DNA from: an uncultured Planctomycetaceae bacterium
Lineage (GTDB): Bacteria; Planctomycetota; Planctomycetia; Planctomycetales; Planctomycetaceae
Direction: 5' to 3'
NCBI GenBank assembly: GCA_963813715.1
Contig: CAWFAK010000016.1
Location: 256,001-320,000, forward strand
DNA: 64,000 bases
Shown: in pieces, positions 1-64,000 of the stretch
Layout: each line of letters begins with the position of its first letter
How positions within the stretch are numbered: the first letter of the stretch is position 1
Program-made: the position numbers and the translations under genes
The notes under the pieces: model-generated
Told to the model about the DNA's origin: nothing
Database searches by the model: none
Seen by the model: only the letters and a program-made list of their open reading frames with translations

Positions 1-2287
1 CGCATCCTGTTGTGAACGAACGCGGAGCCGCGAATGTGACACGCGCCCCGGACCTAACTCTCACGGCGAAATACGCTGCACCCGATACGTCGGTACGTTC
101 AAGCGGGCGACGACTTGAGCCGGTCACGCCCACGCTCGCACCTTCAAACGCTGTGTCCTCTATCCCGTCGGCGGCCTCCACCGTGACACCGATTCATTTG
201 ATGGATGGGTTGGCTTATCTGATGGATGCGTTAGCCGCCATCTGGATCGCGGGCACTTTTCTCTACGTTGCTGTCACCGCAGTCCGGGTGAGGCGGTTTG
301 CACGGGCAGCGCGACGATCCCAATCTCCCGCCCCGAACTGGCTCAAAGATGAGATTGTCGACATTGCGAAGAGAATCCGCTTACGACGGGCACCGCGACT
401 GATGGTCATCGAAGGGGCGGTGCCGCCGATGGTCTGGTCCGGCTGGCGGCCTACGCTCTTGCTGCCGCGAGCAATTGTCCAGTCGATCGACCCCTCGCAG
501 CGTCGACTGCTCCTGCTGCACGAACTGTTGCATCTCCGTCGCGGCGATCATCTCGTCCGCTGGTTCGCAGTCGGGGTCCTGGCCCTTTACTGGTGGAACC
601 CGGCCGCCTGGTGGGCCGTTCGTCGGCTGCAGAACGCGGAAGAAGAATGCTGCGACGCGAACGTCCTTTTCTTCGACCCGCACCAATTCGAGACCTACGG
701 CGAAGCTCTGCTGGCGGTGTCTGAATTCGTCTCCTGCGGTTCTCTGCCCGCGGCGGCCGTCTCGGTGGGCGTCGAGCGCAAAAATCATCTGAAGTGGAGA
801 ATGACCATGATTCTCAAGGGGTCGCGATGGGCTAAATTGACAAAGGCTCAATTGGCTGCCGTGCTCGCTTCAGCAGTCATTATCGTCACAGTCTCGTTGA
901 CATTTGCGACGGGTCAAACTGGGCCCGCGAGCGAAAACGATTCGAGAGCCCAAGCTCCGCCGTCAACATCTCGGGCGACATCGGGGCAGCCCAGCGAGGC
1001 CGCCTGGAATCCTGCCACGGCGGCCAAAAACTCCAAGCTCGAGCCGGCGAAACGGCCCCGGGGAGTCGAGACGAAGCGTCCGGCCGACCAGCTCGCTGCC
1101 TGGCTGACTGCCAAACCGTTGGAAGCGGCCTCTGGCGATGACGAATTACACAAGCTGCTCAAGGATCGCTACAACTCGGCCCTCGAGTCGCTGCAAGGCC
1201 ACGTTGCAAGGACCAGAGTCGATCCCGCGGTGGCGCTGACGCCGGTGATCGCCGCGGCCCGCACGCTGCTCGAAGCCGAACTTGCGATTACATCACCAAA
1301 GAACACAGTAGGTGTCTATGAGCGCAATTTGGAATTCATGAGGAATTTTGACGACCTCGTCGAGAAGAGGTGGAAAACCGGCAACATTGGCTTCGACGAG
1401 GTCAACGCCGTGCGTGCCGCGAGGCTGGGTGCCCAGATCAAGCTGCGAGACTTCGTCGCTTCCACGGACAACACGCGGCCACGCTCGGCTGGATTGCCTG
1501 CCCCGACGAATCCGCAGCCAGCAGGGCACGCTGGGACGACCGCGTCGGAACCGGACTTGGTGAAGGCCAAATCGCTCGAGCCGGCGCCGGGGGACAGCGA
1601 GCTGCAGAAGCTGCTGAAAGAGAGATACAACGCCGCCTTAAGTTACCTGCGACGAAGTTATCGCCGCTTCCATGCGATGGAGTGGACGCCAGAGAGCGCT
1701 TTGGATGCGGGGCGGCGAGTTGTCGATGCGGAACTGGCTTTCAGCGCTGCACCGGCTGCCGAGATCGGCGTGCGCGAGCGTTATTTGGAATTCGCCAAAT
1801 TGGTCGACTCTCAGGCTCAGAAAATGGCGGCGACCGGCCAGATGCGGCAGGAGGATGCCGATGCGGCGCACGAAGCGCGGCTGGACGCCGAAATCAAGTT
1901 GATGCAGGCGAGAGCAATTTCTCCGCCGCGGCCACGGCGAACCGGGGCATTCGTCCAATCACTGGAAATCCGCGTGCGAATCGCAGAAGCGGAGCTGAAC
2001 GCAGTTCGTGCTGTCGTGGAGCAGAGTCAAGCCGAAATGAAGCGCGCGATGGCGAACCTCGAATACCGGCGGATACAGCTCGATCGCCTGCAGAAATTAC
2101 AGAAACAAAAGGCGATCGGCAGGATCTCGTTGATGAAGCCAAACACGCGTGTGATGAGGCGACAGCGAGCGTAGATGTGGCAAATGCGTCGATCGAGGCG
2201 GCCAAGGCGCAGGTCGCGATCAAGGATGGCCAATTGGAACAGGCGAAACTGGAACGCGAAAAGGCAAAGGCAGCCGAGGGTAAGTAG
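1..2287 (+). CDS. BlaR1/M56 family metallopeptidase with C-terminal helical repeats and coiled coil (5' end outside window; frameshift near 2120)
   Basis: ORF 12..2174 has a TM segment, PTLLLP, HELLHLRRGD (HExxH), YWWNP and EEECCDA, all typical of M56. The C-terminal coiled coil continues in frame 1370..2287 (VDEAKHACDEATASVDVANASIEAAKAQ). Confidence 0.85.
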
Positions 2288-2375
2288 AATCGGCGACAAC
2301 CAGCCGCTGGGACTGCGAGCCGAGACTCGGTGTCCTCGGGCACTCGAGCGGCCCTATCATCCCGACCGCACTCGA

Positions 2376-2976
2376 ATGCCAACTCTCAAAGGCGCCCTGC
2401 ACACTCACACCACTTGCTCCGACGGCCAGCTCGAGCCGGAGGAGCTCGTGCGAGTTTATCGGGAGCTGGGCTTTCAGTTCGTGGCCATCACCGATCACGA
2501 TCACCTCTTGCGTCGCGACTATTGGGACCGCCTGCCGACGGGCGATGCCGACTTTCTGGTCTTCAAGGGGGTCGAGCTGACGGTCTTCGAGCGGGGCTAC
2601 GTGCACGTGGGCGAAATTCGTGGCGACAGCGAAACGCTGCGAATCTTCAATCACCCGTCGATTTACAACATGTCGGTCGAAAAAGTGATCGACGTGTTGG
2701 CCGCGATCGACAAACGCCTCGCGATCGATTGCGTCGAGGTCACGCACCACGGCCGCTACACGCCGCAATTCGACATCCCCGAGCTTCGCCTATCCCAAGA
2801 TCGTCTCCGACGACGCCCATTCGCGCGAAATGTGCGGCCGCGCCTGGGTCACGGTCGACTGTACGCTCGAGAAGGACACGATCCTGCGCGAAATCCGTGC
2901 AGGCCGGGCGACGAATTGGCTGCAAGGCAAGAGTCTGGGTGCTGCGGCCGCGTCGGTCGACGAAGCCGTCGATTGA
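2376..2976 (+). CDS. PHP-domain metal-dependent phosphoesterase (frameshift near 2790)
   Basis: LHTHTTCSDG, AITDHD, GVE and NHP motifs; after the shift the frame reads YPKIVSDDAHS, the terminal DxH motif of PHP domains. Confidence 0.8.
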
Positions 2977-3049
2977 CTCGCTCGGCCGCCGTATGTTCCA
3001 CTGGACCACCACGTCGGCCGCTCTGAGTTTCGAGACGAACTGAATCCCC

Positions 3050-4177
3050 ATGCCCCCACGTGTCGCGATCTGCGCTATCGCGCAATCGAAATATGTCCGC
3101 GATCGCTGGCAGGATCGCGTGCAGGGTATGTGTTGGGAAGTGGTGCAGCAGATCGTCCGGGCGACGGGCGTCGATCTGGCGGGGGAGGACGTCGGTGCGG
3201 TCGTTTCCAATTCGGACGATTTCTTCGATTGCCGCACGATCTCCGATAGCGCGATCACCGATGTCGTCGGCGCGCATTTCAAGTGCGAGGAGAAAGTCGC
3301 GCAGGATGGGGCGCAGGCCGTCTATTACGGTTATGCGAACGTGGCGTCCGGTTCGAGCGACGTCGTGCTGGTCGTCGGCCACTCCAAGGAGAGCCAGGTC
3401 GGCGACCGCAACCTGATCACGCACGCGGCGTTCGACCCGTTCTATACGCGGCCCGTCGGGCTCGATTATCTCGCGGCGGCCGCCTTACAGGCCGACGCCT
3501 TTCTGCGGCGGTTCGGCATCACCGATGCCGAGTTGGCGCGGCTCGTGTGCCAGCAGCGGGCGAAGGCGGCGCGCAATCCGCTCGCCAATGAACGCACGCC
3601 GCTCTCGCCCGCGGACGTGGCGGCCAGCCCGATGCTCGCCGATCCGCTGCGGGAGGCGTATGTCTATCCACGCTCGGATGGCGCCGTCGCCATGATCCTG
3701 GCGAGCGAAGACCGCGCGCGGCACCTGACGGACAAGCCCGTGTGGATTACGGGCCTGGGTTCATCGATCGACAGCTTTTTTCTGGGCGACCGCGATTTGT
3801 CCGAGTCGGCCAGCCTGCGACAAGCCGCCGGCCGCGCCTATCGGATGGCGAACATCGGCCAGCCGCAAACCGCGTTTGACGTTCGCGAGTTGTCGGACCC
3901 GTACGCCCATCAGTTGCCGCTGTGGGCCTGGCAACTAGGACTCACCGAGGATCCCAAGCGGTGGCTGGCCGGCGATCTCGCGCGGTTTAATCCCTCCGGC
4001 GGCAGTCTGGCGGGCACGCCGCAAGTCGTCAGCGGTCTGGCACGCACGGCCGAGGCCGTTTTGCAGTTGCGGAACGAAGCCGGCGATCGACAGATTCCCG
4101 GCGCAAAGCGGGCGTTGGCTCACGGCACCACGGGGCCGGCCGGTCAGCAGCATTGTGTCGTGGTGTTGGAAACCTAG
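3050..4177 (+). CDS. Thiolase-fold protein, Ltp4-like (SCP-x type, no catalytic Cys)
   Basis: DPFYTRP, DPLR..SDGAVAMILA, PVWITG, NPSGGSLAG and ALAHGTTGPAGQQ match my recollection of actinobacterial Ltp4. Confidence 0.8.
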   Translation: MPPRVAICAIAQSKYVRDRWQDRVQGMCWEVVQQIVRATGVDLAGEDVGAVVSNSDDFFDCRTISDSAITDVVGAHFKCEEKVAQDGAQAVYYGYANVASGSSDVVLVVGHSKESQVGDRNLITHAAFDPFYTRPVGLDYLAAAALQADAFLRRFGITDAELARLVCQQRAKAARNPLANERTPLSPADVAASPMLADPLREAYVYPRSDGAVAMILASEDRARHLTDKPVWITGLGSSIDSFFLGDRDLSESASLRQAAGRAYRMANIGQPQTAFDVRELSDPYAHQLPLWAWQLGLTEDPKRWLAGDLARFNPSGGSLAGTPQVVSGLARTAEAVLQLRNEAGDRQIPGAKRALAHGTTGPAGQQHCVVVLET

Positions 4178-4186
4178 GAGACGCCG

Positions 4187-5401
4187 ATGCCCCGCAAGAC
4201 TCGTCCGGTGGCAATTGTCGGCGTCGGCCAAACGCGGCACTCGAGCCATCGCGAGGACGTGAACCAGCCGGAGCTGATCCACGAAGCGGTCCGCCGGGCG
4301 ATCGACGATGCCGGAGTGTCGCTGGACGACATCGATGCCGTCGTCACCGGCAACATGGAAATGTTCGAGGGGACGCATCAGCCCGACATGTGGCAGGTGC
4401 TGGGAAACGGAGCGTGGGGCAAGCCGTGCCTGCGCGTATCCACCGGCGGCACCACCGGCGCCACGGTGTTCGGTGCGGCTGACAATCTCGTCGCCTCCGG
4501 CCTGCACGACGTGGTGCTGGCCATCGGCTTCGAGAAGCAGCAAGAGGGCCACACGACCGGCGGCATTACGGCGATGGCCGATCCGCTCTGGGCGCGGCAT
4601 CTGCAAACGGGCGCACTGACCGGGATGGCCGCGCTCGAAGTGATCGACGAATTCGGGCTGGAGCGGGCGCGGCGGGCGGCCATGCGCTACCGGGTGATTA
4701 TGGATCAGCACGCGGCCAAGAACGCCAACGCCCACCGCCGCTTCAATCTGTCGTTCGACATGATCGACGACCTGATGCAAAAGTCGCCGCCGCTCGTGGG
4801 CGAACTGCGGTTGATCCACATGTGCTCGCAGTCGGACGGAGCGGGGGCAATGATTTTCGCCTCAGCCGAGCGGGCCGCCGCAATCAATCGGCGGCCGCCC
4901 GTGTGGGTGCAGGACCACGTGACTGTCCATCGCGAGGAGACGCTGTCGCTCTCCGGCGTGCCTACTTACGACGCGCACGGAAAACTGGAAACGACGACCC
5001 AGCGCCGCGCGGCCGAGATTTTGTTCGCCCGCAACGCCATTGCCCGCCCGGCCGAGGAGATCGATGTCTTTGAGATGTACGACCCCAGCGCCTGGTGGGG
5101 CCTGAGTTGGATTCGCGATTTTCTGCTGCTGGAAGGGGACGAGCATCTCCAGATGGTCGAGCGCGGCGACATTGCAATCGAAGGCCGCTTTCCGATTAAT
5201 CCCTCCGGCGGCGTCACGGCGACCAACCCGATCGGCGCCACTGCCCTGCTCCGTCCGCTCGAGGCCGCACTGCAAATTCGCGGCGACGCCGGCGCTCACC
5301 AGGTGCCTCGCCCCGTGCGCAAAGCACTGGCCTCTGGCTTTGGCGGAACACTGTGGACCGTGCTGATGCTGTTGTCGAAAGATAAGCCCGATGGTTTTTG
5401 A
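4187..5401 (+). CDS. Thiolase-fold protein, Ltp3-like
   Basis: GVGQT, GKPCLRVSTGGTTG, GFEKQQE, SDGAGAM, EIDVFEMYDP and PINPSGGV.ATNPIGA match my recollection of Ltp3. Confidence 0.82.
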   Translation: MPRKTRPVAIVGVGQTRHSSHREDVNQPELIHEAVRRAIDDAGVSLDDIDAVVTGNMEMFEGTHQPDMWQVLGNGAWGKPCLRVSTGGTTGATVFGAADNLVASGLHDVVLAIGFEKQQEGHTTGGITAMADPLWARHLQTGALTGMAALEVIDEFGLERARRAAMRYRVIMDQHAAKNANAHRRFNLSFDMIDDLMQKSPPLVGELRLIHMCSQSDGAGAMIFASAERAAAINRRPPVWVQDHVTVHREETLSLSGVPTYDAHGKLETTTQRRAAEILFARNAIARPAEEIDVFEMYDPSAWWGLSWIRDFLLLEGDEHLQMVERGDIAIEGRFPINPSGGVTATNPIGATALLRPLEAALQIRGDAGAHQVPRPVRKALASGFGGTLWTVLMLLSKDKPDGF

Positions 5402-5441
5402 AGGGGCAGGCGACACTCGTCTACGTAAATCTCAGGATAAG

Positions 5442-5447
5442 TATAAT
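5442..5447 (+). promoter_or_regulatory. Putative sigma70 -10 box of the toxin/immunity insert
   Basis: Perfect TATAAT in an AT-rich patch upstream of the toxin ORF; no convincing -35. Confidence 0.4.
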
Positions 5448-5518
5448 TAAGCGTCAGGTTGGCTCGATGGAGTCGCCACTCGTTTCTGCAAGTACTCGAA
5501 CCTCCCGCAAGTGTTCAA

Positions 5519-5770
5519 ATGCCGCGATCAGGTGATCTGCCGAAAACAGGGAACCCGAATTCGTCGAGAGAAAGGCGCGACAGGAAAGGGAACCTTATTC
5601 AAAGGCGACACTACGGTGGCGACGGAAAAGCGATTATCAACATTGATTTCGATCACGATCATGGTGCAGGAAAGCCACATGCACATGATTGGGATTGGAC
5701 GCAAGATTCAGAGGGGGTTCGTCTACCGGGCCGCCCCTTGACGGCCAAGGAAAAGAAGACAAACAAATGA
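5519..5770 (+). CDS. Stand-alone polymorphic toxin tip, Ntox24-like (predicted nuclease); alternative TTG start at 5459
   Basis: LPKTGNPNSS...GNLIQRRHYGGDGKAIINIDFDHDHG..KPHAHDWDW resembles Y-x-x-x-G / D / H / PHxH toxin tips. Region is low-GC. Confidence 0.6.
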   Translation: MPRSGDLPKTGNPNSSRERRDRKGNLIQRRHYGGDGKAIINIDFDHDHGAGKPHAHDWDWTQDSEGVRLPGRPLTAKEKKTNK

Positions 5771-6288
5771 GCACAAAAATAGTGTCCTACGAAAAGTACG
5801 TCGCCGGCTGGCTGGATAGCTCAATTCACGATTTTCTTGACGTCCTTCCATCGGGAGACAGTACCAAGTACGCGCTGATTACCTGTATTGACAGCAATCT
5901 AGACCCGGCTTCGCTGCGCAATTCGAGCCCAGAGCTGAAATCGATCGCAAGCAAAACAGAGGTTGTAGGGAAGGGGTTGCTGCTACCTACGAAACTGCTG
6001 CTTGAGGCTGATTCGACCAAGCGGATACTCTTCGGTTTCGATGAACTGTGGTTTTTTCCGGAAAAGAGCGTTCGGCCTAAACCGCCCTCGGTGTGCTTGG
6101 TTGGGCCAGCACGACTCAATCGAGCGCGACTTGGCAAAGTCGGTAAGTGGATGGCGGAGAATTCTTGCTCGTTGGGGTTGGGTGGGGGAGAAGGACTAAA
6201 TTTTGTCGTTCGAGCCCAAGGGCTGGTTAAAGTTTTACTAGGGTACTCCATTGAGCAGCCTGAGTCCGACTTAGCTCCGACGACTTGA
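5767..6288 (+). CDS. Hypothetical protein, putative cognate immunity/antitoxin (173 aa)
   Basis: ATG overlaps the toxin TGA (ATGA at 5767-5770); same low-GC composition; globular sequence with ITCIDS, FGFDELWF and GLGGGEGLN. Confidence 0.55.
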   Translation: MSTKIVSYEKYVAGWLDSSIHDFLDVLPSGDSTKYALITCIDSNLDPASLRNSSPELKSIASKTEVVGKGLLLPTKLLLEADSTKRILFGFDELWFFPEKSVRPKPPSVCLVGPARLNRARLGKVGKWMAENSCSLGLGGGEGLNFVVRAQGLVKVLLGYSIEQPESDLAPTT

Positions 6289-6314
6289 TTGGAAAGCGCG
6301 TGCAGGAATCTCGG

Positions 6315-6809
6315 ATGCCTCCTAAAAAACTCTCGGCCGAGCTGGTGCATCGCGAACACATGGCCCGCTTCCCGCAGCGCTGGTCGACCGGGCCGGTGAT
6401 GGGCAAGTTCCTCAAGGCGCTTCGCGATGAGAAGCGCATTATGGCGAACGTGTGCCCGCGCTGCGGCCGCTCGCAGGTGCCCCCGCGCGAAGTGTGCGCC
6501 GTCTGCCGCGTCGCTGCGACCCAGTTTGAAGAAGTCGGGCCAGCAGGGACGCTCCGCAACTTCGACGTCGTCTATTACGCCAGCCCGGATCCGGTCACCG
6601 GCCAGGGCCGCGAAGTGCCTTATGCTACGGCCTACGTTGAGCTGGACGGCGCCAAGGGCGGAGCGACGTTCTGGCACGAGTTGCACGAGACGGACATGAC
6701 CAAGCTAAGGCGCGGCCTCCGCGTGCGGGCTGTCTTCGAGGAGGACGGCAAACGGACGGGTGCGATCACCGACATCAAGTACTTCGAGATCATCGAGGGA
6801 GAGGCGTGA
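6315..6809 (+). CDS. Zn-ribbon/OB-fold (DUF35) acyl-CoA-binding protein
   Basis: CPRCGRSQVPPREVCAVC zinc ribbon followed by an OB fold (PYATAYVELDG, GLRVRAVF). Confidence 0.85.
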   Translation: MPPKKLSAELVHREHMARFPQRWSTGPVMGKFLKALRDEKRIMANVCPRCGRSQVPPREVCAVCRVAATQFEEVGPAGTLRNFDVVYYASPDPVTGQGREVPYATAYVELDGAKGGATFWHELHETDMTKLRRGLRVRAVFEEDGKRTGAITDIKYFEIIEGEA

Positions 6810-7261
6810 TGGCCGCCGAGTCCGACGCCTTTGTGGTCGAGGGGACGTTTGCCCTGCCTTACAACTATTTCGCGGGCCGCGTTGGCAGCACGTGGCTCGT
6901 GGCGTTGCGCGACGAGCAGAAAATCTACGGCGTGCGTCATCCCCAAACGGGCAAGGTCTTCGTCCCGCCGCGGCAGGTCGACGAAAAAGACTTCACCGAC
7001 CTCACCGGCGATTGGGTCGAAGTCGGTCCCGAGGGGCGGGTCACCGGCTTCACGGTCATCCGTTATCGCGAGCCTTACCAGCCGCTGCCGGTGCCGTTTG
7101 GTCTCGCCCTGATTCAGCTCGACGGAGCCGATACGTCGCTTGTGCACGTCGTGCGCGGGGAAGACTTGGGGCAACTGTCGGTCGGTCGGAGAGTCCGGGC
7201 CGTCTTTGCCCGCGAACGCAAAGCCACGATCCTCGACATTGCTCACTTCGCGCCCGTCTGA
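6809..7261 (+). CDS. Second DUF35/OB-fold protein lacking zinc-ribbon cysteines
   Basis: GVRHPQTGKVFVPPRQVD, WVEVGPEGRVTGFT, PFGLALIQLDGADT and GRRVRAVF; start abuts the upstream stop. Confidence 0.8.
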   Translation: MAAESDAFVVEGTFALPYNYFAGRVGSTWLVALRDEQKIYGVRHPQTGKVFVPPRQVDEKDFTDLTGDWVEVGPEGRVTGFTVIRYREPYQPLPVPFGLALIQLDGADTSLVHVVRGEDLGQLSVGRRVRAVFARERKATILDIAHFAPV

Positions 7262-7296
7262 CCGCCGGCGACTTGCTTGCGATCGCTGTGGCGACG

Positions 7297-7938
7297 TCAA
7301 ACGCAGATTTCGACCTCGCGAAATTTGAACGGCGTCCGCTCGAATTGGGCGGCGAGGTACTTGAGCGTCTTCCACCGCGTGGCGTGAGTGGGGCTCTCGT
7401 ATTTCGGTTCGTCCTTGGGCAGGTTGAGCAGCAAGCTCTTCTGGATGAGCATCGCCCGAATCTTGCGGGTGCGAACTTCGCCGGCCGATTCGCTCGTCAG
7501 GCACATCACGTAGCGCACCGTGGTCACGGGCAAACCCATGTCGCGGCGGATCTGGCCGTCGGCGAATTTTTCGCCCACCTTGTTGAGGACGGAGTTCAAG
7601 TAGTACCAGTAGTCGTGCTCGGGCAACTCCAAGAGGGGATCGTCAGCCGTGGTATGGCGAGCGGCGGCGACCAGGGTCGACACGGCAACAGAATTCAGAA
7701 AAACTTCCAGGCAGCTTTCCTCGGCGATCGTGCGAATCATCAGCGTGCCGTCGCGAATCTCGTTGAGCGAGATGTTCAAGCGGTCGAAAAACTCGCGTCG
7801 ACCCCATTGGGCGCGCTCGCGGCGGCGGCCCAAAAACCAGCTGACTGCCGCAATGAGGGCGGCGTACAAGAACTTCGTCCAGTGGTCGTGCAGCGTGTCC
7901 CAGACGACGTTCAGAAACTCGCGAAGGTTGTGTTGCAT
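7297..7938 (-). CDS. Hypothetical protein with one N-terminal TM helix
   Basis: 213-aa ORF with coding-like composition, directly downstream of the RDD gene. Confidence 0.65.
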   Translation of the reverse strand: MQHNLREFLNVVWDTLHDHWTKFLYAALIAAVSWFLGRRRERAQWGRREFFDRLNISLNEIRDGTLMIRTIAEESCLEVFLNSVAVSTLVAAARHTTADDPLLELPEHDYWYYLNSVLNKVGEKFADGQIRRDMGLPVTTVRYVMCLTSESAGEVRTRKIRAMLIQKSLLLNLPKDEPKYESPTHATRWKTLKYLAAQFERTPFKFREVEICV

Positions 7939-8750
7939 CAGCCCAGCCTCCGCGATTCGCGGCGGTAAATGGCGGAGAGCAACTCGAAGAGAAATTCCTC
8001 GCGGTCGGCCGCGCTCGGAGACGGGGCGGCCAGCCGCTTGGCCAGTGGCTCGACCATGCGGTCCATCAGGATTGTGCGCTGCCGGTCGGTGAGCGTGGGC
8101 CAGCGGTCCAGGATCTGTTCGAGCGCCTCGACGTCGGTCGGCCGCGTGCGGTTCAGCATGGCAGAGTCGAAACGGAAGCGGCTCTCCGCGGCCTCGCGGG
8201 CGGTCAGCCGGGCCCGCAAATCGCCGATGCCGTCCTCGGTCTCGGCCACGACGAGCGTGCCGGACACCATGTCGCCGAAGCGCTGGCTGCGGCTGGAAAG
8301 CAGCGGCACGATCCAGAGCACGGGAATCTGGTCGACGAGGCGAAACACGTTGCGGACGAGAACGCTGCCCGCGTCGAGAGCGAAGCCGTCGGCTTTCACC
8401 ACCCGCAGCCCGCAGGTCCGCTTACCGTACGTCTGGCCGCGGACGAACAGCTCACTCGCCGTGAAGTAGATCAAGCTGCCCAGCTGCATCGCCAGCATCC
8501 CGAACGCGAGACAAAACGCAGTGAACTCCTGCTGCGAAACCGGACTGCGGACCCCCAGTTTGCGCGACAGGCTGTCGACCGACACATCGGCGGCAGCGCC
8601 CAACACGAGCGCGGCGAACGAAATCCCGATCGCGACGAGGATCACGAAAAGGCAGTCGAGCGCCCAGGCGCAATACCGCGTGCCGAGTCCCGCCGTTCGA
8701 TAGGCGATCTGGACGTTTTCCGGCGTCTCGAACAGGACCTGGCTGGCCAT
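7938..8750 (-). CDS. RDD family membrane protein
   Basis: ETPENV, AGLGTRYCAWALD, GQTYGKR..GLRVV, RNVFRLVD and QRFGDMVSGTLVV. Confidence 0.9.
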   Translation of the reverse strand: MASQVLFETPENVQIAYRTAGLGTRYCAWALDCLFVILVAIGISFAALVLGAAADVSVDSLSRKLGVRSPVSQQEFTAFCLAFGMLAMQLGSLIYFTASELFVRGQTYGKRTCGLRVVKADGFALDAGSVLVRNVFRLVDQIPVLWIVPLLSSRSQRFGDMVSGTLVVAETEDGIGDLRARLTAREAAESRFRFDSAMLNRTRPTDVEALEQILDRWPTLTDRQRTILMDRMVEPLAKRLAAPSPSAADREEFLFELLSAIYRRESRRLG

Positions 8751-8880
8751 CGTAATCTCGGAGCGGCAAACTAAAATGCTCGCGGCCGGATGTACAGCAA
8801 GCACCGAGCCGCTGGACGTCACGCGTGCGGTTCCGGTTTCGGCCGGTGTGCTGGTCTTCCTTGCAGCGAGAGTAACCATA

Positions 8881-9897
8881 ATGGCCGACTTTGTGACACG
8901 CAATCGGCCGGATTGGGACGAATTGGAGCAGCTCTTGGCCCGCGGCCGCCGCTCCGTCGGACGACTTTCGCCGGAAGAGCTGAATCGTTTGGACGTGCTC
9001 TATCGTCGCGTGGCCGTGCACCTGGCACAGGTCCGCACGCGGACACGCGACGAGCGCCTGGCCGCGTATCTCAATCAACTCGCGGCGGCCGCGCACACCC
9101 TGATCTACTTGCCGCCGCGGCAGGGACTCCTGAAGCGGATGGCCCTGTTCGCCGTGCTGGGTTTTGCCGAATGCGTGGCCCGCAACTGGCGGATGCACGC
9201 GATCTCGGCCGGACTGCTCGTGGCAGGGGCCGTGCTGGCTTACCACGCGGCGAGCAACGACGTGCTGGCGGCGTACGCCCTGGCGCTTCCCGGCGACGCG
9301 CGTTTGCCCGGCACGCCTCCCGAGCGGCTGCTGCAATACCTCCGTCAGGGGCGGGACCTGGAATCGGGTGGCAAGTCGTTCTTCGCGTCCTTCTTATTTT
9401 CGCACAACCTCAAGGTGGGGCTCCTGTCGATGGGCTTGGGAGTGCTGGCCGGTGTGCCCACCGTCATCCTCACGCTCTACAACGGTATGATGGTGGGGAC
9501 CTTTCTGTCGCTCTACTTCAAGGCGGGGCTAGGGGTCGAATTCTGCGCCTGGATCCTGCCGCACGGCATCACGGAGCTGTCGGCGATCGTGCTTTGCGGC
9601 GGCGCGGGACTGGTATTGGCCCGAGCCGTGGTCAGCCCCGGACTGCAAACGCGGGCCGAAGCGCTGGTCGATGCGGGAGCCGAAGCGGCACGCACGGCTG
9701 TCGGCATCGCCGGGATGCTCGCGATGGCGGCGTTTATCGAAAGTTTTGTGCGGCAGAGCCACCTGACAACGAATGAACGCTTCGTCTACGCCGGTCTGAC
9801 AGCACTTTTTTGGACGGTCTACTTCGCTCAAGGCTTCCTGTGGCGGACGGGACCCGACGATCCGTCGCTCGCTGAGGCGACAGCGAAAGCGACTTGA
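8881..9897 (+). CDS. Stage II sporulation protein M (SpoIIM/DUF95)-like membrane protein
   Basis: FVTRNRPDWDELE, LFSHNLKVG, LYNGMMVG, WILPHGITEL and AAFIESF. Confidence 0.9.
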   Translation: MADFVTRNRPDWDELEQLLARGRRSVGRLSPEELNRLDVLYRRVAVHLAQVRTRTRDERLAAYLNQLAAAAHTLIYLPPRQGLLKRMALFAVLGFAECVARNWRMHAISAGLLVAGAVLAYHAASNDVLAAYALALPGDARLPGTPPERLLQYLRQGRDLESGGKSFFASFLFSHNLKVGLLSMGLGVLAGVPTVILTLYNGMMVGTFLSLYFKAGLGVEFCAWILPHGITELSAIVLCGGAGLVLARAVVSPGLQTRAEALVDAGAEAARTAVGIAGMLAMAAFIESFVRQSHLTTNERFVYAGLTALFWTVYFAQGFLWRTGPDDPSLAEATAKAT

Positions 9898-9954
9898 ACA
9901 AAACGGATCGAAGAGGAAGAAGAGAAAAGGCACCGCCTTCTGCGTGCGCGGCTC

Positions 9955-11040
9955 TTAGGCGGCGGCCTGCTCGAAACTCTTTTGCATCAGCCGGCACAGG
10001 CCCGACCAGACGCGCTCGACGTCGAGTTCATCCATGCAGGCCAGATGCTTCTTGCCGCGATGGGGGCAACGCTTGCGATAGCTGGCCGCGCAGCTGACGC
10101 CGGTGGCCACCAGTTCGTGCTGGTTGCCCGGCGGGCCGGAGATCGTGGGGCTGGTGCAGGTGAAGATACCGACGACCGGCGTGCCCAGTCCGGCGGCCAA
10201 CTGCATCGGGCCCGAATCGTTGGTCACGAGCACTCGCGATTGTTCGAGCACGGCCGCCAATTGTTTGAGACTCGTCTTGCCGGACAGGTCGATCACCCGC
10301 GCGTTGGGCGCCAGTTCTCGCAACGTCTGGGTGAACTGGGCCGCGATTCCCTGCTCGTCGGGACCGCCGAGAACGACGGGCGACAGTCCAAATCGCCGCA
10401 TCGCCTTGAAGGCGACGGCGGCGAATCGTTCGGCGGGCCAGCGTTTGGTTTTCCAACTCGCGCCCGGGTGCACGGCTAGTCCGGCTCCGGCCAGCGGCGC
10501 GAGCTGACTGCTGGCCCATTCCCGATCGGCGCGGGAAATTCCCAGTCGCATTCCGGAGTTGAAATTCGTCAGTCCCAGCGCGTCGACGACGTGTCGGCTG
10601 CGCAGATGTGCGGGCACCGAGAGATCGGTCTCGGGAATCAAGAAGTGGCAGCCCCATAGCGAGCCTTCCCGCGCCGATTCCAAGCCGACGCGCAGCGAGG
10701 CCCGCGTGGCCCAAAGCATCAGACCGCTCCGCAAGAGCCCCTGCAGGTCGAACACCAGGTCGAACCTGCTGCGGCGCAAACGTGTCAGGAGCTTCTGCCA
10801 GTCGCCGAGCGAGCCGTGCCGCTCGAACGGAATGACTTCGTCCAGATCGGGGTGCCCTTCCAAGAGCGGCGCCAGCGAACGGCTGATCACCCAAGAAATT
10901 CGCGCTCGCGGAAAACGGCGGCGGAGCGCGGGCAGCACCGGCAGCGCTTGGACCACGTCCCCCAGCGCGCTCGGCTTGATCACGCAGATCCGCCGCGCGT
11001 CGACTTCCAGGAGCACAGCGGCAGTGTTGGGGTCGGTCAT
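9955..11040 (-). CDS. Glycosyltransferase family 9 (LPS heptosyltransferase-like)
   Basis: [42 protein letters not shown] and [11 protein letters not shown]. Confidence 0.9.
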
Positions 11041-11266
11041 CGGCCGGCCTGGTCCTTGCGAGTCTTTCTCTGGCGAGTTTGGGACACGCGGTCCGCGGTT
11101 TTCGCGATCGGTTCCGAGGAGGGAGGCGGATGATATCGCGGCTGATAAAAATGCGACAAGGGCAGGTTTGTACGGGGATTTTCCCGGCCGTTTGTGGCCG
11201 AAACCGGCCGCCGGCGAGCTCAACGGCCGTTCGCTTTGGCGTTTTGCACGCCCTATAATGAGCCTT

Positions 11267-12471
11267 ATGTCCACGGAATTGATCGAAGAAAGCATCCCCG
11301 ACATCGGGCCCCGTTCCGTCGGTCTGGTCCGCACGCAGTCCGCCATCCTGTTTGCCCCGCCGCACGAGTTGACGCTTGCCAATTCGCGGCGGCTCGGGCC
11401 GATCACCGTCGCTTACGAAACGTACGGCACCCTTTCTCCACAACGCGACAACGCGATCTTCGTCTGCCATGCGCTCACCGGCGATGCGCATGCCGCCGGC
11501 TACCGCTCCAAGGAAGATCTGGCCGCGCAAAGCCGGCTGGTGGGACGGCTTCATCGGCCCCGGCAAAGGGCTCGACACCGACAAGTATTTTGTAATCTGC
11601 GCCAATGCGCTGGGCGGCTGCCAGGGAACGACCGGGCCCAGCAGCATTTGTCCGGAGACCGGCGAGCCGTGGGGGCCCGATTTTCCCGTCATTCAAATTC
11701 CGGACATCGTCGACGTGCATGCCGAGCTGGTTCGCTCGCTGGGCATCGAGCGGTTGCTGGCGGTGGTCGGCGGCAGTCTCGGCGGGATGCAGGTGCTCGA
11801 ATGGGCGGCCCGCTATCCCGAGCGCCTCGCCGCGGCCGTCGTGCTCGCCTCCGTGCCCGCGGATGTCGGCCCAGGGAATTGCCTTTAACGCGGTCGGCCG
11901 CAGCGCGATCTTCAACGATCCGAATTTCAACGACGGCCGCTACTACCGCGACAGTGGTCCCCGCGCGGGGCTGGCGCTGGCGCGGATGGTCGCCCACATC
12001 ACTTACCTCTCGGAAGAATCGATCGAGCGAAAGTTCGGCCGCAAGCTGCAAGACGTCGAGGCATTGGCGTACGACCTGATCAAAGAGACCGAGTTCCAGG
12101 TCGAGAGCTACTTGAACTACCAGGGCCGCCGCTTCGTCGATCGGTTCGACGCGAATAGCTATCTGTATCTGACCAAGGCCATGGATTATTACGATCTGGC
12201 CCAGAGCTACGGATCGATCGAGAACGCGTTCGCCGCCTCGCGGGCCCGCTTCCTGTTCGTCTCGTACGACAGCGACTGGCTTTATCCGACGCGTCAAAGC
12301 AAGGAGGTCGTCGGCGCTCTGATCTCGGCCGGCAAGCACGTCTCGTTCATCGAATTGCATAGCGCCAAGGGGCACGACACCTTTTTAATCGAAGTCGAAC
12401 AACTCGAGGCGCTGGCCCGCCCGTTCCTCGAACGGACGCTCGAAGTTCTTCGCCGGCCCGCGGCGTCTTAA
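11267..12471 (+). CDS. metX: Homoserine O-acetyltransferase (frameshifts near 11525 and 11855)
   Basis: [43 protein letters not shown] and GHDTFL spread over three frames; adjacent to metW. Confidence 0.9.
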
Positions 12472-12609
12472 GGATCCAGACGCGACCAGAGCCACATTCC
12501 GCTGCGACCACCCATGACGGACGATACGATTCCTTCCTCCGAACTCGACAGCCGCTCCGCAAAAGGGACGCGACTGAAGAAATCGCGTCCAGCACGGGCC
12601 GGCTATTGC

Positions 12610-13260
12610 ATGCCCGATCCAGCGGCGGCGCTCACCGACAAGGAGATCATGAAGCACGTCCCCGTCGGCAGCCGCGTGCTCGACCTGGGCTGCGGTGACG
12701 GGCGCTTGCTGGAAATCTTGCGGGACGTCCACCAGTGCCGCGTGCAGGGGATCGAGCTCGATCCGCAGGAATTCGTGGGCTGCGTCGACCGGGGCGTGCC
12801 GGTGATTCACGGCGACTTGGACCACGGTTTGCCGGAGTTCCCCGACGACTCGTTCGACTACGCGGTCCTCAGCCAGACGCTGCAGCAGCTGAAATATCCC
12901 AAGCGTGCGCTCGAAGAGATTCTCCGCGTCGCCCGGCGCGCGCTGGTGGTGGTCCCCAACTTCGGCTACTGGAGAGGCCGCCTCCAACACCTCCTGGGTG
13001 GACGGGCGCCGGTAACGCAGGCGTTGCCCTACGAGTGGTACAACACGCCGAATTTGCACTTCATGTCGATGTACGACTTCCGCGACCTGGTCGAGCGCCT
13101 GGGGATTCGCATCCTCAAGGAACTGCCCATTATCCGGGGACACGCGGTCGATCGGGCGTGGGCCGCCAACCTGCGGGCAGAAAGCGCGCTGTACGTGCTC
13201 GAGCGCCGGAATCCCGCGGAGCGAACCGCTCGTAGAAGCGCACGCAGTCTTCGACCTTGA
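12610..13260 (+). CDS. metW: Methionine biosynthesis protein MetW (upstream start at 12514 possible)
   Basis: VLDLGCGDG, FDYAVLSQTLQ, PNFGYWR and LPYEWYNTPNLHF. Confidence 0.9.
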   Translation: MPDPAAALTDKEIMKHVPVGSRVLDLGCGDGRLLEILRDVHQCRVQGIELDPQEFVGCVDRGVPVIHGDLDHGLPEFPDDSFDYAVLSQTLQQLKYPKRALEEILRVARRALVVVPNFGYWRGRLQHLLGGRAPVTQALPYEWYNTPNLHFMSMYDFRDLVERLGIRILKELPIIRGHAVDRAWAANLRAESALYVLERRNPAERTARRSARSLRP

Positions 13261-13497
13261 CCAATCGGTCGAGCAATTCGCACACACTTCGCGCGCCACG
13301 TTTCTCGAAAGCGGGCAGACTGGCGAAGGTTAAACTTCCGCCCTCCACGATCCTCCTGCTCCTGCCGGCGTTTCGACCCAATGACCCGGGAAACGACGTC
13401 GGATTTTCCGATAGTGACGGTTGTAGCGTGTGGTCCAGGCTCGAGGGGGGACCTGCGCGTGCCGCCGGCACTTCCGGCGTTCGACCGTTTGCACGAC

Positions 13498-14289
13498 ATG
13501 CGAAGCAAAGTCTGGACGAGTTTGTTGGCCGCGGCCTGGATCGCCGCCGGTTCTTCCGGCTGCTACTGGGACCAATACAACCATTCCGTGCGGCGGATGT
13601 GGGTCGACTACAACTCGTTCCTCGCGCCGTCCATCTCGTTCGAGCAAGTCGACCACCTGCCGTACTGGGCGCCGCAGGTCGGCTACTATCGCTGGATGTA
13701 CGACAAGGATCCGGGACATCAACTCGCCGCCCTGGGGCCGGTCACGCCGCCGGCCAACTGCGTGCCTCAGATTGTTCCGCCGGGGGATAATCCGTTCGAC
13801 TACCAAGTGGACTTCCCCAACGCGATTCCCCACCAAACCGATCCGTTGTGGGGCGAGAATCAACCCGAACCGATCAACGTGCTGCAGGTGCCGGCGGACG
13901 GCGCCAACGGGACCTCTCCGGCAGGCAAAACACCACAGCAACTGCTGACGGTGCCGATGGCCCCCGTGATGCCGCGGACCGACGGCGACAAATCGAGCGA
14001 CCCTTCGCGACCGACCGGCACGTGGAACCGTTCGTTCCGGCAGTCCGTCGAACCTCCCGGTCCGCCGCTGCCCGGGTCATTCGTACCGGGGTCGCCATTC
14101 CCGGGTTCAACGCTGCCAGGCTTCGATGCGATGCCGTCGCCGCCGAAACCAGTCGACGAAGACGCGGCACCGATGCTCGGGCCCGAAGCGCAGTCCAATC
14201 CGAGCCTGCGCCTGACCACCGGATCGCCGACGACATCAGGCGCTTCCGCCGCCACCGCCAATTCGGCCAACTCACTCTGGCCGCGCTGA
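13498..14289 (+). CDS. Hypothetical lipoprotein with Pro-rich disordered tail
   Basis: MRSKVWTSLLAAAWIAAGSSGC is a lipobox-like signal; aromatic-rich N-domain followed by a PGS-rich tail. Confidence 0.6.
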   Translation: MRSKVWTSLLAAAWIAAGSSGCYWDQYNHSVRRMWVDYNSFLAPSISFEQVDHLPYWAPQVGYYRWMYDKDPGHQLAALGPVTPPANCVPQIVPPGDNPFDYQVDFPNAIPHQTDPLWGENQPEPINVLQVPADGANGTSPAGKTPQQLLTVPMAPVMPRTDGDKSSDPSRPTGTWNRSFRQSVEPPGPPLPGSFVPGSPFPGSTLPGFDAMPSPPKPVDEDAAPMLGPEAQSNPSLRLTTGSPTTSGASAATANSANSLWPR

Positions 14290-14695
14290 CGGCCCGTCGG
14301 CGGCGTGGAATGTAGTCGTAGCAATGGCCGACGCCTTCAGTGGCAATGCACTCGCTTCGCTGCACCAGCCGGCTTGCGCCTGTACAGTTGTTGCCTGCCG
14401 CGGGTGATGGTATTCTCCCGGCCGCCGTTGTGTTCGCCTTTGGGACAGGTGAAAATTGACGGCATCAGGCTGGCATGCTTGCGTGCTCTCAGGTTGCGAT
14501 CCTCTTTGCGGCCGCGCTGCTCGCATGGGGATGCGCGGACCATTCGGTTCCGAATGCCGCATTCGCGTTCGTGGGACTTTGTCCTGCGTATTCGCTTGAA
14601 GATGTATCAGGTCCGTTGCTCGGCTCTTTGCGCGTTCCCGTCGGAACGGGACGGCTGGAGGCCGGCGTGGCGGAGCTCTTCTGGCGGAACGGGCT

Positions 14696-16087
14696 ATGGA
14701 AGAAATTCTGAACGGCTATAAGGTCGGCCCCGAAACGTGGCTTTGCCTGTCGTTCTTCCTGATCGTCGCGATCTACTTCCGCTTTAATCGTCTCGCTTCG
14801 CTGCGGAACGGCGACCTGCTCGCGCTCTTGCTGATCTCCCCCGGCATCCTGCTGGCGAAATCGGGTTCCCCCACCGGCTACGTGTGGGTGTTTGCCGTCT
14901 GCGGCGTGTGGATGCTGCGGCTGATCTTCGACGGCTACTTCACGCGCCGGCCGCGGCTGGAACAGAATCTCAACACGCCGGGCCTGACGTTCCTCTGCGC
15001 GGTGGCCTTCATCTTCCTCTCGATTCACGCCTGGACGTCGAACGACGTGCCGGCATCGAGCGTGCAGACGGCGGAGGCCGGCGTCCGCCTGATCAATCGC
15101 CAAGAGGCCCCGCCCAAGCCCGATCGTCCGCATGACGCGGCCCCCGACGACGCGAAAGCCGGTCCGGCTGCGGCCGTTTTCACCGCGCCCATCGTCAAGG
15201 TGATTCCGCCATTGGCGGCGACGATCAGTGCGGAACCCAAACCGGCAGCGTCGGCCACAACGACCGCCATCTATGCAGCCCGCGTCGCGTCGATCATCGC
15301 GCATCTCTTGGTGATCGTGGCGTTGGCCTGTATCGGACGGTGGCACTTCGGCGATCTGCAGATCGGCATGGCGATGGCCGCCTTGTATATGCTGCTCCCC
15401 TGCACTGCGTACGACGTTGGTCGACTCAACTACGTGCTGCCGTCGGCGTTCATTCTGTGGGCGATCGCTTCGTACCGGCGCCCGATCGTGGCCGGGGCGT
15501 TGATGGCGTTCGCCTGCGGCACGCTGTTCTTTCCCGTGTTTCTCCTGCCGCTCTGGTTCTTATTTTACGATCGCCGCGGCGCGGCCCGCTTTGCCGGCGG
15601 ACTGGCGGCGGTGAGCGTGGTGCTGGTCGGCAGCCTGATTCTGACGTCGGCCGACACGACGTCGTTTATCAACCAGATGATCGGCGCCGCCATCGACTGG
15701 CCGGCCCTTTCGTTCCGCGACAATTCGAGCGGCGGTTTCTGGCAGCCGGACATCGCCGCTTATCGCATCCCGGTGTTCGTGGCGTTCTGCGCGGGGACGA
15801 TCGTGATCTCCGTCTGGCCGCGGCACAAAACACTCGAACACCTGATCGCCAATTCGGCGGCGATCATCATCGGCACGCAGTTCTGGTATCCGCAGCAAGG
15901 CGGCGTTTATTCGCTCTGGTACGTGCCCCTGTTGCTGGTGGTGATCTTTCGCCCGACGCTCGCGCAGCTCACCCCGCCGGACTTCACGCGACGCGCGTCC
16001 GTGGAGCAGCCGGCGAGCACGCCGCCCGCGCCGGAGCTGGTCGCCAGCGGAGGACCGGCCGCGGGCGTTCGCGCCCGGTTGCGCTAG
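14696..16087 (+). CDS. Multi-pass membrane protein (possibly GT-C-like)
   Basis: 463 aa with many hydrophobic segments; QFWYPQQGGVYSLWY motif. Confidence 0.65.
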   Translation: MEEILNGYKVGPETWLCLSFFLIVAIYFRFNRLASLRNGDLLALLLISPGILLAKSGSPTGYVWVFAVCGVWMLRLIFDGYFTRRPRLEQNLNTPGLTFLCAVAFIFLSIHAWTSNDVPASSVQTAEAGVRLINRQEAPPKPDRPHDAAPDDAKAGPAAAVFTAPIVKVIPPLAATISAEPKPAASATTTAIYAARVASIIAHLLVIVALACIGRWHFGDLQIGMAMAALYMLLPCTAYDVGRLNYVLPSAFILWAIASYRRPIVAGALMAFACGTLFFPVFLLPLWFLFYDRRGAARFAGGLAAVSVVLVGSLILTSADTTSFINQMIGAAIDWPALSFRDNSSGGFWQPDIAAYRIPVFVAFCAGTIVISVWPRHKTLEHLIANSAAIIIGTQFWYPQQGGVYSLWYVPLLLVVIFRPTLAQLTPPDFTRRASVEQPASTPPAPELVASGGPAAGVRARLR

Positions 16088-16099
16088 CCTGCCGGTCGC

Positions 16100-16711
16100 T
16101 TACGCCTCGCCCTTTATCCTTCTGCGCGGGATGACCCTGCCGCTCTGCCGCATGTAGTCGCGATATTCGTCGCCGAAGAACTCGCACATCATCTGTTCTT
16201 CGTTGGGGATCCGAACAAAATACATGACGGCGAACGTCACGAACCCCGACCAGCCCGCAAGCCAGTTTTGCAAGAGCAGCCCTTGTGCCAGACCGAACAG
16301 CAGAATCGCGGCATACATGGGATGGCGGATCGAACGATAGACGCCGTGCCGCACCAATTGATGGTCCTTCCGCAGCTCTAATGTGGCCGACCAGTTCTGG
16401 CCCAGATCGGCGTGCGAGTGCCAAAACAGCCAAAGCGCGGCGATCAGCACCGCCGCGCCAGCCCACGGAAAATAGGGCGGCAGAGGATAGTCGGCAAACG
16501 CCAACCAGTTGGTGAATAGATAGATGACCGGGAGCAGAATGCATCCGAGGAAGACAAGCACCAGGAGGGCGAGTTCTTTGCGGTCGAAGCGGCTGACCGG
16601 CCTCTCAATGCCCTTCGCGCGCTCTTGGTAGATTCCGCGAATGACAAGATAGGCGACGAAGCCCACGAGAAAGACGATGTCCCACGGTCGCGTTGGCACA
16701 AAACTTGGCAT
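16100..16711 (-). CDS. Isoprenylcysteine carboxyl methyltransferase (ICMT) family protein
   Basis: LGQNWS, HQLVRHGVYRSIRHPMY and RIPNEEQMM. Confidence 0.9.
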   Translation of the reverse strand: MPSFVPTRPWDIVFLVGFVAYLVIRGIYQERAKGIERPVSRFDRKELALLVLVFLGCILLPVIYLFTNWLAFADYPLPPYFPWAGAAVLIAALWLFWHSHADLGQNWSATLELRKDHQLVRHGVYRSIRHPMYAAILLFGLAQGLLLQNWLAGWSGFVTFAVMYFVRIPNEEQMMCEFFGDEYRDYMRQSGRVIPRRRIKGEA

Positions 16712-16747
16712 ACGTTCGCAGACGGTGAGAGCACCAGGCGGAAAAAG

Positions 16748-17138
16748 CTAAGCGTCCGGAAACTGGGAAGGGCTCAGTCCCAGATCGACGATACTGCACG
16801 CTGCAATCGCGTTCAGCCCCAGCTCGCGGGCTTTGGCCAACAGGGCCGGATTCGCGCTCCCCGGATTGAACCAGATTTCGGCTGCGGGCGCCTTCGCCGC
16901 GATCTCCGGCAAAACGGCGAGTCCAATCTCCGGCCGCAGGTAGACGCTGACGCGATCGAGCCGGTCTGGCGGGGATATCGGCCAGTGAGCGAGACACGGG
17001 CAGTCCCTCGATCTCGCCTCCCGACGGGTTGACCGGATAGACCTCGTAGCCCGCCCGCGCATGCGCGCGGACCGACTTGTTGCCGAACTTCGCCCGGTCG
17101 GCACTCGCGCCGAGAATGGCAACGGTTGGTTTTGACAT
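16748..17138 (-). CDS. CoA-binding protein, YccU-like (frameshift near 16975)
   Basis: VAILGASADRAKFGN and VYPVNP; second frame gives IWFNPGS and ACSIV. Confidence 0.85.
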
Positions 17139-17169
17139 CGACGTCCCTTGGGACTGTGGACTCTCGCCC

Positions 17170-18213
17170 CTAGCGGGAAGCCAGCGGCTGGCGGGACACC
17201 TCGGCGGCGAAGCGGTCGTACTCCGCTTGGATTGCGTCGCGGTCGGGAGGAGCGCCGGCCGTGACGATCAGGCGGTAGTGCATGGTCAGCGGCGTCTCGG
17301 GCGTCAGCGTCGTCTTGAAGTACGCGCCGAAGCGGCCGTACGGACGCTCGGAATACCGCGAGGGCTTGGGCAGCGACGGGTCCTCGAAATAGGTCACCGT
17401 GTAGGGCTTGCCGTTGATCGAGTACGACATCGCCTCCCAGCCCAGGTTGGTGAACTTGTCCGGGTCTTTCTTGTCGTCGACCTCGAACGCTTGCGGCTGC
17501 TGCGGAAAACCCTTGGGCCGAATGAAGGTGGCCGACTTACTCTCCGCCACCGATTGGGCCGCGCGGAACTGAAAGCCCGCGTGCTGGCGGTCGCCTTCGA
17601 GCACGATCTTGCCGCGACGGCTTTCCAGGCGCGTGGACCAGTCGATTTGCCAGGCGGGCAGACCGCCGGGCTTGCCGACGTTGGTCACGCGAACGGTGCG
17701 GACTTCATCGATGACCGGCTGATCCTTGCCGTCATTCCAGGCGATCTCGGCGGTCATGAAACCGGAGTGGGAGTCGCCCCCTTTCTCGACGAAGCGCACG
17801 TGCCGCTGGTGCGCCCCCTTGATGCAGTGCCACGAGTCGATTTCGCCCCCCTCGAACCGCGTCCGCCGCCAGCCGACAAACAGCCCGCGATGATGGGGGT
17901 AGAGGCCGGCTCCCGCGCCGTTGGTAATCAAATCTTCTGTGCCCGGGCCGAAGATGTGATGAAACACCTTGAACGTTTCGGTCGTCCGCTGCGGCGTCGA
18001 ACGGTCGAAGGCGTACATGTAGCGCAGCACCGGCTTGCCGTCGTACATGAGGTCGGCCGTCCCCTCGCCTGCGCGATCGACCCACTCAAAGCCACCGGCG
18101 GAGTCAGCGGCACCGGCGGCTGCGCGAGCCGCTGCGCCGGCCAGGACGAACGCGGAAACGACCGCGACGCCACACGCCATCGCGCCCACACACCCGAAGC
18201 GAAACAACCTCAC
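17170..18213 (-). CDS. Secreted DUF6807/PmoA-like family protein
   Basis: Signal-like N-terminus, GKPVLRY, YPHHRGLF and HAGFQFRA; GTGA overlap with the upstream stop. Confidence 0.7.
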   Translation of the reverse strand: MRLFRFGCVGAMACGVAVVSAFVLAGAAARAAAGAADSAGGFEWVDRAGEGTADLMYDGKPVLRYMYAFDRSTPQRTTETFKVFHHIFGPGTEDLITNGAGAGLYPHHRGLFVGWRRTRFEGGEIDSWHCIKGAHQRHVRFVEKGGDSHSGFMTAEIAWNDGKDQPVIDEVRTVRVTNVGKPGGLPAWQIDWSTRLESRRGKIVLEGDRQHAGFQFRAAQSVAESKSATFIRPKGFPQQPQAFEVDDKKDPDKFTNLGWEAMSYSINGKPYTVTYFEDPSLPKPSRYSERPYGRFGAYFKTTLTPETPLTMHYRLIVTAGAPPDRDAIQAEYDRFAAEVSRQPLASR

Positions 18214-20432
18214 GGTTCGGCCTCCAAAAGACTCTTGAGCTCCTGAATCTGGCTGACATCGGCGACGTGCGCCACGTGGTGCTGATCCTTGGCCAACAGC
18301 CAGTCGCATTCCGCCAACGAATCGGCCTTGCGACCCGTCTGGTAGCACAGCACGGCCCGTCGCCAGTGCTCGAGCACGGAATTGGAATCGAGGACCAGCA
18401 TCACGTCGATGTAGCGGAGCATGGCCTCGGCATCGCTGGCGTCCTCGGCGCTAGCCGCCAGGTTCTTCACCAGGCGATAGAGAATCTCGCGCTTCGATTG
18501 TGGCAACCAGGTCTCGGGCGTCACCGGCACATCGGAAAGGCTGTGCGCCTGGACCTCGGCTTCGGTGTGCGAGAGCCGGCGAGCCGCTTCATAGACGTCG
18601 ATCAACGTCGAATTGTCTTTCACCGATTCCAGCCGCACGAGGTATCGTCCCGGCAGGCCGATCCCCACCACGCTGACGCCGAGCCGACGCGCCAGCTCGA
18701 TATACAGAATCGAGAGGGTCACCGGCAGCCCCTCGCGATCGTCGATCACCTCGTTCAAGTAGCTGTTGGAGCGGCTCTCGAATTCGGTGCGGCAACCGTG
18801 AAAGCCCATCTTCTTGAAGAGGAACTCGTCGAGCGCGGCGAGCTTTGCCTGGTCGTCGGCCTTGGGCTTGAGTCCCTCGCGAATGGTGCGGGCAAAGCCG
18901 TCGATTTCGCGGAGATAGGCGTCGACGTCGAGATCGTCGTTGTCCATGCGGGCGACGAGCAGCGCGGCCCGCAATAAATCGACGTCTTTCTCTGCCTTGT
19001 GATCGAACAGGGCGGCAATATCCCGCTGCGTCCGCCGCGAGCGGAGCGAATCGGCCGCGCGGCGGAGCTGCTTGGCTTCGCGCTCGCGGCGCTCAGCACT
19101 ATTGAGCAGAGCCCGCACGCCGGCGTCGGCATTGGGCAAAAGGTCGGTCAAGGTTTTCGCGTCGGGAGCCTTGTCCTCCTTGAGCTCCCGCGCCAGCCGT
19201 TCGACACGATCGGTTACGTCTGGCGGCGGCAGCACGGAGGGAACGATGGAACCGACGTCGAACCCCTTGAATTCGGCGTGCGTGTCGCGAAAGTTCGCCA
19301 GTCCCGGCTTCCCCTCGCGGAATTCCGCGTCGCTCACTTCGCAGACCAGCACGTCGTTCACGAAGGCGCGAATCGTTTCTTTTTCGACGCGGACCTTGAG
19401 CCGGTTCCATTCGCCGGGCCGATAGGCCGGCGTGCGCACCTCCTTGAGGATGTGCCACGAATAGACGTCGGGCCCGTCGAACCGCGTGAGCCGCATGCGG
19501 CCGTTGGAGGGATAAAAGGCGTAGTGGCGATCGATGTCGTGCATGGCGAACGCCAGGCCGGCCGCTTCGTCTTCGCGTTTCAACTGCACCCACACGGCCG
19601 CTTCATAGGGGACGGCGGGGGTCGGCCGTTTGGAAACCAGCAGCGTGCGGCCGCCGAATCCGGTGCCTGGACCTTCGACGACGACGTGCCCGGCGTGCTG
19701 CCGCCAGCGGCCGCCCATCAGCGGCGACCATTCGTGGCCATCAAGTGCGCCGATCGTCAGCCAGCGATCCATCCGCACCGGGTTGGGTTTCTTGAGCAGC
19801 GGCTTGAGGGCATTGATCGCCAGCGCGAAGCCCAGGTTTTCGGTGATGACCGATTTCATGGTGATCACACCTTCGACCCGCCCCTGGCGATCCAACAGCG
19901 GTCCGCCGCTGTTGCCCTGCTCGATCGGCATGGCGAGCTGCACCATCGGCTTGCCGTCGATCACCCGAATCGCCGAGACAACGCCGCTCACCACGCTGTG
20001 CTCGAGACCGCGGGGATTGCCGACGGCCACGACGTCCTGCCCCTGCTTGAGCGCGTCGGAGTTGCCCAGCTCGAGCGGTTTCAGGTTGTCGGCTTTGACC
20101 CGGATGACGGCCAGGTCCATGGTGCGGTCGGTCGAATGCACTTCCATGACGTCGAGCCGCCGCCCGTCGGCCAGCGTGACGACGATCGGCCGCGCCTCGC
20201 CAATCACGTGCAGGTTGGTCGCGATCAGACCGCTTTTGTCGATGACAAATCCGGTTCCCAGGCTGCTCCGCTCGCCGTCGCGGCCGGAGACGGAAATCGT
20301 GACCGTCGACTCGTTCACCTTGGCAGCCAGCTCGGCCACGGACATGTCGGCCGCCGCCTGCAAGCGCGGCTCGCTGGGGCCGCCGGTGAGCGCCAAAAAA
20401 ATCAGCAGGGCCCCGAACCGAGCGCAACTCAT
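18210..20432 (-). CDS. Secreted trypsin-like serine protease fused to a beta-sandwich, a SirB1/transglutaminase-like domain and TPR
   Basis: ATNLHVI, DLAVI and GNSGGPL catalytic triad; EWNRLKV (DUF1080-like); NSYLNEVIDDREGLPVTLSILY and GIGLPG (SirB1-like). Confidence 0.85.
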   Translation of the reverse strand: MSCARFGALLIFLALTGGPSEPRLQAAADMSVAELAAKVNESTVTISVSGRDGERSSLGTGFVIDKSGLIATNLHVIGEARPIVVTLADGRRLDVMEVHSTDRTMDLAVIRVKADNLKPLELGNSDALKQGQDVVAVGNPRGLEHSVVSGVVSAIRVIDGKPMVQLAMPIEQGNSGGPLLDRQGRVEGVITMKSVITENLGFALAINALKPLLKKPNPVRMDRWLTIGALDGHEWSPLMGGRWRQHAGHVVVEGPGTGFGGRTLLVSKRPTPAVPYEAAVWVQLKREDEAAGLAFAMHDIDRHYAFYPSNGRMRLTRFDGPDVYSWHILKEVRTPAYRPGEWNRLKVRVEKETIRAFVNDVLVCEVSDAEFREGKPGLANFRDTHAEFKGFDVGSIVPSVLPPPDVTDRVERLARELKEDKAPDAKTLTDLLPNADAGVRALLNSAERREREAKQLRRAADSLRSRRTQRDIAALFDHKAEKDVDLLRAALLVARMDNDDLDVDAYLREIDGFARTIREGLKPKADDQAKLAALDEFLFKKMGFHGCRTEFESRSNSYLNEVIDDREGLPVTLSILYIELARRLGVSVVGIGLPGRYLVRLESVKDNSTLIDVYEAARRLSHTEAEVQAHSLSDVPVTPETWLPQSKREILYRLVKNLAASAEDASDAEAMLRYIDVMLVLDSNSVLEHWRRAVLCYQTGRKADSLAECDWLLAKDQHHVAHVADVSQIQELKSLLEAEP

Positions 20433-20552
20433 TCCGATCTCCGGACGGTGCAGAAAAAAACGCGGCAACGACCCCGCGGCATGGAGCGCGGCGCCTCTTT
20501 GCATCTTATCCAGAGTCACGGCGCAGCTTCTACTCGCTGAATGGTGGGTTGA

Positions 20553-20639
20553 GGGTGGCACTGGCGGCTTGTCCGCCAGTGTCTATCTCCACAGTACAAG
20601 CTGCTTAAGACACTGGCGGACAAGCCGCCAGTGCCACCC
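20553..20639. repeat. REPIN-like inverted pair of palindromic units (family A, copy 1)
   Basis: 32-bp arm GGGTGGCACTGGCGGCTTGTCCGCCAGTGTCT at 20553-20584 and its exact reverse complement at 20608-20639; each arm is itself a hairpin. Confidence 0.9.
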
Positions 20640-20669
20640 AAGGCCTGACGCTTTGCCGTAGACGCACCA

Positions 20670-21851
20670 CTACGAGCGACCCAGCAGCACGTAGCGGACG
20701 CAGACCGGCTCTTTCATCCGCAGCTTTTGCCCCGTCGGCCGCAGTCGGCCCGTGGCCGGGTCGATGCGGAAGACGACCACCGAGTCCGAGTCCTGGTTGG
20801 CGGCCAGCAGAAAACTGCCCGTCGGATCGATGGCGAAGTTTCGCGGCGTTTTCCCCTGCGTCGATTCGTGACCGTCCGGCGTGAGTTTGCCGCTTGCCGC
20901 GTCGACGGTGAAGATCGCGATGCTGTCGTGCCCGCGATTGGCCCCGTAGACGTATTTCCCCGACGGATGCACGGCGACTTCCGAGGCCGTGTTAACGCCG
21001 TGGAAGTCTTTGGGCAGGGTCGAGACGACTTGAATGCGGGAGAGCGTGCCGTTGTCGGCGTCGTACCAAAAGGCAGTGATCGTGCTGTCGAGTTCGTCGA
21101 TCGCGTAGGCGAAGCGGCCGGTCGGATCGAATGCGAAGTGTCGCGGGCCAGCACCCGCCGCCATTTGCACCGTCGGCGGTTGGTTCGGCGAGAGCTTGCC
21201 GGCCTTGGGGTCGAAGCGGTAGACGAAGATCTTGTCGGCGCCCAAGTCGCAGACGAAGGCGAAGTGGTTGGCCGCGTCGAGATTGACCGAGTGCGCGTGG
21301 GCCGCCTCTTGCCGCTCCCGATTCACGCCGTGACCCCGGTGCTGCATCACCGACGAGGCCGGCCGCACGCCGCCGTGTTCGTCGATCGGCAGGACGGCAA
21401 CCGCGCCCCCTTCGTAATCGGCGACGAGCACATTCTTGCCCGCCTTGTCGACGACCAGATGACACGGGCCGGCGCCGCCCGAGGACTGTTCGTTGATTGC
21501 GCGCAGCGCGCCCGTTTCCGGCACGACGGCAAACGCGACGACTCCGCCAGTCCGACGACCGCCGAGCGAAGAGACCTCGGCTACCGCATAAAGATGTCGA
21601 TGATCGGGAGCCAGGGCCACGAAGGAGGCGTTGACGGCCCGACCGGCCAGGTGCGGCTCGCTCACCGTCCCGGTCGCCAGGTCTAACTCCGCGACGAACA
21701 CGCCCGCGGTCGGACCGTTGCCGTAGGTGCCGAAATAAACACGCTCCCGCCCCTCGGCGGCCGAAGCTTGCGCGACTAAAGCCGCCATCAAACCGATCGT
21801 CGCGATCCAGGCAAATAGAATCCGGCAGGCGCGCGAGAAGAGCGATTTCAT
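20670..21851 (-). CDS. 6-phosphogluconolactonase/lactonase family beta-propeller protein
   Basis: YFGTY, GAGPCHL, RQEAAHAHS, DLGADKI, GPRHF, NRGHDSIA and PRNF; signal-like N-terminus. Confidence 0.9.
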   Translation of the reverse strand: MKSLFSRACRILFAWIATIGLMAALVAQASAAEGRERVYFGTYGNGPTAGVFVAELDLATGTVSEPHLAGRAVNASFVALAPDHRHLYAVAEVSSLGGRRTGGVVAFAVVPETGALRAINEQSSGGAGPCHLVVDKAGKNVLVADYEGGAVAVLPIDEHGGVRPASSVMQHRGHGVNRERQEAAHAHSVNLDAANHFAFVCDLGADKIFVYRFDPKAGKLSPNQPPTVQMAAGAGPRHFAFDPTGRFAYAIDELDSTITAFWYDADNGTLSRIQVVSTLPKDFHGVNTASEVAVHPSGKYVYGANRGHDSIAIFTVDAASGKLTPDGHESTQGKTPRNFAIDPTGSFLLAANQDSDSVVVFRIDPATGRLRPTGQKLRMKEPVCVRYVLLGRS

Positions 21852-21868
21852 GGCGGCAACCTCGGCAA

Positions 21869-22828
21869 TCAGCCTACGAGCAACTCGAACGTTTTGTGGA
21901 AGTAATCGAGGACGCCGGCTTCCGACACGCGGACCGGAACCTCCATGTTGAGGCGGTGCACGGGCGTCGTCATCCGCCGGTCGGCCACCGTCATGCCGCG
22001 AGTCAGCTCGCCGGAGATTTCCACGTCGACGGCCAGGCGGCGGCTCTCGAACAACTCGGGCCGCGAAACCGCGCACAGGGCGACCACCTCGCGAATCGGA
22101 AAGCCTTCGCGTCCCAGATGCTCGTGATAGGCGCGGAAGCCGTAGGTCAGCATGTTTTTCAGAAATTTCCCCCGGCGGCTTTCGTCGTCGCACAGTTTGT
22201 GAATCTGGTCGACGGTCAGGACGGCTCCCCGGGCGATTTCCAGCGGGATCATCGATTTGGTGGCCGGCATCCGCAACACGTTGCGGGCAGCCTCTGGGTC
22301 GCAGTAGATGTTGAGTTCAGCCGAAGGCGTCACGTCGCCCCCGCCGTCGACCGCTCCGCCGAGGCAGATCAAGCGTTTGAGGCTCGGGAGAAAGTCGGAG
22401 TTGCGGTCGCAGGCCCGTTCGACGTTGGTCAGCGGCCCCAAAGTGAGCAGCGTGATCTCGTTGGGCGCGGCCTTGACCAGCTCGCTCAGCACGCGGGCCG
22501 GGTCGCGGATGTTGTGCAGGTCGGCGACTTGCACGTCCAGATCGCCCAGGCCGCCGGGGCCGTTGATTTTGAGCACGATGTCGCCGGCCGGATCGAGGGG
22601 CGGGGCCTCGACCGGAGTGTCGGACATCAGGCCGCCGAGCCGGGGCCACTTGGCCGGATCGAGCGTCTCCACGATCGCTTGGACGTTGCGGGTGGCCGTT
22701 CGCGCGGTGACGCATCCGGCCGTCGCCGTCAGGCCGATCAGGTCGATCTCCGGATCAAACAGCGCCAGGGCGATCGCCAGGGCGTCGCCGATTCCGGGGT
22801 CGGCATCGATGATGAGCTTTTGCGGCAA
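21869..22828 (-). CDS. Nucleoside hydrolase (IUNH family), atypical motif
   Basis: IIDADPGIGDA, LGPLTN, AELNIYCDPEAA and TRGMTVAD; TTG start assumed. Confidence 0.85.
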   Translation of the reverse strand: MPQKLIIDADPGIGDALAIALALFDPEIDLIGLTATAGCVTARTATRNVQAIVETLDPAKWPRLGGLMSDTPVEAPPLDPAGDIVLKINGPGGLGDLDVQVADLHNIRDPARVLSELVKAAPNEITLLTLGPLTNVERACDRNSDFLPSLKRLICLGGAVDGGGDVTPSAELNIYCDPEAARNVLRMPATKSMIPLEIARGAVLTVDQIHKLCDDESRRGKFLKNMLTYGFRAYHEHLGREGFPIREVVALCAVSRPELFESRRLAVDVEISGELTRGMTVADRRMTTPVHRLNMEVPVRVSEAGVLDYFHKTFELLVG

Positions 22829-23205
22829 GGGGGATCCTTTCGCCTCCGCCGGAGCAAACGCCGGTCTGGCCCGGTTTTGTGCCCGCAAAAATTTGTGCCT
22901 GCAAAAAGCGGCCCGGGCAGCGGCCCATTCTACGGAAAGGCTATCACCGCCGCGACAGTCTGCCCGAAAGGGAACCGGGCCCGCGCCACGGTCGACTTAC
23001 GCAGACCTTGTGAGCGAGGCTAGGATGGAAAGAGATGGGCACTCGATTTGCCGCACGCTTACGCCGCTGGCAGCAGTGCGTCGGCGAGGACTAAGCGGGC
23101 GGACTTCGGCGAGCTCGGTCGAGCCGCGAGGACGCCGACCCCAGCCACCCAAGGCAAGCCATTCAGACTCCAGCAATCTCGAAATTGAGCCGATAGCGCA
23201 CCTTC

Positions 23206-24224
23206 ATGGCCGACGCAATCCACAACGCGATCGCAATTCTGATGAAGGAGCGGAGCCTCACTGAAAACGAGACGCATGCGGCCGTCCTGCAGGTGATGGA
23301 CGGCAACGCCTCGTCGGTCGGCTTGGGAATGCTGCTGACGGCCCTGAAGCTCAAGGGCGAATCGGTTGACGAGATCGTCGGCGCGGCCCGGGCCATGCGC
23401 GAACGGGTGACGCCGATTCGCACCAGCCGCTCCGGATTGCTCGATACGTGCGGCACGGGCGGGGACGAGCTGCAGACCTTCAACATCAGCACGGCCACGG
23501 CCCTCGTGACGGCGGCTTGCGGCGTGCCGGTCGCCAAGCACTCCAACCGCAGCTTCAGCAGCCGCAGCGGCTCGGCCGACGTGCTCGAGGCTCTGGGCGT
23601 GCGCGTCGACCTGTCGCCCGAGCGGGTCGCCGGCTGCATCGACGAAATTGGCGTCGGCTTCTGCTTCGCGCCGCTGGTGCACGGGGCGATGCAGCACGCG
23701 ACGCCGGTGCGCCGGCAACTCGGCTTTCGCACGATCTTCAATCTGCTCGGCCCGCTGACGAATCCGGCGTCGGCCGAGTTTCAGCTTTTGGGGGCCGGCA
23801 AGATCGCCGTCGCCGAAAAACTTGCCGCCGCCGCGGCCCGCCTGGGGACGAAGCGCACGCTGGTCGTCTGCGGCAACGACGAGCTGGACGAAGTGAGCCT
23901 GTGGGGCACGACCAAGGTCTTCCGCGTCGAAGGGAATGCAATCGAGACCTTTGATTGGAGTGCCGCACAGCTGGGGCTGCCCGAATGTCGCGTCGCTGAT
24001 CTCCGGCGCAGTCCCCGGCCGAAAGTGCGGAGACCATCCGGCGGCTGCTGGCGGGCGAACCGGGGCCGGCGCGGAACATTGTGCTGGCGAACTCGGCGGC
24101 TGCGTTGATCGCGGCCGGACGGAGCACCAATCCCCGCGAAGCCGCGCAGAAAGGGGCGGCTGCCCTCGATTCGGGAGCGGCGGCGGAGGTGCTGCGGAGG
24201 CTGGTGGAATTCGCGAAAAAATGA
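23206..24224 (+). CDS. trpD: Anthranilate phosphoribosyltransferase (frameshift near 24010)
   Basis: DTCGTGGD, FNIST, VAKHSNR, GSADVLEALG and RTIFNLLGPLTNP; shifted frame gives VLANSAAAL...LRRLVEFAKK*. Confidence 0.92.
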
Positions 24225-24293
24225 CCTTGCGCGGCGTGAAAATCGGTGTCGAAAACTTCGTGCAAAGCGGAAAAGGGAGCGCACTTGGCTCCC

Positions 24294-24321
24294 TTGCGTT
24301 GGCCATCGCGCACCCTATAAT
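24294..24321 (+). promoter_or_regulatory. Putative sigma70 promoter of the nuoI-led cluster
   Basis: TTGCGT (24294-24299), 16-bp spacer, TATAAT (24316-24321). Confidence 0.5.
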
Positions 24322-24450
24322 TCGATGAGGTTTCAGTGATTTTTTGGCAACAATCGCTCGGGTCTGCGGGCGAAAATGTGCCGATGAACTAAGATGGGAC
24401 CGGTCGGGCGGGCAGCTCGCGGCTTGGCAGTTTTTAGGTCGGGACGATCC

Positions 24451-25008
24451 ATGATCCAGTGGTTCCGAAATGTGTGGGTGGCGGTGGTCACCGTGTTTCA
24501 GGGGCTGTTTGTCACCCTTGGAATCATGGGTAAGACGTACCGCCGCCGCACGTTCACGGAGGTCTACGAGTATCCGGAAGTGCCTGTGCCGGTGAAGCCG
24601 CGCTACCGCGGATTCCACCGGTTCGACCTGACCGCTTGTATCGGCTGCGAAAAGTGTGCGGTCGCCTGCCCGGTGGACTGCATCTATATCGAGAAACAGA
24701 AGGCCCCGGTCGGAAAAGGTTTCCGCATCGACGGCTTTACGATCGACTATACGAAGTGCATGTTTTGCGCGTTGTGCGTCGAACCGTGCCCGGTCGACTG
24801 CATCTTCATGGGGTCGAATTTCGACCTCAGCTGCTACAGCCGCGACGGGTGCATCGTCGACTACGCCAAGCTGCCTTTGCAGACCGCCTGGGGGCAGACC
24901 ACGCTGAACCCGACGGCCGTTTCCGAGTCTAAAGTTTTGTATCAGCCGGTTTGGGTGCAAGGGGAACCGAGCCCCTTCGAGTTCGCGCCGGCTGCCGGCG
25001 AACACTGA
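24451..25008 (+). CDS. nuoI: NADH-quinone oxidoreductase subunit I
   Basis: [22 protein letters not shown] and [12 protein letters not shown] (two 4Fe-4S motifs). Confidence 0.9.
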
Positions 25009-25042
25009 AATCGGACGCTGAAATCGGAAATTTGAAATCGGA
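25006..25042. repeat. Three direct copies of TGAAATCGGA
   Basis: Copies at 25006, 25019 and 25033 in the nuoI-DUF2203 spacer. Confidence 0.75.
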
Positions 25043-25078
25043 CACTAAGCTCGGCTTGGCATCCGCGAGGTCCCGTCC

Positions 25079-25546
25079 ATGAACACTGCAGCGGGCAAGA
25101 AGTATTTCACCGTTACCGAAGCCAACGCCATGTTGCCGTTGGTCCGGGCGATCGTCGATGACATTGTGCAGCTGAAGAACGAGATCGAGGAGCGGTCCGA
25201 GCGGCTGCGGAACGTGCGTCGCCTGCCGGGCCAGCGTCGCGGCGAAGACAACCCCTACGACGAAGAGGTCCAGCAGATCGAAGTGGAGATCGAGAAGGAG
25301 AACGATCGCCTCGAGGAATTCTGCGACGAGCTGCGGCGCCTGGGCGTCGAGTTGAAGGACCCGCGCGTCGGCCTGATCGACTTCCTCACGCAGATCGAAG
25401 GCCGCGAGGCCTATCTCTGCTGGAAGCTGGGCGAAGGCGACATTGCCTACTGGCACGAGATCGAAGCCGGCTTCGCGGGGCGACAATCGCTGCTCGAAGG
25501 ATCGGCCCACGGCGGCAAGCCGAACGGCGGCACGGAAAAGAAGTAG
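25079..25546 (+). CDS. DUF2203 family protein
   Basis: [32 protein letters not shown] and [10 protein letters not shown]. Confidence 0.9.
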
Positions 25547-25576
25547 CGCGCAGACCACGGAAACCACGCAGGATCC

Positions 25577-26146
25577 ATGACAGACCTCGTCGGGCACTTC
25601 ATTATCTTTGGCATCGTCGCGGTCGCCCTGCTGGCCATCCCGCTGATCATTGGCTGGTTCGTCCGCCCCAATCTGCCCACGCCCGAAAAAGTTGCAGTCT
25701 ACGAGTGCGGCGAGCCGACGATCGGCTCGAGCTACATTCAGTTCGACTTGCGGTTCTACGTCGTCGCGCTGTTGTTCATCATCTTCGACGTGGAAGTGGC
25801 GTTCTTCTTTCCGTGGGCACTGATCTACGGCGGAGCCACGCAGCTGGCCGACCCGCGCTTGGCGCCCGAAGCTCGTATGGTGATCACGGAGAAGCTGCTC
25901 AACGCGCCCGCGTCGCAGGCCGTGACACCGATCACCTCCGCGACGGGCTTTCGCCTGGCGGCGCTGAGCTTCTTCGACATCCTGGTCTTTTTCGCGGTGT
26001 TGCTCGTCGGCTTCGCCTACGTGTGGAAGCGGGGCGACCTCGATTGGGTGCGTGCCGTCTCACGAAGGTCGACGTTCCCCGCCCAAGCCGGAACTCCGCG
26101 CGTCCCTGCGCCCGAACCAGTCCGCGTGCCGCAAACCGTGAGCTGA
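25577..26146 (+). CDS. nuoA: NADH-quinone oxidoreductase subunit A
   Basis: YECGEP, RFYVVALLFIIFDVE, FPWA and YVWKRGDLDW. Confidence 0.92.
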   Translation: MTDLVGHFIIFGIVAVALLAIPLIIGWFVRPNLPTPEKVAVYECGEPTIGSSYIQFDLRFYVVALLFIIFDVEVAFFFPWALIYGGATQLADPRLAPEARMVITEKLLNAPASQAVTPITSATGFRLAALSFFDILVFFAVLLVGFAYVWKRGDLDWVRAVSRRSTFPAQAGTPRVPAPEPVRVPQTVS

Positions 26147-26210
26147 GGCGGCGCCCTCGCGGCGGAATTTCCCACTCGGCTCGGGCGGCGCACCAACGAA
26201 CGCTGGATCC

Positions 26211-26745
26211 ATGAACGCTCAAGAAATTCACCAGTTGCTGCTCGAACGGTTCGGGGCGTCGAGAATCACCGGCGTCAACCTGACCGCCACGGACCCCTGG
26301 GTCGAGGTCGCTCCCGCCGCCATCCACGAGGTGAGCCTCTTCTGCCGCGACGACGATCGGCTACGGCTCAACCACCTCAACAACCTGTGCGGCGTCGACT
26401 ATTGCGAGCCCGATCCAAAGAAGGCGGCCAAGTACGGGCACGAGCCGCACATCGAGGTCGTGTATCACGTGTCGAGCTTGCCGCGGAAGCACAAAATCAC
26501 GCTCAAGGTGATGCTGCCCCGCTGGAAAGACGGCAAGACGGGCGAAATCCCCGAGGTCGACTCGGTGGCCGACATTTGGGGCATCGCCGACTGGCACGAA
26601 CGGGAAACCTACGACCTGATGGGCATTCGCTTCTTGGGACATCCCGAACCTGCGGCGGATCCTCTGCCCGGAAGACTGGGTGGGCTATCCGCTCCGCAAA
26701 GACTACGAGATGCCGCTGGAATACCACGAAATCCGGGGACGGTAA
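26211..26745 (+). CDS. nuoC: NADH-quinone oxidoreductase subunit C (extra C near 26645)
   Basis: [24 protein letters not shown], then [20 protein letters not shown] in the shifted frame. Confidence 0.9.
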
Positions 26746-26783
26746 GGGCGCTCGGGCTGACGAGCGTTTCGCCGGTTGCCGAC

Positions 26784-26893
26784 AAGCACGAAGCTCGAAT
26801 GACGAATGAAGCACTAAGCACGAATGATTCCCCTCGTTCGTGCTTCGGTCATTCGGAAATTCTTTCGTCATTCGGATTTCGTCATTCGACATT
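26784..26893. repeat. Inverted element built from short (C)GAATGAC/AAGCAC-type units
   Basis: Left arm carries AAGCACGAA and CGAATGACGAA; right arm carries their complements TTCGTGCTT and TTCGTCATTCG (twice). Confidence 0.7.
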
Positions 26894-26905
26894 TGTGAGC
26901 CGCAG

Positions 26906-28144
26906 ATGAGCATGCAATTGGAAGATCCCCGCATCGTCGAGTTCGACGTGCGGACCGACGAGATGCTGGTCAACATGGGGCCGCAGCATCCCAGCACTCA
27001 CGGCGTGCTCAGGCTCTTGTTGCGGACCGACGGCGAAGTCGTCCACGAGGTGACGCCGCACATCGGCTACCTGCACCGCTGTGCCGAAAAGATCGGCGAG
27101 AATCTCGCGCCGCCGCAATGGATCCCCTACACCGACCGGATGGATTACCTGGCCGGGATGAACATGAATCTCGGCTGGGCGCTGGCGGTCGAAAAGCTCG
27201 TGAAGATGGAGGTGCCCGAAAAGGCGATGGTCCTTCGCGTGCTCATCGCCGAGATGGGCCGCATCGCCAGTCACCTCGTGGGGATGGGGGCGTACGGGCT
27301 CGATCTCGGCAGTTTCAGCCCGTTTTTGTACGCCTTTCGCGAGCGGGAAATCGTTCTCGACTTGTTCGAGGAAGTCTGCGGGGCACGGCTTACCTACAGC
27401 TACCTGACCATGGGCGGCGCCACGCACGATTTTCCCGAATCGATCACCATTCCGCCGGGCCTGGCCGCGCTCACCGGCAAGTCGCCCAAGCTGCAGCTAT
27501 CGTGGCTCGAGGCGTGCGGCCTGTTTCTCGATTGGCTCGAACCGCGGATCAGCGAGTACCACAAGCTCCTGACCCGCAATCAGATCTTCATCAAGCGGAC
27601 GGCCGGCTTGGGGATTCTCTCGCCCGAAATGGCGATCAGTTACGGCTGCACGGGCCCCGTGCTGCGGGCCAGCGGCGTCGATTTTGACCTCCGCCGCGAC
27701 GGCGACCCGATCTACACCCGCATGTACCAGGGCTACGACTACAACGTCATCGTCGCTCCGTTCCAGGATGCGCCGCCGGAGGTCGTGCTCGGCGACAACT
27801 GGTGCCGCTTCTACGTGCGGATGCTGGAGGTGGTCCAGTCGATTCGCCTCGTGCGACAGGCGATGGCCAAGTATCCGACGGCTCAGGGCACCTACCGCGT
27901 TCCCTTCAAGATGAGCACCAAGCTGCCCAAGGACGAAGTCTATCTCGAGACCGAATGTCCCCGCGGACAGATGGGCTTCTACATCGTCGGCAACGGCGAC
28001 GCCAACCCGCTGCGGGCCCGGGCCAAGAGCTCGTGCTTCTGCAACCTGTCGATCACCGCCCCCATCTGCAAAGACTTTCTGCTCGGCGACATCCCGGCGA
28101 TCGTCGGCTCCCTCGACATCGTGATGGGCGAGATCGACCGGTAA
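26906..28144 (+). CDS. nuoD: NADH-quinone oxidoreductase subunit D
   Basis: NMGPQHPSTHGVLRL, GYLHR, DRMDY, TGPVLRASG, ECPRG and GSLDIVMGEIDR. Confidence 0.95.
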   Translation: MSMQLEDPRIVEFDVRTDEMLVNMGPQHPSTHGVLRLLLRTDGEVVHEVTPHIGYLHRCAEKIGENLAPPQWIPYTDRMDYLAGMNMNLGWALAVEKLVKMEVPEKAMVLRVLIAEMGRIASHLVGMGAYGLDLGSFSPFLYAFREREIVLDLFEEVCGARLTYSYLTMGGATHDFPESITIPPGLAALTGKSPKLQLSWLEACGLFLDWLEPRISEYHKLLTRNQIFIKRTAGLGILSPEMAISYGCTGPVLRASGVDFDLRRDGDPIYTRMYQGYDYNVIVAPFQDAPPEVVLGDNWCRFYVRMLEVVQSIRLVRQAMAKYPTAQGTYRVPFKMSTKLPKDEVYLETECPRGQMGFYIVGNGDANPLRARAKSSCFCNLSITAPICKDFLLGDIPAIVGSLDIVMGEIDR

Positions 28145-28171
28145 CGCGGTCGCCGGACGCGGGAATGACAG

Positions 28172-29158
28172 TTGGTGATTCCCAACCCGCCGCGAAAACT
28201 GGGCCTCGAAGCTCTTCAACTCGCCGTTCGCGAGCGGCCACGAACGCTGATGTTCGGTGCGCTTGGGATCTTGATTCCCGTCGCCCAGGCGCTCGTGCTC
28301 TGGCTCTTCTCGACCCTCGCTCACAACGCGGACGACGCCAGGATTCGGGCCGGCGGCAAGGCCGCCCAGGGGGAAGTCCTGCGTGTTGAGGAGGATGCCT
28401 TCGGCCCGACCCTGAACAACGTGCCGCCGAAAAAGGTCACCTTCCGTTACAAGGCTGACGGCGTCGAACATGAGAAGTCGGTGACCGTCAACGCCCCCGA
28501 AGTGTCCGGGTGGAAGAGTGGGAGACCCGTCGCAGTCGTCTATTTGAACGGCGAGGCGATCTTGGCTGACATACACCCCCCCGAGTTTCCAATCCCGCCG
28601 GGTTTGATGATCGCGTCGATCGTCTGTTGGTCGCTCGCTGTCGTTGCGGTTCTCGCTTACGGATTGGCCGGGGCGCGGCGGAAGTATCTCGTCCTGCGGC
28701 ACGGCGTGCTCCGCGAGGGGAAATTGCTTTCCTTTGAGACGTGGACCATGTTCACGTCGTCATTTCCGAGCGGCTGGTTCCGCGTGAGCTACACGTATGT
28801 GGACTCGACCGGGCGCGAGCGGCTCGGCGTCTCGCGCTCGCGCGATTTGACGCTGGCCAACCACAAGCAAAAGGGAGACCCGATCGAGATTCTGGTCATG
28901 CCATCGGACGAAAGACTCTCGACCCTGCTCGATAGTGCCGCCGAGCGCAGCGCTGATCCGAACGTGAAGAAGGTTCGCGCGCGATTCAATCCGGCCGGTC
29001 GCTGCCCCTATGGTCGCCGGTCGTCAAAAGCCCCGCCACCGTCAAAGTCGCTGGCCAATCGTGTGTGCGCATTGGATCTAACCGCCATGCCGTGGGGACT
29101 TGGACGGCGCTTGGAAAGATTTCCGAGTCAGGCCGGGCTTGCCGTCGATAACGGTTAG
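28172..29158 (+). CDS. Hypothetical membrane protein with two DUF3592-like beta domains (true end may be near 28967)
   Basis: TM / beta-domain / TM / beta-domain pattern (VTFRY..G, VSYTY..G, GDPIEIL); the tail looks like read-through. Confidence 0.55.
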   Translation: MVIPNPPRKLGLEALQLAVRERPRTLMFGALGILIPVAQALVLWLFSTLAHNADDARIRAGGKAAQGEVLRVEEDAFGPTLNNVPPKKVTFRYKADGVEHEKSVTVNAPEVSGWKSGRPVAVVYLNGEAILADIHPPEFPIPPGLMIASIVCWSLAVVAVLAYGLAGARRKYLVLRHGVLREGKLLSFETWTMFTSSFPSGWFRVSYTYVDSTGRERLGVSRSRDLTLANHKQKGDPIEILVMPSDERLSTLLDSAAERSADPNVKKVRARFNPAGRCPYGRRSSKAPPPSKSLANRVCALDLTAMPWGLGRRLERFPSQAGLAVDNG

Positions 29159-29256
29159 ACGCGGCGCGCGGATTGCGCCGGGAATGCGTCTGGCTGGAGG
29201 CAGGGAACGCCGTGGGTCTGTTCGTCTCTGGGCAGCGCTCGATCGAAGTGAGATCG

Positions 29257-30990
29257 ATGCCGCGACGATCGAGTGAACGCCGGCCGCGACGGTTGACTTG
29301 CTCGCGTCGCATAGCCGGCGTGCTCTTGGTCGCGTGGCTGGCTGCCTCTGGCTGCAGCCCCGCTCCGCACACCAATCTGGTCGACTGGGTGCATAACGGT
29401 TTCAAGGTCGGGCCGAATTATTGTCCGCCGTCGGCGCCCGTCTCGTCGGGTTGGATCGACGCGGGTGACGGCCGCGTGCACGTCGATCCGGCGCAGGACT
29501 GCGCCTGGTGGACGGTCTTCAACGACTCCACGCTCAATAGCCTGGTGGAGACGGCGTACCGGCAGAATCTCGATCTTCGGGCGGCAGGCGCCGGATCCTG
29601 CAGAGCCGCGCACAGCGGAATATCGCCGTCGGCAATCTCTTTCCGCAGACGCAGACCGCCCAGGCTAACTACGTGCATGCACAGATCAGCCAGAACCTGG
29701 GGCTGCCGATCCCCAGCCCGTTCAACGTCTGGGCCGACGGCTTCAATCTGTCGTGGGAGATCGATTTCTGGGGCCAGTATCGCCGTTCGGTCGAAGCGGC
29801 CGAGGCCGACTTGAACTGCGACGACCGAAAGTTATGGCGACACGCTGGTGATGTTGCTCTCCGAAGTGGCCACCAACTACGTCCAGCTGCGAACGTACGA
29901 GCAGCGGCTCACTTTCGCGCGGCAGAACGTGGAGATTCAAAAACGCACGCTGTCGCTGGCCGAGGCCCGCTGGCGGACGGGCCGCTCGACCGAGCTCGAT
30001 GTGCGGCAGGCCCGCACGAGCCTGTCGCAGACCGAGGCGCTCGATTCCTCCGCTCGTCGCCGGGAGGCGGCAAGCCAACAATCAGTTGTGCACCCTCTTG
30101 GGCATGCCCGTGACGGATCTGGCCGCGGGTATGGTCTCCGCGCCGATTCCGAGTGCCGCGTCCGACGTGGCCGTTGGCGCGCCGGCCGACCTCGTGCGTC
30201 GGCGTCCCGATGTCCGCCGGGCCGAGCAGCAAGTGGCCGCCCAGTCGGCGCGGATCGGCGTGGCGGAGTCCGATCTCTATCCGCAGCTGGCCATTAATGG
30301 TTTTGTCGGCTTCATCGGCAACGACTTCCGCGAGCTGTTCGAGTCAAAGAGCTACACAGGACTTTTCTTTCCATCGCTCACGTGGAAGATCCTCAACTAC
30401 GGGCGGATCACGAACAACATCAAGCAGCAGGACGCCAAGCTCGACGAGGCCGTGGATCAGTACCAGCAAAGCGTGCTCACCGCGGGGCGCGAGGTGGAGG
30501 ATGCGCTCGTCGGCTTCCTGCAGGCCCAGCAGCAGTCGGCTCAGCTCGAGAACGCCGTCCGCGACGCACAGCGCTCGGTCGAGCTGGTCACGCTGCAATT
30601 CGAGGCGGGCGTCACCGACTTCAACCGCGTCTTCCAAACGCAAACGACGCTCGTCAATCTCCAGGACCAGTTGGCGACAACGCGGGGCAACATCGCCCTC
30701 AACCTGATTCAGCTCTACAAGGCACTCGGCGGCGGCTGGCTCTGCTTCTGCGACAGCCAGGGAATGCCCGGCCCGCCGGGAGTGCAAGCCTCGTTCGGTC
30801 CGCCTGGGCTCGAGACGCCGGCGCCGGCTGCATCTGCTGCATCGACGAGTGCGCCGCCTCCGAGTCAGGCGCTTCGAGTTCGGTTGCGCCGGCGCCGAGT
30901 CAGCCGATGCAGAATGCCCCAGCCCCGAGCTTACCCGCGCCGAGTTTGCCCGAGCCGCCCAAATCGGCGCCCGCCCCATCCAATCAATGA
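29257..30990 (+). CDS. Outer-membrane efflux lipoprotein (TolC/NodT family), several frameshifts
   Basis: LAASGC lipobox, KVGPNY.PP, WWTVFND..L, SWEIDFWG, EVATNYVQLR, RRRPDVR.AE, EVEDAL and LYKALGGGW across four frames. Confidence 0.85.
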
Positions 30991-31007
30991 ACGGTGGGAG
31001 TGAGCAT

Positions 31008-31090
31008 TGGGTGGCACTGGCGGCTCGTCCGCCAAGTGTGCATTTGTCGGCGCACAAGCACACTGGCGGACGAGCCGCCAGTGCCACCCA
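31008..31090. repeat. REPIN-like inverted pair (family A, copy 2)
   Basis: TGGGTGGCACTGGCGGCTCGTCCGCCAAGTGTGC ... GCACACTGGCGGACGAGCCGCCAGTGCCACCCA, near-identical to 20553-20639; a fragment GCCAGTGCCACCC also at 31353-31365. Confidence 0.88.
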
Positions 31091-31392
31091 CGATACGAAG
31101 TCGGCTCGACGTGAAGGCTACGCGGCCGTGGTCGTGAGGGAATCGTGACGACTCACATCTTTCCCAAGCCGACGGCTCGCCGTCGGTCTTCCTTATTCTT
31201 CTCAACGGTATTTCTGTCTGGCCTGACGCCTCTTCGATTCTCTGCAACCGAGTCATTCTTGCAGAAATCCCGGAACCGACGGCAAGCCGTCGGCTTGGGA
31301 AAGGGGTGGTCTCAGCTGATCCCGAAGTCGATCTCGCCGGTCTGGCATTCGGGCCAGTGCCACCCGTCACTCGCGATTTGCGCGGCGCGCGA

Positions 31393-32520
31393 CTACGTGA
31401 GCCGGTTCCGGAACAGCCACGCGGCGGTCGGTAGCGTGAGCGCGGCGATCAGGGCCAACGGCCAGAGATCGCCCACCAGCCGGTCGAGCGTCGCCCCCTC
31501 CAGATACACGCGCTGGGCCATGTCGATGGCGTAGCGCAGCGGGTTGGCCAGCGTCGCGTACTGCAGCACCTTCGGCATGCTGCTGATGGGCGTCGACAGG
31601 CCGGAGAGCAGCGTGAAGGGAAGCGTCACCACGAACGAGTAGAGCATGGCCTGCTGCATCGTGCGGGCGATTGACGAGACCAACAGCCCCATCCCGACGG
31701 CCGCCATCAAGAACACGATCAGCCCGGAATACAGCGTGATGAACGAACCCGAGAACGGGATGCGAAACCAGAGCTGGGCCACCAACAGCACGTTTGTCGC
31801 CTGCACCATGCCGATCAGAATCGACGGCAGGGCCTTGCCAACCATGATCTCCGCCGGGCGAAACGGCGTGACGAGCAGTTGATCGAAGGTCCCCTGCTCC
31901 CGCTCGCGCGCCACCGACATGGCGGTGAGCACCAGCGTTTGCAGCATGGTGAGCGTGCCGACGAGGGCGGGAATCATATTCCAGCGGGTCTCGAGATTCG
32001 GGTTGTACCACGCGCGGGTGGAGACCGTGAGCGGCGGATTGCCCTGGCCGTGGGCCTTCCGCCAGTCGGAATTAAAGCCGTCGAGAATCACGGTGAGGTA
32101 ACCGGTCGCGGTGGCGGCCGTGTTCGAGTTGCGGCCGTCGGCGATGACCTGCACGTCGGCCCCCAGCCCCGTTTCCAGTCGCCGCTCGAAATCCTGCTCG
32201 AACTGAATGGCGAGGAGCGCCTGCCGCTCGTCGATGGCCGCCTTGAGGTCTTCCTGGCGGGCGAGGTTGGCGACGCGATGAAAGATGCCCGTGCCGTCGA
32301 GGGCCGCCAGAAAATCGCGCGACGTGTGGCTGCGATCCTGATCGAGGACGACGTACGGAACGTCGAACAGGTCGTAGGTGGCCGCGTAGCCGAAGACGAA
32401 GCATTGAATCATCGGCGGCGCGATCAGCGTGAACCGGCCGCGCGGATCCTTGAGGACGGCGATCAGCTCTTTCCGCGTCAGAGCCAGAATTCGCAAGAGC
32501 GAAGCAAACATGGTCGACAA
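31393..32520 (-). CDS. ABC-2 exporter permease, YbhR-like
   Basis: FGYAATYD, DGRNSN, WYNPNL and AREREQGTFDQLLVTP. Confidence 0.9.
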   Translation of the reverse strand: MSTMFASLLRILALTRKELIAVLKDPRGRFTLIAPPMIQCFVFGYAATYDLFDVPYVVLDQDRSHTSRDFLAALDGTGIFHRVANLARQEDLKAAIDERQALLAIQFEQDFERRLETGLGADVQVIADGRNSNTAATATGYLTVILDGFNSDWRKAHGQGNPPLTVSTRAWYNPNLETRWNMIPALVGTLTMLQTLVLTAMSVAREREQGTFDQLLVTPFRPAEIMVGKALPSILIGMVQATNVLLVAQLWFRIPFSGSFITLYSGLIVFLMAAVGMGLLVSSIARTMQQAMLYSFVVTLPFTLLSGLSTPISSMPKVLQYATLANPLRYAIDMAQRVYLEGATLDRLVGDLWPLALIAALTLPTAAWLFRNRLT

Positions 32521-32536
32521 TCTCTCGGAAAACCGA

Positions 32537-33724
32537 TCAGGCGAGACGCTTTCGCGTCACTCCCCGCGTCAAAATCGCCAAAACGGCCGTCATGGCGACG
32601 AGCATGGCTGCGTTGGGGACGATCACCGGCCACACGTCGCCGGCCAAAAAAACTGTTTGCAAGAGCGCCACGTAGTACCGGGCCGGCAGCGCGTACGTGA
32701 CCAATCGCAGGGCCGCCGGCATGCTGCGGATGTCGAATAGAAAGCCGGAGAGCATCATGGCCGGCAGGAACGTGACGAGCAGGGCCAGCTGGCTCGCCAC
32801 GAACTGGCTTTTCACCAGCGAAGAGATCAACAGGCCGATGCCCAGCGAGACGAGGAGATACAACATTGACGCACCGGTGAGTACCCAGAGCGAACCGCGG
32901 ATCGGCACGTGGAACAGGAACTTGGCTGCCAGCACGCACAGCACAAAGCCGACCAGCCCGAGCAGAAAATACGGGATCGTTTTGCCGAGCAAAATTTCGT
33001 CGGAGCGGACGGGCGTGACGAACAGGGCCTCGAGCGTGCCGTGCTCCCATTCGCGGGCCATCACGAGCGCGGTGAGCATCGCCCCGATCAGCGTCATCAC
33101 CAGCACGATCAGTCCGGGCACGAGGAACCAGCGGCTCTCGTTGGCCGAGTTGAACCAGAGCTGGCTTTGAATGTTGATCGGCCCGGCGACGACCGGTTCG
33201 CCCGCGGCCGCCCGCCGTGCCAGGTATTCGCCGATGGCTGCCTCGGCGTAGCCCTGCATGATGCGGGCCCGATTGGCGTCGGTGCCGTGAACGAGAATCT
33301 GGACTTCGGCGTTTCCCAGCGCGAGCCGCCGGGAGAAATCCGATTGCACGTGCAGGATGCCGTCGACCTTGCGGTTGAGCATCAGCTCGCGGGCCTCGAC
33401 CATCGAATTGACGTAGCGGGCGACGAAGTATCGCGAGAGTTGGAAGCCGGCGGCCATTTCCGTGGCGTCGGCCGAGCGATCGTCGATGACCAGCGCCACC
33501 CGCACGTCTTTCACATCGAGCGACAGGCCGTAGCCGAAGAGCAAAATCAAAATCACGGGCAAGACGACGCCGATGGCGATGCTGCTCGGATCGCGGACGA
33601 CCTGTCGTCCCTCTTTGCGAACGAGCGAAGCGATGCGACGCAGCTTGCCGCCGCGGTGCGGTGCCCGGTCTTTCGCTTGTTTTGGCGATGGGCGGCGCTC
33701 TGCCGGCGCGGCGTCGTCGTTCAT
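32537..33724 (-). CDS. ABC-2 exporter permease, YbhS-like
   Basis: LFGYGLSLD, WFN...SRWFLVPG and AREWEHGTLEALFVTP. Confidence 0.9.
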   Translation of the reverse strand: MNDDAAPAERRPSPKQAKDRAPHRGGKLRRIASLVRKEGRQVVRDPSSIAIGVVLPVILILLFGYGLSLDVKDVRVALVIDDRSADATEMAAGFQLSRYFVARYVNSMVEARELMLNRKVDGILHVQSDFSRRLALGNAEVQILVHGTDANRARIMQGYAEAAIGEYLARRAAAGEPVVAGPINIQSQLWFNSANESRWFLVPGLIVLVMTLIGAMLTALVMAREWEHGTLEALFVTPVRSDEILLGKTIPYFLLGLVGFVLCVLAAKFLFHVPIRGSLWVLTGASMLYLLVSLGIGLLISSLVKSQFVASQLALLVTFLPAMMLSGFLFDIRSMPAALRLVTYALPARYYVALLQTVFLAGDVWPVIVPNAAMLVAMTAVLAILTRGVTRKRLA

Positions 33725-35564
33725 GCGGCCCCTCCCTGCCGTTCTGCCGTATTGCCGTTCTGCTTACCGTTGTGGTTGCCCGAGCGGGCCTCTTCGACGA
33801 TGGCAATGAAGGCGTCTTCCATGTTCGCCGGACGACCCGGTTCGGGATGGGCGTGACGGCGGACTTCGGCCGGCGTTCCCTGCGCGAGCACCTGGCCCGC
33901 ATCGAGAATGGCAATCCGGTCGCAGTACTCGGCCTCTTCCATAAAGTGCGTGGTGATGATGACGGTCACGCCCTGGCGGGCGAGTGCCGTGATGCGTTGC
34001 CAGAATTCGCGGCGGGCCAGTGGGTCGACGCCGCTGGTCGGCTCGTCGAGGAACAGGGTGTCGGGCTCGTGCAGGAGCGCGGCCGCCATCGAAAGCCGTT
34101 GCTTGAAGCCGCCGGGCAGTTGGCCGCTGGTCAAGCGCGAGAGTGACTTGAGCTCGAACTGATCGAGGGCCCATTCGATTCGCTCGCGTTTGCGCCGTCC
34201 ACGCAGGCCGTAGGCGCTGCCGTAAAAGTCGAGGTTCTGGATGACGGTCAACTGGCCATAGAGCGAGAATTTTTGGGCGACGTAGCCGATCCGCTCGCGA
34301 GCCGAGGCGCGGGCGTGTCGCAAATCGACCCCCGCCACGCGGAGCGTGCCGCCGCTCGCCGGTAACAAGCCGCAGAGCATGCGAAAGGTGGTGGTCTTGC
34401 CCGCCCCGTTCGGGCCGAGCAAGCCGAAGATCTCACCCCGATGCACCTCGAAGCTGACGTGATCGACGGCCGTAAACGTGCCGAAACGACGGACCAGATC
34501 GTGAACTTCGACGACCGCTTCGTGGCTGTCCCGCGGAATGGCGTGGGCCAGCGTCATCGCCCCGGCGGCGAAACTGTGCGCCGGCACGGCCTGCCGCAAG
34601 AGGATCATAAAGCCATCCTCGAAGCGGGGCTCGACGGGCCGCACATGCGCACGGCGGAGCGTTTCGCTCTCGTCCGACGGGCGTGCTCGCTTCGGCCACG
34701 ACCAACCGCACTTCCCCTCCTTCGGGCAGTGCGTCGACCACGCGGGCATCGCCCAGGAGCGCGGCCTGCAGCTCGCGCGCCGGCTCGCCCGCAGGTGGCT
34801 CGGCGAGGAACGTGCGGCCGGCCGCGATGCGACTGATTTCGGCAGGCGGCCCCTGCGCCAGCACCTTTCCCTGATGCATGACGACGACTTTTTGGCAGCG
34901 TTCCGCTTCGTCCAGGTAGGTCGTGCTGGTGAGCACCGTCTGCCCGTTCTCTTGAACGAGTTGCAGAATGATCTCCCACAATTCGCGTCGCGACAGCGGA
35001 TCGACGCCGACGGTCGGCTCGTCCAAGAGCAGCAGGGCCGGCTCGCGGATCAACGTGCAAGCGAGCCCCAGCTTTTGCTTCATGCCGCCCGACAACTGGC
35101 CGGCCAAGCCGCTTGGTGAAGCGGCCGAGGTTGGTCATCTCCATCAGTTGGGCGTAACGCGTCCGCCGCTCGTCGCGGGTGACGCCGTGCAGATCGGCGT
35201 AGAGGTCGAGGTTTTCCTGAACCGTCAAATCCTCGTAGAGGCCGAAGCGTTGCGGCATGTAGCCGATGCGGTCCTGCACGTTCTGCGGGTGCGTGTGGAC
35301 GTCGAAGCCCAGCACCTCGAGCTGGCCCGATTCCGCGAACATCAGCCCGGCGGCCAGTCGCATGAAGGTCGTCTTGCCGGCGCCGTCGGGCCCGACGAGC
35401 GCGGCCAGCATGCCCGGCGCAAGCTCGAAATCGAAACCCTCGAGGGCCTGCACCGGCTCGCCCGTCTCGCGGCGAAATGATTTCGAGATGCCGCGGGCGA
35501 CGAGCACGGGTGAATCGTGCACCGGTGAGTTTTCTTGCGACGAATTTTGCGGCGCATCGCTCAC
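33721..35564 (-). CDS. ABC exporter ATPase with two NBDs, YbhF-like (frameshifts near 35110 and 34700)
   Basis: GPDGAGKT, LSGGMKQK and LDEPTVGVD; second NBD GPNGAGKT, LPGGFKQR and LDEPTSGVD. Confidence 0.9.
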
Positions 35565-36647
35565 GGAGCGTCCTTCGCCGTCCCAGACTTCGGCTGGGGC
35601 TTGGGCTCGGCCGCGGCATCTGTCGACGAAGAAGCGTGACGGCGCGTCTTTGCCCGCGAGCGGCAAGTGCACGGTGGCCGGCATCCCCAGCGGCAGCTCG
35701 TTCTTGGGGTCTTTCACGAAGGCCCGCACTTCGTAAACCAGGCTCGTGCGAAGCTCTTCGGTTTGCACCGATTTCGGCGTGAACTCGGCGATCGGCGAGA
35801 TGAAGCCGATCCAGCCCTCGAACGTGCGGTTGGGGAAACTATCGACCTCGATCGTGGCCGGCATGCCTTCGCGGACCTTGCCCAGGTTGATCTCCGACAC
35901 GTAGGCCCGCACCCACTTCGGATCGATGACGGCCAGCGAGAAGACGGGCTTGGTGGGAGAGGCCATGTCGCCGGGCTCCATCAGCCGCGTGCGGACGATC
36001 GAATCGGCCGGGGCGAGGAGCTGCGCGTCGACGAGCTGCTGCCGCAGGTAGGCCAACTGCGCCTCGTCGGCTTTGAGACGCGCCTCGTTCTCCGCGACTT
36101 CTTCTTTGCGCGGGCCGAGGACCGACAGCTCAAGCGCTTTGTTCAGTGCGTCGAGCCGCGCGTCGGCGGTTTCGGCGGCCGCCTTCGCGTTGTCGACGTC
36201 CTGCTGGCTGATCGCCTCCCCCTTCGACTGCTTCGAGAGATTCGTCATCCGGTTGTATTGGATGTGGGCGTTTGCCGCGTCGGCCTTGGTCGCCTCCATG
36301 TTGGCCTTGGCCTGCGCGATTTCTTCCGGCCGACTGCCGTGATGGAGTCGATCGACCACGGCTCGCTGCGCGTTGACGGTGGCCTCGACCTGGGCGACTT
36401 GCGGCTGAATCCGCCGGGTATCGACGCGGGCCAGCAGCTGCCCCTTCTTCACGCGGTCCCCCTCTTGGACGAGAACCTCGGTGATCCGCTCGTTGTTGTT
36501 GAACGCCAACTGCACCTGGCGGAGGTCGAGATTTCCGAAGAGCTTGAGCTCGGTGGCGGAGCTTTCGCGCTGATTGAGCCACCAGGTCGCGCCGGCCGCG
36601 GCGCCGATGACCAGGATCAACAGGACGAACAGCCCCACCCGTCTCAT
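35561..36647 (-). CDS. HlyD family membrane fusion protein, YbhG-like (frameshift near 35630)
   Basis: N-terminal TM, EGDRVKKGQLLA, GSRPEEI, AEFTPKSVQTEELRT and GMPATV; alternate frame ends KDAP* with a GTGA overlap. Confidence 0.9.
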
Positions 36648-36884
36648 CGCTTACCCCTCGGTCCCGAAAGGCGACTTCCCGAATGAATGTGCCGGCATCG
36701 CGCAATGCGGCTCGACGCTCCCGGTCCCAGCAACCGGATGCGAAAGATCCACCGCCGGCACGTCCGCCGATCGGAATGTCGCGGACGGCAAAGCGAATGT
36801 CCAGCGGGGGGCGACGTCGCGGGGTCAGATCGCGCAAGCGACTTCGCTGGGGGCGCGCAGACGCTCGACAAGAGTACGGCCGAA

Positions 36885-37319
36885 TCAGGCGCGGCCGTGG
36901 ATGTACTCGGTCATCACGTGGATCGTGACTTCCTGGCTGTGAGCCTCGTAGGCGTTCAGGTCGCCGATCGAAATCACGCCATGCAGACCTTCGTCGTCGA
37001 CCACGGGCAGGTGGCGGACGCGGCGGTCCTTCATCACGGACCGCGCTTCGTCGATCGTCGTGTGAAGCTGGCAGCAGAGAATTTCGGTCGTCATCACGTC
37101 TTCGACGGGAGTTTTGCCGGCGTCACGCTGTTCGGCCAGCACCCGCTGCAGCAGGTCGCGTTCGGTAATGATGCCGACGACGCGGTCGCCGTCCAGCACC
37201 ATCAGCGAGCCCACTTTCTGCTGGTTCATCGCCACGGCGGCATCCAGTGCGCTCTCGCGCGGGCCGATCGTCGCCACTCCGGGATTCTTGTGCGAAAGGA
37301 TTTCGCGAACGGTACACAT
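36885..37319 (-). CDS. CBS domain protein
   Basis: VGIITERDL, VEDVMT, VRHLPVVD and GVISIGDL. Confidence 0.9.
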   Translation of the reverse strand: MCTVREILSHKNPGVATIGPRESALDAAVAMNQQKVGSLMVLDGDRVVGIITERDLLQRVLAEQRDAGKTPVEDVMTTEILCCQLHTTIDEARSVMKDRRVRHLPVVDDEGLHGVISIGDLNAYEAHSQEVTIHVMTEYIHGRA

Positions 37320-37468
37320 CGACGACTCCTTTTCAGCGAACGACCCGCAGCTACAATCAGGCTCGTCCCGCCGTCATGCATCCACGGCCGGACTCGGTCA
37401 ACAGCCGGATTCAGTAAACAGCGCCAACATCGGCAAGTCAAAAGGAAACTGCGCGACGTCCGCGTGAT

Positions 37469-38050
37469 ATGCAACGAATTTCGATCATCGGCACGACCGG
37501 CTCTGGAAAAACCACGCTCGCGGCTGAGCTCGCGCGAAATTTGGGGATCGTCCATATCGAGCTGGATGCGTTCAATTGGCGCCCCGGCTGGCAGGCCGTT
37601 CCGACGGATGTCTTTCGGCGGGACGTCGAGACCGCTCTCGCCGCCCCCCAATGGGTGACTGACGGCAACTATCATTCCGTTCGCGATCTCGTGTGGGAAC
37701 GGGCAGACTGCATAGTCTGGCTGGACTATCGCTTGCCGCTCATCCTGACTCGGCTGATCCGGCGAACGGCCCGGCGAATTGTTTACCGGGAGCGCTGCTG
37801 CAACGGCAATCGCGAAAACCTGCGGCTGCTCCTGTCCCGCGACTCGATCATTCTCTGGGCGCTCACGACGCACGGCCGCCGACGCCGCGAGTGTCCGGAA
37901 CTGCTGCGGCAGTGTGCCGATCAGGGAAAGACCGTGGTGATTCACCGCTCGCCGACGGAGACGCGAACGTGGGTCGACGCCCTGCGGCGAGGCGCGAGCC
38001 GGTCGTTCCGTCAGCCTGATCCGGCCTGGTGCTGCGCCAATGCGCCGTAG
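37469..38050 (+). CDS. Adenylate kinase-like P-loop protein (FlaR-like)
   Basis: IIGTTGSGKTT, ELDA..W.PGW, WVTDGNY and CNGNRE. Confidence 0.85.
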   Translation: MQRISIIGTTGSGKTTLAAELARNLGIVHIELDAFNWRPGWQAVPTDVFRRDVETALAAPQWVTDGNYHSVRDLVWERADCIVWLDYRLPLILTRLIRRTARRIVYRERCCNGNRENLRLLLSRDSIILWALTTHGRRRRECPELLRQCADQGKTVVIHRSPTETRTWVDALRRGASRSFRQPDPAWCCANAP

Positions 38051-38149
38051 GGCAAGGTGCCTGCCAGCTTGCCCGCTGATCACCAGTCCCCGATTTCCAA
38101 AGCCCTATGAATCCCGAGACATGGGGCAAGCTGGCAGCTTGTCCTACGG
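38045..38149. repeat. GTAG-type REP inverted pair (family B) between convergent genes
   Basis: CCGTAGGGCAAG-gtgc-CTGCCAGCTTGCCC at 38045-38074 versus the reverse complement of 38124-38149, CCGTAGGACAAG-CTGCCAGCTTGCCC. Confidence 0.8.
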
Positions 38150-38215
38150 GCGGACACCGAACCGGCAGCGCGAACTTGGTATGCCTCCCGCACACGGGTC
38201 TTGAGGCAAAGCCCC

Positions 38216-39692
38216 TCAGTCCCCCAGCGTCGATTTGCGCCGCAGGATGTGATGGTAGTGCTGGGCGAAGCGGTGGGCTTCGTCGCGGACGTACTGCAAC
38301 AGCCGCAGGGCGTAGGAATGACGCGAAAGGCGTCGCGGCTCGGCTTCCCCGGGCACGAAGATTTCCTCCTCCTGTTTGGCCAGCGAGACGACGAGCGGCG
38401 GCTTGACGCCGATCGCCTCGAGCGCGGCCATCGCGGAGCTGAGCTGCCCCTTGCCGCCGTCGACCAGCAGGATGTCGGGCAGCGATTCGCCCTCTTTGGA
38501 CAGGCGGAGAAAGCGGCGGCTGACCACTTCCCGGATCGAGGCAAAGTCGTCGACCCCCTGGACGCTGCGGATCTTGTAGCGTTTGTAGCCGTGCTTGAAG
38601 GGCAGCCCGTCGATGAACTGCACCAGGCTGGCCACGGTCTCGCCCCCCTGCAGATGGGCGATATCGACCCCCTCGATGCGGCGGGGCAGCTGTTGCAGGT
38701 CGAAGATCTTTTTCAGCCCGGCCATCCCCTTCTTGGGATCGATGTAAAAGACTTCCGGCTGCACGTCCTCGTCGAGCTTGCCCCGCAGGCTCGAGGTTGT
38801 CGAGCGCCTGGATTTCGTCGCGGATGCGGGCCGCCTTCTCGAATTTCAGCTCCTTGGAGGCCAGCTCCATCTCGGCCTTCATTTCCTTCAGCAGCCGCTT
38901 CTTCTTGCCGTCGAGGAACAACAGCAGGCGGCGGATGTTCCGCCGATACTCTTCGCGGCTGATGCGGAAGTTGCAGGGGGCCGTGCACTGGTTGATGTTG
39001 TAGAGCAGGCACGGTCGAAACCAGCGCCAGCGTTCGTCCTCGTCGGCGATGTCGAGCGAGCAGGTGCGAAAGCGAAAAATTTTCTGCAAAACGGCGATGG
39101 CCGCCCGCAGCTTCTTGGCATTCGTGAACGGGCCGTAGAGTTTTGTGCCGCGGGGCCGGGGCTTCCGCGTGAATTCGACCCGCGGATACTCCTCCCGCAC
39201 GCGAATCTCGAGGTACGGGAAGGTTTTGTCGTCCTTCAACTCCTGGTTGAAGCGGGGCTGCACGTCCTTGATCAGCCGGGCTTCGAGCAAGAGCGCGTCG
39301 ACTTCGCTTTCGGTCTCGATGAAGTCGACGGCCCGGATTTCCGGGACCAGGTTGGCGGTGCGAATGTCTTCGGCCGCCGCCGAGTTGAAATAGCTGGAGA
39401 CGCGACTGCGGAGGTTGACCGCCTTGCCGACGTAAATCACGCGGCCGAGCACGTCCTTCATCAGGTAGACGCCCGAGCCGGTCGGCAAGGACCGAATCCG
39501 CTCGCGCAGCTCCGTCCCGCCGGCTTCGGTCGGTACCGGGTCGCTCGGTACCTCGTCAATCGGCAGCTGGTCGATCGGTGACGGATCGATCGGCAACTGG
39601 TCGTCGGCCGGTTCGGCTGGTTCTTGAGACAACTCCGCACATCCCTTCGCGGCACGCGCGGCCGCTTCCCGAATTTTAGGCGGATACGGCAA
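38216..39692 (-). CDS. uvrC: Excinuclease ABC subunit C (frameshift near 38790; start uncertain)
   Basis: GVYLM..IYVGKAVNLRSRV (GIY-YIG), FEKAARIRD (UVR), DIAHLQG, LVDGGKGQ and RDEAHRFA. Confidence 0.9.
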
Positions 39693-39747
39693 GGGTGCCA
39701 GAGCGGCCGGGGTGTTCGCTGGGCCCCAGCGTTTTTGTGAGCGGCGA

Positions 39748-40161
39748 TCAGTTGCGGTCGACGTCGATCTCGCGGGGTGGCCGAGGTCGCGGCGTCGGCC
39801 GCAGGAAGGCGCCCGCGATCATCAGGACGACAGCCGCCGGCAGCAAGAATCGCAGCGGAAAGCGGATGGCCAGGCCCACGATCATGACGGCGGCGACCGA
39901 GCGGGGGTTGAGGTTGGACCAGGCCGACTTCCGGGTGCCGGTCGGCAGGGCCAGCCACAGGGCGGCCATCACGGCGCCGACCCGCCCGCAGGCGCCTCGC
40001 CACATCACCGTCGCCTGGCTGGTCGACACGCCCGGCAGAATCCAAAGCAAGAACGCCGCCGTCAGCAGGCCCACGGCGACCAGCCCAACGAGCAACCGCC
40101 GCATGGCCGCGTCTGAGTTGTCCATAGTCTGGATTATTGCGGGACGGGCGGGCTCGGCCAA
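39748..40161 (-). CDS. Small hypothetical membrane protein
   Basis: Three to four hydrophobic segments; co-oriented upstream of uvrC. Confidence 0.55.
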   Translation of the reverse strand: MAEPARPAIIQTMDNSDAAMRRLLVGLVAVGLLTAAFLLWILPGVSTSQATVMWRGACGRVGAVMAALWLALPTGTRKSAWSNLNPRSVAAVMIVGLAIRFPLRFLLPAAVVLMIAGAFLRPTPRPRPPREIDVDRN

Positions 40162-40329
40162 TCGACCGACGTCGATCGACAGGAGAGAGTGCGACCGGTT
40201 GTGAGTCTGCGCGGCCGCGGCGACGCGGCTTGCCCAAATTCAGCGGATCGCCAAGCGCTCTTCTCTTAAATTCGAGCGCGAACTACACTTCCCGCGCCTG
40301 GGATAGCGGGAAAAGGGAGGTTCCCCGGT

Positions 40330-41686
40330 ATGGCTTTTGCGCCTCTGCGCTTTCTTCACGCGGCCGATGCGCGCCTCGATCAGGCGATTGGGGAAATCCC
40401 CAAGTTGCCGTCTCGGCTGGCCTCAATCGTCCAAGACGCGACGCGGGCCGCCTTCGACCGTCTCATCGGTTTGGCCACCGAACACGAAGTCGATTTTGTC
40501 CTGCTGGCGGGTAACACGTTCGTCGAGGCCGACAAAAGCCTCGCCGCTCGCCTAGCCTTGCTCGATGCGTTCGAGCAGCTCAACCGCAGCGACATCCGGG
40601 CGCTTGTGCTGCCGGGGCCGCTCGACCCGCTCGACGCCTGGCGACAAATCCCCGACTTGCCCGAAAATGTCACGCTGCTGGAGGGCGGGCCCAGGGGGGT
40701 GGTGGCCGTCAAACGCGACGATAAAGTCGTCGCCCGCGTCGGGACTGAGCTGGTAATGCCGGCCCGCAAGAAGGCCCGCACGCTCCGCGACGAGCTGCGT
40801 TCGGCCAGCCAACGCGCCGTCCCCTTCAAGATCGGCGTCCTCGCGTCCGGCGGCGAGCTCGACGACGCGACTCTGCAAGACTGGTATCCCGAAGGGCAGC
40901 CCAACGTCGCCGCGTTCGGCACGAACCACGACGCTAGGTCCGCGAATTCAGACGCTGCCGGCGCAGGGCGGTCGGGTCGTCGCCGTCGACTACGTCGCGC
41001 TCGGCGGCGGCTCGGCGCGGCGCACGTTGGCCCGACGACGCGGCATCGCCCACGATCCCGGACCGCTGCAAGGTCGTGGTCCCCAGCAGTCGGGACCACG
41101 CGGCTGCACGCTGGTCACGGTCGAAGCGGACGGCACGCTCCGCTGCGACTTTCTGCCGGCGGCTTCGGTCCGCTGGGAGCAGTTTGTCGTCGAAGTGCCG
41201 TCCCCCTTTGATCGCGCGGCCCTGTTGGCGGGTTGCCGGCCGCACCTCGACGGACTGCGGCCGGAAGCCTGCGAAAACGCCTGGATCTTTCATTGGATTC
41301 TCCGCGGCAGCCACCCGGCGATCGACGCGCTCGAAGACGAGCCGGTTCTGCGGCAACTACGGCAAGAACTAGCCGATGCGACGGCCGTGCCGAGCGCTGC
41401 CGACGCCGCGCACCACCTCACCGTCGAGGCGATCGTCGAAGCGAACGACCGGTCCGACACCGTCGATCCGTTGCAGGCGGACTTCGTCGAGGCCCTGGTT
41501 TCGTGCCACCGCGCGTCGCCCGACTTGTTCCGTGCGTGCGTCGACGAGCTCCGCGTCACCGACGCCCAGTGGGCCGACCGACTTGCGGGCCTGTTGGACG
41601 ACGTGAACCTGCCGGCGATCACGACGCAGGCCGAACAGATTGGGCAGCAGCTCTTTCGCGTCGCGGCGTCAGGAGCCGCTCGATGA
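40330..41686 (+). CDS. YhaO/SbcD-like metallophosphoesterase-fold protein with degenerate metal motifs (frameshift near 40950)
   Basis: FLHAADARLD, VLLAGNTF, LPGPLDP, DYVALGG and PGPLQGR..GPRGCTLV; overlaps the YhaN-like gene. Confidence 0.8.
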
Positions 41687-44600
41687 AGATCACGAAGATC
41701 GAGGTCGATCGCTTTGGCGTCTGGCGGCAGTTGAACCTGCCGGTCTCCGGCCGCGGGCTGACTGTTTTCTACGGACCGAACGAAGCCGGCAAGACGACCC
41801 TGTGGCGATTCATTCGCAGCGTCCTCTATGGGTTCGAGCCGTTCGAGGTCGATCTGGAAACCGGTACGCCGCAACCAGTGCGGTGGGAAGGCGCCCTGCA
41901 GGTCGCCTCCGCGGCGGCCCCCTATTCGATCCATCGCATCTCCGATCGCGGCACGCGCGGGCTCGTGTCCGTCGTCGGGACCGATCGGCAGGAACCGGCC
42001 GAGGCCCTGTTGGCCGAACTGCTGTTCCGGACGAACGAATCGCTCTTCGAGAACGTTTTTGCCGTCGGTCTGAACGAGCTGCAGGAACTGGCCACGCTCG
42101 AAGATGACGAGGTCGCTCACCACATCTACGGTTTGACCCTCGGGCCGACCGGTCAAAAACTCCTCGATGCCACGCGGGCGCTCGGCGCTCAATCCGCCGC
42201 GGTCTTCGACGGGGCCACCCGTTCGGGCCGACTGGCCGACGTGCTGGAGCACGATCAGTCGCTCCGCGAGGAGCATGACGCGCATCTCGGACTGCGCGAG
42301 GAGCACGCGGACGCTGCGCCCGCCGGGCTCGCGTCGAGGCGCGGATCGAAACTCTCAAGCGACGGCGGTCGCAGCTCGAGCGGCAACATTCCGGTCACCG
42401 GCTGCTCGACCGCATCTGGCCCTATTGGCACCAGGTCCGCGAGATCGAGCATGAGCTGGCCGAAATCCCCGTCCTCACGAGTTTTCCAACACGCGCCTTC
42501 GAGCGGCTCGAACGGCTGGATACGGAACTCGAGTCTTTCACACAGGGGCGCGATCAGCTGTCGCAGGAAGTGGCCGCGATCCGCGATCGACATCGCGGCT
42601 TGGCGGCGGCACGAAACCTCAATCAGCATGCGGCGGGACTGGCCGGCTTCGTCGAGCACGCCGGCTGGTATCGCGACGCGTCCCAACAAGCGGCGGCTGC
42701 CCGCGCCAAGGCGGGCGAGTGCCGGGAGCGGCTCGACAGCGCCGTCCAGGATCTGGGCGAGGGATGGTCGGCCGCTCGATTGGAGCGGATCGACACGAGC
42801 CCGGCCGCGCACCGCCGGCTGCTCGCTGCGGCGGACCGTTTTCGCTCGGCGTTGCGTCGACGTCATCGACTGGCCCGCCGCCAAAAGCTTCTGAATCGGT
42901 CCGTCCGCAAACAGGCTGCGCTGCTTGATGAGCGACTGAAGCCGCTGGGAAATTCTTCGATCGAACAGGCGATCGTCGAACACACGACGCGGCTGCAGCA
43001 CTTAAACGAGCTAAAGCGGCTGCGCGAGCGGGCCGCGGATCTCGACGCCCGGCAACGCGCGCTGGCCGAACATGCGGCGGCGGACGGAGCCGAGATGCCG
43101 CCCTGGATCACGAAGTTTCTGATGCTGCTGGCTGGAAGCGGCCTGCTGGTCACGCTGGTCGGCGCCTATCAGGCGACGGCCGCCGTCGACGTCGTCGCCG
43201 GACTCGGCCTGACGTTCATCGGCTGCACCGGCCTGGGCCTCGCCTGGGGCTTCAAACGCCATCACGACGCGCAAACGATTGGCGACGCCGAACGCGTCAA
43301 AGAGCGCGACAAGATCGCCGCCCAGATCCGCGAGACAACGGTGGCCATCGCCCGGATGGATGCCGTGGTGCCACCGGCTGTCCCAATTCCACCAACAACC
43401 TCGGTAGCTGAAGGCTCAGCGGAAAATACCCCGGCGATCCAGCCGCCAGCGAGCGGAACTGTCGGCGATGCGGGCGCAGCGACACTTTCCCCCGAAGCAG
43501 AGCACGAACGGCACGTCAAACACGCGACCGATCGCCTGGCCGACTTGCATTCCTGCGATCGTGCTCGGCGGGCGATTCAGATGCGTCGCAAACGCATGAC
43601 CGAATTGCGTTCGCGATTCCAATCGGTCCAACGGTCGCTCAGTGCCGAACGACAGAGCTGGTGCCTGTCGGTGAAGGAAAACGGCCTGCCGGAAACAGTG
43701 AAGATCGCCGAGGCCCTGGAGACCTGGCATCGCATCGCCGACGCCCGCGAGCACTTGCGAGACACGAAGGCCGCGTCCGACGAAGCCGATCAGCTGCAAC
43801 GCCAGCTCGATTCGTTTGAAGAGCGGATGCGGGACACCGCCCGCAAGGCCGGCAAAAATCCGGACGAGCAAGTCCCCTCGCTCGAGACGCTGTCGGCCTG
43901 GAGCCGCGAACTCGAATCGCTGGGCAGCGTGACCGAAGAGGCGCGGCGGTCGCATCGAGAGCTGTGGCAGCATCGCCGGAAACGACGGCAGGCCGGGCGA
44001 CGCGTGCAACTGTTGCGGTTGCGCCGCGTGGCGCTCTTCGCCAAAGGAGGGGCCGGCAGCCGTGCCGAGTTCCTCGAGCGGGCGGGCTGGGTGCAGCGTC
44101 GGGCCGAGTGCCAAGAGCTGCTGGCCGCTGCCCAGGATGAGCTGCGGGCGGCCGGCGAGAGCGAGCCGGACCTGGCGATCGTCGAGGACGATCTGGTGCA
44201 GTTCAACGCCGAAGAAAACCGCGAGAAGATCGAGTCTTTGGCCGCGGAGCTGGAGCAGATCGAGCGAGACTTGCACGCGGCTTTTGAAGAGCTGGGCAGC
44301 GTCAAGCAGTCGCTGAAATCGCTCGAGGCGAACGTCGAGGCCAGCCGGCTGCGTTTTGAGGCGTCGCAGACGCGGCACGAATTGAAGCGGACGGTCGAGC
44401 AGTGGCTGGGGCTGGCGCTGGCTCGGCAGGCGCTCGACCGCGTTCGCTCGAACTTCGAGCGCACTTGCCAGCCGGCCACTTTGGCCTCAGCCTCGCGTTA
44501 TCTCGAGCGACTGACGCGGGGCCGTTACCGAAATATCTGGACGCCGCTGGGACAGCGCGAGCTGCGGATCGACGACGAGCGCGGGCATACGCTCACGGTC

Positions 44601-44900
44601 GACAAGCTCAGCGGCGGCACGCGGGAACAGCTCTTCCTGGCGGTGCGGATGGCGGCCGTGCGGCAGCTGGCCCAGCAGGGTGTCGAGCTGCCAATGGTCT
44701 TCGACGACGTGCTGGTCAACTTCGACCAGCTGCGGACGGAAGCGGCCGTAGAAACGCTGCTGGAGTTCGCGGAGCAGAATCAGCAGGTGCTGTTCTTCAC
44801 GTGCCACCTGCACCTGGCCCACATGTTCGAGGCGCGGGGCATCGCGCCGGTCTGGCTTCCCGCACAGAATCTGCCGCACCAGGAACGGCGAGCGGGATAG
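41683..44900 (+). CDS. YhaN-like (AAA_27, SbcC/Rad50-type) ATPase with coiled coil and central TM pair (frameshift near 42320)
   Basis: MKITKIEVDRFG, YGPNEAGKT, LSGGTREQLFLAVR, FDDVLVNFD and QVLFFTCH. Confidence 0.88.
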
Positions 44901-44998
44901 AATTCCTGATCACCCATCGTTGAATCGACAAAGCCGATCGGCGTCGCCCATCCGCGACCTATCGGTGACAAGATCACGCAGCCAAGGAATGGAACCCC

Positions 44999-46860
<1,862 letters not shown>

Positions 46861-46977
46861 CGCTTGGCGCGACCCCCAGTCGCCCCCTCGGCACCCAAGG
46901 TGCGTCCGCGGTTGATGGTATCTCGCGAGTTCGACGCGCGCACCGGTCCATGGTGTAGAATAGGTGGGGGAGGATCT

Positions 46978-47331
46978 ATGAAATTTGACGAATGGCTATC
47001 CAATCTTCCAATCCACCAGACGCCGAAAGGCGCCCGGCTCGATCTACGGCTGTACGTTTACCCGGACGGACACGGAGATTTCTGCGCACAAGATGAGACC
47101 GGCCGAGTTTGCGCGAATCCGCAGCCCGTTAACAATCCGGCTGAGGCGCGAGATGTCCTGGAGAGAATCTGGGACCGGGCGATGACGCCCAAGGCAGGCT
47201 CGGAGGCCTCCGCGACGCAGCCGCCGACTCTCGCGGCGCAGTTCGCCGACGTGATCGGAACAGTGCCGGACCTTCCAACCGACATGGCGCAGCAGCATGA
47301 CCATTACGTTCACGGCGTTGCCAAGTCATGA
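46978..47331 (+). CDS. Putative antitoxin
   Basis: GGAGG RBS and TAGAAT at 46956; C-terminal DLPTDMAQQHDHYVHG motif of the kind found in antitoxins preceding PIN genes; ATGA overlap with the toxin. Confidence 0.7.
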   Translation: MKFDEWLSNLPIHQTPKGARLDLRLYVYPDGHGDFCAQDETGRVCANPQPVNNPAEARDVLERIWDRAMTPKAGSEASATQPPTLAAQFADVIGTVPDLPTDMAQQHDHYVHGVAKS

Positions 47332-47732
47332 GCCCCGTGTTCGTCGACTCGTTTTACTTCTTCGCGATTCTAAATCCGGCCGACGCGGCGCATGGGGACG
47401 CAGTCGAGTTCTCGAAGCGACTTGCCGCTCCGCTGGTGACGACGACATGGATCGTGGCCGAGCTCGCCGATGGGCTGGCACGCAGTTCAAGTCGGAGCAC
47501 GGTCAGGCGCGTCGTGTCGAGCTTCCGAGCTGTCCCCGCCAACGAAATTGCGGCGACAACGGATGATTTATTCGAGCGCGGGCTGGAGTTGTACCACTCA
47601 CGCACAGACAAACATTGGTCGCTGACCGATTGCATCTCGTTTGTCGTCATGGCGGAACGGGGCATTCGCGACGCACTCACCGGGGATCATCATTACGAGC
47701 AGGCAGGGTTCACGGCCTTGCTGAAAGCGTGA
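47328..47732 (+). CDS. vapC: VapC family PIN-domain toxin
   Basis: VFVDS.YFFA, TTWIVAE, WSLTDCISFVVM and ALTGDHHYEQAGF. Confidence 0.92.
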   Translation: MSPVFVDSFYFFAILNPADAAHGDAVEFSKRLAAPLVTTTWIVAELADGLARSSSRSTVRRVVSSFRAVPANEIAATTDDLFERGLELYHSRTDKHWSLTDCISFVVMAERGIRDALTGDHHYEQAGFTALLKA

Positions 47733-47854
47733 CGGTGGAGTGAAGTCCGCCGCGAAAAAGTAGATTTCAGCGGAGCGGTCGCGTCCACGGTGGGCATCTC
47801 GCCGCGGAGCGTCTACAATTCGTCGAAAACACGGCGCGCTCCAGGTCTCCGTTC

Positions 47855-48802
47855 ATGCCCATGCAAATTCTGTTGGCCAACCCGCGCGGCTTCTGTGCCG
47901 GCGTCAACATGGCCATCGATTGCCTCGACGAGGCAATCCGGATGTTCGGGCCGAACATCTTCGTCTACCACGAGATTGTGCATAACAAGTACGTGGTGGA
48001 TCGCTTTGCCCGACAAGGGGTTACGTTCGTCGAGGAGATTTCGCAGGTCCCCGAGGGATCGCTGCTGCTCTATAGCGCCCACGGCGTCTCCCCGCAGGTG
48101 CGTGCCGAGGCCCGTGCCCGCCGCCTGCAGACGATTGACGCCACCTGTCCGCTGGTGACCAAGGTCCATCTCGAGGCCCTGAAGTTCGCCCGCGAGGGTT
48201 ATCACATCGTGCTGATCGGGCACGAGGGGCATGACGAGGTCATCGGCACGATGGGTGAGGCCCCGCGAAGCATCACGCTCGTGGAGAGTCCGGCCGAAGT
48301 TGACGCGTTACCGTTTTCGCCGGACGCCAAGATCGCCTACCTCACGCAGACCACACTGAGCATCGACGAGGCGAATGCGGTGATCGAGCGGTTGCGGCTG
48401 CGTTATCCGCAGATCGCGTCGCCCCCCAAAGAAGACATCTGCTACGCGACTACGAACCGTCAGCAGGCCGTTTCCGAGTTGATTCCGCAAGCGGACGTGC
48501 TGATCGTGCTGGGCAGCCAGAACAGCTCCAACAGCCGGCGGCTGATGGAGATCGGCCAGTCGTGCGGCAAGCCGGCCTACCTGATCGACGGTCCGCACGA
48601 ACTGCGGCCGGAGTGGTTCGACAACTGCGAAATCGTGGCGATCACGGCGGGAGCGAGCGCTCCGGAACAAGTTGTGCAGGAGTGTATCGACTATCTGGTC
48701 GATCGCTTCCGGGCCGAGGTCCGCGAACTGACCTTCCGGTCCGAAAATGTCAACTTCCCGCTGCCGCGCGAGCTGCGGGCTTTGAAGAAGGCACACGCCT
48801 GA
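47855..48802 (+). CDS. ispH: 4-hydroxy-3-methylbut-2-enyl diphosphate reductase
   Basis: PRGFCAGV, HEIVHN, SAHG, DATCPLV, DICYATTNRQ, NSSNS and TAGASAP. Confidence 0.96.
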   Translation: MPMQILLANPRGFCAGVNMAIDCLDEAIRMFGPNIFVYHEIVHNKYVVDRFARQGVTFVEEISQVPEGSLLLYSAHGVSPQVRAEARARRLQTIDATCPLVTKVHLEALKFAREGYHIVLIGHEGHDEVIGTMGEAPRSITLVESPAEVDALPFSPDAKIAYLTQTTLSIDEANAVIERLRLRYPQIASPPKEDICYATTNRQQAVSELIPQADVLIVLGSQNSSNSRRLMEIGQSCGKPAYLIDGPHELRPEWFDNCEIVAITAGASAPEQVVQECIDYLVDRFRAEVRELTFRSENVNFPLPRELRALKKAHA

Positions 48803-48855
48803 GCGTTCCAGGACAGACGCAGTTCCAGCACACGCGCCGCTCCAGGACCACGTGA

Positions 48856-49152
48856 ATGAATCTCGACGACGAAAAACTGGTCAAGCTGACGACCGTCCCC
48901 GGCGAATTCGAAGCCACCGCCATCGTGAGCGCGCTCGAAGCCGAAGGTATCAAATCCCAAACGGTTGGCGGATTTATCGCCGGTTTCCGCGCGGAAGTGC
49001 CGGGCGGCGTCTCGGTGGTCGTCCTCGAAGACGATCTGCCGCGAGCGAAGCAAATCTTCGCCGACTTGAAGGCGCATGGAGCGGGGATCGACTGGTCGCA
49101 AGTCGACGTCGATGATCCCGACGGCGGCGAGTCACCGTCTGGTGAAGCGTGA
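48856..49152 (+). CDS. DUF2007-like putative signal-transducing protein
   Basis: EATAIVSALEAEGI and VVVLEDDLPRAKQI. Confidence 0.75.
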   Translation: MNLDDEKLVKLTTVPGEFEATAIVSALEAEGIKSQTVGGFIAGFRAEVPGGVSVVVLEDDLPRAKQIFADLKAHGAGIDWSQVDVDDPDGGESPSGEA

Positions 49153-49258
49153 CGCTCATCGCTCTATCCTGAGTTCTGCAAGCGCGTTACGATAAGGAAG
49201 TAGCCTTGTTCCAATACACGGAACAAGTAAATCCCTGCCTTAGCGTGAATGCCCGCAC

Positions 49259-49498
49259 GTGAAACACATCGCGTTGGAATCCGAAGACGATCACGTGAAG
49301 CAGTTCGTGCTGTCGTTGCCGCGCGACTCAGAAGGCTCGGTCCTCGAGCTCGACGGCAAACCGTTGGCGCGAGTGATTCCGATCAACGGAGAGCATGCTT
49401 CGTTCGACCCCGAGAAGTTGCGGGCGGCGATCCTGGCTCGTCGCGACGAATCACGTCGAATGAACGACGATTGGGAACACGCGGAACGCGGTCAGTAG
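49259..49498 (+). CDS. Small hypothetical protein, possible orphan antitoxin
   Basis: GSVLELDGKPLARVIP is Phd-like; acidic C-terminus; AT-richer upstream region; no toxin follows. Confidence 0.45.
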   Translation: MKHIALESEDDHVKQFVLSLPRDSEGSVLELDGKPLARVIPINGEHASFDPEKLRAAILARRDESRRMNDDWEHAERGQ

Positions 49499-49510
49499 GT
49501 GACTGCTGAT

Positions 49511-51643
49511 TCACTCCGCGTGCGGCGGGCCGAGCTTCCATTCTTCGTCGAAGAAGTCGGCCGCGGCCATCTTGCCGGGCCAGTCGTCGCCCGGTGGCGT
49601 GCGGATGTCGACGATGGCCCAGTCGGGCAGCATGGGGATTTGCAGCGCGTTGCTCATGTCGGCGTGTTCCCGGAACGTGAAGCCGCTGTTGATCACCACG
49701 TAACGATCCGGGTTGAGCGGGTTAGGGTAAATCAAGATCGGCACGTGATGGGCCGCGTCGTAGTGGCGGGCGCCGGCCGTGATTTGGCCGCCTTCTTCGC
49801 GAATCGGCAGCTTGTCGGCAATCCGCGCGATCACTGAGTTGCTGGACGCATCGCCCCACAGGATCAGGTTTTTGGAGGCGATGTCGGTCTCGGTCACGTC
49901 GCGGTCGTCGACCACCCGCGGTGAACCGCGAAACTGCCGGCGCCAGCGGACGACGGCCCGATCGAGTTCGTGCTGCACCCACGTCTCGACGTCCGGGTGG
50001 GTCGACTTTCCGGTCGGACGCACGAATAGGAACGGCTCGAGAAACGCATCGTCGATTGGCCCCTGCAAACCGTGCCGCTTCCGCAGGCCGGCCGCGGGCA
50101 GCGGTCCGGTCTTCCACTGCCTTCCCTCCCGATGGACGGTGACGGTCCAGCTGCGGTCGCTGTGGGTGAGCGAGGGGACCTGCAGCACTTGCGGCTCGCG
50201 GGCGTTGCTGTCGACAAGCGGCGGCAGAAATTGCAGCGAAACTTCCTTCTGCACCGACGGCCGAATCGGTGCATAGCCGGGCGGAATACTGACCGTGAAC
50301 GCCTGCACGTTCTCGGTCGCGAACACGATGTTCCCGCTCTCGTCGGCATGCCCCTCGACCCGCGCCCGCTCCCAATGGTGGTCGAGCGCATCGACGGTGA
50401 TCCAGGCACACTTGTTGTAACGCAGCGTGTAGGTCGTGAAGCGGACGCCTTCCGGCAGCGTCTCCCGCCCATGCTCGGCGAGCTGCGCGATCCGCCGGTC
50501 GACTTCCAGGCGGGCCTGCGGGTGGTATTGATGCTTGGTCTTCGGGCCGATCACGTGGACTAGCTCGAGCCCGTACGGCTTCATCGCCTCGGCCATGATG
50601 TCGGCGGCTTGCTTCTGCGAATCGATCTCGCCGGAATAGGCGACGGTCGGGCAGTGCCAGAGATTTTCGGCCCAATCGGTCGCGTCGTACCAATGAAACA
50701 GCTTGGTTTCCCACCACGTGGGTGTCAGAGGCTCGTGATGAAACACGTTTGCAAAGACCGGCGTTTCGGCGAAGCCGGCCCCCGGATTGGCGGCCGCCCA
50801 AAGGCTGGGATAGTGGACGGCCAGGTGCCAGGTCGAGGCGCCCCCCATCGAGAAGCCGCGAACCACGATCCGGTCGTCATCGATGCGATAGCGTTCCTTC
50901 ACCGAAGCCAGGGCCTCGAAGACGTCGACCTCGCCGGCGAACTTGTTGGCGTTGCAATAGCGCCCGTACGGGTGCAGCACGATCGTATCGGGCGGAGAAA
51001 AGGTGCCGACATTCTTCTGCCGGTCGCGGAGGAAATTGACCTCGCTTAAGTTCTCGCCCCGCCCGTGAAACCAGAAGTCGAGGCGGAACTTGTCGTTTCC
51101 GGCCGATGTGTAGGACGCGGGCACGACGAGGCCGTAGGGCTGAATCGAGTCGTCGAGCTTGGATCGATAGCCGCGGACCACCAGGCCGTGCGCTTCCGTC
51201 CACGGCGCCTTGTTCTCTTTGAGCGCGGCGGCGCGGGCTCGCCCTTCGCGGAGCTCATCGGCGGCCCAATCGAACTCTCGCGGATTGAAGAATTCTCCGT
51301 CGGTCAGCGCGTTATGCACCGCTTGCCAGAAGATCTGCACGTCGGGCAGCAGCGAGCGGACTCGCGCCGACGAGTGTTTGCTCAGCTCGCCGATCTCTTC
51401 GCCGAGCGCGTTCAGGTCCTTTTCGAGCGCCTCCCTCTCTTCGGGTGGCACGGCGATTCCGGCCGGAGGAATCCGCTTCGGTCCCTTAGGTGCCGCGGCC
51501 GGCGTGGGAGGGGCGGCCGCCACTGGAATCGCAGCCGCCGCGATCAACAGCGAACACGCCACGATGGCGACAACACCATGCAGCCGGCTATCGCGGGCCG
51601 AAAGCGAGGTGCGGAATCTCAGACGCGGACTGATGCGTGTCAT
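49511..51643 (-). CDS. Secreted alpha/beta hydrolase (S9/esterase-like)
   Basis: Signal-like N-terminus, DDSIQPY, WFHGRG and GFSMGG nucleophile elbow. Confidence 0.8.
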   Translation of the reverse strand: MTRISPRLRFRTSLSARDSRLHGVVAIVACSLLIAAAAIPVAAAPPTPAAAPKGPKRIPPAGIAVPPEEREALEKDLNALGEEIGELSKHSSARVRSLLPDVQIFWQAVHNALTDGEFFNPREFDWAADELREGRARAAALKENKAPWTEAHGLVVRGYRSKLDDSIQPYGLVVPASYTSAGNDKFRLDFWFHGRGENLSEVNFLRDRQKNVGTFSPPDTIVLHPYGRYCNANKFAGEVDVFEALASVKERYRIDDDRIVVRGFSMGGASTWHLAVHYPSLWAAANPGAGFAETPVFANVFHHEPLTPTWWETKLFHWYDATDWAENLWHCPTVAYSGEIDSQKQAADIMAEAMKPYGLELVHVIGPKTKHQYHPQARLEVDRRIAQLAEHGRETLPEGVRFTTYTLRYNKCAWITVDALDHHWERARVEGHADESGNIVFATENVQAFTVSIPPGYAPIRPSVQKEVSLQFLPPLVDSNAREPQVLQVPSLTHSDRSWTVTVHREGRQWKTGPLPAAGLRKRHGLQGPIDDAFLEPFLFVRPTGKSTHPDVETWVQHELDRAVVRWRRQFRGSPRVVDDRDVTETDIASKNLILWGDASSNSVIARIADKLPIREEGGQITAGARHYDAAHHVPILIYPNPLNPDRYVVINSGFTFREHADMSNALQIPMLPDWAIVDIRTPPGDDWPGKMAAADFFDEEWKLGPPHAE

Positions 51644-51654
51644 CGGTGGAGTTC

Positions 51655-52098
51655 TCAAGTTCGGGGACTGGAAATCAGCAGGGCGACGTTGCCCCAAGGC
51701 TCGTCGCTGGTCGTGGGGATGGTGCCCGGGTCGAACTCGACGCTGAGCAAGTTGGTGGGTTCCAGGCGGGACATTTCGAAGACCGAATCTGCGGCGATAT
51801 CGGATGCTTGCCGGCCCAGGCGAGTGCCGTTGAGGCGAACGTCTGCCCCAGTGGGCAAGTCTTGGACGGCGACCGACACCCGGTCGTCCGGTCCGAGATT
51901 AGTCGGGCAGTGAAACCGCCGACTCAGCCGGATTCGACCTGCACCGGCGTCAACCAGCTCGTCTCGCAGGGCCGGCAGTCGCACCGTGCGGGCAGGAGTC
52001 GTGGTGCCGGTCGGAATCTGGGCGACTGCCTCAGGTTCGCTACGGGCGTCGAGTTCCAGGAGCCAGGGGCCGCGAAGCCGAATCCGATGCACCGTCAT
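51655..52098 (-). CDS. Hypothetical protein, sugar-binding-domain-like
   Basis: HRIRLRGPW, RRFHCPTNL, VRLNG and WGNVALLI. Confidence 0.6.
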   Translation of the reverse strand: MTVHRIRLRGPWLLELDARSEPEAVAQIPTGTTTPARTVRLPALRDELVDAGAGRIRLSRRFHCPTNLGPDDRVSVAVQDLPTGADVRLNGTRLGRQASDIAADSVFEMSRLEPTNLLSVEFDPGTIPTTSDEPWGNVALLISSPRT

Positions 52099-52567
52099 GT
52101 TCGACACGAGCAGTTCCCCGGCGTGCCGGTTGCGGCGCGGCCCGTTCCCGGCTTTTCGATGTCACAGGGGCGATAATACGGGACGGGCTGTGGGGCATCC
52201 AGGTGGGGCATCCAAGTGTCGCCCTGGCCGGTTCGTCGCGGGGCTGAATTTGGCGGGCAAAATCCGCGGCCGCAGGGCCGCCGGACCCGGATTCTTCACA
52301 TTCAGGGGCGCCGAAGTCGCGCTAGCGTCTTAAGATGAGAGCGACTATACTCCCAGCCCCAACCCGGACCCGGGACAGTCCGGCGGCCGGCCAGGACACG
52401 CTCGCGCAAGCCACCTGGGTGGAAGGGCGTGCCATTCCGAGCCGCGTGATTTTTTCAGCAGTGGGTCGCCGACTGAACACGAATCTCGATTCGGTTCCTT
52501 GACGGGGCGTCCGCCGAGCTGCCCGCGCGAGAGCGCGTCGTCGGACTTCTTACGGGGTTGTCGAGTG

Positions 52568-53711
52568 ATGCATCAATCCACGGTCCGCGTCGAAGGCACG
52601 CCCGCTGCCGGCCCGACCGCTCAAGAGATTTCTCAATTGCGAAATCCGTCCGCGCCGACGCCCGCGAATCCGACGCCCCCGCCGGGCGAACCGGCCAAGG
52701 CCGGCACCTTCGTCCTGCGGCGAAAGACCAATTCGCTGATGGGCGTGCAGATCGTCGGCACCGGCTCCTACGTGCCCGACAACGTCATCACGAACGCCGA
52801 CCTCCTTCGCGAAAACGGCTTCGATCCCGAATGGATCGAGCAGCGTTCGGGCATTGTCGAACGCCGCCGTGCGTCGGCCAATCAGGCGACCAGCGACTTG
52901 TGCGTCGAGGCGGCAAAGCGGGCGCTCGCCGCAGCCGGCCTGGGGCCGAAAGACGTCGACCTGCTGATCATCGGCACGTTCACGCCCGACCACTTTTGCC
53001 CCTCGACTGCCTGCCTCGTGCAGGATCGGTTGGGACTCGCTTGCCCGGCCTTTGATCTGTCGGCCGCCTGCTCGGGATTCATGTACTCGCTCTCGACCGC
53101 GGCCCAGTACGTTGCCACCGGCAATGCGACGACGGCGTTGGCCCTGGGAGCCGACACCAACACCCGCTTCATGAATCCGACCGACCAGCGCACGTATCCC
53201 CTATTCGGCGACGGCGCGGGTGCGGCCGTCGTCACCCGCGGCACTCCCAAGCAGGGGCTCTTGTGCTATCAGCTTGGCGCCGACGGCGGCGGCGGGCCGC
53301 TGTTGGTGATTCCCGCGGGCGGCACGCGCGAGCCGACCAGTCCGGCGAGCGTGCAGGCCGGCCGGCAATACGTCCACATGGACGGCCGCAGCGTTTTCAA
53401 GTGGGCCGTCCGCGCTGACCGACACGATCCAACTCGTGCTGGAACAATCCAATCTCGGCGTCAACGACGTCTCACAGTACATCCTCCACCAGGCCAATCA
53501 GCGAATCATCGACGCAGCCGTTGATGCCCTCAAGATTCCGCGCGAGCGGGTCTTCAACAACATCCAACGCTACGGCAATACGTCGGGCGCATCAGTCCCG
53601 ATCGCCCTCGACGAAGCTTTTCGCGCCGGCCGCATTCACCCGGGCGACACGCTCCTCCTAAGCGGCTTCGGCGCCGGCCTAACCTGGGGCACGGCCGTCT
53701 TTCGCTGGTAG
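52568..53711 (+). CDS. fabH: 3-oxoacyl-ACP synthase III (frameshift near 53412)
   Basis: GTGSYVP, WIEQRSGI, AACSGF, LFGDGAGA, HQANQRI, YGNTSGAS and GFGAGLTWG. Confidence 0.93.
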
Positions 53712-53812
53712 GCGGCCGACGTCGCGAGCCGGTCCTGTCAGCCAAGTCTCCGCGGGCGCCCTGGAGTTCCCCAGCCCCGAACGTGCGCCCCCGTTTCCGT
53801 TACAATCGCGGC

Positions 53813-54067
53813 ATGACGAGACAACGCATAGTGAGGATTGGCGTAGCTGCCGCACTCCCGCTCATCGCTTACGTCTGCGGGTACTTCGCGCTCAGCCATT
53901 CCACGACCAGTCCCGGACGAACGGTCCGAACGTTCAACTCAACTCGGATCGCATTCGCGTACCTGCCTCTTGGCTACTTTGAATCCAAGATTCGACGGCG
54001 CGCGATCTGCGTGGGAATGCCAGGCCAATCGGAGTTCGGTGAGCGGATGATTTGCATCGAGCCGTAG
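53813..54067 (+). CDS. Small hypothetical membrane-anchored protein
   Basis: N-terminal TM helix; TACAAT 6 nt upstream of the ATG. Confidence 0.5.
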   Translation: MTRQRIVRIGVAAALPLIAYVCGYFALSHSTTSPGRTVRTFNSTRIAFAYLPLGYFESKIRRRAICVGMPGQSEFGERMICIEP

Positions 54068-54282
54068 GCCGTCAAGTCTTCAGGTCTGTTTCCGGCCGGC
54101 CAAGCGATTTCAAAGCGGACCTATGGTCCGACCTCCTGCAACGGCTCGATGTCACGCTCTCTGATTTTCAACCGCCGCGCCGAGGCACGATCCTCGGCCG
54201 TTTTTTTGCTGACGCGTGGGAGAGAACGATAGAATCAGGCGCACACTCCATTCATGAAGCATCGCGCCGAAGGGAGACAAAG

Positions 54283-55564
54283 ATGAAACTGCGTCATTCC
54301 GCGCTGGTCGTCGTTTTTCTCCTTGTTACCGCTCCGCCAGCATCGGCGAGCGAGCGCGAGTCCAAGCCTTGGGTCGCCTTCCCGGTCACAACTCGCCTTC
54401 AGCACCGGTTGATCTTTGCGTCAAACTCGGATGCCTACGTGCAGATCGACGTCGAATCGTGCTTGCACAATGGCAAATTCGACGTCGCGCGACTCGGCAG
54501 CGAGAGCTTTGCAAAGGACCTGACGGAACTGGCGCGGCAGTCAAGAAAGACCAAGCCTCAATTGCAACTCTGTTTCCGCTACGCCGGTGCTTCGCTCGAT
54601 CGGAAGGAGACGCGTTCCATGGAGAAGTCGGTGAGTGACATCTGCCGGAAAGCCGGTTTCCCTCGCGTCCGTACGATGATGACCGGCGAGGGAGGCATGT
54701 GGACTGAAAAAATGGCAATGCTCGAAACGCTGGCCGACGACGCAGACACAAGCGAGTCGCCGCTGGAAAGCGACGTCGCGCGGGTCTATCCCGTGCGCAC
54801 CCGGCTTTCGCGATTTCTCCTCGGCAACCAGACCGATTGCTTTATCGTCCTGCGGCAGCCGATTGACGGCCGTTTCCAAGACTTCTCGCCTGAGGTGCGA
54901 CGGGAGCTTGCCGAATCGGTGGCGAAACTTGGCGTGGGGCACCGGCGTCGCGTCACATTCAATTGCGACGCGACGACAGCCGGCGAGCAGGTTTTGAGGC
55001 GCTTTACTCAGAACGACGGTCGCTCGTCACCGGCCGCCCCTTTCGTCAAGGAGCTGGGTTTCCAGACGAGCGGCTGGGGCTGGACGCCGATGGGGGTGAA
55101 GCCCGAGAAGCTGCTCGGCAAGCCGGCTCCGGACTTCACGCTCGAGGCGTTGGAAGGCGGCCCGATCCACTTGCGGGAAATGATGCGCGGCCGCGTCGGG
55201 ATCATCGCATTTTGGGGAGTCGGCTGCGGCGCCTGCTGCGAGGAAGCGCGTTACCTGAGCGAACTCTCAAGTCGCCACGCGAACCAAGGCTTGGTCGTCA
55301 TCGGGATCAATGGCTACAACGAAAGCCGGCCCGTCGTGGAGAAGTTCGTGCGCGAAGGGACTCAAGCATTTCATCGCCCTCCAAGGTCGCAAAGTCGCGC
55401 TGGGCCAGTACACCGTCTGGTCGTATCCCGTGACGTTCTTCGTCGACCACACGGGTGCGATTGCCGATTACCACCTGGGCTTCGACGCCGGCGACGAAAA
55501 GTTGCTGGCCAAGACCGTCGAACGCCTGTTGGCGGAGCGCGAAAAGGCAATCGCCAAGAAGTGA
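54283..55564 (+). CDS. Secreted protein with C-terminal TlpA/redoxin domain (frameshift near 55358)
   Basis: Signal peptide; GKPAPDFTL and FWGVGCGAC (CxxC); shifted frame gives YTVWSYPVTFFVD. Confidence 0.8.
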
Positions 55565-55713
55565 GCCGCCACTTAGAGTTTCGCGACTTGTTTCTACGCT
55601 CCTAGAAACGCCGTCTTGCGGCCCGCGTTGCTACCGGTAGGCTAAACGGTATCCCTCTTGGGACGGGAGCGGAGCCCGGTCGGCGTGCGCCCGGAGCAAA
55701 GAGAAGGCGTGCC

Positions 55714-56314
55714 GGGACGGGACTCGTGGCTTCATCGGGCAAGCCCGGCGAACTTGGCCTCGCCCCTGGTCAGAATCCTGACCGCAACCGACGGGTGAGG
55801 GGCTCGGGACTGGGACCGGGATTCGGATGGGGGACTGGGACGGGACACCGGGACGGGACACGTTGTTTCATCGAGCGAAACCCGGGCCTATTTCACAATC
55901 GCCCTTGGGTAGCTCCTGACCGCTACGGACGGGCGACTTGGCGTTGGATTCGGTCGGGACACCGGGACGGGACAAGTTGTTTTACCGAGCGAAACCCGGG
56001 AGAATTTGCTCACTGGTCAGCTCTTAACCGCAGCCGACGGGCGATTGGAACGGGAATCGGGACGGGACGGGACTCGTTGTTTCACCGAGAAAAGCCCGAG
56101 GAATTTGATGCAGCCTGCTGACGCCGGGACTGGGACGGGACACGTCGTTTCATCGAGCGTAGCCCGAGGAATTTGGCCGCTAACCGCACCGACGGGTGAT
56201 ACGGGACCCTTTAGAGTCCAAGGTCCAAAGTCAGGGAGGGGCCTTAAGGCGGATCGGGATCCGGACGGGCCTCGGGACTGGGACGGGACACCGGGCTGGC
56301 ACTTGGGACGGGAC
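55714..56314. repeat. Degenerate tandem array of five units plus partial units in a non-coding region
   Basis: Core GGGACGGGACwCGTTGTTTCAyCGAGCGAAACCCG starts at 55714, 55850, 55964, 56064 and 56132; a second motif yT(G/A)ACCGC..sGACGGGyGA follows in four of the five units. Confidence 0.85.
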
Positions 56315-56349
56315 GTATCGATCGTCGGCCGCGTGAAGTTTGGTTACGG

Positions 56350-56532
56350 CTATTTGGTCCGCGTCAGTGCGAAGTAGATGACGTAGAGCCAGGACAAAAT
56401 TCCGGCAAGGATCGCCCACAAGATCGAGCGATTGCGGTCCCAGGAGCAGACGACGGCGATAACCGAGCCGAGGCCGATCCCAGTCTGGGTGACAATCACC
56501 GACTGGTCGGCAGCATAGTAGGCAAGCAGCAT
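56350..56532 (-). CDS. Small membrane protein (60 aa)
   Basis: GSVIAVVCSWDRNRSILWAILAGILSWLYVIYF, two hydrophobic segments. Confidence 0.7.
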   Translation of the reverse strand: MLLAYYAADQSVIVTQTGIGLGSVIAVVCSWDRNRSILWAILAGILSWLYVIYFALTRTK

Positions 56533-56567
56533 TCGGCTGCTCCGTATGTCGGGTTCGCGAGTTGACC

Positions 56568-57599
56568 CTACTTCTTCAGCAAGTCGGCCATCAGGATCTT
56601 GATTTCAGCATCCGACATGTGCTGCACGGTTGTCCGCAGCATCTTCTCAAAATGCTCGATTTCTTTCGGCTCGCTGGGGTAGCCGATGTTGCCTTCCGCA
56701 GCGTCGCTGTTGATCAGGGGCTTGCCGTCGGCATCGAGGATCACGACCCAGGGAATGCCGCCTTGGGCTTTCGGGCGAAGTTTTTTCATCACGTCGTTGG
56801 CGTGCGTGAATCGCTCGTCGACCGTGATCCAGACGTAGTCCTTTTCGACGAGCGGGCGGTGTTGATCGAGGTACCGGGCCAAGACGTGACACCAGCCGCA
56901 CCAATTGGCGCTCTGTTCGACGAACACGCGTTTGTTCTCGCTGCGAGCCTGAAGCAGCGCATCGGCCAAACGCTTCTGTGCGTCCGGCACGGGCGGTTCG
57001 CCTTTCTTCAGGAATGCGGTGAGCGGCGCTGCTTCCCTTTTCGCGCCCGGCCAGAGCTCAGCGGCGGTCGTGGCTGCGATCAATTGTCCGTCGGGGTCGA
57101 CGACGGCGAGAAGGGCGTCATCGCCCGCTGGAGCGGTTAAGTGCCATTTCTCGAAAAATGTCTTGAGCTCGGACGCTCCTGCGGGGGCCGAGGTGTCGAT
57201 CGCCAAGCGGGTGAAATTCCCGAGCTGTTCGCTAGCTTCCTGGTCACCGTTTCGCATCGCTGAGCCATGAAGGAGAATCGAAAAGAAACGCTGGCAGGCG
57301 TCGCTCTTCCGCGCCGCGGCGAAAATCAGGACGCGATTTTCAAAGAGCCGGGCGTCGACAAGTTTATTCTCGAGCCGCGTTGCGAGCGGCTCTTTGACAT
57401 CCATCGTCCGCGCGATCAGTTTGTCCAGAGCCGGCGAGCGGTAGATCAGCACCTCCGGCTTCTTCTGGCCTTCCTCCGTCGGCCGGTGAGCGGGTGCGGT
57501 CGTTGGTTCCGCTGGTTTGTCGCCATCCGCCACTGCCCATCCACTGAAGCACGCCAACGAGCACGCGACCAGAACGGCCACAGGTTTCTTGTGCAGCAT
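56568..57599 (-). CDS. Secreted thioredoxin-family protein
   Basis: Signal peptide; ARSENKRVFV..SANWCGWC and GGIPWVVILDADG. Confidence 0.85.
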   Translation of the reverse strand: MLHKKPVAVLVACSLACFSGWAVADGDKPAEPTTAPAHRPTEEGQKKPEVLIYRSPALDKLIARTMDVKEPLATRLENKLVDARLFENRVLIFAAARKSDACQRFFSILLHGSAMRNGDQEASEQLGNFTRLAIDTSAPAGASELKTFFEKWHLTAPAGDDALLAVVDPDGQLIAATTAAELWPGAKREAAPLTAFLKKGEPPVPDAQKRLADALLQARSENKRVFVEQSANWCGWCHVLARYLDQHRPLVEKDYVWITVDERFTHANDVMKKLRPKAQGGIPWVVILDADGKPLINSDAAEGNIGYPSEPKEIEHFEKMLRTTVQHMSDAEIKILMADLLKK

Positions 57600-57818
57600 G
57601 AGGATTTCCTTCGACGGTCGATTCTCAAGCACAAACCGGCACGACAGACTTGCCGTGCGACACGAAGCAACGCCGTCCGAGACTATACCGACTTGCGAAT
57701 GGCGTTTACAGACCCCCCGGAAATGCCGGCAATTGGCGTAATGCGTCCCGCTATGTGGCGCCGGGTCAGGTGATCTATATTGAATTCGGCGCGAACGCGA
57801 ACTTCCAGGAGCACATCG

Positions 57819-58607
57819 ATGAAACTCGGCATGGTGACCTATCAATGGGGGGCGAATTGGGATCTCCCCACGCTCATCAAGAATTGCGCCGACAACGGCT
57901 ACGCCGGCGCCGAGCTGCGGACGACGCATAAGCACGGCGTCGAGGTCACGCTCACCAAGGACCAGCGCGCCGACGTGCAGAAGCGCTTCGTCGACGCGGG
58001 GGTCGAGGTCATCGGCATCGGTTCGACGTGTGAGTTTCACAGCAACGATCCGACCGTCGTGAAGAAGAACATCGAGCTGACCAAGCAGTCTGTCGTGCTC
58101 TCACACGATATCGGCGGGGGCGGCGTGAAGGTTCGGCCCAACGGGCTCGTCAAAGGCAAGGATCGGCACGGCACGGCCGAGCAGATCGGCAAGGCGCTCC
58201 GCGAGTGTGGCCAGTTCGCCGAGGGCTACGGGATGGAGATTCGCCTGGAGGTGCACGGCCGCGAGAGTTCCGATTTGTCGCTGATCGCCGACATCATGCA
58301 GGCTGCCGATCAGGCGAACGTCGGAGTCTGCTGGAACTCGAACGCCAGCGACGTCGTCAACGGCTCGGTGAAAACCAACTTCGATCGCGTCAAGAAAAAG
58401 CTCGGCCGCACCTGCCACATCAACGAACTGTACTCGGGCTATCCCTACCGCGAACTGTTCACGCTGCTGCAGGGAGCCGGCTTCGAGGGCTATTGCCTGG
58501 CCGAGTGCCAGGCGACCACTGATCCGAAGCAAGTGATGCGCTATTACCGCAAGCTGTGGCAGGAACTATCACGCCTGCCAGACACCAGCCGCCCGCACAC
58601 GGTCTGA
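57819..58607 (+). CDS. Sugar phosphate isomerase/epimerase (xylose isomerase-like TIM barrel)
   Basis: MKLGMVTY, ELRTTHKHGVE, IRLEVHG, VCWNSN and HINEL; AGGAG RBS. Confidence 0.85.
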   Translation: MKLGMVTYQWGANWDLPTLIKNCADNGYAGAELRTTHKHGVEVTLTKDQRADVQKRFVDAGVEVIGIGSTCEFHSNDPTVVKKNIELTKQSVVLSHDIGGGGVKVRPNGLVKGKDRHGTAEQIGKALRECGQFAEGYGMEIRLEVHGRESSDLSLIADIMQAADQANVGVCWNSNASDVVNGSVKTNFDRVKKKLGRTCHINELYSGYPYRELFTLLQGAGFEGYCLAECQATTDPKQVMRYYRKLWQELSRLPDTSRPHTV

Positions 58608-58707
58608 CGCAGATTGTTTACGCGATGGCGAATTCCGCCGAGCGGGGGGTGTCAACCCCCCGAGGCAACCGACTCAATGCTTCAACCGCGCATTCAAGTA
58701 TGAGCAT

Positions 58708-60110
58708 TCAGCTCGCAGTCCCACCAGCCTCGCCCGGCGGCGGGCTCGGATTGCTCGGCGGCACGGGCGGCGACGCCGGCGCGGACGGGTCGATCCGCGG
58801 TTTTTCCGGATCAATTACGCCGGGCACGCGGCGCGGTCCGGCGGCGAAGTCTCCCTCGGGCGGACGTTCGATGACGGGCTGATCGGAGGCGGCCACTCCC
58901 ACGAAGGGACGCAGCTCGTCTTTATCCTCGGTGGGCGGCGGGAACACCTCGCGGAAGTCGGTGGCATCGTCGACGTGCCGCAACAACAGGTAAATCACCG
59001 TGCTGGCTGTCCAGAAAAAGCTGGTGGCAAAAGCCGCGACGAGTAGGCCGACGAGCTGCAGCCAGGCCCCGGCGATATACGTCCCGGCACCGACGTTCGA
59101 CGTCGTCGCCTTGCTGATGAACGCCGGTCCGCCGACCGAGTCGGGTGCGCCGAAGAGCATCTCTGCGGCGCGGGTCGGGCCCATTCCCGACGCGACGCCG
59201 GCCGCCGAAAGATAAACCACCAGCGACGCGACGACGGAAATAAAGGTCGTGACGAACGCCCCATAGGTGATGGCCACGATCGCGAACCACAGGTAGTGCC
59301 AGGGCCGCGTGAAGACGTAGCTATACGAACGACTGAAGGCGTCGAAACCGTCGCTGGCCTCGACGCCGATCGTGGCGTACATCAGCGGCCAGCCAGCGAC
59401 GGCGGCGATCAGAATCAGCGCCATCAGAAAGCCAAAGGCCAGCTCGAGGCCCCACAACAGTCCGAGCGCAGGCGGCCCGATGTAGGGAATGCGACCGATC
59501 CAGCCGCCGATCGTGCACAGGAGCCAAAAGATGCCGATCCCGACGACGGGCAGCAGGGCAGCCGTCATGTACGACAGAAAATTCTCCAGCGAGAAGCGGA
59601 GTGCGCCGGAGAAGGCCATCGGAGCGTCGGTGGCCTGTTCGACGGCCGCGATCCTCGTCATTGCCCCGCCCAGGATCGCCCAGACACACAGTGCCCACAA
59701 GAGCCGCGTCCACGCGAGAGCCTTTTGGCTCCAGCTCGCGTCGGGCAGCAAAATGACACGGGCAGGCTCAAGCACCGTACGCGCGGGTTGCAGCATCCCC
59801 TCCCAACTCGACGCCACCCCGACGAGCGCACCCACGGGTTGTGCACGACTTTGGCGGGGAGATCGAGCGGGTTGTCGGCGGCCGGCCGGTGCCATGTGTA
59901 CGCGACGCGCGATTCGGGAGAGCTTTTGGCCGCGGCGGCAAACGGCAGACTCGTAAAGACCCAATCGCCCACTGCCAGGGCCACGAGCGCCACGCAGCTC
60001 AACGTCAGCATTCGCAGGTCAATGGCCGTGCGGAACACGCGGAATAAGCGCACCCACGGAAAGATCCGCTTCCAATCGACTTTGCCGAGTTCGACAACGG
60101 TATCCGGCAT
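58708..60110 (-). CDS. Multi-pass membrane protein (frameshift near 59820)
   Basis: N-terminus in 59658..60110 (WKRIFPWVRLFR); TM body in 58708..59964 (DGFDAFSRSYSYV, IYLLLRHVDDA). Confidence 0.7.
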
Positions 60111-60425
60111 CGGTGGCGTGCGTTGGATCCAGGATGTGAGTCAGGAAGAGGCCAAACCTCGATTATATTGCCGAAACCGACCCCGTGCCGCGACCAGCGC
60201 GGCCAAATTTAAGGGTGCCGCGACCGATTTGCGGCCAATTTCGGGACTTTTTGGCCGGGAATTTGGCGGATGGCGCGGGACCTGCGCGTCGAGCCAGTGG
60301 GCGTCGCGTCACGCGATTCGGCACAGCGGCGGCCGAGAGTTGGCGTGAGGTCGAAGACGTTGTCCGCCGAGCTCGTGCCGTTTGAGTGCAATGCCGGCCG
60401 GAGGTGGTCAGCCGGCCCTGCCTGT

Positions 60426-61214
60426 TCAGGCGGCCGTGCCATTCGTCAGAAAGCGGCCGTTGCAGAGATCGGCGACCGAGTCGACGATCGTGTCGGGGCG
60501 ATAGGCGTAGTTGTCGACATCCTCTTTCCGCGTGCTGCCGGAGAGAACGAGGACCGTGCGATAGCCCATCTGCACGCCGCCCAGAATGTCCGTCTCCATC
60601 GTGTCGCCGATCATGATCGTCTCATCGGCAGACAGGCCCAGTTCTTTGCGGGCCGCCCGCATCATCACGGGGCTGGGTTTGCCGACGCTGAACGCCTTGC
60701 GTCCGGTGGCCGTTTCCAAGAGCGCGACGATCGCGCCGCAGCCGGGCCGCATGCCTTGTTGCGTCGGACAGTTCGGATCGAGATTGGTGGCGACGAGCTT
60801 GGCCCCTTTTTGGATCATGCGGACGGCCGTCTCGAACATCTCGAAGTTGAGCGCCCGCCCTTCTCCAACGACCACGTAGTCGGGGTCATGATCGACAATC
60901 GCGTAGCCGTTGGTGTGAAGGGCTTGCAACAGGCCGCCTTCGCCGATGACGAATGCGGTCCCGTTTGGTTTCTGCTGTGCTAAGAAGCGCGCCGTCGCCA
61001 TTGCGCAGGTGAAGACGTGCCGCTCCTCGGCCTGGATGCCCATGCGGCGGAGCTTGGTGGCCACGTCGCGGCGCGTGCGCTGGCTGTTGTTTGTGAGAAA
61101 CAAAAACGGCACTTCCGTGCGTCTCAGGTGATTGACGAAGGTTTGGGCGCCGGCGATCAATTCGGATCCGCGATAGATGACTCCATCCATGTCGATCAAA
61201 AACCCGCGAGCCAT
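60426..61214 (-). CDS. HAD-IIA hydrolase, NagD-like
   Basis: IDMDGVIY, LTNNS, ATNLD, GKPSP and MIGDTMETDI. Confidence 0.92.
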   Translation of the reverse strand: MARGFLIDMDGVIYRGSELIAGAQTFVNHLRRTEVPFLFLTNNSQRTRRDVATKLRRMGIQAEERHVFTCAMATARFLAQQKPNGTAFVIGEGGLLQALHTNGYAIVDHDPDYVVVGEGRALNFEMFETAVRMIQKGAKLVATNLDPNCPTQQGMRPGCGAIVALLETATGRKAFSVGKPSPVMMRAARKELGLSADETIMIGDTMETDILGGVQMGYRTVLVLSGSTRKEDVDNYAYRPDTIVDSVADLCNGRFLTNGTAA

Positions 61215-61601
61215 AATCTGCCTTTTTTTTCAGCGTACCGACTGAGACTCTGTGCACCGGAAGCAGCTCGGACCGACAGCGCACACGATCCCTCATATTG
61301 AGCCTCGGATTCCCCGGCATGATTTCCAGCCTGTTTTTCGCTGGATTTCCCGCCTCATTTTCGCCGGGAGATTTCAAGATTCGATGAATCGCTCCGGAGT
61401 TTTTGACACGGCGCGCGAGTATTGGCCAAGGGAAGTGCAACCGGCGTGCCGTTGGACCTGGCCGCGACCATCCTAAAACGCAGAACGTGTCATCGAATTT
61501 GCGCGAAGCGGGGTGCCTGCGGGTTTCGGGCGAGTAAGCGGACGCGGGCGTTCTTGCAGAAATCGCGACCGGGCGATGAAGAATGCGCGGGGCATGAGTC
61601 G

Positions 61602-63373
61602 CTATTTATTTGGCAGCTCGAGCACGCCGTTCCAACCGGTTGGCGGCACGCGATTGTGCTGCGCAATGACGACGCCCAAGAAGTCCTGCGCCGGTCGCTG
61701 GCGGGCATGCGGTGCAGATCCTGGTAGGCGTCTTCCCAACGGCCGTCGATGAAATGCCCGACCGCCTGATCGAAGAACGCGACTTGTTCGTCGGTGAGCA
61801 CGCCCTCGGCCGATGCCGGCGGCAACAGCTCGCTGACGAGGACGGGCGTTTCGATCCCGTAGGGCAGAACTTTCGCGAGTCGCCGCGTCCGCCCTTCACG
61901 CCGGTCAAGCCGCGCGTTGACGATCGCCGCCGTCGCTTCGTCGATCACGATCGGCACTCGCAGCTGCTTGGTCATGCTTTCCAGTCGGCTGGCCAGATTC
62001 ACCACCGGTCCGAACACCGTAACCTTCACCTGCTCAGCCGTGCCGATCTTCCCCGCGACGGCGCGGCCGTGCGCGACGCCGATGCCGACCTGAAAATTCT
62101 TGAGCGGGTGGTCCTGCCGGCCGAACGTCTCCTGAAAGGCGGCGCGGATGCCGAGCGCCGCGCGGCACGCTTCGAGCGGCGCCTCCGGCGAGGAGATCGG
62201 CCAGCCCCAAAAGCCCATTGCGGCGTCGCCCTGGAAGTCGCCGGTCACTCCACCGTGCTTGAGGATCTGGCTCGTCATCACTCCGAGTGCGCGGCTCACG
62301 CGTTCGAGCAGTCCGCGGAGATTGTTGGCCGCCGCCTCCGCCGTTTGGCTGAAGCCGCGGAGGTCGCAGAACAACACGGTGACGTCGCATTCGCGCGGCT
62401 CGAGCAGGGCCGTGTCGAGGTCATCGCCCAAGGCCGACAAGATGGGCGGGGCGAAGAACTGACGCAACCCCGACTTTTGCCGCTCGAAGCGATTGAGCCG
62501 CAACACCGAGCTGACAATCTCCGCGACGAGCTCGGTGAACTTGACGTCGGCTTGCAGGAAAACACCGTCGGCCCGCGCGATCTGTCCGGTCGCCAGCGGC
62601 CGGTCTTGACCGCCCGTGACGTAGATTCCCCAGGACGAGTTGCCGTCGGCGACCGGCGTGCAATAGGCCCAGTCGAACTCCGCCGAGATCGTGTATTTGC
62701 TGTCGGCCAGTTTCGCCGACTCCCAGACGTGCAGCACGCTGCGCCGGCGGCGCAAAATCGCATCGCCGATGAGCCGCGCGCTGGGCTGGACAAGGCCGGC
62801 AGCTTCGCGGCGGCGATCCCAGTTGAGCACGTGAACGGCCCCGGCATCGTCAATTTGGACGATCGCCACCGCCTCGGCGCTGCCGACGCCCGCCAGGATC
62901 AGGCTCGACACCCGTTGATACAGCTCGCTTTGCGTGCGCGCACTCCAGATGACTTCGTGCAGCCGCGTCAATACGTCGAACCGGCGATCGGCATCGCTGA
63001 ACCGCACGTTCCGGAGCACGTGCGGATCGAAGGTGACTTCTTCCAGCGGCCCCGTCTCGCTCAACCGGGACGGGACGGGCCGCTCCAGCGTGAAGGTCGT
63101 CGTGCCGATGACGAAACGCTCCCCCTCCTCGAGCGAGAAACGCCCGGACTGCCGCCCGTTGACGAAGACCGGATTGCGCGCTTCGGGCAGCATCTCGACG
63201 CTCAAACGGCCGTCGGCCAGCGTCAGACGGACATGACGGCGGGAAATGTGCGCGTCCCAGGGAACGGCCAAATCCGCGCCGCCGTCGCGGCCGAGCAGAT
63301 ACGCGCGGGCCGACTCCAGGTCGTGCCGCCACTGCTGGCCGCGATCCAATCCTTGTGCGACGAGGACGAACAC
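61602..63373 (-). CDS. FHA + GAF-like + class III nucleotidyl cyclase (frameshift near 61690)
   Basis: LGR..WDAHISRRH and NPVFVNG (FHA); VTVLFCDLRGFS, GDAAM and GPVVNLASRLE (cyclase); shifted frame ends WNGVLELPNK*. Confidence 0.88.
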
Positions 63374-63508
63374 TGGCGGTTCTCTTCGGCCCGTGCGAGG
63401 GAAGACAACGATCCGGTTCCCGCGCGCTACAGCCCGCGCGGCGTCGGCGTCCCGAGGCCGCCGCCCGTCCCGCGATTCGGCCTCAGGGGCCAGAAACGGG
63501 GCGTGCGA

Positions 63509-64000
63509 TCAACTCAGCGCGCGGCCCACAAAGTACCACAACAGGCCGATCAGCGCCACAACTCACGAGCAGGGCCCAGAGCCCGGCCCGGGTCAGCCGT
63601 GACTTCATCTCCTGCACGGGCTCGAGGGCCGCGCTGCGCCGCTCCTGCACGACGGCCACCCAATCGGTCCAGGGGACGGCGGCAAACGCCGCCAGCCATT
63701 CGCCGGAGAGATCCTTCGAGGCAATGTCGAGGCGGCTCAAGGGGTCGATGTAATGCTCGTCCACCTCGGAGTCGAGCTTGCCCAGGGGCGCGTCGGCGCG
63801 CGTCAGACGTTGGAGTTTTGCCCGCACCTCGTCCGAGACGCGGAACGATGCGAGCACCTCCGGCTTGAGCGTTTGTTGCCGCAACTCCTGGTGATGCTTG
63901 TCGAACCACGTATGGTCCAGCACGTTGCCCCGCGACCGTTCGATCAGCGCGATTTCCCGCGTGTCGTCGGGCGCGCCGGACGGGGAATCCGGCTCCGCGA
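63509..64000 (-). CDS. C-terminal part of a membrane sensor protein (Cache-like domain plus TM; truncated by window edge; frameshift near 63555)
   Basis: Frame open to the window edge; YIDP, WLAAFAAV and WVAVVQE followed by a TM helix. Confidence 0.55.

Follow-up and report, generated by a model that had tools for sequence, protein, structure and literature searches.

How did a small toxin-antitoxin pair come to lie between two exact copies of the end of a housekeeping gene, and does the duplication mark the attachment site of an integrase? The question is raised by the junction of glmS and ispH in the genome of an uncultured Planctomycetaceae bacterium, of which the window analyzed here is a stretch of 64,000 nucleotides. 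An earlier note on this DNA had proposed an 18-bp attachment core for a site-specific integrase. The data presented below indicate that the repeat is likely the worn-down scar of a recombination-driven insertion rather than an integrase attachment site.

The repeat and its cargo

The glmS gene, encoding glutamine-fructose-6-phosphate aminotransferase (44999..46860, plus strand, as are all features of the locus; Pfam GATase_6 and SIS), ends in AGCGTGACGGTGGAGTGA, which comprises its last 18 nt with the final codons and the stop (46843..46860) and recurs exactly at 47726..47743, the two copies lying 883 bp apart. The exact duplication that the earlier note had reported is thereby borne out at both positions. 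A search of the 7.49-Mb genome allowing up to two mismatches returned no third match, and none of 100 shuffles of the window contained any match with up to one mismatch, which rules out a chance repeat. The similarity runs on imperfectly for about 12 bp beyond the stop, extending over 39 nt at 77%. In the left, live copy this extension occupies 46861..46872 and agrees at 11 of 12 bases with the empty allele of the closest relative (metagenome loci L031/L034), while the right, orphan copy of the glmS tail as a whole spans 47726..47755.

The right junction is reproduced by assembled contigs of two sequencing runs from different studies: a 1088-bp contig of run X1 spans 46728-47804 with nine substitutions and an 11-bp insertion relative to the window, and a 151-bp contig of run X2 spans 47664-47814 with no differences. 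The evidence from sequencing runs consists of the assembled contigs of four runs, the best-matching of which could be the source sample; yet X1 and X2 belong to separate studies and X1 differs from the window, and an assembly artefact is ruled out by their contigs. The genome (G000) is 82.6% complete and carries numerous frameshifts, one of them within glmS, where a single 1-bp gap at about 45549 relative to metagenome relative L031 splits the gene into two frames and is probably an assembly error. Frameshifts are also present in several other genes, both nearby and elsewhere, which suggests long-read assembly errors.

The 865-bp insert consists of a 117-bp leader followed by two ORFs of 117 and 134 aa. 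Past the repeat extension, the leader (46873..46977) contains a TAGAAT hexamer (46956..46961) and a GGAGG motif (46969..46973), both recognized by eye, and it could not be aligned with the leader of the cassettes in G003 and G006. The promoter-like region of the earlier note thus retains its motifs, but the promoter scan gave no call there and the promoter function is putative. The 117-aa ORF (46978..47331), a likely antitoxin, shares an ATGA overlap with the 134-aa ORF (47328..47732), a VapC-like toxin that matches the PIN-domain family PF01850 at 26.9 bits (cut-off 23.6) and, weakly and under its cut-off, NF047959.

No Pfam or NCBIfam family matched the 117-aa ORF. Its C-terminal part, of about 40 aa, resembles small proteins preceding vapC homologues elsewhere, some of them with a weak AF2212-like N-terminus, and its N-terminal part, of about 77 aa (46978-47210), is a different, unnamed domain. 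Among 12 weaker antitoxin matches outside this cassette type, seven directly precede a largely full-length vapC homologue. Judged by its gene layout, with a PIN toxin gene downstream of a small overlapping gene that is the predicted antitoxin, the cassette would be a type II VapBC-type pair. The N-terminal antitoxin domain was also observed without the C-terminal part in G185 and G174.

The right copy of the repeat supplies the end of vapC, namely the last base of a Lys codon, an Ala codon and the TGA, as the earlier note had described. Downstream of it lie a conserved, sigma-70-like ispH promoter (47791..47819), kept in filled and empty alleles, and ispH (LytB, PF02401; 47855..48802), the native neighbour that directly follows glmS in empty relatives. 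Further downstream, after a DUF2007 gene, a 79-aa ORF (49259-49509) with no Pfam match looks by eye like an isolated antitoxin-type gene.

The glmS-ispH junction in relatives

The junction exists in filled and empty states among close relatives. Four of the 12 genomes of the genus are filled (G000, G002, G003 and G006) and eight are empty, with ispH about 75-130 bp behind glmS; a metagenome scan with the ispH promoter returned four loci, all of them empty. The one-copy sites that the earlier note had suggested seeking are thus found, as is its second expectation, different cargo at the same site, here toxin-antitoxin-like, in a second genus (g25). Among the six genomes of that genus, two are empty, one carries a DUF433-DUF5615 pair with no repeat, two have in common an unnamed pair of convergent genes (with the repeat present in one genome and lacking in the other), and one has another neighbour. 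The convergent pair, observed at L058:412-1279 (G035) and in L077 (G187), consists of genes of about 145 aa with no Pfam or NCBIfam matches; a toxin-antitoxin or defence role for it would be a guess. A further observation is that G011 (L055) has two tandem 14-bp near-copies of the glmS terminal sequence after the stop, with no cargo between them.

The two states are intermingled. Two of the empty metagenome loci (L031/L034), mutually identical over the parts compared, are the closest relatives seen (97.2% in glmS and 98.3% in ispH), and the filled G002 (94.5%) is more distant than they are. In the tree, the empty G009 is sister to the filled G003, with the filled G006 outside, and the 13-row phylogeny of glmS and ispH requires at least four changes between filled and empty (gains or losses), all forced by starred branches. 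Furthermore, both states are present in run X1, as a filled contig (depth 10.3) and as a joint (depth 14.3) that skips 883 bp, from 46861 to 47745, and run X4 holds the other empty type, matching the L031/L034 allele, so that two kinds of empty allele exist. Runs X2 to X4 have little or no cover of the cassette interior, which says nothing on its presence.

The pair itself may also travel. The antitoxins of G003 and G006 are 96.9% identical, above the identity of glmS (90.8%) and ispH (92.2%) in the same two genomes, which points to lateral spread, and G005 carries the same pair (antitoxin 69% and VapC 66% amino acid identity) at an unrelated locus with no glmS copy. The earlier note had named, as an outcome that would speak against it, relatives with the pair at unrelated loci without the repeat and no empty or variable glmS sites; G005 provides the first part of this, but empty and variable glmS sites do exist.

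Duplicated glmS tails in relatives measure 82 bp at 90% in G003, 102 bp at 91% in G006 and 71 bp at 89% in G035, from the other genus, so that repeats across glmS sites amount to 18, 71, 82 and 102 bp with identities of 89-100%; the far copy of G002 is degenerate. Because relatives carry degenerate copies of 71-102 bp of the same scar, the 18 bp of this genome are interpreted as a remnant, and the right copy is likely the trimmed and displaced old glmS end. These lengths, together with the absence of any tyrosine recombinase match within 140 kb of glmS, leave the proposed 18-bp core unsupported. The dependence of the toxin ORF on that core does not appear to be by design either: in G003, vapC has a TAG stop of its own located 66 bp ahead of the repeat, and in G006 it is cut after about 14 nt and reads on into the copy, indicating that the junction joining vapC to the repeat in this genome arose later. 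Overall, the outer ends of the far copies cut into the cargo at different points, 14 nt into vapC in G006 and in the last vapC codons in G000 and G002.

The far copy is followed by the glmS-ispH spacer known from empty alleles and then by the ispH promoter. Compared with the empty G009 allele over 82 positions, the far copies of G003 and G006 match at 78 and 79 and the live copies at 76 and 75, respectively. In the closest empty allele (L031/L034 and run X4), the 12 bases behind the stop are of the left type, which counts against a simple rule whereby the far copy is always native. G000-type and G003-type cassettes share an inner boundary at about +11 to +13, an observation also compatible with a fixed site or a single old event.

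Recombinase searches and orphan gene tails

The insert contains no integrase or transposase, and no tRNA was found in its locus (L001). Across this genome, PF00589 gave 11 matches, all about 146 kb or more from glmS, with the positive control matched in every one of 14 genomes. Six of these recombinases were used to build a profile, which gave a single match across the window and loci L001-L209, in L065, where it adjoins a tRNA-Val; the integrase beside glmS with the same repeat that the earlier note had envisaged was not found in these loci. This profile is narrow and many of the glmS loci reach just 1.5 kb downstream, so that a distant integrase is possible there; serine recombinases were checked through Pfam scans of called ORFs, and at 82.6% completeness a recombinase could be missing from the assembly.

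At the level of the family, the glmS C-terminus was matched in 340 of 398 genomes, 28 of them with more than one match. Orphan glmS tails adjoining glmS occur in three of the 340 (G003, G006 and G035), with cargo of at most 1.2 kb in all three, in a protein search that is blind to repeats as short as the one in this genome. Other second matches were rejected: those in G076, G030, G266, G072, G359, G115 and G177 turned out to be paralogues with frameshifts, partial copies far from the main gene, fragments at contig edges or duplicated contigs, and the remainder were classed as paralogues solely by the length of the open frame or the position on the contig. The G030 copy (G030:C1:1202399-1203535, L195) is a 1,147-bp partial glmS, 98.5% identical and 3 Mb from the main gene, with sugar-modifying genes alongside and no integrase match. 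Six viral contigs matched the glmS-end pattern, and three of them have integrases, located beside a tRNA-Thr that lies between glmS and the integrase; the duplicated tail is absent from the fetched flanks of these contigs. Searches of the openly accessible literature on glmS integrases and islands yielded no description of an integrase that targets glmS.

Tn7 does target glmS, generating a 5-bp duplication and having TGT/ACA ends (PMC11014353). The cassette has no TGT/ACA ends, no 5-bp duplication and no terminal inverted repeats, and Tn7 is refuted at this site by the missing transposon ends together with the repeat length in relatives. TniQ gave no matches in this genome and likewise none in 14 control genomes, a search that had no working positive control.

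The same kind of scar is present elsewhere in the genome. A self-comparison yielded 2111 repeat pairs spaced 150 bp to 15 kb apart, and removal of clustered, multi-copy, paralogous and intragenic pairs, keeping scores of at least 50 bits, left 75 direct and 6 inverted strong, isolated, low-copy pairs. The 33 direct pairs with a coding flank were inspected and sorted by eye in this one genome, and 15 of them, distributed over 14 loci, are orphan tails extending up to or across the stop codon of the gene, with lengths of 44-212 bp and spacings of 0.2-6.6 kb. The others end 56-222 bp before the stop (five), are orphan gene starts (two), represent paralogues or internal repeats (nine) or are unclear (two). 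An exact-match scan of gene ends returned mostly noise.

The duplicated tails belong to genes including metH, cysE, a MoxR ATPase, an aminotransferase, a kinase, a DUF1501 gene and nusG, and among the genes carried at these other loci are an amine oxidase, a decarboxylase, BlaI/BlaR1 pairs and an arsR-methyltransferase cluster. A scan of 74 of the 79 ORFs called at 20 fetched loci detected no integrase between the copies. A 25-bp repeat outside the 14 loci (G000:C17:3756-4650, L096) has a serine recombinase as its flanking gene; this direct repeat overlaps the 3' end of the large recombinase gene and encloses a small HTH ORF. At metH, DUF1501, cysE, IDO, the reductase, the kinase and glmS, the similarity stops at or near the stop codon (within about 12 bp), and the decaying far copies are 77-96% alike upstream of it. 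At another locus (G000:C9:680463-684238, L090), a BlaI/BlaR1 pair is flanked on both sides by copies of a 159-bp repeat, which takes in the ends of two convergent genes, comEC being one of the two. With the same scar at 14 other loci, glmS is not singled out as the integrase hotspot suggested by the earlier note.

Relatives give a polarity to some of these loci. At metH, all five relatives searched lack the insertion and resemble the far copy, TGA included, in the sequence behind the gene, whereas the live copy ends in TAA and continues into foreign sequence. The aldo-keto reductase gene has two far copies in this genome, forming a serial array of one live and two orphan tails with differing cargo (G000:C12:298068-304862, L086); in G002, 85 of 86 bases of the stop and post-stop sequence agree with the first far copy. 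The first cargo recurs in G003 at 93.6%, next to two orphan tails particular to that genome, and G003 and G009 each have an array of their own at this gene. Behind a C5 gene with a sugar-hydrolase domain, the downstream gene directly adjoins in six of ten relatives, and G006 and G009 have tails of their own, of 155 and 161 bp, around other cargo.

At DUF1501, the cargo is shared by three of five relatives (G002, G003 and G009), in which no repeat was detected, and identity to G002 is 89-94% in the gene and 93-99% across the cargo. Such repeat-free cargo, behind DUF1501 in these genomes and behind glmS in G187, is as expected of donors. In G002 (L174), the two tails of the aminotransferase gene are both retained, separated by only some 40 bp, which indicates that cargo can go while the scar stays. 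Diagnostic sites at metH, DUF1501 and cysE show mixed patterns, and a donor origin of the live copy was not seen there or at the reductase, where both copies carry G000/G002-type, lineage-specific alleles over 190 bp. The flanks of relatives offered no clean empty allele for the MoxR, M42 peptidase, kinase and cysE loci.

Origin of the scar

We consider that the cassette probably entered behind glmS by means of a circle and a single homologous crossover, with no integrase involved. In the proposed sequence of events, DNA of a relative carrying a glmS end and the cargo would have closed into a circle, the circle and the donor both being presumed, and entered by one homologous crossover, leaving the old glmS end stranded on the far side. 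The far copy may later have been trimmed to 18 bp, fusing vapC onto it; repeated loss or spread would follow from recombination, either between the repeats or between flanking core genes, and toxin-antitoxin addiction could stabilize the cassette. This route is ranked first because it has an experimental counterpart in E. coli, where linear DNA with one-sided homology gave a partial lacZ duplication by recircularization and a single crossover in 56 of 60 clones, against four events of homology-facilitated illegitimate recombination (HFIR; PMC3240628). The partial gene-end duplications obtained there, of 109-950 bp in 14 sequenced clones, likewise flank foreign DNA, vary in length and are RecA-dependent and integrase-free, but they arose in laboratory conjugation with a selected plasmid (PMC3240628), whereas the repeats described here are shorter, decayed and located in natural Planctomycetota. 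Homology-based additive entry fits the variable outer ends, the inner end near the stop, the many target genes, the repeat-free carriers and the lack of a recombinase, and the bias towards 3' ends may reflect selection for keeping native promoters on both sides. A point against it is that repeats of 18-44 bp are short for RecA, so that trimming must be assumed; furthermore, no circle or circular junction was found in the assembled contigs of the four runs.

HFIR, in which linear DNA would insert with no circle, one end pairing within glmS (within ispH if the donor was empty) and the other joining at microhomology with a short tail left or brought in, is unlikely. It would account for the arbitrary outer ends of the far copies that cut into vapC in G006, G000 and G002, and has been proposed for sequential displacement arrays in Vibrio (PMC5361080); comEC, which speaks for the circle route as well, is present in this genome, although competence could only be conjectured from it. 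The first 35 spacer bases beyond the repeat, compared by eye, differ from the closest relative at 12 sites in G000 and three in G002, so that this piece may be foreign. Yet HFIR usually produces a deletion of about the size of the insert and microhomologies of 3-10 bp, and was the rarer outcome in E. coli, with 4 of 60 clones (PMC3240628), and at the present junctions microhomologies are not reliably readable in the decayed copies. The reading of the earlier note, an island remnant or a non-autonomous cassette of about 0.9 kb mobilized in trans, with the replacement glmS 3' end carried on attP, is clearly unlikely and not supported, given the variable repeat length and a site with no integrase. 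In its favour, such integrases leave a displaced old end, two cassette types have similar inner boundaries, run X1 contains a clean allele shorter by 883 bp, and any of the 11 PF00589 matches could act in trans; against this stand the distance of the nearest one (about 146 kb), the tRNA-Val beside the only match of the recombinase profile, the tRNA-Thr beside the viral integrases and the lack of a duplicated tail on their contigs, the rarity and small cargo of glmS fragments adjoining glmS in the family, and the two empty-allele types, which imply different crossover points. The 14 other loci, moreover, would need one integrase family per gene.

Host-templated target duplication, whereby foreign DNA is captured at a break and repair copies the end of the recipient's gene to both sides, is quite improbable. 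The lineage-specific alleles shared by both aldo-keto reductase copies over 190 bp would agree with it, and double-strand breakage has been suggested as a common cause of long target duplications (PMC2853133); the similarity, however, ends near the stop, where orthologue homology would cease and where a break has no reason to end it unless selection alone sets the boundary, and the cargo here includes no restriction enzyme. Least credible of all, to the point of being negligible, is a Tn7-like insertion at attTn7 or a chance or assembly repeat: only the choice of glmS as target speaks for Tn7, and none of its end structures is present.

Among described arrangements, the glmS structure fits the class termed insertion with long target duplication (Nobusato et al. 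2000, as cited; Furuta, Abe and Kobayashi 2010, PMC2853133), the restriction-modification cargo apart. The class shares with it a small insert, long direct repeats of variable length that in some cases overlap a gene 3' end, an empty site in relatives and the lack of mobility genes (PMC2853133). At glmS we find an empty site, an insert below 20 kb and no integrase, transposase or tRNA target, and the repeat exceeds 30 bp in relatives (71, 82 and 102 bp), with 18 exact bp in this genome. The class was described for restriction-modification genes with repeats above 30 bp (PMC2853133), that cargo being a search criterion of the 2010 study and not a structural one, whereas the cargo here is a VapBC-type pair, with metabolic or regulatory genes at other loci, and the repeat is a coding tail ending near the stop and worn to 18 exact bp.

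The elements e14 and phage 21, whose insertion at icd leaves icdC, exemplify integrases that restore the end of a protein-coding gene. SGI1 at the trmE 3' end, with an 18-bp site (PMC6531882), is a further case, and such elements resemble the present scar in having a live replacement end on one side and the displaced old end on the other; they differ in having their own integrase and one fixed site, whereas here no integrase was found in or beside the element, the outer boundary ranges over 18-102 bp and the scar occurs at many unrelated genes.

Minimal mobile elements of Neisseria likewise consist of small variable cargo between conserved genes, without mobility genes. Islets made up only of toxin-antitoxin genes are similar in having small variable cargo between conserved genes, no mobility genes and a patchy distribution among close relatives, and spread by homologous recombination at flanking core genes; a duplicated gene tail does not belong to their description, in which the term "direct repeat" is absent (PMC13617665). 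Direct repeats, mostly below 30 bp, flank 10-18% of small variable segments in three species (PMC2884548). In Vibrio arrays of T6SS effector-immunity genes, new cargo beside a conserved anchor also pushes older material downstream with no integrase, as do the serial copies at the aldo-keto reductase gene, but the anchor there is a toxin scaffold and immunity genes are displaced, whereas here the displaced material consists of housekeeping gene tails (PMC5361080). A search of the openly accessible literature on transformation in Planctomycetes yielded no description of an orphan-tail footprint. What is distinctive here is the frequency of the scar in one genome together with the filled/empty polymorphism.

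A short exact duplication of a gene 3' end is thus not enough to call an attachment site; the present one is what is left of a long, decaying tail. A bolder proposal, which we regard as doubtful, is that host-run, integrase-free docking behind stop codons may be a main route of accessory genes in this soil and peat lineage, the glmS cassette being a toxin-stabilized mini-circle that still excises and re-enters by gene-tail recombination, with filled and empty alleles co-occurring in one sample. If insertion by a circle and a crossover is true, orphan tails would provide a countable record of integrase-free gene gain at no fewer than 14 other loci, with order and polarity, and island finders that require an integrase would miss such gains. 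The glmS-ispH junction is a natural polymorphic locus at which circle-plus-crossover insertion and HFIR can be told apart.
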